A DNA stretch of 37,944 nt, from sequence record PZ247578.1; one strand, given 5' to 3'. This document shows positions 1 through 37,944 of this stretch, piece after piece. Source of the DNA: a phage. Both the position numbers and the translations under genes were made by a program. Numbering within the stretch: position 1 is the stretch's first letter; the number at the start of each line of letters is the position of its first letter. A model generated the notes under the pieces. That model was not told the DNA's origin. It searched no databases and saw only the letters and a list, made by a program, of their open reading frames with translations.

Positions 1-70
1 ACCTACAGTCCTACAACCTACAGTCCTACAACCTACAGTCCTACAACCTACAGTCCTACAACCTACAGTC
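1..70. repeat. Left terminal tandem array of a 15-bp unit (ACCTACAGTCCTACA), about 4.7 copies; probable part of the direct terminal repeat
   Basis: Perfect 15-bp periodicity read directly; the same unit recurs at the right end (37824..37944). Confidence 0.8.
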
Positions 71-224
71 ACAACCATAAGACACTCACATCCTACAGTC
101 ATAGACCTACAGTTAATAGACACAAGGCTATAGACTTAAGGTCTAAGACATGTTAGTCAAAGACTATATCCTCTTACACCATGGGGCCGACGATAGCTTA
201 ATCAATATTATTTAAGATTATCTA

Positions 225-253
225 TTGACTACAGGTCCAGACTATGGCTTAAT
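225..253 (+). promoter_or_regulatory. Candidate host sigma70 early promoter (TTGACT, 17-nt spacer, TG-n-CTTAAT)
   Basis: -35 TTGACT at 225..230 and an extended -10-like hexamer at 248..253; sits where T7 has the A1-A3 early promoters. The -10 is weak. Confidence 0.35.
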
Positions 254-365
254 AGCTTCCGTCAACACGACACGGCAACAACCGGATAGTGAAGACGCCG
301 GGTCATCCCGGTTAAGTAGACAGCCTGATAAGTCATACGAACAACAGGCAGATGACAGAAAGTAG

Positions 366-400
366 TTGACAAGATGTACCGACTTAAAGTAGTATGTACC
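366..400 (+). promoter_or_regulatory. Candidate host sigma70 early promoter resembling T7 A2/A3 (TTGACA ... TAGTAT GTACCACAT)
   Basis: TTGACA at 366..371, TAGTAT at 390..395 (18-nt spacer), followed by GTACCACAT as I recall downstream of the T7 A3 -10. Confidence 0.5.
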
Positions 401-510
401 ACATCAACACGAAACAACGGTGACGACCAACACTGAAATGGTCTACCTGAAGTCCTCTGACTGAAGGGAATGCTCTTTAACAATCTGGATAAACTCTTAA
501 TGTGCGCCGA

Positions 511-586
511 CAGTGATTAACTACAGGGTCTTTGAGTCTACATCTGAGGGCCCTGACTGATAGTCACTAACAACTGAGAGGATATA
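511..586 (+). repeat. Copy 1 of an approx. 75-bp duplicated leader element ending in the Shine-Dalgarno of the Ocr-like gene; candidate RNase III processing site or early regulatory leader
   Basis: Near-identical to 1331..1402 (a few mismatches); contains the self-complementary core AGGGCCCT. Confidence 0.6.
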
Positions 587-589
587 ACT

Positions 590-1087
590 ATGGAACGTAA
601 CGCTAACGCATACTATGAGCTGCTGGCTGCAACCGTTGAGGCATTTATCGAGCGTATTCAGTACGACCACCTGACTCAAGATGATGACTACAGCGATGCG
701 CTGCATGAGGTCGTAGACGGTCAGGTCCCGCACTATTACCACGAGATTTTTACGGTGATGGCTGCTGATGGTATAGACAACGAGTTCGAAGACTCTGGGA
801 TGATACCTGAAACCAAGGACGTAACGCGTATCCTACAAGCTCGCATCTATGAGGCGCTGTATAACGATGTGTCTAATAGCTTGGATGTAGTCTGGTTTGA
901 GGATGAAGAGGCAGACGAAGAGGATGAATATTGGGTAGTTGACGCTAAAACAGGCGCAATAATTGTGCAAGCTGTAGCTCTTGAGGTCGCTACTGCATGT
1001 GCCAAGGTTAACTATGCGGCAGGTCGCCACCTGAAGGTGGAAGACATCAATGATAACGTAGTGTTCGACCCTGCGGCTGAGGACTGA
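590..1087 (+). CDS. Ocr-like DNA-mimic anti-restriction protein (gp0.3 homolog) with a C-terminal extension of about 50 aa
   Basis: The stretch [45 protein letters not shown] matches recalled T7 Ocr ([45 protein letters not shown]); acidic [10 protein letters not shown] tract; SD GAGAGGA; 165 aa versus 117 aa in T7. Confidence 0.8.
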
Positions 1088-1092
1088 GAGCG

Positions 1093-1269
1093 ATGATAAC
1101 CTACGGTTTATGCCAGCACCACGTCACCATCGCCCGACTTATGGTCAAGACCGGGCAATTAAACCACGAGGAGTCTATGCGTCTCTTGAAAGTGGTCTAC
1201 AGGAGACGCAAGCGCATACACGACAGCTTACACTCTGAGGATAACCAACAATGTACAGATAACTTATAG
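1093..1269 (+). CDS. Small hypothetical early protein (58 aa), gene 0.4-position ORF
   Basis: ATG directly after the Ocr stop with a weak SD; below the ORF-track length cutoff, translated by hand. Confidence 0.3.
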   Translation: MITYGLCQHHVTIARLMVKTGQLNHEESMRLLKVVYRRRKRIHDSLHSEDNQQCTDNL

Positions 1270-1330
1270 CAGTGAACAGGCATTCTACGATGGGTGCTAC
1301 GAGCTGATGAAGCGCGATACTTGCTAGCGA

Positions 1331-1402
1331 TAGTGATTAACTACAGGGTCTTTGAGTCTACATCTGAAGGCCCTGACTGATAGTCACTAACAACTGAGAG
1401 GA
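1331..1402 (+). repeat. Copy 2 of the approx. 75-bp duplicated leader element, directly upstream of ORF 1408..1635
   Basis: Near-identical to 511..586, including the SD. Confidence 0.6.
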
Positions 1403-1407
1403 CAGAT

Positions 1408-1635
1408 ATGAACACAATCACTGGTGCCATAACCAAAGGTTTTCGAGCAATTTTCGGTGAAACGCAAGAAGTATGCACCAATCATAAATTCGTACTTTCT
1501 TGCGTAGTAGGGGACGAGTTTGACGGATTCGATAAACTGGTGGTTTGCGACCATTGTGGACAAGAGGCTATCCAACGCTCAAACGGTAAATTTGAATTAA
1601 TAGACGATAGCCTTACAGAAGGAGACGGCGAGTAA
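1408..1635 (+). CDS. Hypothetical early protein (75 aa), Cys-rich with a possible zinc-ribbon arrangement (C..C ... CDHC)
   Basis: SD GAGAGGA; preceded by the duplicated leader; four Cys positioned like a small Zn-binding module. Confidence 0.6.
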   Translation: MNTITGAITKGFRAIFGETQEVCTNHKFVLSCVVGDEFDGFDKLVVCDHCGQEAIQRSNGKFELIDDSLTEGDGE

Positions 1636-1667
1636 CCTAGATAAACAGGAGAGAACCAAATCGTAGC

Positions 1668-1695
1668 TTGACCATAACGCTGACAGGTGGATACT
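1668..1695 (+). promoter_or_regulatory. Candidate host sigma70 promoter (TTGACC, 16-nt spacer, GATACT)
   Basis: The -10 hexamer GATACT is the one I recall for T7 A1; spacing 16 nt. Confidence 0.4.
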
Positions 1696-1705
1696 GAGTG
1701 ATAGA

Positions 1706-1736
1706 CGAGAGGTCATCGACTGATAGGTGGCCTCAA
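1706..1736 (+). ncRNA. RNase III-like hairpin (GAGGUCA ... UGGCCUC), R0.5-like position
   Basis: 7-bp stem with one G-U pair and a 13-nt loop; same AGGTCA...GGCC(T) motif as the hairpins at 5483, 12305 and 34590. Confidence 0.4.
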
Positions 1737-1767
1737 AGATTACCACTTACATTAATAGGAGTTAACT

Positions 1768-1857
1768 ATGAATATCGGTTACTGGGTGTGCTTATCTCCG
1801 GTCATCTTTCTGATAGGGTATGGGATATACGACTGTATTAAACGGAAATCACTATGA
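1768..1857 (+). CDS. Small hydrophobic early peptide (29 aa, MNIGYWVCLSPVIFLIGYGIYDCIKRKSL)
   Basis: SD TAGGAG; one predicted transmembrane-like segment; stop overlaps the next start (ATGA). Confidence 0.4.
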   Translation: MNIGYWVCLSPVIFLIGYGIYDCIKRKSL

Positions 1858-2051
1858 GTCTTGCACTATTGATAGCCATAGGCTATGGACTTATCGCCTA
1901 CGTGCTGGTGAGAGACATCAACAAGGCACGTAAAGTCTATAAATTCAACTATGTACGTCTGGGCCGCTGGACTGTACGTCAACCTAACGGACGATTCATG
2001 CGCAACTTAGCGAACGTCTGGGATATAGCAACTCTTGGGAGCAAACTGTAA
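1854..2051 (+). CDS. Hypothetical early protein (65 aa) with an N-terminal hydrophobic helix
   Basis: Translationally coupled to the ORFs on either side. Confidence 0.55.
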   Translation: MSLALLIAIGYGLIAYVLVRDINKARKVYKFNYVRLGRWTVRQPNGRFMRNLANVWDIATLGSKL

Positions 2052-2377
2052 TGAACAAGTCATACGGGATTAATCTGGTACACTCTATGGACGCAGACAT
2101 GCAAATGTTAAGCCTACTGGCTACCGGGTATCGTCACGGAACGTCAAGTCACACCGCACGTCAACAGCAGGAGCGGGACCGTGTACTACAGGCGCGACTC
2201 CGGGCAGAGGGCCATATATACGAACTGATGAGTCTGGCGTTTGGTGGACGACCGCTCACTGACGATGGTAAACTTTTAGTCTCAGGCTGGAAGGCGATAG
2301 ACCAACGGTCAGCCATCAAGCACACGACTCACGGTGACTTCAGTCATCTTCACGCTAACCCACTGATATGCAAGTAA
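2051..2377 (+). CDS. Hypothetical early protein (108 aa)
   Basis: ORF with SD GGGAG, coupled to the upstream ORF (TAATG); occupies the T7 0.6/0.7 region but is far too short to be the 0.7 kinase. Confidence 0.55.
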   Translation: MNKSYGINLVHSMDADMQMLSLLATGYRHGTSSHTARQQQERDRVLQARLRAEGHIYELMSLAFGGRPLTDDGKLLVSGWKAIDQRSAIKHTTHGDFSHLHANPLICK

Positions 2378-2382
2378 TTATG

Positions 2383-2406
2383 ACTTAACTATCACTATAG
2401 GACTCA
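2383..2406 (+). promoter_or_regulatory. Phage RNAP promoter-like sequence (TTAACTATCACTATAGGACTC) upstream of the RNA polymerase gene
   Basis: Matches the core repeated 11 times in the window; followed by an R1-like leader (GACTCAAGGTC, then two copies of TAAGTGAAAGAC). Confidence 0.6.
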
Positions 2407-2474
2407 AGGTCTAAGACTCCAAGTGAAAGACCAAAGAGACTTTAAGTGAAAGACTAATAACAAGGACTTTAAGT

Positions 2475-5156
2475 ATGAGCGTCATCTCTATTGACAAACA
2501 CGACTTCTCTGATGTGTCGAACGCCATTGAGCCGTTTAACCTGCTGGCTGACCACTACGGGCAAGACCTTGCAGTCAAACAGCTTCAGCTTGAGCATGAG
2601 GCATATACAGAAGGCGAGCGACGTTTCATCAAGAACCTTGAGCGCCAGACTGAGCGCGGGGAACTGGCAGACAATCAGGTCGCCAAGCCTTTGATGCAGA
2701 CTCTGGTCCCTAAGATTGCGCAAGCCGTCAAGGAGTGGCATGAAGGTCCAGACGGGAAACTGTCAACCTCTCGTCCTAGCGTAGCGTTCACCATGTTGAG
2801 CACTGATGAGAAGGCCGTCAAGGACCGCTCTATGCGCATCTCCTGTGAGTCCGCTGCGGTTATCATACTGAAGGTCATACTCTCAAAGCTGGTAAAGCCT
2901 GAAGGGATACCGATTACACCGATGGCCTCCGCGATAGGTCGCACACTTGAGGACGAAATCCGCTTCGGTCGCATCCGTGACAAAGAGAAAGAGCACTTCA
3001 AGAAGGCGATAGCTGATAACCTGAATAAGAGGGCCGGGGCGTCATACAAGAAAGCCTACATGCAAGCGGTCGAGGCGTCCATGCTGGAGCAAGGCCAACT
3101 GGAAGATGCGTGGGGGACTTGGAGTCCTACAGAGGCTGTCCACGTTGGCATCAAGATGCTCGAGATTGTCATCCAGTCAACACAACTGGTCGAGCTTAAG
3201 CGGTACGGTGCTGGTAATGCAGCGGCTGACGTAGAGATGGTCCACCTGTCAGACTTCTGGGTCAAGAAGATGGCACAACGAGGATTCAGCCTTGCGGGTA
3301 TCGCTCCAGTCTACCAGCCTTGCGTCGTTCCACCTAAGCCGTGGACTGGTGTCGTAGGTGGTGGGTACTGGGCCAAAGGTCGCAGACCGTTACCATTGAT
3401 TCGCTTAGGGTCTAAGTCTGCGGTAGCACGTTATGAAGACGTATACATGCCTGAAGTCTATGACGCTGTGAATATCATCCAGAATACACCTTGGAAAGTG
3501 AACAAGAAGGTATTGGACGTGGTGAACACGGTCGAGAAGCTGAACAACACGCCTATTGAGGACATCCCTCAGATGGAACCGCTGAAGCCTGAGGACTATG
3601 CTGGTGAAACCGAGGAGGAACTAAAGGCATGGAAGAAGGCTGCTGCTGGTATCTATCGCCGCGAGAAGGCCAGACAGTCACGCAGATTATCACTGAGCTT
3701 TATCGTTAACCAAGCAAACAAGTTCTCTCAGTTCAAGGCCATCTGGTTCCCGTACAACATGGATTGGCGAGGTCGTGTCTACGCTGTCCCGATGTTCAAC
3801 CCTCAGGGTAACGACATGCAGAAGGGGCTCCTGACTCTGGCAGTCGGAAAGCCTATTGGTGCTGACGGTTTCAAATGGCTGAAGGTCCACGGTGCAAACT
3901 GTGCGGGTGTCGATAAAGTCACCTTCGATGAGCGCATCAAGTGGGTGGAAGACAACCACGAAAACATCATGGCTGCTGCTAAGGCACCGATGGATAGTAT
4001 TGAGTGGTGGGGCAAGTTAGACTCTCCGTTCTGCTTCCTAGCTTTCTGCTTCGAGTATGCTGGCGTAATGCACCACGGCTTGTCTTACTCCTGCTCGCTG
4101 CCGATAGCGTTCGATGGGTCCTGCTCTGGGATTCAGCACTTCAGCGCTATGCTTCGCGACCACATCGGTGGACATGCAGTAAACCTGACGCCATCCGGTA
4201 AGGTCCAAGACATCTACCGCATCGTGTCTGACCGCATTGAGGAGGAGCTTAAAGTCCTACTGGTTAACGGTACGGACAACGAGATGGTAACTCACGAGGA
4301 CAAGAAAACTGGTGAGATTACCGAGCGTCTCAAGCTGGGGACACGAGAGCTTGCCCGTCAGTGGCTGACCTACGGTATGTCACGAAAGGTCACTAAGCGT
4401 TCGGTCATGACTCTGGCCTACGGGTCGAAAGAGTACGGCTTCGCAGACCAAGTTTACGAGGACATCGTGATGCCAGCGATTGACTCAGGGTCTGGCGCTA
4501 TGTTCACTGAACCAAGCCAAGCGTCTCGCTTCATGGCAAAGATGATTTGGGAAGCTGTGAGTGTGACAGTAGTTGCTGCGGTTGACGCGATGAAGTGGCT
4601 TCAAGGTGCTGCCAAGCTGCTGGCTGCTGAGGTGAAGGACAAGAAGACTGGAGAAATCCTGAAGCCTTGCCTTCCGGTACACTGGGTCACACCTGATGGG
4701 TTCCCGGTCTGGCAGGAGTACCGCAAGAAGGATACTACTCGTCTGAACCTGATGTTCTTAGGGTCATTCAATCTTCAGCCTACCGTCAACAAAGGTACGA
4801 AGAAAGAGCTGGACAAGCACAAGCAGGAGTCAGGCATTAGCCCGAACTTCGTCCACTCACAAGATGGTAGCCACCTCCGCAAGACTGTAGTCCACACTCA
4901 CCGAAAGTATGGCGTGATGTCATTCGCAGTGATTCACGATAGCTTCGGGACCATCCCGGCTGACGCTGAGTATCTGTTCCGTGGCGTCCGTGAGACGATG
5001 GTAGAGACTTACCGCGATAACGATGTGCTGCTTGACTTCTACGAGCAGTTCGAATACCAGCTTCACGAGAGTCAGCGCGACAAGTTGCCTGAGCTTCCGA
5101 AGAAAGGTAAACTGAATATCGAGGACATCTTGTCTTCAGACTTTGCATTCGCTTAA
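2475..5156 (+). CDS. Single-subunit DNA-directed RNA polymerase (T7 gp1 homolog), 893 aa
   Basis: Catalytic motifs DGSCSGIQHFSAM and HDSFGT; length and position as in T7; ends in FAFA like T7 RNAP. Confidence 0.97.
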   Translation: MSVISIDKHDFSDVSNAIEPFNLLADHYGQDLAVKQLQLEHEAYTEGERRFIKNLERQTERGELADNQVAKPLMQTLVPKIAQAVKEWHEGPDGKLSTSRPSVAFTMLSTDEKAVKDRSMRISCESAAVIILKVILSKLVKPEGIPITPMASAIGRTLEDEIRFGRIRDKEKEHFKKAIADNLNKRAGASYKKAYMQAVEASMLEQGQLEDAWGTWSPTEAVHVGIKMLEIVIQSTQLVELKRYGAGNAAADVEMVHLSDFWVKKMAQRGFSLAGIAPVYQPCVVPPKPWTGVVGGGYWAKGRRPLPLIRLGSKSAVARYEDVYMPEVYDAVNIIQNTPWKVNKKVLDVVNTVEKLNNTPIEDIPQMEPLKPEDYAGETEEELKAWKKAAAGIYRREKARQSRRLSLSFIVNQANKFSQFKAIWFPYNMDWRGRVYAVPMFNPQGNDMQKGLLTLAVGKPIGADGFKWLKVHGANCAGVDKVTFDERIKWVEDNHENIMAAAKAPMDSIEWWGKLDSPFCFLAFCFEYAGVMHHGLSYSCSLPIAFDGSCSGIQHFSAMLRDHIGGHAVNLTPSGKVQDIYRIVSDRIEEELKVLLVNGTDNEMVTHEDKKTGEITERLKLGTRELARQWLTYGMSRKVTKRSVMTLAYGSKEYGFADQVYEDIVMPAIDSGSGAMFTEPSQASRFMAKMIWEAVSVTVVAAVDAMKWLQGAAKLLAAEVKDKKTGEILKPCLPVHWVTPDGFPVWQEYRKKDTTRLNLMFLGSFNLQPTVNKGTKKELDKHKQESGISPNFVHSQDGSHLRKTVVHTHRKYGVMSFAVIHDSFGTIPADAEYLFRGVRETMVETYRDNDVLLDFYEQFEYQLHESQRDKLPELPKKGKLNIEDILSSDFAFA

Positions 5157-5170
5157 CAGGAGAGAGAGTT

Positions 5171-5386
5171 ATGAAATTTGCACACAAGCAGACTGGCGTT
5201 AAGGGCGGGACTCAAATCGTGACCGTAACAGAACACAACGGCAAGGGTCTGGTGAAGACCACGGTCATTCCTACCGAAATGTCAAAGCAGCTTAACGTCC
5301 CATTCAAGACCCTCGTCTATCTTGTGGAATCTAGCCACGAGAAATACCTGAAAGACGCAGTGTCCAAGCTGGAGCATACCAAATGA
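5171..5386 (+). CDS. Hypothetical protein (71 aa) between the RNAP gene and the phi1.1-like promoter; no T7 counterpart at this position
   Basis: Strong SD ACAGGAGAGAG; basic and Lys-rich. Confidence 0.6.
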   Translation: MKFAHKQTGVKGGTQIVTVTEHNGKGLVKTTVIPTEMSKQLNVPFKTLVYLVESSHEKYLKDAVSKLEHTK

Positions 5387-5460
5387 CAGACCTACAGTTA
5401 CTGGCCCTGTGGCTGGGAGCACTCGCAGTATTCACTTTAATCCAACGCAGAAGAGGTTAA
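5383..5460 (+). CDS. Small hydrophobic peptide (25 aa, MTDLQLLALWLGALAVFTLIQRRRG)
   Basis: ATG overlaps the upstream stop (AAATGA); single transmembrane-like helix with a basic C-terminus; hand-translated. Confidence 0.3.
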   Translation: MTDLQLLALWLGALAVFTLIQRRRG

Positions 5461-5463
5461 CCC

Positions 5464-5486
5464 TAAACTATCACTATAGGATTAGA
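5464..5486 (+). promoter_or_regulatory. Phage RNAP promoter (TAAACTATCACTATAGGATTAG), phi1.1-like
   Basis: Consensus core; immediately followed by an RNase III-like hairpin. Confidence 0.8.
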
Positions 5487-5530
5487 CTCAAGGTCATGAC
5501 TCAAAGTCGTGGCCTTCATGATTAACCCTA
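5483..5530 (+). ncRNA. RNase III-like processing hairpin (R1.1 position)
   Basis: AGACTCAAGGTCATG...GTGGCCTTCATGATTAAC; same family as 12305 and 34590. Confidence 0.55.
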
Positions 5531-5554
5531 ACTCATTCAATCAGGAGCTACACC

Positions 5555-5734
5555 ATGTATCAGAACACTATCAACTTCGAGCGAATCCGTGAACGTCAGC
5601 AGACTGAAGATTATATTCCGAAGGGACGCAAGCTGAACAAGACCAAGCGTGGTGGAGGTGTCAAGGGTGCTTTCCGTAACGCTGAAGGCAAAGACTCTAT
5701 GGTCAACCAAGAGAAATACTTCGTAGGAGCATAA
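5555..5734 (+). CDS. gp1.1-like small basic protein (59 aa)
   Basis: KGRKLNKTKR matches my recollection of T7 gp1.1; SD CAGGAG; below the ORF-track cutoff, hand-translated. Confidence 0.6.
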   Translation: MYQNTINFERIRERQQTEDYIPKGRKLNKTKRGGGVKGAFRNAEGKDSMVNQEKYFVGA

Positions 5735-5737
5735 GTC

Positions 5738-5998
5738 ATGAACCATTACGAGCTTAAAGATTTCGCAAAGAGTCTTGGACTTGTGGTTGAGCACGACTGG
5801 TATGAGGACCTCCAGCGTAGACTTAAGGTAGAGCGAGTGTCCTTCAGGACAGACTACAGGTACTCACCAAAGAACGGCTACGAGAGAGGGGACCTGATAG
5901 CGAGACTTGAGTTTAATGACTCAATGGGTCCAACAGAATACGCCGATGCCATCGGTCCGGCTTACAACGCACTTAAACAATTTGAACTGTGGAGATAA
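5738..5998 (+). CDS. gp1.2-like protein (possible dGTPase inhibitor homolog), 86 aa
   Basis: Position and size match T7 gp1.2 (85 aa); a shared HDWYED / DDWYD-like motif; weak similarity only. Confidence 0.5.
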   Translation: MNHYELKDFAKSLGLVVEHDWYEDLQRRLKVERVSFRTDYRYSPKNGYERGDLIARLEFNDSMGPTEYADAIGPAYNALKQFELWR

Positions 5999-6002
5999 CA
6001 CA

Positions 6003-7064
6003 ATGACAACTATCAAAACCAACCCGCATCGCGCTGTAGATTACTCTGAGTCAGGCGTTAAGAAAGCGCTTGAAGCTGCTGGGTCGCTGGAAGCCGAAGT
6101 GAAGTATGACGGTGTGCGATTGAATATTCCGGTCTTCCCTGATGGGCGAACTGAATGGTTAAGCCGTGAGTCAAAGACGCTGCCGGCCTTAGACCATTTG
6201 TCAACAGTTGGTCAGGACATCGGAGCATGCCGTGCGTCCGACTGGCGATGGTTCCTGAAGCAAGCAGGACATGAAGTCTCTGGTCTGATGATTGACGGAG
6301 AGGTGATGGTCAAGGGTGTAGACTTCAACACATCCTCAGGTCTTATCCGCACCATGTGGTCTGACCGCAAGAACTACAAGTGGAACATTAACCCTAAGGC
6401 CGATATGGAGACCAAGAAGTCTAACAAGGTCCCATTCCAGATTAGCCCTGAGTTCCTACAAGTGGTCGTCTACGGGGTCATCGACCTTAACATCATCAAC
6501 GACCCGAAAGCAGAAGGTCCTATCCATAGCGTAACCCGCCTGAAGGCCGAAGCTATCGTCCCTCTCCTCCAGAAATACTTCCCTGAAATAAACTGGGTTC
6601 TGTCTGAGTCACACACGGTCTATGACCTTGAGTCGCTCAACTCCCTGTACGAACAGAAGCGTCTGGAAGGACATGAGGGTCTGGTAGTCAAGGACCCACT
6701 TGGTAAGTGGAAGCGTGGTAAGAAGTCAGGCATGTGGAAGATGAAGCCTGAGGAGACCATCGACGGGACCGTGTGTGGCCTCGTGTGGGGGACTCCTGGC
6801 AAGGCTAACGAAGGTAAGGTGATTGGCTTTGAGGTGCTGCTTGAGGATGGAATGGTGGTTAATGCTTGTGGTCTGACTGAAGAACAGAAGGATGAGTTTA
6901 CGGAAGCCTGTAACACTGATACATATATTCTCGGTGGAATCAATCCATACGAAGGCTGGCAGTGTGAAGTCCTATTCATGGAGCGCTTCCCGGATGGCTC
7001 ACTACGTCACCCTAGCTTCAAGTGCTGGCGCGGGACGGAAGATAACCCTACCATTAAGAGCTAA
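6003..7064 (+). CDS. ATP-dependent DNA ligase (gp1.3 homolog), 353 aa
   Basis: N-terminus MTTIKTNPHRAV..EAEVKYDGVR carries the KxDG adenylation motif and resembles T7 ligase; start taken at the internal ATG 6003 rather than the ORF-track start 5907. Confidence 0.92.
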   Translation: MTTIKTNPHRAVDYSESGVKKALEAAGSLEAEVKYDGVRLNIPVFPDGRTEWLSRESKTLPALDHLSTVGQDIGACRASDWRWFLKQAGHEVSGLMIDGEVMVKGVDFNTSSGLIRTMWSDRKNYKWNINPKADMETKKSNKVPFQISPEFLQVVVYGVIDLNIINDPKAEGPIHSVTRLKAEAIVPLLQKYFPEINWVLSESHTVYDLESLNSLYEQKRLEGHEGLVVKDPLGKWKRGKKSGMWKMKPEETIDGTVCGLVWGTPGKANEGKVIGFEVLLEDGMVVNACGLTEEQKDEFTEACNTDTYILGGINPYEGWQCEVLFMERFPDGSLRHPSFKCWRGTEDNPTIKS

Positions 7065-7072
7065 CTAAACGT

Positions 7073-7110
7073 CAACCCAGTGGTCTTCGGACTGCTGGGT
7101 TTCTTTGCTT
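7073..7110 (+). terminator. Intrinsic terminator (T7 TE-like): stem-loop with a UUCG tetraloop plus a U-rich tail
   Basis: AACCCAGTGGTC-TTCG-GACTGCTGGGTT followed by TCTTTGCTTTG; lies just after the ligase gene, as TE does in T7. Confidence 0.75.
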
Positions 7111-7148
7111 TGTGCTAGCAAGCTATCGTCTGGGACACCAGCTAGACC

Positions 7149-7172
7149 CTAAGCTATCACTATAGGACAACC
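7149..7172 (+). promoter_or_regulatory. Phage RNAP promoter variant (AAGCTATCACTATAGGACAACC)
   Basis: Core ATCACTATAGG with a -12 variant. Confidence 0.7.
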
Positions 7173-7198
7173 GTAACTTCGACCTAAGGAGGCCGACC

Positions 7199-7453
7199 AT
7201 GTTTAAGAACTTAATGTTCAACCGTTATTCCAATACCTTCCATCTGTCCAACAACCCGTTCGCCTGCATTAAGCGCAACGAGAAGCTGGGCTACTTCGGG
7301 AAGGCCGTTAAGCTGTCACCTACAGTCTACGCTCTGATTACTCCGGGCAAAGCTGAAGAGGCTCGCCAGAAGCGTGAGACAAATGTGCCAGTGGTATACA
7401 CCAAGTGGCCACGCGTTCGTCTATTCATTGAGTACATGAAGGAGGTGTTATGA
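7199..7453 (+). CDS. Hypothetical protein (84 aa), gene 1.5/1.6 position
   Basis: SD AAGGAGG; ORF follows a phage promoter. Confidence 0.65.
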   Translation: MFKNLMFNRYSNTFHLSNNPFACIKRNEKLGYFGKAVKLSPTVYALITPGKAEEARQKRETNVPVVYTKWPRVRLFIEYMKEVL

Positions 7454-7522
7454 TTAGATGTATTGCTTTCTTAGAGAAAGATGACCGTTAACACACATAC
7501 ATGCAATAAAGGAGCTAACAAT

Positions 7523-7996
7523 ATGAACGCACTTGAACAAGAGATTATCATTAAGTTGGTAGATAATAACGAAGGTCGCCCAGATGATTTGAATGGCTGC
7601 GGTATTTTCTGCCATAATGTCCCTTGCTACCTATGCCCTGTAAATATCAATAAAAAGATAACCTTAGGTGAAATCCGAGCGATGGACATACGTAAGCCTA
7701 AACTGGAGAAACCAGAGGTAACTACTACAGAAGACCAGCCTTACGCTAAGGCTATCGACGACGTACGCAAGCCGTCCCACTATCAGGTCTTTGACGGTGT
7801 GGAGTCCATTGAGATTATCGCTCGGTCCCTGACTGTCAGCGAGTTCCGTGGTTTCTGCATGGGTAACGTCCTGAAGTATCGACTACGAGCTGGTAAGAAG
7901 TCAGAGCTGGCGACTATGGAGAAGGACCTGAACAAAGCAGCCTTCTATCAGGAGCTGTTCGACCTACATAAAGGTAAGTGCTATGCTGCCGAGTGA
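7523..7996 (+). CDS. gp1.7-like protein with a DUF3310-type C-terminal motif (possible nucleotide kinase), 157 aa from ATG 7523
   Basis: PSHYQV..GVESIEII..F..GNVLKYRLRAGKK resembles the motif I recall in T7 gp1.7 relatives; SD AAAGGAG at 7523; an upstream ATG at 7481 is possible. Confidence 0.6.
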   Translation: MNALEQEIIIKLVDNNEGRPDDLNGCGIFCHNVPCYLCPVNINKKITLGEIRAMDIRKPKLEKPEVTTTEDQPYAKAIDDVRKPSHYQVFDGVESIEIIARSLTVSEFRGFCMGNVLKYRLRAGKKSELATMEKDLNKAAFYQELFDLHKGKCYAAE

Positions 7997-8078
7997 GTGG
8001 TGCGAGCGTAAATTTGAGGAGACAGGTAACGTCGATTACCTTCAGCTCTACAACTTATGGAAGGAGCGTGGTCTATGA
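7983..8078 (+). CDS. Small hypothetical ORF (31 aa), gene 1.8 position
   Basis: Overlaps the gp1.7 stop and the gp2 start; hand-translated. Confidence 0.3.
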
Positions 8079-8233
8079 CTGACGTAGAGAAGAAATACAT
8101 CGTTGAGCTTGAGGGGCGCGTTCAGTCCTTCGAGGTTCCGGTGTACGCAAAGTCTCTTGAAGAGGCTACACTGAAGTCCCAAGAGTATGAGGACGCTGGG
8201 TTTGTGGTCGGACGGATTCGTCCTGAGGCCTAA
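8075..8233 (+). CDS. gp2-like inhibitor of host RNA polymerase (52 aa)
   Basis: [14 protein letters not shown]...[10 protein letters not shown] matches recalled T7 Gp2 (SFEVPIYAETLDEA...AGFEVTRVRP); SD AAGGAG; hand-translated. Confidence 0.8.
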
Positions 8234-8253
8234 ACTATCACTGTAGGACAGAC
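8231..8253 (+). promoter_or_regulatory. Phage RNAP promoter variant (TAAACTATCACTGTAGGACAGA)
   Basis: Core with A-to-G change at -4 (CTGTAGG). Confidence 0.6.
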
Positions 8254-8289
8254 GTCCAGTTCGTAACTTTAAATAGGAGATTTACACCG

Positions 8290-8988
8290 ATGGCTAAAGA
8301 TCAACTGAAGACTTTCACCACTCCGGTAGCTGGTATCGTTGAGCCTTACGCATGGCTGAACAAAGCAGACACCAAGTTTAACGAGCGTGGTGAACACAAA
8401 GTCAACCTGACATTCGACCTGAGCAACCCGAAGGTCCGTAAGATGATTGATGTCTTACAGAAGATTCACGACGATGCGTATGCGAAAGCACTCGCAGACC
8501 ACGAGAAGAACCCACCTCAGGTTCAGCGTGGCAAGAAGCCTATTGAACCACGAGAAGGCGACATGCCGTGGATTGAGAATGGTGACGGTACTGTTACCCT
8601 GAAGTTTAAATGCTTCGCGTCTTACCTGAAGGATGGTAAGTCCGAGCCTATCATATTACGGTTCTACGACACCGATGCTAAGTTAATCCGTGACGTCCCG
8701 AATATTGGTGCTGGCTCCAAACTGAAGGTCAAGTTTAAAGTTCTGCCGTTCAAGTGGAACGCTGCGACTGGTGCAAGCGTTAAGCTCCAGCTTGAGTCCT
8801 GCCTTCTGGTAGAACTGAAGGAGTGGAAAGGTGATGGCGCTGGTGGTGATGGTGGCTGGGGTGACGATGAAGACCTCGGTACTGGCTACAAAGCGTCAAC
8901 CGATGGTGACTTCGGGTCTGACGACTTCAGTGACGATGGTTGTGATGGCGATGACGACTCCAACTCTGGTGGCGATTACGACTTCTAA
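8290..8988 (+). CDS. Single-stranded DNA-binding protein (gp2.5 homolog), 232 aa
   Basis: GKKPIEPREGDMPW, KLKVKFKVLPFKWNAATGASVKLQLES, and an acidic C-terminal tail ending in DF, as in T7 gp2.5. Confidence 0.93.
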   Translation: MAKDQLKTFTTPVAGIVEPYAWLNKADTKFNERGEHKVNLTFDLSNPKVRKMIDVLQKIHDDAYAKALADHEKNPPQVQRGKKPIEPREGDMPWIENGDGTVTLKFKCFASYLKDGKSEPIILRFYDTDAKLIRDVPNIGAGSKLKVKFKVLPFKWNAATGASVKLQLESCLLVELKEWKGDGAGGDGGWGDDEDLGTGYKASTDGDFGSDDFSDDGCDGDDDSNSGGDYDF

Positions 8989-9440
8989 TGGCCCAATGGT
9001 CTGCAAAACGGGGGCACTCTGTGGGTGCCTACCGCTCTGGACTTGAAGCCAAGAACCAGCAGTGGCTGGAACAGAACGGCGTCAAAGCGGAGTACGAAAG
9101 CCATTATATCAACTATGTGATTCCGGCTTCCGACCACAAGTACACACCAGATTTTATCCTTCCTAACGGTATCATCGTGGAGACCAAAGGTATCTTCGAT
9201 AGTGATGACCGTAAGAAGCACCTTCTGGTACGAGAACAGCACCCAGAGTTAGACATTCGGTTCGTGTTCTCAAGTTCCCGCTCCAAGTTATACAAAGGGT
9301 CTCCGACCACGTATGGCGCATGGTGCGAAAAGAACGGCTATAAGTATGCCGATAAGTTCATCCCGGTTGAGTGGCTGCGAGAGGCGACTGTACGTCTGCC
9401 TTCAGGTATACTCATTCCCAAGAAGAAAGGAGTTAAGTGA
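8988..9440 (+). CDS. Endonuclease I, Holliday-junction resolvase (gp3 homolog), 150 aa
   Basis: YTPDFILPNGIIVETKG, DDRKKHLLVREQHPELDIRFVFSSSRSKLYKGSPTTYG closely match recalled T7 endonuclease I. Confidence 0.93.
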   Translation: MAQWSAKRGHSVGAYRSGLEAKNQQWLEQNGVKAEYESHYINYVIPASDHKYTPDFILPNGIIVETKGIFDSDDRKKHLLVREQHPELDIRFVFSSSRSKLYKGSPTTYGAWCEKNGYKYADKFIPVEWLREATVRLPSGILIPKKKGVK

Positions 9441-9910
9441 TGACTCAGAAATATAGACTTAATGTTAGTGACTACGGGTGGCCTAAGGGTACTATCGTTA
9501 CGAAATGTGCGGAAGACCCCTCACCCATCCCCGGAATTACTCTGGTAGAATCCTCAGAGCGTGGCAAATTCAAGCACGGAGCAGCAGGTTTTGACACTCA
9601 GCCTGACGGTATGTGGGGGGCGTGGGTTTCAAATGAAGATCTTGAGGAAATCTTAGAGGATAAACCGCAAGTCCTGCCAGCCTCAAGTGTCCCTCCTGTC
9701 ACCGTTAAACGTGAAGTCCTGACCATCAACAAGATTGGTGTAGGTCAGACGTTCATCGTCCACGGTAAGCCTGACGAAGTGTACGTGAAGATTAGTAACT
9801 CTCACGTCTTCAACCATAAGTTGCTCCAGATGCACACGACTGACGCACATCGCTTCCAGTCACATCTGAATCTAGTGGTCGTAGAATTGGTGGTGTACAA
9901 TGGTAAGTAA
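9440..9910 (+). CDS. Hypothetical protein (about 156 aa) inserted between endonuclease I and lysozyme; no T7 counterpart
   Basis: SD AGAAAGGAG; start overlaps the gp3 stop (TGATG); 3' end overlaps the lysozyme start by 11 nt; no motif I recognise. Confidence 0.65.
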   Translation: MTQKYRLNVSDYGWPKGTIVTKCAEDPSPIPGITLVESSERGKFKHGAAGFDTQPDGMWGAWVSNEDLEEILEDKPQVLPASSVPPVTVKREVLTINKIGVGQTFIVHGKPDEVYVKISNSHVFNHKLLQMHTTDAHRFQSHLNLVVVELVVYNGK

Positions 9911-10358
9911 GGTACAGTTCAACCCACGGTCCAGGACTGACGCTATCTTCGTTCACTGTTCGGCTACCAAGCCAGATATGGACATCGGGGTAGAGACCAT
10001 CCGTATGTGGCACAAGCAGCAAGGCTGGCTGGACGTAGGCTACCACTTTATCATCAAACGTGATGGAACTGTGGAAGAGGGTCGCCCGGTCAATGTCGTA
10101 GGGTCGCACGTTAAGGACTGGAACTCACGGTCTGTAGGCGTCTGCCTTGTAGGTGGAATTGACGCTAAGGGCAAGTTTGAAGCTAACTTCACTCAGTCCC
10201 AGATGAACTCACTGCGCAACAAGCTGGCTGACCTGAAGGCCCTGTATCCTCAGGCAGAAATAAAAGCACACCATGATGTAGCACCTAAGGCGTGTCCAAG
10301 TTTCGACTTGCAGCGCTGGCTATCTACCAATGAACTGGTAACTTCCGACCGAGGCTAA
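9900..10358 (+). CDS. N-acetylmuramoyl-L-alanine amidase / T7-type lysozyme (gp3.5 homolog), 152 aa
   Basis: DAIFVHCSATKP, WLDVGYHFIIKRDGTVEEGR, APKACPSFDL, C-terminal NELVTSDRG: near-collinear with T7 lysozyme. Confidence 0.95.
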   Translation: MVSKVQFNPRSRTDAIFVHCSATKPDMDIGVETIRMWHKQQGWLDVGYHFIIKRDGTVEEGRPVNVVGSHVKDWNSRSVGVCLVGGIDAKGKFEANFTQSQMNSLRNKLADLKALYPQAEIKAHHDVAPKACPSFDLQRWLSTNELVTSDRG

Positions 10359-10377
10359 ACTATCACCTTAGGGATGG
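10355..10377 (+). promoter_or_regulatory. Divergent phage promoter-like sequence (CTAAACTATCACCTTAGGGATG) followed by a short hairpin
   Basis: Core altered to CACCTTAGGG; GGGACA-N8-TGTCCC stem and TTTGTT at 10376..10401. Confidence 0.4.
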
Positions 10378-10423
10378 GACAATAAGTCCTGTCCCTTTGT
10401 TCGCATTCGTGATTAAGGAGTGA

Positions 10424-12127
<1,704 letters not shown>

Positions 12128-12138
12128 GGAGGAGTACA

Positions 12139-12303
12139 TTGCTAAGAAAACTTAAAGCTCGCTACCATCGGTTCATGTACAAATGGTGGAGCGATGAAGC
12201 AACCTGCCTGTCGAACATTCTGGGAGACCAGCGGTTCAACTCTGAGGCATGGAAGAAAGCTAACCGGAAGTTCATGTATCACTTCTTGCGTACAGACTTC
12301 TAG
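12139..12303 (+). CDS. Small basic hypothetical protein (gene 4.3/4.5 position), start uncertain
   Basis: ORF overlaps the gene 4 stop; AAGGAGG precedes TTG 12139; the ORF-track start is GTG 12106 and an ATG lies at 12175. Confidence 0.4.
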
Positions 12304-12304
12304 G

Positions 12305-12350
12305 TCTAGACTCAAGGTCATTCACATCGAGTGGCCTTTATGATTAGACT
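12305..12350 (+). ncRNA. RNase III-like processing hairpin (R4.7 position)
   Basis: AGACTCAAGGTCATTCACATCGAGTGGCCTTTATGATTAG; same family as 5483 and 34590. Confidence 0.55.
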
Positions 12351-12357
12351 AAACGGA

Positions 12358-14538
12358 GGATTAACCATGTTTGACCTTAAGAGTATCTGGGGTTCTGACA
12401 TCGAGACCAACGGTCTCCTTGATACAGTCTCCCAGTTTCACTGTGGGGTCCTGATTAACGCCGAGTCGAATGAGACCCTTAAGTATGGGGTAGCTCCGAT
12501 GGTCGGTATCGTCGGTGGCTTCAAAGAGTATGTGCATAAAGTGGAAGAGATTGCCGCATCACCTGATGGCATGCTGGTATTCCACAATGGTATCAATTAT
12601 GACGTCCCTGCTATTGACAAGCTGAAACGTCTGTACTTTGGGAAACGCTTTAACTTCCCTAAACACAAGATGATGGATACCTTGGTGCTTGGGCGCTTGA
12701 TGTATCCAAACATTAAGTTCTCAGACATGGGAGCGGTGAAAGCTGGTCGTCTGCCACCTCAGATGATGGGACGGCAGTCTCTTGAGGCTTGGGGCTATCG
12801 TCTCGGTGAGATGAAAGGTGAGTACAAACACGATTACGTTGCCAAGTGCAAGGCTGAAGGTATCGAATATAAGGCTGGGGACGAATGGTTGTTCCCATCT
12901 CAGGAGATGCTAGACTATAACGTTCAAGACGTTGTGGTCACACTGGCGTTGTTCAAGAAGTTCCTGACTGACAAGTATTACTTCCAGTCTGAACAGTTTG
13001 CTTTCGACCAGATTTATGCGTTGCGTCTGGAACATGATGCTGCGTGGACCTGTGCGAAGATGGAACGTAACGGCTATCCGATGAACACCGAGATGGTCGA
13101 AGGCTTATATCGTGAACTCACTGTCAAACGTGCAGAGCTGCTGGACAAGCTGCGTTCGACTTTCGGTAGCTGGTACGCACCAAAGGGAGGCAAGGAGTTC
13201 TTCAAGCACCCACGGACAGGCAAGGACCTTCCGAAGTATCCACGAGTCGTGTATCCTAAGGTCGGGTCAGTATTCAAGAAGCCGAAGAACAAAGCTCAAC
13301 GCTTAGGTCTGGAGCCTTGCGAGTTCGACTCACGAGACACGATGGAGGGAGCACCGTTCACACCTATCACTTACGTTGAGTTTAATCCGGGAAGCGGAGA
13401 CCACTTAGCGAAAGTCTTGATGGAGCGTGGTTGGGAGCCTGTGGACTTCACTGACACTGGGAAACCTGTAGTCGATGACGAGACGTTAGAACACGTTAAG
13501 CTACCAGACGCAGAGGCTCAGGCTTGCGTAGAGCTGGTCCGTGAGTATCTGGTAGTCCAGAAGCGCATCGGTCAGGCGGCTGAAGGTAAGAACGCATGGT
13601 TGAAACTTGTAGGTCCAGACGGACGTATGCACGGTTCAATCAACCCATGCGGTGCAGTAACAGGACGTGCGACTCATAGTTCACCAAACATGGCTCAGGT
13701 CCCTGCTAACGGTGCTCCGTATGGTGAGATTTGCCGTGGTGCTTTCGGTGCAGCTTGGAACAAGACGGATGGTAAGCCAGACCCTTGGATTCAAGTAGGC
13801 GTGGATGCTTCAGGTCTTGAGCTTCGTTGTCTGGGGAACCGAGCGGCTCCGTTTGATGGTGGAGATTATGCGAAGACTGTGGTCGAAGGTGACATACACT
13901 GGGCAAACGCAGTAAACGCTGGTTTAGCACCTAACGTCCCACGCGATAAATCGAACCACGACCATGATGCTTTCCGTAACAACGCTAAGACGTTCATCTA
14001 TGCGTTCCTGTATGGTGCAGGGGCCGCTAAGATTGGACTGATAGTTGGTGGTGGTAAGAAGGAAGGTGCGGCCCTGATGAAGAAATTCATTGAGGGTACA
14101 CCAGCTATCAAGGACCTCAGGGAAGCTGTGAGTAATACGTTAATCTCAGACTCTAAGTGGGTGGACGGAGAGAACATCGTCAAGTGGAAACGCCGTTGGT
14201 TGCGTGGACTTGATGGTCGCCGTATCCACATCCGGTCGCCACACTCAGCACTGAACGCCTTACTTCAAGGCGATGGTGCGGTAGTCTGTAAGCACTGGAT
14301 TGTCGAGACTGAACGTATGCTCGAAGAGGCAGGGTATGTTCACGGCTGGGAAGGTGACTTTGCGTACATGGCGTGGGTGCATGATGAATTGCAGATTGCG
14401 TGTCGTACTCAGGAGATTGCCGAAGAAGTCGTCAAGATTGCTCAACTTGCTATGCGTAAGGTGGGTGAGTTCTATAACTTTAAATGCGTCCTTGATACCG
14501 AAGGTAAGATTGGACCAACGTGGAAGGAGTGTCACTAA
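12358..14538 (+). CDS. DNA polymerase (gp5 homolog, family A with 3'-5' exonuclease), about 726 aa
   Basis: Exo motif SDIETNGL, KFHCGV, VFHNGINYDVPA; start taken at ATG 12358 (SD GGAGG) because ATG 12331 lies inside the conserved hairpin. Confidence 0.93.
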   Translation, partial: GLTMFDLKSIWGSDIETNGLLDTVSQFHCGVLINAESNETLKYGVAPMVGIVGGFKEYVHKVEEIAASPDGMLVFHNGINYDVPAIDKLKRLYFGKRFNFPKHKMMDTLVLGRLMYPNIKFSDMGAVKAGRLPPQMMGRQSLEAWGYRLGEMKGEYKHDYVAKCKAEGIEYKAGDEWLFPSQEMLDYNVQDVVVTLALFKKFLTDKYYFQSEQFAFDQIYALRLEHDAAWTCAKMERNGYPMNTEMVEGLYRELTVKRAELLDKLRSTFGSWYAPKGGKEFFKHPRTGKDLPKYPRVVYPKVGSVFKKPKNKAQRLGLEPCEFDSRDTMEGAPFTPITYVEFNPGSGDHLAKVLMERGWEPVDFTDTGKPVVDDETLEHVKLPDAEAQACVELVREYLVVQKRIGQAAEGKNAWLKLVGPDGRMHGSINPCGAVTGRATHSSPNMAQVPANGAPYGEICRGAFGAAWNKTDGKPDPWIQVGVDASGLELRCLGNRAAPFDGGDYAKTVVEGDIHWANAVNAGLAPNVPRDKSNHDHDAFRNNAKTFIYAFLYGAGAAKIGLIVGGGKKEGAALMKKFIEGTPAIKDLREAVSNTLISDSKWVDGENIVKWKRRWLRGLDGRRIHIRSPHSALNALLQGDGAVVCKHWIVETERMLEEAGYVHGWEGDFAYMAWVHDELQIACRTQEIAEEVVKIAQLAMRKVGEFYNFKCVLDTEGKIGPTWKECH

Positions 14539-14822
14539 TGGCTATTACTAAACGTATTCGTGTGAGTTTTGACCTGAAGATGGTTGTTAGCTCAAAGGAA
14601 GAAGAGACTATGTGTCGCCAACTGTCTGAGATGACTAAAGCCTACGCTGATGGAGAGAAGCTGGATGGACTTCAGTTGGCTATGGTCAAAGCAGCAATCG
14701 AGTCAGGACCTGAGTCTGCCCTCGAGATTGTCGTCAAGAAGGTCATCAAGGAGGAGCTGGTGGACGCCTTTAGTGATGACCAGTTCGGTGTGTCCAACCT
14801 GCGATTCGAGGTCAAGCAATGA
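14538..14822 (+). CDS. gp5.5-like protein (94 aa)
   Basis: N-terminus MAITKRIRVSFDL resembles recalled T7 gp5.5 (MAMTKKFKVSFDV); start overlaps the polymerase stop (TAATG). Confidence 0.6.
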   Translation: MAITKRIRVSFDLKMVVSSKEEETMCRQLSEMTKAYADGEKLDGLQLAMVKAAIESGPESALEIVVKKVIKEELVDAFSDDQFGVSNLRFEVKQ

Positions 14823-15028
14823 GTGAATACTTACGGGTCCTAGCGGCCCTTAAGTCCTGCCCTAAGACCTTCCAGTCTAACTATGTGCGCAATAACGCTG
14901 CACTTGTGGCTGAGGCTGCGAGTCGTGGACATCTAAGCTGCCTGTCTATGGATGGGCGTAACAACGGTGCGTGGGAAATTACCGCTGCTGGCACCAAGTT
15001 CCTGAACCAACACGGAGGCTGTCTATGA
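14819..15028 (+). CDS. gp5.7 homolog (69 aa)
   Basis: LKSCPKTFQSNYVRNNAALVAEAASRGH..GAWEITAAGTKFL nearly identical to recalled T7 gp5.7. Confidence 0.85.
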   Translation: MSEYLRVLAALKSCPKTFQSNYVRNNAALVAEAASRGHLSCLSMDGRNNGAWEITAAGTKFLNQHGGCL

Positions 15029-15891
15029 GCGAAAAGAAAATAGCTCTTGTGTTAGATGGTGACTACTTAGTGTTTTCATCTATGGCTGCTGCTGAGGACG
15101 AGACAGATTGGGGTGATGATATTTATACCCTTATCTGCGACCATGCCAAGGCTCGTCGTATCCTTGAGAACACCATCGCTGAAATCGTTAAGAAGCGCAA
15201 GGCGTGGAAAGACGCTAAGATTGTGATGTGCTTTACTGACGATAACAACTGGCGTAAGAACGTTCTGCCTACCTATAAGGCCAACCGTAAAGGTTCTCGC
15301 AAGCCTGTTGGTTACAAGAAATTCGTATCCGAAGTGATGGCTGACCCACGGTTCAACAGCTTCCTGCGTCCTACTCTTGAGGGTGATGACTGTATGGGTA
15401 TCATCGGGACCAGACCTCAGATTGTTGGATGTGATCATGCGGTTCTGGTGTCCTGTGATAAGGACTTCAAGACCATCCCGAACTGTGAGTTCTTCTGGTT
15501 AACCACTGGTGAAATCCTGAGTCATACGACTGCTGAGGCAGACTACTGGCACATGGAGCAAACCATCAAGGGTGACACTACAGATGGCTACGGTGGCATT
15601 CCGGGGATGGGCGAGGATACCACTCGTGCGTTCCTTGACGAGCCGTACTACTTCGTGCAGGAGAGCCGTGAGCTTAAGACTGGTAAGAACAAAGGCCAGA
15701 TTAAGACTGAGTGGAAGAAGTACCCTAAGCGTGAAGACATGACGCTGTGGGACTGCATGGTGACTCTGGCTGCTAAAGCTGGGATGACCGAGGAGGAACT
15801 TCTGGTCCAAGCTCAGGTCGCTCGTATTTGTCGAGCATCTGACTATGACCCTAAGTACAAGGAGGTCATCCTGTGGACACCATCCATGTAA
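15025..15891 (+). CDS. 5'-3' exonuclease (gp6 homolog), 288 aa
   Basis: VLDGDYLVF N-terminal motif and FEN/PIN-like acidic residues; start overlaps the gp5.7 stop. Confidence 0.88.
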   Translation: MSEKKIALVLDGDYLVFSSMAAAEDETDWGDDIYTLICDHAKARRILENTIAEIVKKRKAWKDAKIVMCFTDDNNWRKNVLPTYKANRKGSRKPVGYKKFVSEVMADPRFNSFLRPTLEGDDCMGIIGTRPQIVGCDHAVLVSCDKDFKTIPNCEFFWLTTGEILSHTTAEADYWHMEQTIKGDTTDGYGGIPGMGEDTTRAFLDEPYYFVQESRELKTGKNKGQIKTEWKKYPKREDMTLWDCMVTLAAKAGMTEEELLVQAQVARICRASDYDPKYKEVILWTPSM

Positions 15892-15965
15892 TTTACTGGG
15901 TCGGACTTCTGGCCCTTTACTGCATGTACAAGTGGTTCGGGTCGAACAACCGTCCTAAACACTGA
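15873..15965 (+). CDS. Small hydrophobic ORF (30 aa) with a GTG start, gene 6.3 position
   Basis: AAGGAGG then a 7-nt spacer before GTG; overlaps the gp6 3' end; hand-translated. Confidence 0.3.
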   Translation: MDTIHVIYWVGLLALYCMYKWFGSNNRPKH

Positions 15966-16019
15966 GTCTAACCGATAGTCATATCCTATTAATCCAACAG
16001 TAATCCATAGGTGAAACAC

Positions 16020-16042
16020 TAAACTATCACTATAGGGACTTT
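16020..16042 (+). promoter_or_regulatory. Phage RNAP promoter (TAAACTATCACTATAGGGACTT), phi6.5-like
   Basis: Full consensus core. Confidence 0.85.
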
Positions 16043-16101
16043 AGGACCTAAGATATGACTATAAGATAGACTTTAGTCTTAACTTAAAGAGGAGATTCAA
16101 G

Positions 16102-16374
16102 ATGGCTATTAATGCTATTGAAAACGTTGTTAAGCAGTTACAGGAAGAAAGACTCGATGTCCCGAACATCTCCCAGTCTGCCATCCAGTTCCTGCACGTA
16201 TTGTTCAACGCAAGCTATGCTGAGAAGATGGGAGCTATTAGTCTCCTCAAGCAGCAGGGCTACAGCGATGCGTTCATTGCCGGATTCATCAAGGGTCTCC
16301 AGTATTGTTCTGACACTCTCGACTCTGCGATTGCTATGCGTCGTGAGCTGAAAGATACCGTTCAGTTCGATTAA
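16102..16374 (+). CDS. Hypothetical protein (90 aa), gene 6.5 position
   Basis: SD AAGAGGAG; ORF follows a promoter. Confidence 0.7.
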   Translation: MAINAIENVVKQLQEERLDVPNISQSAIQFLHVLFNASYAEKMGAISLLKQQGYSDAFIAGFIKGLQYCSDTLDSAIAMRRELKDTVQFD

Positions 16375-16388
16375 CTGTAGGAGGGACT

Positions 16389-16613
16389 ATGTGTTTCAGT
16401 CCAAAGATTAGCACTCCGAAGCCTTCGGTCCAAGCACCTGAACCAGCACCCCTGAGTGAGGAAGTTGCGTCAGTTGACATCGGGGCTGAATCGGATGTGG
16501 ACACCAACGAGACCAAAGGTATCAAAGACCTGAAGGTCAAGAAGGAGTCTGCAACTAAAGATAAATCGTCAGTTAGCCGCGCCATGCGATCCTCTGGCGT
16601 CAACATGGGGTAA
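16389..16613 (+). CDS. gp6.7-like virion protein (74 aa)
   Basis: N-terminus MCFSPKISTPK matches recalled T7 gp6.7 (MCFSPKIKTPK); SD GTAGGAGGG. Confidence 0.8.
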   Translation: MCFSPKISTPKPSVQAPEPAPLSEEVASVDIGAESDVDTNETKGIKDLKVKKESATKDKSSVSRAMRSSGVNMG

Positions 16614-16617
16614 GACA

Positions 16618-17022
16618 ATGCTACCATATCTCAACTCACGCGAAGGTCGCCACATGTGCGCTTGTCGCCTCTGGGAAGACGGGCAGTCTAACTTCAAGTC
16701 ATTCGAGGACTTCAAGGCTCATACTTACCGTATGGCTGACGAGTTCGATGGTGAAGAGTACACGATCTACGATGCATCAGGCCAACCAGTAGCGTATCTC
16801 TACATGCTGGCTACCACGTCTTGGCACCGACCGACTCCAGGTCTTGACCTTTCAATAGTCGCTATTCGTCGTGACTCGCAGTCCTCCCGCAAGGTTCTTG
16901 AGACTGTCAGACACATCATAGACGAAGAGTGCAAGCGTTGGGGTCTTGGCTGGTATTCTCGTGTCAAGCATGTTTCCGGGTCGGTAGACATCGTAACAAC
17001 TAAGGAGATTAATCGTGGGTAA
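16618..17022 (+). CDS. gp7-like protein (134 aa)
   Basis: Position and size match T7 gp7 (133 aa); no motif confirmed. Confidence 0.6.
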   Translation: MLPYLNSREGRHMCACRLWEDGQSNFKSFEDFKAHTYRMADEFDGEEYTIYDASGQPVAYLYMLATTSWHRPTPGLDLSIVAIRRDSQSSRKVLETVRHIIDEECKRWGLGWYSRVKHVSGSVDIVTTKEINRG

Positions 17023-17263
17023 ATCAATCAGTAAGGCCTTCAAGAAAGTGGTGAAAAGTACGTTAGGGACCGTTGGTCTTGGCTCTGATGACGCGCCTAA
17101 GGTTGTTGAGGCTAAGACCCCAGCAGCACCAGTGGAAGTACCGAACGACAAAGTGGATGGTGTGGATACTGAAGCAACCGCATCTGATGAGAAGAAAGTG
17201 AAGCGTTCCGGTAAGCGTAGCCTTCAGGTCTCTCGCACCTCTGGTGGCGGTATTTCTATTTAA
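17015..17263 (+). CDS. gp7.3-like tail/ejection protein (82 aa), GTG start
   Basis: MGK..KK N-terminus and C-terminal SGKRSLQVSRTSGGGISI, as recalled for T7 gp7.3 (..SGGGINI); SD TAAGGAG 7 nt upstream of GTG. Confidence 0.8.
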   Translation: MGKSISKAFKKVVKSTLGTVGLGSDDAPKVVEAKTPAAPVEVPNDKVDGVDTEATASDEKKVKRSGKRSLQVSRTSGGGISI

Positions 17264-17274
17264 GGAGGTGACGA

Positions 17275-18843
17275 ATGGCTGAACGTGAAGGGTTCGCTGC
17301 TGAAGGAGCCAAAGCGGTCTATGACCGACTGAAGAACGGTAGACAGCCATATGAGACACGCGCTCAGAACTGTGCTGCTGTCACTATCCCGTCACTGTTT
17401 CCTAAGGAGTCCGACAACTCGTCTACTGAGTACACAACTCCGTGGCAAGCTGTAGGTGCTCGCTGCTTGAACAACTTAGCTGCAAAGCTGATGTTGGCAT
17501 TATTCCCTCAGTCACCGTGGATGCGACTGACAGTCTCCGAATATGAGGCCAAGACCTTGAGTCAGGACTCAGAGGCAGCTGCTCGTGTTGACGAAGGGCT
17601 GGCTATGGTCGAGCGTGTGTTGATGGCCTACATGGAGACCAACAGTTTCCGTGTACCATTGTTCGAAGCTCTGAAGCAGCTTATCGTCTCCGGTAACTGT
17701 CTGCTATACATTCCAGAGCCTGAACAGGGTACTTACAGTCCTATGCGAATGTACCGCTTAGTGTCCTACGTTGTTCAACGTGATGCTTTCGGTAATATCT
17801 TGCAGATTGTGACTCTCGACAAGGTAGCGTTTAGTGCTCTACCGGAAGACGTTAAGTCACAACTCAACGCAGACGACTATGAGCCTGACACAGAGCTGGA
17901 AGTATATACGCACATCTACCGTCAAGACGACGAGTATCTACGTTATGAGGAAGTGGAAGGCATTGAGGTAGCAGGGACCGATGGTTCCTACCCACTGACT
18001 GCATGTCCATACATCCCGGTACGAATGGTTCGACTGGATGGTGAAGACTATGGTCGTTCTTACTGCGAGGAGTATCTGGGTGACCTGAACTCGCTGGAGA
18101 CGATTACAGAAGCTATCACCAAAATGGCTAAGGTAGCCTCCAAGGTGGTTGGCCTCGTTAACCCGAACGGTATCACGCAACCTCGTCGTCTGAACAAGGC
18201 GGCTACAGGTGAGTTCGTTGCCGGTCGCGTTGAGGACATCAACTTCCTGCAACTGACTAAGGGTCAGGACTTTACGATTGCCAAGTCGGTGGCTGATGCT
18301 ATCGAGCAACGTTTAGGCTGGGCCTTCCTTCTTAATAGTGCTGTTCAGCGTAATGCCGAGCGAGTCACTGCTGAAGAGATTCGTTATGTTGCTGGCGAAC
18401 TGGAGGCGACCTTAGGTGGCGTGTACTCAGTACAATCCCAAGAGCTTCAGTTACCTATCGTCCGTGTGCTGATGAACCAACTTCAGTCTGCTGGCATGAT
18501 TCCTGACCTTCCGAAAGAAGCGGTAGAGCCTACTGTCTCCACTGGTCTGGAAGCGTTAGGTCGTGGTCAGGACTTGGAGAAGCTAACTCAGGCGGTTAAC
18601 ATGATGACTGGTCTTCAGCCGCTATCTCAGGACCCGGACATCAACTTGCCGACCCTTAAGCTACGACTCCTGAACGCTCTGGGTATCGACACCGCTGGCC
18701 TTCTGCTGACTCAGGACGAGAAGATGCAACGTATTGCTGAACAATCAGCTCAAGGAGCTGTGGTCAACGGTGCGTCTGCTGCTGGTGCTAACATGGGTGC
18801 TGCTGTAGGTCAGGGAGCTGGTGAGGACATGGCTCAAGCCTAA
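17275..18843 (+). CDS. Portal (head-to-tail connector) protein, gp8 homolog, 522 aa
   Basis: Extensive collinear similarity to recalled T7 gp8 (YETRAQNCA, PWQAVGAR, YRLVSYVVQRDAFGN, RVTAEEIRYVA). Confidence 0.95.
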   Translation: MAEREGFAAEGAKAVYDRLKNGRQPYETRAQNCAAVTIPSLFPKESDNSSTEYTTPWQAVGARCLNNLAAKLMLALFPQSPWMRLTVSEYEAKTLSQDSEAAARVDEGLAMVERVLMAYMETNSFRVPLFEALKQLIVSGNCLLYIPEPEQGTYSPMRMYRLVSYVVQRDAFGNILQIVTLDKVAFSALPEDVKSQLNADDYEPDTELEVYTHIYRQDDEYLRYEEVEGIEVAGTDGSYPLTACPYIPVRMVRLDGEDYGRSYCEEYLGDLNSLETITEAITKMAKVASKVVGLVNPNGITQPRRLNKAATGEFVAGRVEDINFLQLTKGQDFTIAKSVADAIEQRLGWAFLLNSAVQRNAERVTAEEIRYVAGELEATLGGVYSVQSQELQLPIVRVLMNQLQSAGMIPDLPKEAVEPTVSTGLEALGRGQDLEKLTQAVNMMTGLQPLSQDPDINLPTLKLRLLNALGIDTAGLLLTQDEKMQRIAEQSAQGAVVNGASAAGANMGAAVGQGAGEDMAQA

Positions 18844-18862
18844 ACTATCACTATAGGAACTT
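18841..18862 (+). promoter_or_regulatory. Phage RNAP promoter (TAAACTATCACTATAGGAACTT), phi9-like
   Basis: Consensus core. Confidence 0.85.
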
Positions 18863-18939
18863 AGACAAGATTCACAAAGCATTAGGCCGGGTGAGACTCC
18901 CGGTCTGTTCCTATCACCAACTTAAAGGAGAATGACTCA

Positions 18940-19824
18940 ATGTCTCAATCAGTTTATGCCGAGTTCGGCGTTAGCTCTAATGCAATCACTGGTTCCGTTG
19001 AGGACCTGAACGAACACCAGAAGTCTATGCTTGAACAGGACGTAGCTGTTCGTGATGGCGATGACGCTATTACCTTCAAGCAACTGGAAGCCGAAAACGA
19101 AGAGGCGACCGAAGAAGACGAGAACGTCGAAGAGACTGAGGGTGCTGAAGACAACGAGTCCGATGACGAAGAGTCTGAGACCGATGGTGAGCAGCCTGAG
19201 TTCATCGAACTAGGTGATGCACCGAAAGAGCTGACTGAAAGTGTCACCGCTCTGGATGAAAACGAAGCTGCATTTGACGACATGGTGTCTTCTGCTGTAG
19301 AAGCTGGCAAGGTCACTGCTGATGAAATTATCGCTATCAAGGCTGAATACGCCAAGGACGGTAAGCTGTCTGACGCATCCTACGCTAAGTTGCAGGAAGC
19401 AGGTTACACCAAGCGTTTCGTAGATTCGTTTGTCCGTGGCCAGGAAGCTCTTGCTGAACAGTATGCTGCTGGTGTGGTTCGCTACGCTGGTGGTGCTGAA
19501 CAGTTTAATCGCATCCTGTCACACCTTGAGTCCAACGACCCGTCAACTCGTGAAGCACTGGAAGCTGCTATCATTCGTAAGGACATTGCTACTACCAAAG
19601 CTCTGCTGAATCTGGCTGGCAAGACTCTGGGTAAAGCTGTGGGTGTTAAACCTCAGCGTACCATCACCACTCAGGCTAAACCTGTGGTCGCACCTAAGGC
19701 TCCTCAGACCGAAGCATTCAGCTCCAAGGCTGACATGATTAAGGCTATGAGTGACCCGCGATACCTGCGTGACGCTAAATACACGATGGAAGTTCGCGCT
19801 AAGGTAGCTGCCTCAAGCCTGTAG
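18940..19824 (+). CDS. Capsid assembly scaffolding protein (gp9 homolog), 294 aa
   Basis: Highly acidic, Glu/Asp-rich; directly upstream of the major capsid gene. Confidence 0.85.
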   Translation: MSQSVYAEFGVSSNAITGSVEDLNEHQKSMLEQDVAVRDGDDAITFKQLEAENEEATEEDENVEETEGAEDNESDDEESETDGEQPEFIELGDAPKELTESVTALDENEAAFDDMVSSAVEAGKVTADEIIAIKAEYAKDGKLSDASYAKLQEAGYTKRFVDSFVRGQEALAEQYAAGVVRYAGGAEQFNRILSHLESNDPSTREALEAAIIRKDIATTKALLNLAGKTLGKAVGVKPQRTITTQAKPVVAPKAPQTEAFSSKADMIKAMSDPRYLRDAKYTMEVRAKVAASSL

Positions 19825-19826
19825 GA

Positions 19827-19849
19827 CTAAACTATCACTATAGGGAGAC
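19827..19849 (+). promoter_or_regulatory. Strong phage RNAP promoter (CTAAACTATCACTATAGGGAGACC), phi10-like
   Basis: Best match to the full consensus including GGGAGA; upstream of the capsid gene. Confidence 0.9.
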
Positions 19850-19950
19850 CAAGAGAAAGACTCAAGGTTTCCCTATTACTTCAGTCCATACGGATTGGGC
19901 ATACAGTAAGTAATATACTTTATCTTTCAATTGAATAGGAGAATTATCAT

Positions 19951-21000
19951 ATGGCAAACGTTCCGGGTCAGAAAGTAGGTACAGACCAAGGCAAAGGCAA
20001 ATCTGGTTCCGACGCTCTGGCGTTGTTCCTGAAGGTATTTGCTGGTGAAGTCCTGACCGCATTCACTCGCCGCTCTGTAACTGCTGACAAGCATATTGTC
20101 CGTACAATTCAGAACGGTAAGTCTGCTCAGTTCCCGGTCATGGGTCGCACCTCTGGTGTGTATCTGGCTCCGGGTGAGCGACTGTCCGATAAGCGTAAAG
20201 GTATCAAACATACCGAGAAAGTGATTACCATTGATGGTCTGCTGACTGCCGATGTGATGATTTTCGACATTGAAGACGCGATGAACCACTATGACGTGGC
20301 TGGCGAGTACTCCAACCAGTTGGGCGAAGCTCTGGCTATCGCTGCCGATGGTGCGGTACTGGCTGAGATGGCTATTCTGTGTAACCTACCGGCTGCATCT
20401 GATGAAAACATCGCTGGTCTTGGCAAAGCGTCTGTGCTGGAAGTTGGTACTAAAGCAGACCTGAACACTCCGGCTAAGCTGGGTGAAGCAATCATCGGTC
20501 AACTGACCATTGCTCGTGCGAAGCTGACATCCAACTACGTTCCTGCTGGCGACCGTTACTTCTACACCACGCCGGACAACTACTCTGCAATCCTCGCGGC
20601 TCTGATGCCGAACGCTGCTAACTATGCTGCGCTGATTGACCCAGAGACTGGTAACATCCGTAACGTAATGGGCTTCGTGGTTGTTGAAGTTCCACACTTG
20701 ACTCAGGGTGGTGCTGGGGAAACTCGTGGTGCCGATGGTATCACTATTGCGACTGGTCAGAAGCACGCCTTCCCAGCTACTGCTACTGGTGATGTTAAAG
20801 TTGCTCTGGACAACGTTGTGGGCCTGTTCTCTCACCGTTCTGCTGTAGGTACTGTTAAGCTGCGTGACTTGGCGCTGGAACGTGACCGTGACGTCGATGC
20901 TCAGGGCGACCTGATTGTTGGTAAGTACGCTATGGGTCACGGTGGTCTGCGTCCAGAAGCAGCAGGCGCACTGGTTTTCACAGCGGCGTCAGCGGGTTAA
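19951..21000 (+). CDS. Major capsid protein 10A, 349 aa
   Basis: DALALFLKVFAGEVLTAF, KHTEKVITIDGLLTADV, LMPNAANYAALIDPE, KYAMGHGGLRPEAAG closely match recalled T7 gp10A. Confidence 0.97.
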   Translation: MANVPGQKVGTDQGKGKSGSDALALFLKVFAGEVLTAFTRRSVTADKHIVRTIQNGKSAQFPVMGRTSGVYLAPGERLSDKRKGIKHTEKVITIDGLLTADVMIFDIEDAMNHYDVAGEYSNQLGEALAIAADGAVLAEMAILCNLPAASDENIAGLGKASVLEVGTKADLNTPAKLGEAIIGQLTIARAKLTSNYVPAGDRYFYTTPDNYSAILAALMPNAANYAALIDPETGNIRNVMGFVVVEVPHLTQGGAGETRGADGITIATGQKHAFPATATGDVKVALDNVVGLFSHRSAVGTVKLRDLALERDRDVDAQGDLIVGKYAMGHGGLRPEAAGALVFTAASAG

Positions 21001-21263
21001 CGACCTTTAAGGCCCTCTCTACAGAGGGTCCTACCTTAGAGACGTATAGTTCTACGGTGGGAACCAGCCTGAAGGTTGACTTCCCTGAGCTTTCAGATGT
21101 GACCGATTGGTCGCTGCTTGAGGTGACTACGCCTGATGGTGTTAGCTACTCACGTAGAACCAACAGTCTCTACTTCAAGGCCACCTCTGGCGTGGAAGGT
21201 CTGGTGATTGTTGGGTATGACGGTACGCCTGTGCGTTCCTTCAACGTATCTTTCACAAACTAA
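19951..21263 (+). CDS. Minor capsid protein 10B, produced by a programmed -1 frameshift at GGTTTTC (20973..20979), with a C-terminal extension of about 94 aa
   Basis: The heptamer matches the T7 10A/10B shift site; the -1 frame is open from the heptamer to the stop at 21261..21263. Confidence 0.7.
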
Positions 21264-21268
21264 TTGAA

Positions 21269-21308
21269 ACCCCTTGGGTGCCTTCGGGTGCTTGAGGGGT
21301 TTTTTTGC
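21269..21308 (+). terminator. Phage late terminator (T7 Tphi-like): GC-rich hairpin with a UUCG loop plus a U7 tract
   Basis: AAACCCCTTGGGTGCCTTCGGGTGCTTGAGGGGTTTTTTTGC, in the Tphi position after gene 10. Confidence 0.85.
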
Positions 21309-21323
21309 TTAAGGAGTAAACCT

Positions 21324-21890
21324 ATGGCTCAATACATTCCACTGAATGCTAACGATGACTTAGACGCCATCAACGATATGTTAGCTGCTATCGGTGAACC
21401 AGCAGTCCTACAGCTTGACGAGGGGAACGCTGACGTATCAAACGCTCAACGTATCCTGCATCGTGTCAATCGTCAGGTCCAAGCTAAGGGATGGAACTTT
21501 AACATCAATGAAGCTGCTGTCCTGACACCTGATGTCCAAGACAACAGGATTCGATTCCTGCCGTCATACCTTCGTGTAATGACTGCCGGGGCCACCAGCT
21601 ACTACAGCAACATGGGTGGATACCTGTACGACCTGTCCACTCAGTCAACCACTTTCACCGACCCTATCACGGTAGAGCTTGTGGAGATGAAGCCATTCTC
21701 CGAGATGCCTGTGGTCTTCAGGGACTACATCGTCACTAAAGCTAGCCGTGAGTTCAACGCTAAGTTCTTCGGTAGCCCAGAGTCTGAACTGTACCTTCGT
21801 GAGCAGGAAGCAGAACTCTATCAGCAGGTTATGGAGTACGAGATGGACACTGGTCGCTACAACATGATGTCTGACATCGGGAGGGACTAA
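21324..21890 (+). CDS. Tail tubular protein A (gp11 homolog), 188 aa
   Basis: LNANDDLDAINDMLAAIGEP, NAQRILHRVNRQVQAKGWNFNI, FRDYIVTKASREFN match recalled T7 gp11; start at ATG 21324 (SD AAGGAG), not 21264. Confidence 0.92.
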   Translation: MAQYIPLNANDDLDAINDMLAAIGEPAVLQLDEGNADVSNAQRILHRVNRQVQAKGWNFNINEAAVLTPDVQDNRIRFLPSYLRVMTAGATSYYSNMGGYLYDLSTQSTTFTDPITVELVEMKPFSEMPVVFRDYIVTKASREFNAKFFGSPESELYLREQEAELYQQVMEYEMDTGRYNMMSDIGRD

Positions 21891-22117
21891 TGGCTAGTCA
21901 CAACCTGAAGATTCACCGCCAACACTTTGGTCCGGTACAGCTAGGTCTAAAGACAGCAGAGCTGAGACTTAACGACCGGGACTTTAAGGTTGGCGATTGG
22001 CTTATCCTGAATGAGTGGGACAACGGATACACTGGACAACAGGTAGCTCGTAAGGTTGTCCACATTGCTGACGTTGGTGACATCGCTGAAGGATACGTCC
22101 TAATGAGTATGATTTAA
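21890..22117 (+). CDS. Small hypothetical protein (75 aa), possibly ASCH/PUA-like (DUF3850-type), between the tail tubular A and B genes
   Basis: Start overlaps the gp11 stop (TAATG); the pattern HxLKIHRQHF...RLNDRDFKVGDWLILNEWD...YTG...V looks like small ASCH-like phage proteins; from memory only. Confidence 0.55.
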   Translation: MASHNLKIHRQHFGPVQLGLKTAELRLNDRDFKVGDWLILNEWDNGYTGQQVARKVVHIADVGDIAEGYVLMSMI

Positions 22118-22126
22118 GGAGGGCCT

Positions 22127-24484
22127 ATGCCACTAATTACTCAATCAATCAAAAATCTTAAAGGTGGCATTAGCCAGCAGCCTGATATACTGAGGTTCTC
22201 AGACCAAGGCGAGGCACAGGTTAACTGCTGGTCATCCGAGAGTGATGGACTCCAGAAGCGCCCACCTACAGTCTTCAAGCGACGTCTTAACATCGACGTT
22301 GGGAGCAACCCTAAGTTCCACCTGATTAACCGTGACGAGCATGAGCAGTATTACATCGTGTTCAATGGGTCCAACATTCAGGTAGTTGACTTGAGTGGTA
22401 ATCAATACTCAGTGTCCGGTGTGGTAGATTACGTAACTTCCTCCAACCCACGAGATGACATCCGTGTCGTTACCGTGGCAGACTATACGTTCGTCGTGAA
22501 CCGTAAGGTTGTAGTCAAAGGAGGAAGCGAGAAGTCACACTCTGGTTACAATCGTAAAGCAAGAGCTTTAATCAACCTGCGTGGTGGACAGTATGGTCGA
22601 ACCCTTAAGGTTGGAATCAACGGTGGCGTTAAGGTCGAGCATAAGCTACCAGCAGGTAATGATGCCGAGAAGGACCCACCTAAGGTGGACGCTCAGGCCA
22701 TTGGTGCAGCTCTGAGAGACCTTCTTGTTGCTGCCTATCCTGCCTTCACGTTTGACCTTGGGTCTGGCTTCCTACTAATCACAGCTCCTTCAGGGACCGA
22801 CATTAACTCAGTGGAGACGGAGGATGGCTACGCTAACCAGCTAATCAGCCCAGTCCTAGACACGGTGCAGACAATCTCTAAGCTGCCTCTTGCGGCTCCC
22901 AATGGGTACATCATTAAGATTCAGGGTGAGACAAACAGTAGCGCCGATGAATACTACGTGATGTATGACTCCAACACTAAGACGTGGAAGGAGACAGTGG
23001 AGCCGGGAGTTGTCACTGGGTTCGATGTCACCACAATGCCACATGCTCTGGTCAGACAGTCTGATGGCTCCTTTGAGTTCAAGACTCTGGATTGGTCCAA
23101 GCGTGGTGCTGGTAACGATGACACAAACCCTATGCCTAGCTTCGTGGATGCTGCGATTAATGATGTGTTCTTCTACAGGAACAGACTTGGGTTCTTGTCG
23201 GGTGAGAACGTAATCATGAGCCGTTCAGCCAGCTACTTTGCGTTCTTCCCTAAGAGTGTGGCGACACTGAGTGATGCTGATCCTATTGATGTAGCTGTAA
23301 GTCACCCTCGAATCTCAATCCTTAAGTATGCCGTTCCGTTTAGCGAGCAGCTACTACTTTGGTCGGATGAGGTTCAGTTCGTGATGACAAGCTCTGGGGT
23401 CCTTACCTCGAAGTCTATCCAGCTTGATGTAGGCTCAGAGTTTGCCTTAGGTGATAATGCCAGACCGTTCGCTGTAGGACGCTCAGTCTTCTTCTCAGCT
23501 CCTCGTGGGTCATTCACCAGCATTAAGCGATACTTCGCTGTAGCTGATGTGTCTGATGTGAAGGATGCTGATGATACAACCGGTCACGTATTGTCCTACA
23601 TCCCTAACGGGGTGTTTGATATTCAAGGTACAGGGACTGAGAACTACATCTGCGTCAACTCTACAGGTGCGTACAACCGTATCTACATCTACAAGTTCTT
23701 GTTTAAGGACGGCGTACAGCTTCAAGCCTCTTGGTCACACTGGGAGTTCCCTAAAGATGATAAGATTCTGGCGTCTGCTTCTATTGGCTCTACCATGTTC
23801 ATCGTTCGTCAGCACCAAGGAGGGGTAGACATTGAGCACCTTAAGTTCATCAAGGAGGCAACTGACTTTCCGTTAGAGCCGTATAGACTCCACGTTGACT
23901 CCAAGGTGTCTATGGTAATACCAATTGGCTCGTACAACGCTGACACCTATAAGACTACGGTTGACATTGGTTCTGCTTATGGTGGAAACGCCCCGTCTCC
24001 CGGTCGGTACTATCTTATTGACAGTCAGGGTGCTTATTTGGACCTTGGGGAATTAAACAGTATATCTACTGTGATTACCCTCAACGGCGATTGGTCAGGA
24101 CGTACAGTGTTCATCGGACGGCCCTATCTGATGTCCTACAAGTTCTCACGGTTCCTGATTAAGATTGAAGATGATAGTGGCACTCAGTCTGAAGACACTG
24201 GTCGTCTACAGCTTCGTCGGGCTTGGGTCAACTACAAGGACACTGGCGCTCTGAGACTAATTGTCAGAAACGGTGAGCGGGAGTTCGTGAATACCTTCAA
24301 CGGGTACACCCTTGGTCAGCAAACCATCGGTACTACAAACATTGGTGACGGGCAGTATCGCTTCGCTATGAATGGTAACGCATTAACCACGAGTCTAACC
24401 TTAGAGTCCGACTATCCTACCCCAGTGTCCATCGTTGGGTGTGGCTGGGAGGCATCATACGCTAAGAAAGCTCGTTCAGTCTAA
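22127..24484 (+). CDS. Tail tubular protein B (gp12 homolog), 785 aa
   Basis: N-terminus ITQSIKNLKGGISQQPDILRFSDQG..QKRPP matches T7 gp12; SD AAGGAGGG. Confidence 0.93.
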   Translation: MPLITQSIKNLKGGISQQPDILRFSDQGEAQVNCWSSESDGLQKRPPTVFKRRLNIDVGSNPKFHLINRDEHEQYYIVFNGSNIQVVDLSGNQYSVSGVVDYVTSSNPRDDIRVVTVADYTFVVNRKVVVKGGSEKSHSGYNRKARALINLRGGQYGRTLKVGINGGVKVEHKLPAGNDAEKDPPKVDAQAIGAALRDLLVAAYPAFTFDLGSGFLLITAPSGTDINSVETEDGYANQLISPVLDTVQTISKLPLAAPNGYIIKIQGETNSSADEYYVMYDSNTKTWKETVEPGVVTGFDVTTMPHALVRQSDGSFEFKTLDWSKRGAGNDDTNPMPSFVDAAINDVFFYRNRLGFLSGENVIMSRSASYFAFFPKSVATLSDADPIDVAVSHPRISILKYAVPFSEQLLLWSDEVQFVMTSSGVLTSKSIQLDVGSEFALGDNARPFAVGRSVFFSAPRGSFTSIKRYFAVADVSDVKDADDTTGHVLSYIPNGVFDIQGTGTENYICVNSTGAYNRIYIYKFLFKDGVQLQASWSHWEFPKDDKILASASIGSTMFIVRQHQGGVDIEHLKFIKEATDFPLEPYRLHVDSKVSMVIPIGSYNADTYKTTVDIGSAYGGNAPSPGRYYLIDSQGAYLDLGELNSISTVITLNGDWSGRTVFIGRPYLMSYKFSRFLIKIEDDSGTQSEDTGRLQLRRAWVNYKDTGALRLIVRNGEREFVNTFNGYTLGQQTIGTTNIGDGQYRFAMNGNALTTSLTLESDYPTPVSIVGCGWEASYAKKARSV

Positions 24485-24510
24485 CTTATTGAAGGGCCTA
24501 TAGATTTACC

Positions 24511-24533
24511 TTAACTATCACTATAGGGACTAT
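24511..24533 (+). promoter_or_regulatory. Phage RNAP promoter (TTAACTATCACTATAGGGACTA), phi13-like, flanked by a perfect 12-bp inverted repeat
   Basis: Consensus core; flanking arms AAGGGCCTATAG (24492..24503) and CTATAGGCCCTT (24530..24541). Confidence 0.85.
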
Positions 24534-24560
24534 AGGCCCTTAAGGTTATAAGGAGACTTT

Positions 24561-25043
24561 ATGTATATTCGCAAGGCTACGGAACCAGATGTCCACTACT
24601 TTCTGTGGCATCTTTCAGCAGATGATGTTAATGAGTGCAAAGCAAACTATGGGTCAACCGTTGGTCTCTCTGAAAGACTGCTTAAGCACCTATCCCCGTC
24701 ATCTGTGGTTTTAACGAACGGTGTAGGCGAAGTGTTTGCCTATGGTGGAAACCAAGGGGATAACGTATGGTTCTTGACTTCTGGTCTTGTCTATAAGCTG
24801 AGACCTAAAGAGAAGCGAGAGTTCATAAAGCGTATCTCTGAGTACAGGGACTTAATGTTAGACCAATACGGGACCATCTGGAACTACGTGTGGTCAGGCA
24901 ATAAGTCTCACATTAAATTCTTGAAGTTGCTTGGGGCTAAGTTCCATGATGATTGGACTATCAGCCCGGTAACTGGTGAGCGTTTTCAATTATTCACTAT
25001 CTCTAAGGGGGACGTATGTGTGAACCAGTATCCATCGGTCTAG
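24561..25043 (+). CDS. gp13-like virion/assembly protein, 160 aa
   Basis: Position and size; SD TAAGGAG. Confidence 0.7.
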   Translation: MYIRKATEPDVHYFLWHLSADDVNECKANYGSTVGLSERLLKHLSPSSVVLTNGVGEVFAYGGNQGDNVWFLTSGLVYKLRPKEKREFIKRISEYRDLMLDQYGTIWNYVWSGNKSHIKFLKLLGAKFHDDWTISPVTGERFQLFTISKGDVCVNQYPSV

Positions 25044-25603
25044 GAGTCATGTCTGTAGCCGGGGCCACTATGTCCGCATCCCAGCAGGCCAAGGCCGAAG
25101 GTGCAGCAATTGACGCTCAGAACAGACAGGCTCAGGAAATGGTTAAGCAGATGAACTACTCTGACGCCAACCTGAAGATGCAGGAGCGAGACCTGAAGGA
25201 GCAGCAGATGGCTGAACTGACAGAGACCACTCTAAACGGTATCCGCAATCAGGGGATGGTCCGAGCTGCAGTGGCTGAGTCAGGTCTGGAAGGTAACTCT
25301 ATGGACAGGATTGAACGTCAGGTCGAAGGAGATACAGTCAAGGAGCGAGCAGGGATTACCGAAAGTTACAACCGCGACTATGCGGCTATCTTCGGGAACC
25401 GTATCGCCAACATTGAGAACACCAAGTCTGCTATCCGTGGTCAAGGTAAGATCATCAAGACCAGTCCGCTGGCCCATGCACTTAATGTTGCAAGCGCCGG
25501 GATGCAGGGGTACGCTGCTGGTAAGTCAATCTCTGGGGCATCAAGCTCTGGTGGTGCTGCACCGATTAGTGCTGCTAAAGGCACACCTACAGGTCATAGC
25601 TAA
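25016..25603 (+). CDS. Internal virion protein B (gp14 homolog), 195 aa
   Basis: MC.. N-terminus, GSIRAAIGES-like SGLEGNSMDRIERQVEG and ENYRRDY-like ESYNRDYAAIF match recalled T7 gp14. Confidence 0.85.
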   Translation: MCEPVSIGLGVMSVAGATMSASQQAKAEGAAIDAQNRQAQEMVKQMNYSDANLKMQERDLKEQQMAELTETTLNGIRNQGMVRAAVAESGLEGNSMDRIERQVEGDTVKERAGITESYNRDYAAIFGNRIANIENTKSAIRGQGKIIKTSPLAHALNVASAGMQGYAAGKSISGASSSGGAAPISAAKGTPTGHS

Positions 25604-25614
25604 GAGGAGGACTA

Positions 25615-27897
25615 ATGGCTAGTAATATTGAATCAGCTCTGGCTAATCGGACTATGGGTCGTGGCAGAGCGCCTGGTAAAACTATCTCCGTCAACTATCA
25701 AGCAGCCAGCGTTCAGGCTCCGACTGGGGACTCCGGGCTGGCTCGTGCATTAACTAACTTCGTTGAGTCTGGGACAGGATTGTACAAGCAGTTCAAGGAC
25801 GATGAGAAGACCAGAGCTGACGAGCGGTCTAACGAAATTATCCGTAAGTTGACACCTCAGCAGAGACGTGAGGCTATCCAGAACGGTACATTGCTGTATC
25901 AGGATGACCCTTACGCTATGGAAGCACTTCGAGTCAAGACTGGTCGCAATGCTGCCTTTGCTGTAGACGACGAGATTAACGTTAAGATTCAGAACGGTGA
26001 GTTCCGTACACGTCAGGACATGGAAGAGTATCGCCACCAGCGACTTCAGGACGCCGCTAAGTCCTATGCTGAAGAGGCGGGTATTAACCCTACCGACGAG
26101 TTCTTCCAGCGTGGCTTCAACGATAACATCACGGACAGAAACATCGCTATCTATGGGTCTTTCAATAAGTATTTCAGCAAGCAGTCTGAAGAGACAGCAA
26201 TGTTGAACACCCGTATTGAGATGAACTCATTCCTGAACGATGGCGACCTTATGCGTTCACCTGAGTCTGGCAAGACCTTCATGGCCTACCTTCGGGATGG
26301 ACTAACGACTGCTGCTATCCCATCGGACCAGCGAGCGCGGGAGGTCATTGCCCAGACGGTCCGTGACGCAATCCAGAAGTCAGGCGGCTCAAACTTCCTA
26401 CAGCAAGTACGAGGCGAGCGAATCACCCTTAACGGCGTGGATGCTACAGTCGAAGAGATTGTAGGACCTGATGTCTTCAACGCTGCTATTGTTGAGGCAC
26501 AAGGAACTGAGTACAAGCTGGTGGCTAAGTATCAGGAAGACTTAGCGTTAGGCGTTCAGTCTGCGATTCTTCAGGATGACCCAACCATCGGTCTGGCCCA
26601 GATTCAGAAACTCAAGGAGCAGAACAACCTGCTTCAGCCGGGTGAAGAACTAACGCCTCAGCGTCAGATGCTTATTAATGCCGAAGCCAGCTTACTGGAA
26701 GCGGTAAAGCGTAAGTCTGCTGAACAGGCGAAGGAGAACACGAAGTTAATCCAGACCCAGAACAAGCAACTGGTCATTGACCAAGTGTATCAGCGACGTC
26801 TGGCTGGAGACAACGTGTCCACCAACTATGAGGACCTTCCGGTCTCTGAAGCCACAGGAGAGTTCAAGCGTTCAGACATGAACAACTATGCGTCTGCTAA
26901 GCTACAGCAGATTGACCAGATGGACATCCCTGAGGCTGCTAAGGACGCACAGAAGGTGGCATTGTTAAGGGCTGACACTAACAATGGTCCGTTCCGTAAT
27001 GCCTTCCAGACGCTGACTAAGGACGCTGCTGGTGAGTGGCAAGCTGCGGTCATCCGTGGGCAGTACGACCCAGACAAGATGCAACGCTTCGAATCTCTTC
27101 GTCGTGCCTACACTCAGGACCCTTCAAGTTTTGCTGCTCTGTATCCTGACCAAGCTCAGTTGTTCTCTACGTTCGACCAGATGGACAAGATGGGTCTGGA
27201 CCCTCAGACGATGATTGAAGCTGATAAGCAAGCTGCAAGTCAAAGCCGTGAGATGCGCATGGAGTCAGACAAGGCGTGGCAGGAGTTGAAGAATGACTCT
27301 CGGAATAAGGACCTTTCGCGTCTTCCTACGTCTCTGGACGCAAGTGCTCGTAAGGTCTGGGACTCATGGTACTATCGTACAGGTAACGCTGACGCTGCAA
27401 CTCAGCAGACTCAACGCTGGCTGAATGAGAACACCGTAACGTTCCAGTCTGAAGGTTCTGACGGTAAGTCCATCGGCATGGTGTCAAAGCACCAGCTTAT
27501 GGTCGGGGATAGCCCAGAGTCGTGGCAGGTTGGTCGAGACATTATCGACACCGCTCGTAAGCAGCTCATTAAGGCCAACCCTTGGGTAGTGAACTCTCAG
27601 TTGTCCGTTGTTGAACAGAACGGCTCTATCTTCCTCCAAGACGCTACAGGGACTATTCGTATTCGCTACGATAAAGAACTTGTAGGTAAACTCTACCGCG
27701 AACAACAGCAGAAGGCACAAGATGCCGCATACGCTCAGGCAGAACGTGACGCTAACAAGCGAGCGCGTATCGTCGGGACTAAAGCTGCTGGTGACAAACG
27801 TCGAGCTGACCGAGAGGCCAACATCGAGAAGCGCGGTGGGATGTACAATGACGTCTCACTGGAGGGTATCGCAAACGTACTAATTGGTAAGGAGTAA
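25615..27897 (+). CDS. Internal virion protein C (gp15 homolog), 760 aa
   Basis: Size and position; SD AAGAGGAGG; Gln/Ala-rich predicted helical protein. Confidence 0.85.
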   Translation: MASNIESALANRTMGRGRAPGKTISVNYQAASVQAPTGDSGLARALTNFVESGTGLYKQFKDDEKTRADERSNEIIRKLTPQQRREAIQNGTLLYQDDPYAMEALRVKTGRNAAFAVDDEINVKIQNGEFRTRQDMEEYRHQRLQDAAKSYAEEAGINPTDEFFQRGFNDNITDRNIAIYGSFNKYFSKQSEETAMLNTRIEMNSFLNDGDLMRSPESGKTFMAYLRDGLTTAAIPSDQRAREVIAQTVRDAIQKSGGSNFLQQVRGERITLNGVDATVEEIVGPDVFNAAIVEAQGTEYKLVAKYQEDLALGVQSAILQDDPTIGLAQIQKLKEQNNLLQPGEELTPQRQMLINAEASLLEAVKRKSAEQAKENTKLIQTQNKQLVIDQVYQRRLAGDNVSTNYEDLPVSEATGEFKRSDMNNYASAKLQQIDQMDIPEAAKDAQKVALLRADTNNGPFRNAFQTLTKDAAGEWQAAVIRGQYDPDKMQRFESLRRAYTQDPSSFAALYPDQAQLFSTFDQMDKMGLDPQTMIEADKQAASQSREMRMESDKAWQELKNDSRNKDLSRLPTSLDASARKVWDSWYYRTGNADAATQQTQRWLNENTVTFQSEGSDGKSIGMVSKHQLMVGDSPESWQVGRDIIDTARKQLIKANPWVVNSQLSVVEQNGSIFLQDATGTIRIRYDKELVGKLYREQQQKAQDAAYAQAERDANKRARIVGTKAAGDKRRADREANIEKRGGMYNDVSLEGIANVLIGKE

Positions 27898-27901
27898 CAT
27901 A

Positions 27902-30900
27902 ATGGCGACTCGTGGTATTCGCAATAACAATCCGGGTAACATCCGGGTAGGTAAGGACCAATGGGAAGGAATGACTGGAGATGATGGCGCATTCGTCACC
28001 TTCGATAGTCCAGAGTCTGGCGTCCGAGCTTTAGGTAAAAACCTGCTGTCCTACGGTCGCCAAGGCTATGACTCCATCGAGAAGATTATCAACCGATGGG
28101 CACCTCCTAACGAGAACGACACTAAGGCTTATATCGACTCAGTGGTGGCTGCAACTGGTATTCCAGCTACACAGAGTCTAGACCTATCGGACCCTGACAC
28201 CCTGTCTTCTCTGGCACAAGCTATCAGCTTCCATGAGACAGGCTCACGGTACGACCCTGAAGTCTATCAGAAGGGAGTCGCACGGGCACTCAACGGCATT
28301 AGCCCAAAGACTCCACCAGTAAGCGCTAACGTATTTGACGCACTCACGGAAGGACTCAAGGCTAAACCTAAAGTAGCTCTTGGCGAGAACCTTCCGACCG
28401 CTGCTGGTCTGAATATTGAGGGTCAAGCACCTGAAGCTCCCAACGAATCGTTCGGTGAGATGTTCTATAAGGCTACTGGAGAGACCATGCGGGAACTAGA
28501 GGACCGCTCTACGTGGTTCGGTTTCGGTGCTGCTACAGAAGCTGAAGTGAAGAACTCTATGGTCGGCGTGGCTATCCGCGCTGGTAAGACCGAGGACTCA
28601 CTTGATGTCATTGGCGATGTGTTCAACCCTACCCGCTGGAACAACCATAAGTGGACTCGTGAAGAGTTGGACCAGATTCGTAACGCTGGGGTTCTGCCTC
28701 AGTATTACGGAGTCATTACTGGTGGTTCTCCTCAGAACCTGACCGAGCTTATTAACTTGGCGCTTGAGAACCAGAAGTTGGACCAAGAGAAGGCCAAGGC
28801 TGGGACTGGTGCTCAGCTAGCAGCTGGTGTTATTGGTGCTGGTGTAGACCCTCTGACATACGTTCCTATCGCTGGACAGGTTGGCAAAGGTGCGAAGCTG
28901 GTCAACAAGATGTTCACCGTGTCTGCTCAATCTGGAGCACTGGCTGGTGTGTCCGAGATGGCCCGTACCTCAGTGGCTGGTGGCGATGCTCATGTGGCTG
29001 AAGCTATCCTTGGTGGTGCTCTCTTCGGAGGTGGTATGACTGCTATCGCTGATGGGCTAGGCAGAGCCTTAGGCCGCAACACTAACGAGTTCGCTGGTCC
29101 AGCCACACGTCTGGAAGCTCGTGAGACAGCCCGTAACGTTGATGGTCAGGACCTGTCTCGTCTCCCTATTCAGGAAGGTGAGCCGACCTTTAGTCATCAA
29201 GGCGTTAAGTTCGCTGACGTTCCGAATGAGCCGGGTAGTGTACGACTTGAAGATGGTTCAATCCTGATTGGTGAGAACCCTCTGAACCCTAAGACACGTC
29301 AAGTCTTTGACGAAGTGATTGAGCCTGAACGTGCCGCTGCTGGTGTGAACCTTGGGGGACTTACCGAGATTGGCCTGAAGCTGCTTCGGTCTGAGAACCC
29401 TGAGATTCGTGGAGTCGCTGCTGACTTAGTGCGTTCACCAACCGGTATGCAGTCAGGGGCCTCAGGTAAAATCGGGACCACTGCGTCAGACGTATTCGAG
29501 AGACTTCGTGCTGTGGACCATCGGTTCTACAACGACATCGACGACGCGGTTACTGAGGCGCTCAAGGACCCATACTTCCAGACAGCATTCTGGCGAGACT
29601 CTGGCGCATTCCGTCAGGACATCTACCAGCGTGTGTCTATGGCTATTGAAGACGGAAGTGGGAACCTGAAGGCTGAACTGACTCCGGGAGAACTGAAAGT
29701 CTATGACCTGCTGAAGAACCAGTTTGATGCCAAGCGTGAGATGATGGAGAACCCGGCGATGTTTGGTCGTCCAGACGCTCAGTCTATCTTTCCGGGTAGC
29801 CGCTTCAATGGAACCTACGTCCCTCATGTGTATAGCAAACAGATGAAGGAGCTGTACATCAAGGAGCTTGGGAGTCCAGAGGCGTTGCAGGAGGCCATCA
29901 AGAAGTCATGGTTGACCAGCTATGCGTCTCGACCTGAGGTCAAGAAACGTGTGGACGAGGCACTCTTAGAGGCTGACCCTACGTTGACTCCAGAAGGACT
30001 TGCGGCTGCGGTCGATAAGTACGCCAACGATAAGGCTTATGGTATCTCTCACACCGAGCAGTTCGAGCGTTCATCCGTAATGGAGGAGAACATCAACGGG
30101 CTGGTGGGTCTGGAGAACAACAGCTTCCTTGAGTCTCGTAACCTGTTCGATAGCGATATGTCAATCGTTCTTCCTAACGGTCAGACCTTCAGTGTCAACA
30201 ACCTGCGTGAGTGGGACATGGACAAGATTGTCCCGGCCTACAACCGTCGAGTTAATGGTGATATTGCTATCATGGCTGGTACAGGCAAGACCACGAAGGA
30301 AATGAAGGACTTAGTTGAGACCATGATGAACAAGGCTGGCGATGACGGAAAGTTGAAAGGTGAAGTATCTACCTTACGTGACACCCTGAAGATTCTCACT
30401 GGTCGTGCTCGACGTGATGGTGCTGATGATGCGGCCTTCGCTACCGTGATGCGCACGATGACAGACCTATCGTTCTTCGCTAAGAGTGCCTACATGGGTG
30501 TTCAGAACTTAACGGAGATTGGTGGTATGCTAGCTCGTGGTAACGTCCGTGCAATGCTGCATGGAGTCCCGATGTTCCGTGACCTAGCCTTCCGTAACAA
30601 GAAGGTCGGGGCCTCAGAGATTAAGGACCTGCATAATGTTCTCTTCGGTAAGGAACTTGATGACTCAATACGTCCGTCTAAACAGGATGTCATTGACCGT
30701 CTGCGGTCTTACAGTGACCTCGGTCGTGGTACAGCTACAGCTCTGGGGACTGCCAAGTATTACACTGGTGAACTTGCTGTCCGCTCCCCGTTCACTAAAG
30801 TCCTCAACGGTACGACCAACTACCTGTTAGATGCTGGACGTCAGGGCTTCCTGTCTGACATCGTGGAGCATAGCCTGACTGGTAGTAAGCGTAAGTTCGA

Positions 30901-31789
30901 TGACCGCTGGCTGAAGACCGCTGGTATCTCTGACGAGCAGTGGAAGGGCATTAAGTCCCTAATCCGTGAGTCAGTGACTCGTGGTCCAGACGGGAAGTAC
31001 ACCATCAAGGATAAGAAGGCGTTCAGTCAGGACCCAAGGGCTATGGACCTATGGCGTATGGGTGACACCATCGCTGACGAGACGTTACTCCGGCCTCATA
31101 AGCTGTCAAACATGGACTCCAAGGCTTATGGTCCTCTCGCTAAGACTGTCCTTCAGTTTAAGAACTTCGTCATCAAGTCAATCAATGGTCGAACCATGCG
31201 AACATTCTATAACGCCACGAAGAACAACCGAGCGATGGACGCTGCACTGTCTACTGTGATGTCTATGGGTCTGGCTGGTATCTACTACATGGCTCAGGCG
31301 CACGTCAAGGCTTACGCTATGCAGGACGGTCGAGACCGAGATTATCTCAAGCAAGCTCTGGACCCAACGATGATTGGCTATGCGGCCCTGTCCCGTAGTT
31401 CACATCTTGGTGGACCCCTTGGGGTAGCTAACATTCTAGGTGGCATCGCTGGGTATGAGGACACTAAGATGCTCCGTTCGTCTATCCTCCCGCGTTCACC
31501 TACAGAGAAACCCGAACGTGCCATCTCATATGGTGCGGCTACAAGTGACCCTGTGATGAATGTCGTTGGTAACTTCTTGGAGCAGGTCCCGGCTTTCGGC
31601 TATATTGCTAACGTTGGCGCTTCGGCATACAACTTGGCTGGCTACCTCAAGGCTGATACTCGTGTCAACGAGCGTGACTACATGACCGGGATGTATAATA
31701 CGTTCCGTGAACTTGTACCGAATGACCCGATTACCCAGAAGTTGCTGCTTGGAACGTTTGAGGAGCAGGGCATCCACATCAAGGACTAA
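27902..31789 (+). CDS. Internal virion protein D (gp16 homolog), about 1295 aa; the N-terminal roughly 130 aa differ from the T7 transglycosylase domain
   Basis: From about residue 200 onward collinear with recalled T7 gp16 (STWFGF, PTRWN..WT.EELD.IR, VVTGGSP, RLEARETARN, RSPTGMQSGASGK, ENNSFLE.RNLFDSD); N-terminus begins MATRGIRNNNPGNIR. Confidence 0.9.
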   Translation: MATRGIRNNNPGNIRVGKDQWEGMTGDDGAFVTFDSPESGVRALGKNLLSYGRQGYDSIEKIINRWAPPNENDTKAYIDSVVAATGIPATQSLDLSDPDTLSSLAQAISFHETGSRYDPEVYQKGVARALNGISPKTPPVSANVFDALTEGLKAKPKVALGENLPTAAGLNIEGQAPEAPNESFGEMFYKATGETMRELEDRSTWFGFGAATEAEVKNSMVGVAIRAGKTEDSLDVIGDVFNPTRWNNHKWTREELDQIRNAGVLPQYYGVITGGSPQNLTELINLALENQKLDQEKAKAGTGAQLAAGVIGAGVDPLTYVPIAGQVGKGAKLVNKMFTVSAQSGALAGVSEMARTSVAGGDAHVAEAILGGALFGGGMTAIADGLGRALGRNTNEFAGPATRLEARETARNVDGQDLSRLPIQEGEPTFSHQGVKFADVPNEPGSVRLEDGSILIGENPLNPKTRQVFDEVIEPERAAAGVNLGGLTEIGLKLLRSENPEIRGVAADLVRSPTGMQSGASGKIGTTASDVFERLRAVDHRFYNDIDDAVTEALKDPYFQTAFWRDSGAFRQDIYQRVSMAIEDGSGNLKAELTPGELKVYDLLKNQFDAKREMMENPAMFGRPDAQSIFPGSRFNGTYVPHVYSKQMKELYIKELGSPEALQEAIKKSWLTSYASRPEVKKRVDEALLEADPTLTPEGLAAAVDKYANDKAYGISHTEQFERSSVMEENINGLVGLENNSFLESRNLFDSDMSIVLPNGQTFSVNNLREWDMDKIVPAYNRRVNGDIAIMAGTGKTTKEMKDLVETMMNKAGDDGKLKGEVSTLRDTLKILTGRARRDGADDAAFATVMRTMTDLSFFAKSAYMGVQNLTEIGGMLARGNVRAMLHGVPMFRDLAFRNKKVGASEIKDLHNVLFGKELDDSIRPSKQDVIDRLRSYSDLGRGTATALGTAKYYTGELAVRSPFTKVLNGTTNYLLDAGRQGFLSDIVEHSLTGSKRKFDDRWLKTAGISDEQWKGIKSLIRESVTRGPDGKYTIKDKKAFSQDPRAMDLWRMGDTIADETLLRPHKLSNMDSKAYGPLAKTVLQFKNFVIKSINGRTMRTFYNATKNNRAMDAALSTVMSMGLAGIYYMAQAHVKAYAMQDGRDRDYLKQALDPTMIGYAALSRSSHLGGPLGVANILGGIAGYEDTKMLRSSILPRSPTEKPERAISYGAATSDPVMNVVGNFLEQVPAFGYIANVGASAYNLAGYLKADTRVNERDYMTGMYNTFRELVPNDPITQKLLLGTFEEQGIHIKD

Positions 31790-31808
31790 ACTATCACTAT
31801 AGGAAACT
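31786..31808 (+). promoter_or_regulatory. Phage RNAP promoter (CTAAACTATCACTATAGGAAACT), phi17-like
   Basis: Consensus core. Confidence 0.85.
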
Positions 31809-31853
31809 GGAGGCGCTACCATAGGTCTCCGTTTAAATCACAAAGGAGGCATA

Positions 31854-34040
31854 ATGTCCACGATTACACAATTCCCTTCAGGAAACACTCAGTACAGGAT
31901 AGAGTTCGATTACCTAGCCAGAACGTTTGTTGTTGTTACGCTGGTGAATAGCTCTAACCCTACCCTGAACAGTGTACTGGAAGTTGGTCGAGATTACCGA
32001 TTCCTTAACCCAACGATGATTGAGATGTTGGTTGACCAATCAGGTTTCGACATCGTTCGTATTCACCGTCAGACTGGAACTGACTTAGTGGTAGACTTCA
32101 GGAATGGCTCAGTGTTGACAGCTAGTGACCTGACCAATTCAGAGCTTCAGGCTATCCATATTGCAGAAGAAGGTCGAGACCAAACGGTTGACTTAGCGAA
32201 GGAATATGCCGATGCTGCTGGTAGCTCTGCTGGCAACGCTAAGGATAGCGAGGACGAAGCACGACGAATCGCTGAGAGTATCAAGGCATCTGGTCGAATC
32301 GGCTATATTACCCGTCGCTCCTTCGAGAAAGGCTTCAACGTTACAACATGGAACGAGGTCCTGCTATGGGAAGAGGACGGTGAGTATTACCGCTGGGATG
32401 GTGCGCTTCCAAAGAACGTTCCTGCCGGCTCAACACCTGAAGCATCTGGTGGTGTTGGCATTGGTGCATGGGTTAGTGTTGGTGATGCTTCATTGCGCAG
32501 TGATTTGACCCTAAGCACTGGCGCACGGCGAGTTGGGACAACATCCGGCAGGACCGTACAGGCAGAGCTTGATATCCTCAAAATGGGGTACAAGACGCTT
32601 GATGACTTTGGTGCAAAAGGTGACGGAAGTACAGACGACACCGCTGCCATATTCAATGCCTTTTCGTGGGCCTCAACCAACGGACTACCACTTAGAGTTC
32701 CAAGCAAACCATATGTTTGGAATGGCGACGTTATTCCATACGATAATGTGACCCTCATTGGTGATAAGCGGCCCTATGCGGATTCAGGGTTAACTCGTCT
32801 TCTTGATGGTAGTATTATCGTAGGTACGCTCAGATTTAGTGGCAAAAACATACAAATCAGCAATATTGGAGTCGATCACGGTTCGTTCCGGTTCCCGTCG
32901 ACAGCTGGTGATGCCCTCATTGTATCAGCCCCTGAAAAATCAGGGCAGTATTGCCTTATAAGAAACTGTGTTGGACTAGGGCGAAATCCAACCGATGCAT
33001 TTCACGCTATTCTGTGTGAAGGTTATAAATATTCAATTATTGAAGATTGCATCGGCATACAGAATACATATAGCATCGCGCACAAAAGTGGTTATTCAAT
33101 CACGAATAATATAATATCCATAAACTCAAACACAGGTGTTATTGTTAAATCTGATAGTGCATTTGGTGATGCCAGTTTCTGTAATATTACCAATATTACC
33201 ATTGATGGAAATGAAAACTGTAATATTGGCTTGTGGGTTTTTGCGCAAGACGCTCAACTACAGAAGGTTAATGTATCTAATATTGTAGTATCTGGATGTA
33301 AATACGACATGGTGGTGCAGGCTGATGCTGGCGTCATCAATGAAATTAACATTAACAATCTGGCAAGCTCTGGGGCATCCATAGCGTCACTAGCACTGGT
33401 GGCTAATGCCGCCGATAAGATATACACCGTAAACATATCAAACATTTCAGCTGGCGAAGTTACAGGGCAAATTATTGATGCGCAGGTAGCTAATTTGCTG
33501 AATGTATCGAATGTTACTGGGCGAATTACCAGCTCATCGACGCACGTCAGTGACTCCATAAAGATAGGGGAATTAGTTGGCGCTTCAAATCTTGTTAATG
33601 TAATTCCCACTTTGAATTACAGTTTAACATCTCAGGCTGGAGTGACTTTTAATAACGCTTTTGAAAATAACAGCATCAGTAATGTTCGCGCTGCTATATA
33701 CGGAAGCGGAGCGCCGCGACCAGGGTATGCAACACAGGGCGCAAGCGGTGTCTCTGGAGTGCTTTCGGTAAGATATAGCCAGACAAACTCGTCATTCATA
33801 AAGCTAACTCTTCCTTCAGGAGCAGCTGAGATAGCTACCATACACACAACAGCCATCAATGGCTCGGTAATACCGGAAGGATATGTATTATGGATACAAA
33901 ACGCCACCTCCGGACAAAACCTAACGATAACTCCTTCTACTGCTGGTCATATCGTTACAACCGGGAATACTCCAAAGGTGTTGGCTGGCGGTGATAAAGT
34001 TGGCTTTATGTTTGATGGTAACACATGGATTCAGATGTAA
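31854..34040 (+). CDS. Tail fibre/tailspike (gp17 homolog): T7-like N-terminal adaptor domain fused to a pectate-lyase-fold beta-helix, probable polysaccharide depolymerase
   Basis: N-terminal approx. 150 aa resemble T7 gp17 (FDYLARTFVVVTL, LVVDFRNGSVL, AEEGRD); downstream LDDFGAKGDGSTDDTAAIFNAF is the pectate-lyase/tailspike signature; many N-x-[ST]/I-rich beta-helix-like repeats; C-terminal two-thirds is AT-rich. Confidence 0.85.
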   Translation: MSTITQFPSGNTQYRIEFDYLARTFVVVTLVNSSNPTLNSVLEVGRDYRFLNPTMIEMLVDQSGFDIVRIHRQTGTDLVVDFRNGSVLTASDLTNSELQAIHIAEEGRDQTVDLAKEYADAAGSSAGNAKDSEDEARRIAESIKASGRIGYITRRSFEKGFNVTTWNEVLLWEEDGEYYRWDGALPKNVPAGSTPEASGGVGIGAWVSVGDASLRSDLTLSTGARRVGTTSGRTVQAELDILKMGYKTLDDFGAKGDGSTDDTAAIFNAFSWASTNGLPLRVPSKPYVWNGDVIPYDNVTLIGDKRPYADSGLTRLLDGSIIVGTLRFSGKNIQISNIGVDHGSFRFPSTAGDALIVSAPEKSGQYCLIRNCVGLGRNPTDAFHAILCEGYKYSIIEDCIGIQNTYSIAHKSGYSITNNIISINSNTGVIVKSDSAFGDASFCNITNITIDGNENCNIGLWVFAQDAQLQKVNVSNIVVSGCKYDMVVQADAGVINEININNLASSGASIASLALVANAADKIYTVNISNISAGEVTGQIIDAQVANLLNVSNVTGRITSSSTHVSDSIKIGELVGASNLVNVIPTLNYSLTSQAGVTFNNAFENNSISNVRAAIYGSGAPRPGYATQGASGVSGVLSVRYSQTNSSFIKLTLPSGAAEIATIHTTAINGSVIPEGYVLWIQNATSGQNLTITPSTAGHIVTTGNTPKVLAGGDKVGFMFDGNTWIQM

Positions 34041-34133
34041 TCTCAGCCTGTGTAGGTAGAGGCTAACTACATGCTGACCAACGTATGGTAACAACTTTGG
34101 GTCACGGACGACCCGCTTTAAACTGGAGGTTTT

Positions 34134-34328
34134 ATGATTGAGTTAGACTTCAAGAATGAGGTCCTTAAAGCCTCTCCTATCGTCGGGACCGCTGCGGCTG
34201 ATGGTGCCAGTCGGTTCTTCTTCGGACTTACACTGAACGAATGGTTCTACGTTGCAGCTATCGCGTACACCGTTGTCCAGATTGGTGTGCTAGTCTACAA
34301 AACGATTAAAGGAGGCGGTAAAACATGA
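34134..34328 (+). CDS. Class II holin (gp17.5 homolog), 64 aa
   Basis: FFFGLTLNEWFYVAAIAYTVVQIG nearly identical to recalled T7 holin. Confidence 0.9.
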   Translation: MIELDFKNEVLKASPIVGTAAADGASRFFFGLTLNEWFYVAAIAYTVVQIGVLVYKTIKGGGKT

Positions 34329-34588
34329 CGCAGATGGACTTAGAGAAGTTCCTCTTAATGCTAGATACTGAACGTGCTCGACTCATGCTGCAAGACCTGC
34401 GGGATGACTCTAAGCGTTCTCCTCAGCTTTACAACGCCATTGAGAAGCTACTGGCTCGTCACAACTTTGTGTTAAGCAAGGTGTCTGTGGACGAGAAGAC
34501 GCTGGCTGATATGGAGGCCCTGAACGCAGAGTATGATAAGGTGCTTTCAGCGACTGAGGATAATGACACCGGGTATGGTGTTCAATAA
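34325..34588 (+). CDS. Terminase small subunit (gp18 homolog), 87 aa
   Basis: Position between holin and Rz as in T7; size matches T7 gp18 (89 aa); SD AAAGGAGG. Confidence 0.75.
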   Translation: MTQMDLEKFLLMLDTERARLMLQDLRDDSKRSPQLYNAIEKLLARHNFVLSKVSVDEKTLADMEALNAEYDKVLSATEDNDTGYGVQ

Positions 34589-34589
34589 G

Positions 34590-34640
34590 TGTTAGACTCA
34601 AGGTCATTACTATATGTAGTGGCCTTTATGGTTAACACTA
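34590..34640 (+). ncRNA. RNase III-like processing hairpin (R18.5 position)
   Basis: TTAGACTCAAGGTCATTACTATATGTAGTGGCCTTTATGGTTAAC; same family as 5483 and 12305. Confidence 0.55.
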
Positions 34641-34689
34641 ACTAGTGGAGGCGACTCTACGTGAAATCTGATAAACCTGGAGGGCAACT

Positions 34690-35139
34690 ATGCTCGAATT
34701 TTTAAAGAGAGCGGCTCCGTGGCTACTTGCAGCAGTGATGTTTGCTGGTGGCTACCACACCGCTAACAATAAGTGGGAGGCTAAGGTCAATGCAGAATAC
34801 ACCTCGAATCTTAAGGCATCGGAAGATACAAGACTTGCTGTCCAAGCTGAAGTCAACAAAGTGTCCAAACGGTTTCAGGACGAAATGTCCTCGCTGGAAG
34901 GCAGCACTGATAGGATTATTGCTGACCTTCAGTCTGACAATAAGCGGCTGCGCATCCGAGTCAAACCTACGAGTGGAGCCACGCAAAGTGACGGTCGATG
35001 CGTCATTGATGGTTACGCCGAACTTGACGAACGAGATGCTAAACGTCTTATCGCCATAGGAGTGAAAGGAGACAAGTGGATTAAGGCCCTTCAGGACACT
35101 GTGAGAGCCTTGCAGCAAGATAAGGAGGTGACGCATTGA
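34690..35139 (+). CDS. i-spanin (Rz-like, gp18.5 homolog), 149 aa
   Basis: N-terminal transmembrane segment [12 protein letters not shown]; charged coiled-coil-like periplasmic part. Confidence 0.85.
34790..35059 (+). CDS. o-spanin lipoprotein (Rz1-like, gp18.7 equivalent) embedded in the +1 frame of Rz; start uncertain
   Basis: +1-frame ORF has a hydrophobic stretch [16 protein letters not shown] then Cys (lipobox-like LTISGC, Cys at about 34949) and a short Pro-containing mature part; first in-frame ATG is 34790. Confidence 0.6.
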   Translation: MQNTPRILRHRKIQDLLSKLKSTKCPNGFRTKCPRWKAALIGLLLTFSLTISGCASESNLRVEPRKVTVDASLMVTPNLTNEMLNVLSP

Positions 35140-36899
35140 GTAAAGACTTAGTGGCGCGTCAGGCGCTAATGACTACCCGTATGAAGGCAGACTTCGTGTT
35201 CTTCCTGTTCGTCCTGTGGAAAGCTCTGTCACTACCAGTCCCGACTCGCTGTCAGATTGACATGGCGAAGAAACTATCGGCTGGGGACAACAGGCGTTTC
35301 ATCCTACAGGCGTTCCGTGGTATCGGGAAGTCATTCATTACGTGCGCATTCGTGGTATGGAAACTGTGGAACAACCCAGACTTGAAGTTCATGATTGTGT
35401 CGGCCTCAAAGGAGCGAGCCGATGCTAACTCCATATTCATCAAGCGAATCATCGACCTCATGCCTCAGCTTCAGGAACTCAAACCTAAGCAGGGACAGCG
35501 AGATGCGGTTATTAGCTTCGACGTTGGGCCAGCCAAGCCAGATCACTCACCTTCGGTTAAGTCTGTTGGTATCACTGGTCAGTTGACTGGTAGTCGTGCT
35601 GACATCCTGATTGCCGATGACGTGGAGGTTCCGAACAACTCAGCGACTCAGGCTGCACGAGACCGTCTGTCAGAGCTTGTGAAAGAGTTCGACGCTATCC
35701 TGAAGCCGGGAGGTACAATCATCTATCTGGGCACTCCTCAGAACGAGATGACCCTGTACCGTGAGTTGGAAGGTCGTGGGTATACCACTACTATCTGGCC
35801 AGCTCGTTATCCACGCGACAGGAAGGACTGGCAGTCTTACGGCGACCGTCTGGCTCCTATGCTTCAGGCAGAGCTGGAAGAGGACCCTGAGTCATTCTAC
35901 TGGCGTCCGACCGACGAAGTTCGCTTCGATGATACTGACCTGAAGGAACGTGAGCTGTCATACGGTAAGGCTGGCTTCGCCCTACAGTTCATGCTTAACC
36001 CGAACCTGAGTGATGCTGAGAAGTACCCTCTGAAGCTCCGTGACCTTATCGTAGCCGACTTGGACCCAGCGTCCAGCCCAATGGTCTACCAATGGCTGCC
36101 AAACCCTCAGAACAAGCGTGAGGACGTTCCTAACGTTGGACTCATGGGTGACTCATACCACACGTATCAGACTGTAGGTTCTGCATTCAGCTCGTACACC
36201 CAGAAGATTCTGGTCATTGACCCTAGTGGTCGTGGTAAGGATGAAACTGGTTATGCGGTACTGTATCAGCTCAACGGCTACATCTTCGCTATGGAAGTTG
36301 GTGGTATGCGTGGTGGGTATGAAGACTCTACGCTGGAAGCCTTGGCTAAGATCGGTCGTAAGTGGAAGGTCAACGAATACGTCATTGAGGGTAACTTCGG
36401 TGATGGTATGTACCTTGAGTTATTCAAGCCTGTAGCGGCCCGTATCCATCCTGCTGCTGTAACTGAAGTGAAGAGTAAGGGTCAGAAAGAACTCCGCATC
36501 TGTGACGTTCTGGAGCCTATCATGGGGTCTCACCGACTTATCGTTAACGCTTCTGCTATCGTCCAAGATTACCAGACAGCCTCTGATAAGGATGGCGTTC
36601 GTAACCCTATCTACTCTCTCTTCTACCAGATGACACGTATCTCTCGTGAACGTGGGGCCTTGGCACACGATGACCGACTTGATGCGCTGGCTATCGGTGT
36701 ACAGTTCTTCGTTGAGTCTATGGCTAAGGATGCCAACAAAGGCGAACGTGAAGTCACTGAGGAGTGGCTGGAGGAACAGATGGAGAACCCACGGAAAGGC
36801 TTCGAGTCCATCCACACTGAGTTCTGGGACAATGGGGTCCGGGTAACTCACGATACGGACGACGAGCTGGGGCTATGGTCCTACGTTACGTTCCACTAG
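35136..36899 (+). CDS. Terminase large subunit (gp19 homolog), 587 aa, probable TTG start
   Basis: Walker A-like FRGIGKSF; N-terminus as in T7 gp19; TTG preceded by TAAGGAGGTG. Confidence 0.93.
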
Positions 36900-36908
36900 C
36901 TGAATGAA

Positions 36909-36957
36909 TAACTATAGGCGAAAACTGAATTAATACTCAGTTAGTAACCTATAGTTA
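36909..36957. other. 10-bp inverted repeat TAACTATAGG ... CCTATAGTTA built from promoter-core fragments, loop about 30 nt
   Basis: Read directly; lies between the terminase gene and the rightmost promoter. Confidence 0.6.
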
Positions 36958-36994
36958 CTACCAGTCTAACCTACTGTTTTACAAGGAGTTTGGA

Positions 36995-37017
36995 CTTAAC
37001 TATCACTATAGGGAAGA
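36995..37017 (+). promoter_or_regulatory. Phage RNAP promoter (CTTAACTATCACTATAGGGAAGA), phiOR-like
   Basis: Consensus core near the right end. Confidence 0.85.
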
Positions 37018-37196
37018 CCCCCGGTTACTTATAGTATTACTGTAGTGAATATACATATGCAGACTTTATGCAAGACCTTAGGAGGCAGACTCCGAGTTCT
37101 TACCTAAGGCTTGCACCGATGGAAGGAGGGTGATATTAATCATAATCCCTCCAATACAGATAGTCACAGACCATAGATACAGGAGGTATGTAGCAT

Positions 37197-37355
37197 ATGG
37201 CAAAGACCAAAGCTGTACTTAAAGCTCTGGCGACCAATCGAGCTACATACAGGTTTCTTGCTGCTGTTCTACTTGCTTCTGGCGTTACTGCTGGAAGTCA
37301 GTGGGTCGGGTGGGTCGAGACTCTCGTATGTTCTCTGGTGTCTCAGTGTAATTAA
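37197..37355 (+). CDS. Small hypothetical protein (52 aa) with a hydrophobic segment, gene 19.5 position
   Basis: SD AGGAGGT 8 nt upstream; hand-translated MAKTKAVLKALATNRATYRFLAAVLLASGVTAGSQWVGWVETLVCSLVSQCN. Confidence 0.5.
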   Translation: MAKTKAVLKALATNRATYRFLAAVLLASGVTAGSQWVGWVETLVCSLVSQCN

Positions 37356-37699
37356 CGCAATCATGGTAACGATTCATGAGCGGAAGACCTAAGGTCAGTA
37401 CGTGGATAAAGACTCACTCTACTGACCTTAGCTACTGTAGTCAAGGACTTTAGGTAACACCTTAATAGAAGCTCACCTAGGGTCATCCTACTTATTGGTC
37501 TATCCTAGTGTCGCCTGACCTACGGTCCTTGACCTACAGTAGCTGCCACCTACGGTCACTCGATGAGTTTTGGACCAAAAGTTTGAGACCACATCTCACA
37601 GTTCAAGAACCTCAAGTCTCCCCATAGGCCCTCTTTCAGTCCAGACCAAAGGCCCTACCCGTGCCAGTCTATCATAAGGTTAGACAGATGGTCAAGACG

Positions 37700-37788
37700 T
37701 TAGGTCAACGATAGGTTGGGACTATGGGTTAGGTCAACGATAGGTTTGGACTATGGGTTAGGGAAGGACGATAGGTTGGGACTATGGG
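37700..37788. repeat. Three tandem 29-31-bp repeats (TTAGGTCAACGATAGGTTGGGACTATGGG) just inside the right terminal array
   Basis: Read directly; T7-like genomes carry short repeat series next to the terminal repeats. Confidence 0.75.
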
Positions 37789-37823
37789 TCTGTCTCTGAG
37801 TCTCTATCTGTATAACCATAGGT

Positions 37824-37944
37824 CCTACAACCTACAGTCCTACAACCTACAGTCCTACAACCTACAGTCCTACAACCTACAGTCCTACAACCTACAGTCC
37901 TACAACCTACAGTCCTACAACCTACAGTCCTACAACCTACAGTC
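37824..37944. repeat. Right terminal tandem array of the same 15-bp unit (about 8 copies); probable part of the direct terminal repeat
   Basis: Same unit and phase as 1..70; the window ends inside the array. Confidence 0.8.

Follow-up and report, generated by a model that had tools for sequence, protein, structure and literature searches.

A standalone minimal ASCH domain of the DUF3850 family encoded between the tail tubular protein genes of a K1F-like phage

The DNA analysed here is a stretch of 37,944 nucleotides (sequence record PZ247578.1; the whole stretch is called the window below) from a Kayfunavirus, a K1F-like T7 relative of the Studiervirinae, and the region under study is 95–96% identical to many Kayfunavirus genomes. 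The genes for tail tubular proteins A (gene 11) and B (gene 12) are separated in the window by a 75-residue ORF, the DUF3850 ORF, which is the counterpart of gene 11.05 of phage CR44b and of the 'RNA-binding protein' of phage PE3-1 (Table 1). The initial annotation had coupled this ORF to the gp11 stop, and the letters bear this out: the gp11 stop codon TAA (21888–21890) and the ATG of the ORF have one base in common (TAATG). The Shine-Dalgarno sequence of the ORF, GGGAGGG at 21879–21885, lies within the 3´ end of gene 11 at a spacing of 5 nt. Gene 12 begins nine bases past the stop codon of the ORF, with its own AAGGAGGG (22116–22123) in front. The same annotation had claimed that T7 has no counterpart at this position, which is correct, as genes 11 and 12 of T7 are only 23 nt apart. 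Two further points concern the gene calls. The mechanical ORF of gene 11 begins with TTG at 21264 and passes through a terminator-like hairpin (21266–21303), and the true start is almost certainly the ATG at 21324 behind TAAGGAG, which yields the 188-residue gp11 found in all relatives. Two minus-strand ORFs within the DUF3850 gene (21913–22083 and 21947–22063) were rejected as shadow ORFs, since the genes of this phage type all lie on the plus strand.

Table 1. Coordinates of the genes and signals around the gp11/gp12 junction (positions in the window).
Feature	Coordinates	Strand	Remarks
Tphi-like terminator hairpin, between genes 10 and 11	21266..21303	+	Terminator scan; 'terminator phiTE' in the PE3-1 annotation
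Gene 11, tail tubular protein A, 188 aa	21324..21890	+	Pfam Tube; upstream of the DUF3850 ORF
Putative translational coupling signal, GGGAGGGACTAATG	21879..21892	+	Shine-Dalgarno, gp11 stop and ATG of the DUF3850 ORF
DUF3850 ORF, 75 aa, 8.5 kDa	21890..22117	+	ATG 21890, TAA 22115–22117; standalone minimal ASCH/DUF3850 domain
ASCH octapeptide codons, G19-L-K21-T-A-E24-L-R26	21944..21967	+	GxKxxExR, 'GKER' type; followed by the DUF3850-specific N28-D29-R30-D31 loop
Second copy of the Shine-Dalgarno–ATG module, AAGGAGGGCCTATG	22116..22129	+	Restores a ribosome-binding site for gene 12 at the 3´ boundary of the 237-nt indel
Gene 12, tail tubular protein B (nozzle), 785 aa	22127..24484	+	Pfam Phage_nozzle; downstream of the DUF3850 ORF

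The nearest matches to the phage promoter consensus (TAAACTATCACTATAGG) are located at 19825 (phi10) and 24508 (phi13), with no match between them, and the terminator scan revealed no terminator-like site in 21890–22126. Because of this promoter-free interval, genes 11, 11.05 and 12 are reached solely by read-through of the Tphi-like terminator. The late tail genes of T7 are likewise reached by terminator read-through. A moron, that is, an autonomous insertion, was considered and rejected, as the gene lacks its own promoter and terminator and sits within the operon. Across the whole window, eleven plus-strand promoter matches (core AACTATCACTATAGG) were detected at 2382, 5461, 7147, 8228, 10353, 16017, 18838, 19825, 24508, 31784 and 36993, and these positions match the locations of class II and III promoters of the T7 type. 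Further upstream, the frame at –1 to gene 10 stays open past the gene 10 stop (20998–21000) up to 21263, and a T7-like slippery heptamer, G GTT TTC, is found at 20973–20979. The 68-residue 'ORF' at 21057–21263 thus most likely represents the C-terminal extension that a –1 frameshift adds to the minor capsid protein 10B; it is annotated in this way in CR44b and as a separate hypothetical protein in PE3-1 and LET1.

The initial annotation had read an ASCH-like, DUF3850-type pattern in the translated sequence, and profile searches confirmed this reading. Pfam DUF3850 (PF12961) matches the protein with 70.1 bits against a cut-off of 22.9 bits (E=1.9e-19; profile positions 2–76 of 77), Pfam ASCH (PF04266) with 26.2 bits against a threshold of 21.2 bits (profile positions 2–61 of 103), and PHROG 986 ('RNA-binding protein') at 2.8e-35; the NCBIfam search of the same protein returned no match. 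The DUF3850 signature (H4, K7, K21-T-x-E24-x-R26-x-N-D-R-D, G35-D36, E42, T48-G49) is complete in the window protein, and its residues are 89–100% conserved across 230 distant members. The sole solved relative by sequence is 3IUW (E=1.2e-10 with the sequence alone and 2.1e-22 with a profile). Structure prediction, which had been proposed as a check on the ASCH assignment, gave an ASCH-like fold: the AlphaFold2 model, built from a 66-sequence alignment, has a mean pLDDT of 95.7 and consists of six strands and one helix. In Foldseek comparisons, this predicted model superimposes on 3IUW with TM scores of 0.89–0.92 and therefore has the fold of the solved DUF3850 member. The next matches are YqfB, PH0355, PF0470 and EOLA1, followed at lower ranks by ZmASCH and TRIP4-ASCH. 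The ASCH domain is incomplete in the phage protein, which lacks the C-terminal helical half and ends after the sixth strand, so that it represents a minimal version. We are nearly certain that the gene encodes a standalone minimal ASCH (PUA-like) β-barrel of the DUF3850 family.

This family is large. A library-wide HMMER scan (E ≤0.001) revealed 5324 cluster representatives at 50% identity, and a profile search yielded 1787 proteins. Many relatives are 150–400 residues long (P0126–P0263 and alignment A3) and carry an N-terminal DUF3850 domain with an unannotated C-terminal extension. The fusion partners of 76 multidomain relatives are mostly unannotated tails; DUF551 (9/76) is the only recurrent partner, a dATP/dGTP pyrophosphohydrolase domain as well as LexA and other HTH domains occur in single cases, and none of the partners in this set is indicative of function.

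A length of 75 codons is by itself weak evidence for a gene, as the window holds 150 six-frame ORFs of at least 55 residues. The reality of the DUF3850 ORF instead follows from its Pfam match, from its presence at the same gp11/gp12 junction in phages whose copies range from 100% down to 61% amino acid identity, and from a pairwise dN/dS of 0.07–0.16 (dS up to about 2.5), which is comparable with that of the essential gp12 (0.06–0.20). The gene length and the junction signals are also kept across lineages. The ORF could instead be a chance reading frame or a decaying remnant without function, as it is small, is missing from some relatives and has lost its NDRD loop in the CR44b copy. This view is practically excluded: the selection analysis refutes a spurious or decaying ORF, and the family match, the confident fold prediction and the conserved length and signals stand equally against it.

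The DUF3850 gene itself is already known, since identical proteins are annotated in many GenBank and RefSeq phages; the interpretation in the initial annotation is supported. A copy with at least 80% identity is present in 155 phage records, and the protein is 100% identical to the RefSeq 'RNA-binding protein' of PE3-1 (YP_009044285) and to several others. Elsewhere, it is labelled 'activating signal cointegrator' (JSS1), 'DUF3850 domain-containing protein' (vB_EclP_26) or '11.05' (CR44b), and it is also annotated in LM33_P1. None of the 7 papers that a full-text literature search on DUF3850 turned up contains functional data, and searches for an 'activating signal cointegrator' in T7-like phages or for the Kayfunavirus 'RNA-binding protein' found nothing. 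The new details added here are the precise 237-nt indel and the dispensability that goes with it, the non-structural contexts of the family, the CR44b virion notes, the conservation of the octapeptide and the acidity of the protein.

K21, E24 and R26 are invariant in alignments A1–A3. Among 230 distant DUF3850 members outside the Kayfunavirus clade, H4, K7, K21, E24, R26, D29, R30, D36 and E42 are 98–100% conserved (K21 99%, E24 98%), and N28 (93%), T48 (89%, or 98% when Ser is included) and G49 (97%) follow closely. Judged from these alignments, the conservation pattern looks like that of an active site. HMMER aligns K21/E24/R26 with K21/T24/R26 of YqfB, and the octapeptide, which lies on the second strand, is also aligned with the PF0469 motif. 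F13 (F/Y in 99%) and Y69 (81%) are candidate counterparts of Tyr14 and Tyr81, which position the nucleoside in TthASCH. YqfB hydrolyses N4-acetylcytidine (ac4C) by means of Lys21, Thr24 and Glu74, with Arg26 also among the catalytic residues (PMC9599836); K21 and R26 are the only members of this set present in the phage protein. EOLA1, which carries K21/E24/R26, deacetylates free ac4C (bioRxiv 10.64898/2026.08.01.741249). According to a preprint from the Meskys laboratory, 19 of 19 tested ASCH proteins, GKER-type proteins included, remove ac4C34 from E. coli tRNA in vitro, and the Lys/Glu dyad is essential for this removal in tested ASCH proteins (bioRxiv 10.64898/2026.02.27.708502). The dyad of the GKER-type deacetylases is present in the phage protein as K21/E24.

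For the window protein, the net charge is –1 and the pI 6.4, and the medians of 144 standalone DUF3850 members are –1 and 6.2. This slight acidity is more in keeping with a pocket for a small ligand than with the binding of a polyanion. The label 'RNA-binding protein' is a superfamily-level inference that fits poorly with an acidic protein of 75 residues, and it is unsupported because the DUF3850 members are acidic, not basic.

K1F, the type phage of the genus (L082), has no DUF3850 ORF, and its gp11 and gp12 share 100% and 97.6% identity with the window proteins. In K1F, the 14-mer GGGAGGGACTAATG leads directly into gene 12, so that the K1F-type junction reads GGGAGGGACTAATGCC.... The two phages thus differ by a precise 237-nt indel between two copies of a GGAGGG-N(2-3)-(T)ATG module, and because these copies bound the indel, both genes are translatable in either state. 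In an even sample of 60 records, drawn from the 212 that contain a gp11/gp12 junction, the gene is present in at least 41 and missing in 14 Kayfunavirus-type records; those without it include K1F, PhiNW-B1, SH3, SH4, IMM-002 and SFPH2. The DUF3850 gene is dispensable, since K1F and about a quarter of the sampled Kayfunavirus records do without it.

A simple deletion in K1F by slippage between the GGAGGG..ATG repeats was considered and rejected on account of the diverged flanks. Over 63 nt each, the end of gene 11 (21827–21890) and the start of gene 12 (22127–22189) are 92% and 81% identical to K1F, respectively, with most other 63-nt blocks at 95–100%. Because these flanks are unusually diverged, allelic exchange is at least as likely as slippage to be the cause of the presence/absence pattern, which suggests that the two states are exchanged by recombination together with short diverged flanks. 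A sharp mosaic boundary was also observed when the metagenome contigs L083 and L084 were compared with 21324–24484 of the window. In L083, gp11 is 100% identical to that of the window (dS 0.2), and the ORF and gp12 are diverged (68% identity, dS ~2.6, and 74% identity, dS ~1.5, respectively), which locates a recombination breakpoint between gp11 and the ORF. The tail tubular B gene and the DUF3850 gene seem to have been exchanged together, and the latter has long been resident and moves along with gp12. Its GC content (~0.50) equals that of the flanking genes; there is hence no sign of recent acquisition, and a foreign-DNA signature was rejected.

Outside Kayfunavirus, DUF3850 genes are not typical of structural modules. 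The neighbourhood survey covered two genes per side on other viral contigs with a callable gene, which gave 142 proteins after removal of duplicates. The most frequent neighbours are helicases, primases, P2 gpA, NinB, NinG, endonuclease VII, HNH endonucleases and transcription regulators, and Dam, N6_N4 methylases and Mom occur in single cases; in all, more than 60 other phage loci have genes of these kinds, DNA methyltransferases included, beside DUF3850. P0061, among the closest relatives outside the T7-like phages (59–61% identity), is encoded in a lambdoid nin region, with the replication genes on one side and NinB on the other. The DUF3850 gene of a P2-like phage comes after gene A and is followed by genes for a methyltransferase and a ParB-N protein. 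That of Kagunavirus is flanked by the primase gene and by a large gene without annotation; in L014, the homologue of this large gene matches a DNA helicase PHROG. In the T1-like Tunavirus vB_EcoS_SH2 (L094, 3492–5461), the DUF3850 gene is found among small early genes, two genes upstream of polynucleotide kinase. Polynucleotide kinases are an enzyme class linked to tRNA repair, and their proximity is a possible hint of an RNA-related context.

The position of the gene and its coupling to gp11 could indicate a virion-associated or tail-assembly protein. A structural protein would be genus-wide and required for particles; the gene is missing in K1F, in 14 of the 60 relatives, which have the same gp11 and gp12, and in T7, which disfavours such a role. 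The GenBank record of CR44b flags eleven virion proteins by mass spectrometry (gp7.3, of 82 residues, 8, 9, 10A, 11, 12, 14, 15, 16, 17 and 17.01) and carries no such note for 11.05; this evidence is negative, and it comes from a divergent homologue with 45% identity to the window protein. Two further phages are uninformative for the DUF3850 protein: the virion proteomics of phage B1 covered six structural proteins from gel bands, and in vB_ShiP-A7 the tail tubular A and B genes follow each other directly, with none in between. A part in the virion or its assembly is very improbable, and a non-structural accessory role is quite likely.

The explanation that we consider best, and hold with about even confidence, is that of a non-structural, dispensable accessory gene for a soluble nucleobase-pocket protein that is possibly a deacylase. 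From the anatomy of the junction, the protein would be translated by termination-reinitiation coupled to gp11 and would be made in modest amounts late in infection. It would be a soluble protein with a nucleobase pocket lined by K21, E24 and R26 together with H4, K7, N28-D29-R30, D36, E42 and T48. This pocket would accept a free or flipped-out base, probably an N-modified one. Amide hydrolysis is the most likely chemistry because of the analogy with every ASCH protein tested (YqfB, TthASCH, EOLA1, TRIP4-ASCH and others): an ac4C-type base would be deacylated, on the nucleoside or at exposed positions of host tRNA or RNA, with K21/E24 as the catalytic dyad. A catalytic deacylase, argued from this analogy, is possible but less likely than not. 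The protein covers the N-terminal ~60% of the ASCH profile, and nothing in it corresponds to the Glu74 region of YqfB; catalysis could hence be lost or different, and the extra invariant residues specific to DUF3850 suggest a substrate other than ac4C. Production late in infection and in step with gp11 would also be uncommon for an enzyme of host takeover or counter-defence.

The barrel could also be a non-catalytic reader of nucleic acids, as the database label 'RNA-binding protein' implies; it would attach to RNA or DNA, with m6A or another modified base as a conceivable target, and mask or recruit. PUA-like relatives, namely EVE, YTH and the TRIP4 ASCH domain bound to dsDNA, are among the fold matches, a few relatives are fused to LexA or HTH domains, and Dam, N6_N4 methyltransferase and Mom are occasional neighbours. 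In addition, ParB-CTPase-DUF3850 fusions are reported beside parA in phages, and DUF3850 may replace the DNA-binding HTH there (PMC12704722). However, the net charge is –1 both for the protein and at the family median, conservation is almost complete for the K/E dyad, which in tested ASCH proteins is catalytic, YTH and EVE use aromatic cages instead, and 75 residues leave little surface for backbone contacts. We consider a pure reader unlikely.

Somewhat more doubtful still, on an estimate that is not exclusive of the other readings, is a counter-defence or host-interaction factor whose pocket would bind or destroy an immune signal derived from a nucleotide, or else a modified base needed for defence. 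Such a function would explain the patchy accessory distribution. In its favour are the presence/absence polymorphism among near-identical phages, the location in accessory regions of lambdoid (nin), P2-like, T1-like and other phages, and the very large, phage-enriched family. Nevertheless, the PADLOC defence models gave no hit (the best, at E=0.007, is meaningless), and the literature search gave no experimental link to counter-defence. Late expression downstream of Tphi would be poorly timed for counter-defence unless the protein were packaged, for which the CR44b homologue carries no mass-spectrometry note.

We return to the accessory nucleobase-pocket protein as the preferred reading. The boldest reading, in which a lytic T7-like phage uses a minimal 75-residue ASCH enzyme to erase an N-acyl base modification late in infection, is a long shot; such an enzyme may act on ac4C34 of the host elongator tRNA-Met or on another acylated or modified nucleobase or nucleotide of host defence. 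If this were true, the enzyme would be the first 'eraser' of nucleic-acid modifications in this family to come from a virus. The gene is an ordinary, well-behaved member of a large phage family, and the observation itself adds little. The family, however, is among the larger uncharacterised families of small phage proteins, and it keeps the ASCH octapeptide that 2026 preprints have tied to ac4C deacetylation. K1F and the window phage are near-isogenic natural plus/minus variants, and these, together with the newly described ASCH chemistry, make the function of the family directly testable.

Compared with the known ASCH enzymes, the phage protein is reduced and divergent. E. coli YqfB (1TE7, 9KYF–9KYH), an N4-acetylcytidine amidohydrolase, shares 16–17% identity with it; K21 and R26 are common to both, whereas the catalytic Thr24 of YqfB is replaced by Glu and the Glu74 region has no counterpart. 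The GKER-type deacetylases (T. thermophilus TthASCH, 2DP9; human EOLA1; TRIP4 ASCH) resemble it in the PUA-like barrel, the GxKxxExR motif and the Lys and Glu at the same positions. In contrast to the phage protein, which stops after the core barrel, they are domains of 120–160 residues with C-terminal helices, and identity is ~10–15% with Foldseek E values of at least 0.2. DUF3850 further differs from them by its own invariant residues H4, K7, N28, D29, R30 and E42.

Within the family, the DUF3850 genes of the nin-region, P2-like, Kagunavirus and Tunavirus phages encode the same domain with 45–61% identity and are likewise small accessory genes. Their modules are early or replication ones, and C-terminal extensions are frequent among them, whereas the tail-gene operon setting is found only in Kayfunavirus. 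PE3-1, LM33_P1, JSS1, CR44b and more than 150 other Kayfunavirus records share the locus from the gp11 stop to the gp12 start as well as the coupling. The CR44b gene 11.05 (L088, 1650–1874), with only 45% identity, deviates in its octapeptide and loop: E24 is replaced by Asp, and SIPE replaces the NDRD loop, of which N-D-R is 93–99% conserved elsewhere. This copy may have diverged in function or be in decay. The solved member 3IUW is an 83-residue protein of E. faecalis V583 (NP_814290) that was determined by structural genomics and deposited as an 'activating signal cointegrator'. Its setting is a Gram-positive chromosome or prophage host rather than a Gram-negative lytic podophage; nothing essential differs between the two proteins, and the window ORF is a bona fide member of the DUF3850 family.

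Follow-up and report, generated by a model that had tools for sequence, protein, structure and literature searches.

The two palindromes bearing promoter-core fragments in the 37,944-nucleotide stretch of phage DNA analysed here (hereafter, the window) probably both act as plus-strand hairpins in late RNA, a reading to which we assign a probability of about 60%. In this composite, the palindrome around the promoter phi13 (site 1, 24492-24541) is an R13-type signal and the palindrome behind the terminase gene (site 2, 36909-36957) is a 3'-end hairpin, each with presumed cleavage. For site 1 taken by itself, the assignment as an R13-type RNase III signal with putative cleavage is likely, resting on its position and on the recurrence of such predicted hairpins across related genera. 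For site 2, a role as an RNase III or 3'-end stability hairpin is tentative and falls somewhat short of an even chance.

Judging from its sequence, the window is a near-complete Kayfunavirus genome (K1F/EcoDS1-like, T7 group, Studiervirinae). A 1.2-kb query around the region of the two sites matched 219 phage records, headed by Kayfunavirus Escherichia phages at 95-98% identity, and the order of open reading frames is T7-like, running from RNA polymerase through genes 8, 9, 10, 11, 12, 13-16, 17, 18 and 19. The phage promoter consensus TTAACTATCACTATAGGGA has nine matches in the window with at most three mismatches, all on the plus strand, against 0.01 expected; two of the nine are zero-mismatch copies, phi13 being one of them. 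A tenth promoter was observed at about 7145-7167. Copies of the core hexamer CTATAG in the window, about 14 in all, fall in promoters (10), in the arms of the two sites (4) and elsewhere (1). Since the hexamer is palindromic, the four copies in arms amount to two independent events.

Perfect inverted repeats (exact arms, spacer of 3-60 nt) were counted in the window against mononucleotide shuffles (n = 150). Those of at least 12 bp number two, against 0.06 in shuffled sequence, and none of the 150 shuffles reaches two; those of at least 10 bp number four, against 1.39, a count of four being reached in 5% of shuffles. No match was returned from the whole window by Rfam models at their gathering thresholds.

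A hairpin around phi13 between genes 12 and 13

Site 1 lies on the plus strand in the spacer that separates the stop codon of gene 12 (24484) from the ATG of gene 13 (24561). As the initial annotation had it, the palindrome is perfect: AAGGGCCTATAG (24492-24503) and CTATAGGCCCTT (24530-24541) are exactly complementary over 12 bp across a 26-nt spacer. The phi13-like promoter placed in its loop is likewise present, as a zero-mismatch consensus match at 24511-24529. The full element (-17..+6, 24509-24531, plus strand) lies within the loop apart from a 2-nt overlap with the 3' arm, has its predicted +1 at G24526, and is identical in sequence to the annotated 'promoter phi13' of EcoDS1 (25367-25389).

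In RNA form, the 5' arm AAGGGCCUAUAG (24492-24503) contains a core, GGCCUAUAG, that is invariant in Kayfunavirus, and the 3' arm CUAUAGGCCCUU (24530-24541) corresponds to +5..+16 of the phi13 transcript, starting with a tandem copy of the core CTATAGG. Below the arms, UAACU (24482-24486), which contains the gene 12 stop UAA (24482-24484), pairs with GGUUA (24544-24548), directly 5' of the gene 13 Shine-Dalgarno sequence. The predicted helix thus comprises a 12-bp stem with a 9-bp core, an extension of 2-4 bp and the 5-bp UAACU/GGUUA lower helix, and the RNA folds at -21.5 kcal/mol (z = -3.4). RNase III substrates typically span about two helical turns (PMC1540722), a length that the predicted helix attains, with 93% of cells paired over 19 pairs in the Kayfunavirus alignment.

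Variation among the 17 distinct Kayfunavirus sequences is sparse. The UAACU/GGUUA helix is paired in 98.8% of cells, its variation being a change from U-A to U.G at one pair, and the 9-bp core GGCCUAUAG/CUAUAGGCC is constant, unchanged even in three lineages (L020, L024, L026) whose loop promoters differ in specificity. The sole other variation is one A-U to G.U change; the perfect 12-bp form, with G-C at the tenth pair, is found in 6 of the 17 variants. No compensatory changes occur in the arms among these 17 sequences, the arm core being invariant, and structural support consequently comes from comparison across genera only. Pairing by itself does not demand such invariance, and we infer that constraints on the initially transcribed sequence probably contribute as well. 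Sequestration of the gene 13 Shine-Dalgarno sequence by a lower stem of the window (CUUAU/AUAAG, AGUCU/AGACU) was considered and is not claimed; the different lower helix of relatives leaves that sequence free.

The cross-genus evidence begins with position. In the T3 record (AJ318471), a stem_loop annotated as 'RNase III recognition site R13' (25443-25480) overlaps the promoter phi13 (25457-25479) between genes 12 and 13, and bioRxiv 10.1101/106799, citing Dunn and Studier (1983), places a promoter and a weak RNase III site, R13, at the gene 12/13 junction of T7. Both occupy the slot of site 1, from the gene 12 stop to the gene 13 start and on the same strand, and in both, as in site 1, the promoter is preceded by the 5' arm, with the 3' arm placed at +1 or beyond. 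With this layout, read-through RNA can fold, whereas RNA initiated at phi13 cannot.

Recurrence was assessed over 79 gene 13 loci across Studiervirinae, from which 12 genus-level representatives were tested for pairing of the 45 nt upstream of the promoter with the region -6..+34, against shuffles. Such flank pairing reaches p <= 0.052 in nine of the 12, although the arms differ completely across genera and no single column-by-column alignment is possible. A predicted hairpin enclosing or overlapping the promoter recurs at the gene 12/13 junction across Studiervirinae with different arm sequences. Applied to the 10 promoters of the window, the same test singles out two and no others, phi13 (z = -4.7) and the promoter of phi6.5 type (z = -4.0), and in T3 the same two promoters stand out.

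This design also accounts for the CTATAG(G) fragments that the initial annotation correctly noted in both arms. They are present because the 5' arm of an R13-type hairpin complements the transcript start region and because the core is duplicated, and they are not extra promoters. The arms share only these 6-7 nt with a promoter of 19-23 nt and lack its -17..-6 recognition region, and none of the four arms of the two sites was returned by the three-mismatch search with the -17..+2 consensus. In Kayfunavirus, CTATAGG is tandemly repeated right after +4 (CACTATAGGGA followed by CTATAGGCCC), and the 5' arm of the window forms a far more stable duplex with the downstream copy than with the promoter's own core (-21.8 against -9.6 kcal/mol). 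T7 offers a weaker parallel, a degenerate second copy (AAUACGACUACGGGAGGG) after phi13 that is an alternative pairing partner; there the duplex with the promoter core is the stronger (-23.5 against -18.4 kcal/mol). A plausible history would start from an ancestral 5' arm complementary to the start region of the promoter itself, the state seen in T7, T3 and K11-like phages, after which CTATAGG may have been duplicated just downstream in the Kayfunavirus lineage and become the new pairing partner.

A two-tier hairpin downstream of the terminase gene

The 10-bp inverted repeat reported after the terminase gene is exact: TAACTATAGG (36909-36918) and CCTATAGTTA (36948-36957) are perfectly complementary, beginning 10 nt past the terminase stop (36899). 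In plus-strand RNA they form a lower stem (UAACUAUAGG with CCUAUAGUUA), above which C36919 lies opposite A36947, a GAA strand (36920-36922) faces an AGUA strand (36943-36946), and the 6-bp upper stem AACUGA/UCAGUU (36923-36928/36937-36942) carries an 8-nt apical loop, AUUAAUAC (36929-36936). The nested AACTGA/TCAGTT, which makes site 2 a two-tier hairpin, had gone unmentioned in the initial annotation. A phiOR-type promoter (36996-37014, plus strand) lies outside the hairpin, 39 nt downstream; its EcoDS1 equivalent, phiOR, is at 38500-38522. The description of the two palindromes as similar does not hold, site 2 being a distinct two-tier structure with a conserved GAA/AGUA internal loop, in which CTATAG is not conserved.

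The RNA of site 2 folds at -17.0 kcal/mol (z = -4.4). The lower stem alone is not beyond chance, but the whole hairpin is, on the strength of this z-score together with the comparative data. It is the only hairpin of its type in the window, where 0.22 would be expected even with minimal 4-bp stems. A permissive Rfam scan of 36850-37050 gave chance-level matches only, and the element is unannotated in the K1F, EcoDS1 and FE44 records.

Across 32 sequences (23 distinct) drawn from IMG/VR, metagenomes, K1F and EcoDS1, the shape is kept while the sequence changes. Two forms of the lower stem, CUAUAGG/CCUAUAG and CUAUGGG/CCCAUAG, are bridged by the G.U intermediate CUAUGGG/CCUAUAG, and in some lineages this stem is replaced altogether, by AUACCUACGCA/UGCGUUAGGUAU, GUACCG/CGGUAC or GGUUAGUC/GACUAACC; in L045 it reads ATACCTACGCA/TGCGTTAGGTAT, with GAA/AGUA unchanged. 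The closing pair of the upper stem is A-U in the window and C-G in most sequences, with A.G intermediates in L029 and L034, and the third pair of that stem changes in a compensatory manner from C-G in Kayfunavirus to G-C in Berlinvirus. In an alignment of the close group made with MAFFT only, 96.6% of cells are paired and two pairs have changed on both sides. In a covariance-model alignment that includes the L045 group and is fitted to the model, 96.3% are paired and six of 17 pairs have changed on both sides; none of 500 shuffles reaches this result, and slid controls are 11-50% paired. A metagenome scan of terminase relatives yielded almost no new hairpin variants.

The same comparison assigns the structure to a strand. 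At six pairs a change on one side only gives, in every case, G.U on the plus strand, and the covariance model scores 79-88 bits on the plus strand against 14-23 bits on the minus strand, so that the structure belongs to plus-strand RNA and not to DNA. Moreover, CTATAG has been lost in several lineages, which makes the resemblance to a promoter core incidental.

The element extends to a second genus and is narrowly distributed. In Berlinvirus (Erwinia phage FE44 and relatives), covariance-model matches (E = 0.004-0.011) lie right after the gene 19 stop and carry the lower stem GCGG/CCGC with the same GAA/AGUA, which is invariant in Kayfunavirus groups i-iii and in Berlinvirus. A degenerate 27-nt loop-stem-loop pattern occurs in 26 of 2.9 million IMG/VR contigs, from two genera and with GAA/AGUA invariant, and all 26 matches are in T7-like genomes of 39-41 kb, always directly downstream of the large terminase gene. 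Lineages L044/L052 and L050 keep a hairpin and have lost GAA/AGUA, and some relatives carry an extra ORF after gene 19 in place of the hairpin; these losses mark the element as useful rather than essential. T7 is reported to grow without RNase III (PMC6938266), which fits with a dispensable element at site 2.

A generic role in RNase III processing or stability does not account for the invariance of the internal loop, which points to recognition of a specific kind. Among the rival readings, most weight goes to a different role for site 2: a module bound by a protein or ribosome factor, with a sarcin-ricin-type GAA/AGUA loop on a hairpin that is not an RNase III substrate. A variant of this idea would make it an undescribed RNA family, carried by Kayfunavirus and Berlinvirus in the gene 19 3' UTR only and binding a specific host or phage protein, with a part, for example, in the stability, translation or fate of terminase mRNA, or in coupling late transcription near phiOR to packaging. 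GAA/AGUA stays fixed while both flanking helices covary, its register matches the AGUA/GAA given for the sarcin-ricin motif (PMC1865062), the 27-nt core pattern is confined to the rare post-terminase contigs described above, and site 2 lacks canonical T7-group RNase III flanks, all of which speak for such a module. Nevertheless, the three-dimensional motif is deduced from sequence and the binding partner is hypothetical, and the lineages that lack GAA/AGUA, or the whole hairpin, show that the motif is not indispensable. Both forms of the proposal are rather unlikely, and to the same degree.

Proposed processing and other explanations

Under the preferred reading of both sites as late-RNA hairpins, putative RNase III cleavage, with predicted cut positions and physiological effect, would proceed as follows. 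Transcripts reading through from upstream phage promoters, of which those at 16020, 18841 and 19828 precede site 1, would carry both arms and fold into a long interrupted helix with the promoter in its loop. Host RNase III would then cut this RNA on or next to the 3' arm. The gene 11-12 message would keep a hairpin that protects its 3' end, and the gene 13 message would begin close to the 5' end of RNA initiated at phi13. Such initiated RNA, starting at 24526, would have the 3' arm only and would escape processing. Internal loops restrict RNase III cleavage to one strand and leave protective 3' hairpins, and leaving such a hairpin on the upstream message is what sites of this kind usually do (PMC1540722). 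At site 2, in the 3' UTR of the gene 19 message, the hairpin would most likely act ahead of phiOR to define or stabilize the 3' ends of late read-through transcripts, by means of single-strand RNase III cleavage, as an exonuclease barrier, or both. Of the earlier proposal that both palindromes are RNase III sites in read-through transcripts, the part concerning site 1 is favoured by the T3/T7 R13 slot and the recurring hairpin, and site 2 is without positional homology to an R site.

An action at the DNA level, as a cruciform or single-stranded hairpin during replication, as a binding site for protein (RNA polymerase, terminase, endonuclease I) or as a target of host-defence sensing such as Lamassu, is very unlikely for the two palindromes. 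Both are perfect palindromes as DNA, and the RNase III-site palindromes of T7 trigger Lamassu DdmABC as DNA hairpins (PMC11707656), from which it follows that the number and strength of such palindromes may affect host range. However, the one-sided G.U changes at six pairs of site 2 would read as A.C mismatches in a cruciform or on the opposite strand, the covariance model scores about 60 bits higher on the plus strand, and site 1 occupies the slot of RNA processing sites annotated in T3 and reported in T7. Protein binding through promoter-core fragments, as the initial annotation had considered, is likewise unlikely, given that the arms hold only 6-7 nt of the promoter, without its -17..-6 recognition region, and that at site 2 the pairing is conserved and CTATAG is not.

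Less probable again is the suggestion that the phage RNA polymerase pauses or terminates at the hairpins, which would insulate phi13 and phiOR from read-through. Each hairpin does lie immediately upstream of, or around, a phage promoter, and shares with T7 Tphi-type class I terminators the feature of a late-RNA hairpin near the end of a gene block. Neither stem, however, is followed by a U-run; a scan found no terminator-like site at 24300-24700 or 36800-37500, and the class II signal ATCTGTT occurs in the window only at 4972 and 10629, near neither site. Furthermore, genes 13-19 need read-through or transcription from phi13 and phi17. That promoter duplication or decay left the arms behind as relics without function, paired by accident, we regard as barely credible: the tandem CTATAGG at the start of the site 1 3' arm, the match of TAACTATAGG to a promoter minus its internal CACTAT repeat and the degenerate promoter copy downstream of T7 phi13 would suit it, but pairing is kept at both sites across lineages despite sequence change, CTATAG-free variants of site 2 still pair, related genera do pair around phi13, and the covariation of site 2 already contradicts it.

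The assignment of site 1 to the R13 type serves mainly to annotate and to clarify. Genomes of the K1F type, which find use in phage therapy and engineering, carry unannotated R13- and R6.5-type hairpins around their promoters. When phi13 or phi6.5 is moved as a 'part', or the genome is refactored, half of a putative RNA-processing signal would go with it or be broken. In addition, the 5' arm complements the transcript start region by design, so that processed and primary gene 13 mRNAs would be nearly the same. Site 2, for its part, is a small, well-supported candidate RNA motif with a defined, predicted three-dimensional module, absent from Rfam and easily testable.

Comparison with known processing signals

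Canonical T7-group RNase III-type hairpins (TAGACTCAAGGTC...GGCCTTTATGATTA) are present in the window at the positions of R1.1, R4.7 and R18.5, namely at 5483-5525, 12307-12347 and 34593-34635, each with TAGACUCAAGGUC...GGCCUUUAUGAUUA. The phage thus uses a T7-type processing layout in which site 1 fills the R13 slot. The canonical flank UAGACUCAAGGUC...GGCCUUUAUGAUUA occurs in the window at 5483, 12307 and 34593 only, and at neither site 1 nor site 2; T3 R13 lacks it as well, and the flank therefore does not define R13-type sites. The K1F and EcoDS1 records contain no annotated RNA-processing sites, and the RefSeq and V01146 records of T7 give phi13 without any R site.

A second promoter-in-hairpin element, analogous to R6.5 and absent from the initial annotation, was observed at 15965-16072 (plus strand), where the phi6.5-type promoter (16020-16038) is enclosed by AUAGUCAUAUC/GAUAUGACUAU and an outer AGUCUA/UAGACU; K1F and EcoDS1 show the same fold. 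In the T3 record, R6.5 (17135-17206) encloses phi6.5 (17160-17182), the promoter being apical in a long hairpin, for which 15965-16072 is the window equivalent. T3 R6.5 differs from site 1 in having the canonical lower stem and an ACUC/UAUGA internal loop, both of which are missing from site 1.

Site 2 shares with canonical R1.1-type signals an intergenic position on the transcribed strand and an overall build of about 16 bp in two stems with a 4/5-nt internal loop, amounting to about two helical turns. In R1.1-type signals, two stems separated by an internal loop receive a single cut that leaves a 3' hairpin on the upstream RNA. The loop of site 2, in contrast, is GAA/AGUA, and the conserved canonical sequence is lacking. 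The T3 record annotates no RNase III site after gene 19, leaving site 2 without a positional counterpart, and what T7 and T3 carry at that place are just small hairpins of a different kind. The site 2 upper stem may be homologous to the small UAUGCA...UGCAUA hairpin that follows gene 19 in T7, T3 and K11-like phages, but the covariance model does not detect those hairpins.

Known examples of the sarcin-ricin (bulged-G or loop E) motif come from rRNA and a few further RNAs. At site 2, G36920-A36922 lies opposite A36943-A36946 in antiparallel register between two helices, and the succession A.A, bulged G, U.A and A.G matches that motif, so that the loop may adopt the sarcin-ricin fold. The site 2 copy differs in being placed in the 3' UTR of a phage mRNA and in having its fold read from sequence only. 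A literature search combining RNase III, sarcin-ricin motifs and phage returned no match. Site 2 appears to be a separate, undescribed RNA element, modest in scope.

For site 1, the counterparts are close and the differences architectural. In T3, T7 and a K11-like contig, the promoter itself serves as the 3' arm, whereas in the window the promoter lies in the loop and the duplicated core at +5..+16 takes that place. T3 R13 pairs GUCUCCCU, upstream of the promoter, with AGGGAGAC (-1..+7); T7 R13 pairs upstream UUCUCCCUGUGGUGG with promoter positions -9..+7 over 15 bp (z = -5.3); and the K11-like contig forms a 19-bp helix over -12..+7 (z = -6.7). A divergent relative (L023/L074, GTCCCCTAT...ATAGGGGAC) likewise has a 5' arm that is the complement of the promoter's own start region. 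Altogether, site 1 is probably the Kayfunavirus version, hitherto unannotated, of the R13 of T7 and T3: a known design with a small architectural twist, the loop being occupied by the promoter and the 3' arm provided by a duplicated core.

The region following the terminase gene

The two-tier hairpin at 36909-36957, directly after the terminase gene (gene 19) and ahead of the phiOR-type promoter (site 2), coincides in the K1F RefSeq record (L028, NC_007456) with the beginning of a 'hypothetical protein' CDS (38787-38891), whose start ATG lies within the apical loop (GCATGAATAC). Since the corresponding loop in the window (36929-36936) carries ATT at this position, the ORF is not conserved, and the K1F CDS is probably an annotation artefact. 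In some Kayfunavirus relatives, comprising three IMG/VR loci (L039, L040, L042) and two metagenomic loci (L137, L141), the site-2 hairpin is replaced by an additional ORF, roughly 0.5 kb long, which directly follows the gene 19 stop and has its own Shine-Dalgarno sequence; different hairpins lie upstream of phiOR in these genomes.

Downstream of the phiOR-type promoter, a perfect 12-bp inverted repeat (CTAAGGTCAGTA / TACTGACCTTAG; 37389-37431; fold z = -3.2) is kept in relatives, while its inner hairpin varies. One divergent contig (L051) carries a compensatory change within it, from CAGTA/TACTG to CTGTA/TACAG.

RNase III-type hairpins and a repeated octamer

Three window hairpins, at the R1.1 (5483-5525), R4.7 (12307-12347) and R18.5 (34593-34635) positions, carry the sequence canonical for RNase III sites of T7 and T3, TAGACTCAAGGTC...GGCCTT(T/C)ATG(A/G)TTA; the K1F and EcoDS1 records annotate none of them. 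Separately, the sole window copy of CTATAG outside promoters and the paired arms of the site-1 (24492-24541, around phi13) and site-2 hairpins lies in the left-end region (128-133), between TAGACACAAGG and TAGACTTAAGG (117-141 overall), each of which nearly matches the flanking sequence of the RNase III sites.

The window contains 10 copies of the octamer AGTCTAAC against 1.6 expected, on the plus strand at 6418, 14874, 15965, 16685, 24392, 24478 and 36963, and on the minus strand at 4016, 34142 and 34591. Three plus-strand copies adjoin hairpins, namely at R6.5, at R13, where the copy overlaps the gene 12 stop, and immediately 3' of site 2.

Hairpins at the phi13 and phi6.5 promoters

At phi13, T7 (L001, NC_001604 27227-27306) carries a degenerate second promoter copy (AATACGACT-ACGGGAGG) some 10 nt 3' of the phi13 start. 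Its upstream arm has two alternative potential partners, the promoter (-23.5 kcal/mol) and the degenerate copy (-18.4 kcal/mol).

A second promoter-in-hairpin of the window (15965-16072) encloses the phi6.5-type promoter (16020-16038), with AGUCUA/UAGACU as outer helix and AUAGUCAUAUC (15975-15985) / GAUAUGACUAU (about 16051-16061) as inner helix. This fold, common to the window, K1F and EcoDS1, is the counterpart of the annotated T3 R6.5 around phi6.5.

Follow-up and report, generated by a model that had tools for sequence, protein, structure and literature searches.

In phage sequence record PZ247578.1, a small open reading frame nested within an Rz-type spanin gene has the features of an o-spanin gene, with a lipobox that lies far downstream of its first in-frame ATG. 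The original prediction, made from the letters of the 37,944-nt window (the whole stretch of DNA analysed) alone, had left two options for this arrangement: either the precursor carries an unusually long leader or translation starts at a non-ATG codon inside Rz. Which codon is used as the start, and what kind of sequence the leader is, are the questions that this locus raises.

Judged by its ORF map, the window as a whole represents a T7-type genome that is nearly complete and Kayfunavirus-like. Combined with Pfam matches, the map places the late lysis and packaging block of a T7-like podophage at positions 34000–36900 (Table 1), a region with ~98% nucleotide identity to E. coli Kayfunavirus phages such as Baskent_phicoli_1, ST31, PE3-1 and Peacock. 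Gene order in the block (holin 17.5, small terminase 18, 18.5/18.7, large terminase 19) is as in the Peacock and T7 annotations. The Rz host gene product matches PHROG 1327 'Rz-like spanin' (E=1.2e-60), while its score against Pfam Phage_lysis, 23.4 bits, is slightly below the cut-off; NCBIfam holds no model for either the o-spanin or the i-spanin. The literature that we retrieved describes 18.5/18.7 as the Rz/Rz1 equivalents. A promoter and terminator scan and a motif search of the 18–18.5 intergenic region gave nothing above background.

Table 1. Features of the embedded o-spanin gene and of the surrounding lysis and packaging block (window positions)
Feature	Position	Strand	Remarks
Class II holin (T7 gene 17.5 type)	34134–34328	+	Pfam Phage_holin_2_2, E=2.1e-22; upstream member of lysis block
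Small terminase subunit (gene 18 position)	34325–34588		Pfam DNA_Packaging_2 match
Rz-type i-spanin gene, T7 gene 18.5 orthologue	34690–35139	+	149 aa, N-terminal transmembrane segment; hosts the o-spanin gene
Shine-Dalgarno sequence GGGAGG for o-spanin start	34775–34780	+	9 nt 5' of ATG; −10.2 kcal/mol
Embedded o-spanin gene, T7 gene 18.7 orthologue	34790–35059	+	89-aa putative prolipoprotein; +1 frame of Rz
Leader, codons 1–37	34790–34900	+	Net charge +10; probably translated, sequence unconstrained
Internal in-frame TTG, codon 16	34835–34837	+	Alternative start in the Peacock annotation and the SpaninDB EcoDS1 entry
Signal-peptide hydrophobic core and lipobox positions −3 to −1, codons 38–53	34901–34948	+	PROSITE-type lipobox core pattern
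Predicted mature lipoprotein	34949–35056	+	36 aa from putatively lipidated Cys54; Ala at +2
Large terminase subunit (gene 19 position)	35136–36899		

The embedded ORF runs from an ATG at 34790–34792 to a TAG at 35057–35059 (89 codons), exactly where it had been predicted, and lies entirely within Rz (34690–35139), offset by 100 nt. Its product matches Pfam PF17531 O_Spanin_T7 with 92.3 bits (cut-off 25; E=1.8e-26), a match that covers residues 32–88 only, and PHROG 4306 'Rz-like spanin' (E=4.1e-37) over residues 2–88, with the 84-position profile aligned end to end. Since this second profile spans residues 2–88, annotated members of the family generally include the leader. A C-terminal block that is conserved family-wide, VDASLMV.PNLT..ML.VLS, is also present. 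The matches to PF17531 and PHROG 4306 rule out a chance ORF at 34790–35059 and, together with the T7-type synteny, bear out the prediction of an embedded o-spanin. We conclude that 34790–35059 is orthologous to T7 gene 18.7, which encodes the o-spanin, the lipoprotein subunit of the two-component spanin at the outer membrane, and is located inside the i-spanin gene 18.5/Rz.

T7 gene 18.7 belongs to the same profile family, likewise sits within 18.5/Rz, in its +1 frame and between genes 18 and 19, and has the lipobox TISG↓C and the conserved C-terminal motif in common with the gene in the window. It too has a far-upstream Shine-Dalgarno sequence and ATG, being annotated as an 83-aa protein with 48 residues before the Cys. 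The leader in the window is 5 residues longer than that of T7, a difference made up of one additional codon at its beginning and a 4-codon insertion shared with Rz, and the two leader sequences are almost unrelated. T7 also has in-frame candidate starts that are absent from the window, an ATG/GTG at −31 and a TTG at −21. In close relatives such as EcoDS1 (ACF15829.1) and Peacock, the Kayfunavirus gp18.7 proteins are 92–99% identical, and the o-spanins of Kayfunavirus SH4 (YP_009279774.1) and Pisces are ~68–69% identical, all with identical architecture. At the level of ORFs, identities of 94–99% were found in Kayfunavirus phages, EcoDS1 among them. The long leader is thus not special to this phage but is found family-wide and already in T7 gene 18.7. 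Both the gene and the leader are already known, the latter as a quirk of the family that is unexplained; a SpaninDB curation note on phiA1122 reads 'Too long signal sequence' (Kongari et al. 2018, PMC6139136). A similar arrangement is seen in phage lambda, whose Rz1 is the prototype of embedded o-spanins: the gene lies within Rz in the +1 frame and encodes a small outer-membrane lipoprotein that works together with Rz at the final stage of lysis (PMC6139136). T7-type o-spanins, however, form a Pfam family separate from lambda Rz1. Unlike the o-spanin in the window, lambda Rz1 has a short canonical signal peptide of ~19 residues and a proline-rich mature part.

The copy in the window ends earlier than those of its closest relatives. 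Its TAG at 35057–35059, where they have TCG, makes it two codons shorter; they end in ...LSPSE or ...LSPSD at a TGA at 35063–35065. In Rz, the change from TCG to TAG is synonymous (ATA for ATC, Ile). The two additional C-terminal residues are probably dispensable, because T7 also does without them. An exact-sequence look-up of the 89-aa product, and of the 74-aa product that would start at the internal TTG, found neither in the protein collection searched, probably because this copy ends two codons early.

The lipobox ISG↓C occupies codons 51–54, with the Cys codon TGC at 34949–34951, and the lipobox-like segment of the original prediction was located at 34901–34951. The distance of about 55 codons after the ATG that had been given for this segment fits the Cys (codon 54) but not the start of the segment, which is codon 38 and lies 37 codons after the ATG. 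In a pattern scan, the lipobox core pattern {DERK}(6)-[LIVMFWSTAG](2)-[LIVMFYSTAGCQ]-[AGS]-C was matched at the Cys codon at 34949, and a positively charged n-region directly precedes the core (...TKCPRWK, then AALIG). A lipoprotein signal is therefore present by its core pattern; its absence had been named as grounds for dropping the prediction. What departs from the usual rule, by which the Cys falls within about the first 35 residues, is its position: counted from ATG 34790 it is residue 54, and counted from TTG 34835 it is residue 39. Because the rule is broken from every usable start, predictors balk at this precursor. LipoP gave no hit on the full-length EcoDS1 orthologue and responded only once the start had been moved (SpaninDB notes, PMC6139136).

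The original prediction had also considered that a separate spanin gene might exist elsewhere. We found no credible second spanin in the window. A lipobox scan of the window for a second spanin or lipoprotein gene gave one other N-terminal-type match only, a 59-aa out-of-frame ORF at 19430–19609 (+) inside the scaffold-protein gene (18940–19824), which has a signal-peptide-like start and a lipobox-like IASC with its Cys codon at 19517. By tblastn, this ORF was found in 218 records, restricted to Kayfunavirus-level relatives, compared with 1072 for the o-spanin. Its confinement to the genus, and an identity that tracks DNA identity, indicate that it is probably a chance match.

In agreement with the original prediction, the frame has no second ATG ahead of the Cys; it has no GTG there either, and the canonical alternatives in this interval are limited to TTG 34835 (codon 16) and TTG 34919 (codon 44, within the hydrophobic core). 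We therefore compared the start region across the family. Loci from 16 annotated Studiervirinae and 80 from IMG/VR yielded 91 distinct Rz nucleotide sequences. In 90 of the 91, the window included, a start codon of the embedded frame lies 48–53 codons before the lipobox Cys, and only Pseudomonas phage PPpW-4 departs from this, its ATGs being 38 and 31 codons before the Cys. At the homologous start site of these 90 sequences the +1 codon is ATG in 88 and GTG in two. The Rz codon that overlaps the start is AAT, CAT, GAT, AGT or CGT (N, H, D, S or R), always T-ending and followed by G, while T-ending codons account for only 24% of the Asn codons in this phage. A GGAGG-type Shine-Dalgarno sequence is found 5–10 nt upstream of the start in 89 of the 90 homologues, with values of −10 to −16 kcal/mol, GA2A being the sole exception at −7.3 kcal/mol. 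In the window, the anti-Shine-Dalgarno duplex calculated for ATG 34790 (−10.2 kcal/mol) is comparable to those of the holin (−10.2), Rz (−9.8) and the small terminase (−12.2). In contrast, the duplex at TTG 34835 is weak (−3.5 kcal/mol).

The reading frame itself points the same way. Across 18 lineage representatives with less than 85% nucleotide identity, stops in the +1 frame occupy 39 of 653 codons upstream of the start and none of the 599 leader codons. A stop falls 0–2 codons before the start in 37 of the 90 sequences. When Rz was shuffled synonymously, the probability of a stop-free leader was 0.06–0.35 per sequence (0.058 for the window), and log10 P summed over the 18 representatives was −13.8, a figure that overstates independence because the lineages are related, although the trend is plain. 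Moreover, several relatives offer little else: GA2A and locus L056 have no other ATG, GTG or TTG before the hydrophobic core, and any in CR8 and locus L036 lie 46 codons or more from the Cys. Comparison of the 90 distinct homologues thus favours ATG 34790 as the translation start, since the start and its Shine-Dalgarno sequence are conserved, the frame is open from there on and several relatives have no alternative. Of the two options left by the original prediction, this supports the long leader over the non-ATG start. The literature searched contained no experiment, by Ribo-seq or mass spectrometry, that maps the N-terminus of a T7-family o-spanin.

We then turned to the leader. In a codon alignment of the 90 Rz genes, Rz third positions correspond to second positions in the o-spanin frame, and their diversity reports on constraint from that frame. 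In the leader, third-position diversity was 0.061 among close pairs and 0.56 among distant pairs, much as in the Rz-only N-terminal region (0.048 and 0.60); the Rz-only C-terminal region gave 0.18 and 0.66. In contrast, diversity fell to 0.002 and 0.23 over the hydrophobic core and lipobox and to 0.013 and 0.31 over the mature part. Per codon, constraint from the o-spanin frame begins at about Rz codons 71–73, which is the start of AALIG, eases across the first twelve or so residues of the mature part and reappears at codons 101–121. Since Rz third positions in the leader vary as freely as in non-overlapped Rz, amino-acid-level constraint on the leader was rejected, and the leader, judged from this comparison, would be translated yet free to vary so long as it remains stop-free.

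The basic character of the leader (11 K/R, net charge +10) can be accounted for in the same manner. Stop-free synonymous shuffles of the same Rz segment had a net charge of 9.1 ± 1.4, and 14 other representatives behaved likewise. We therefore rejected selection for positive charge as the source of this composition; the richness in K/R results from reading an E/K/Q/A-rich Rz helix one base out of frame. An alignment with 12 Studiervirinae Rz proteins revealed a 4-residue insertion in Kayfunavirus and Helsettvirus Rz relative to T7 and K11 (columns ~56–59; window Rz codons ~48–51, RLAV). Because this insertion lies in the leader-coding stretch, leaders are 36–37 residues long in Kayfunavirus and Helsettvirus and 32 in T7 and K11. 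The leader thus appears to be a translated by-product of gene overlap, or overprinting.

Our preferred explanation, to which we assign a probability of roughly 80%, is that an 89-aa T7-type o-spanin prolipoprotein is made from the Shine-Dalgarno-served ATG 34790 and that the leader is a passenger. Among other starts, the strongest candidate is TTG 34835 (codon 16). Used mainly or in addition, with the ATG idle or minor, it would lead to a precursor of 74 aa whose signal peptide has 38 residues. This TTG is the start chosen in the Peacock annotation, it is used in the SpaninDB EcoDS1 sequence because LipoP then responds, and every close Kayfunavirus relative of the window has it. However, its Shine-Dalgarno sequence is weak, as given above, and it is not conserved outside the genus: in the SH4 group its place is taken by a GTG at −34, and GA2A and L056 lack any internal start. 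A start at the TTG also leaves the invariant upstream Shine-Dalgarno sequence and ATG, and the absence of stops from the first 15 leader codons in all lineages, without explanation, and it does not bring the Cys into the canonical range (residue 39). We consider this start improbable, although it may have a minor role. A near-cognate start (CTG, ATA or ATC) beside or within the hydrophobic segment, for example CTG 34907 or ATA 34910, would yield a short canonical signal peptide, and a GGAAGG-like stretch with a modest −5.5 kcal/mol lies upstream of these two codons. In T7, K11 and Berlinvirus relatives, moreover, a TTG 21 codons before the Cys would produce a textbook 21-aa signal peptide. The codon at −21 in the window, however, is TGT, which is no start; enterobacteria very seldom start translation at CTG or ATA; and a start at 34907 or 34910 would strip the signal of its positively charged n-region. 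Even where the −21 TTG exists, its Shine-Dalgarno sequence is almost absent (−0.8 to −6.9), and here too the conserved upstream start and open frame go unexplained. Near-cognate initiation is accordingly rated as very improbable. The −21 TTG, encoding the L in ..TLPRWKG.. or ..TLRGWRA.., recurs in loci L002, L008, L009, L011, L014, L016 and others (T7, K11, Berlinvirus and MP2 groups), and it is TGT that replaces it in Kayfunavirus. A programmed +1 frameshift from Rz, producing a fusion of the Rz transmembrane domain to Rz1 with no independent initiation, has no direct support; the two frames do share 270 nt, and no stop interrupts the +1 frame from 34742 on. It is opposed by the conservation of an independent Shine-Dalgarno sequence and start codon, by the +1-frame stops found immediately before the start in many relatives, and by the leader region, where third positions are free and no conserved nucleotide element, hence no conserved shift site, is seen. 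Of all the alternatives we hold frameshifting to be the least credible.

A different alternative accepts ATG 34790 and questions whether the leader is a passenger. The far-upstream start and the basic extension of ~32–37 residues could have been selected for length and charge, though not for sequence. Such an extension may, for instance, act as a brake on Sec targeting or on LspA processing, thereby adjusting how much mature o-spanin is present, or when, relative to Rz, or may serve as a cytoplasmic tether of the precursor. The start position is fixed within the sampled Studiervirinae, PPpW-4 apart. A neutral leader might be expected to let the start drift closer to the core in some lineage, and the fixed position hints at a further constraint. 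Two observations are compatible with selection on the extension: the start keeps its position throughout the sampled Studiervirinae although the leader evolves freely, and a Shine-Dalgarno-served start near the hydrophobic core has evolved in no sampled lineage. We regard this possibility as unlikely, if slightly less so than a start at TTG 34835. Should the leader indeed influence the kinetics of lysis timing, specialists in phage lysis would find this moderately interesting. A partial parallel is offered by the ESPR of some autotransporters (e.g. EspP, Hbp), where Sec signal peptides of ~50 residues carry a charged N-terminal extension before a normal n-h-c signal. The ESPR is conserved in sequence and is reported to influence targeting and translocation kinetics. 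In contrast, the spanin leader shows no sequence constraint and precedes a lipobox, which would make signal peptidase II, and not signal peptidase I, the processing enzyme.

Under the passenger explanation, the Shine-Dalgarno sequence GGGAGG at 34775–34780 would serve ATG 34790 to give an 89-aa prolipoprotein with a 53-residue signal peptide, composed of a 37-residue basic (+10) extension, a normal hydrophobic core and the lipobox ISG↓C. The extension would arise because the Rz transmembrane segment is closely followed by the ribosome binding site and start codon, and it would carry no specific sequence requirement. From what is established for lipoproteins and spanins we infer that the basic extension stays in the cytoplasm while the hydrophobic core inserts through Sec, that Lgt lipidates Cys54 and that signal peptidase II (LspA) cuts off all 53 residues. 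Lnt and Lol would then deliver the 36-aa lipoprotein to the outer membrane, where the Ala at +2 predicts it to be sorted. There, the conserved C-terminal ~20 residues of the o-spanin would bind the C-terminus of Rz, and the resulting spanin complex would complete lysis by fusing the inner membrane with the outer one. This scheme presumes that lipoprotein export can cope with a signal peptide of ~50 residues.

Public annotations of these genes disagree. The ATG is called as the start in EcoDS1 and SH4, the TTG corresponding to window position 34835 in Peacock and an internal GTG in Pisces, and in most public records of these phages the o-spanin gene is not annotated. Center for Phage Technology annotators have preferred internal TTG or GTG starts. 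Failure of predictors on what is probably the true precursor tempts curators into moving the start. The useful outcomes of the analysis are an evidence-based choice of start and a leader that can be read as an overprinting by-product. For annotation, the Shine-Dalgarno-served ATG (34790 here) could be applied as a principled start across the T7 family, and the leader would provide an example of overprinting in which a long, highly charged protein segment is selectively neutral.

Several minor features of the region were also noted. An antisense ORF of 137 aa at 34723–35136 (−) is free of stops across nearly the entire Rz gene, which can most likely be put down to codon composition in the two sense frames that overlap here. 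Record MT350292.1, 'Enterococcus phage EFA-1', shows 97.6% DNA identity to this Kayfunavirus-type lysis block, and PV615262.1, 'Acinetobacter phage vB_Aba_01KA', encodes an o-spanin protein that is 96.6% identical. The host labels of both records look doubtful, that of EFA-1 because a spanin would be useless in a Gram-positive host. Finally, the large terminase ORF has TTG as its first codon and shares the 4 nt TTGA (35136–35139) with the end of Rz, including its stop. Its Shine-Dalgarno sequence, AAGGAGGTG, is the strongest in the region at −16.5 kcal/mol, and the Peacock annotation uses the same start.
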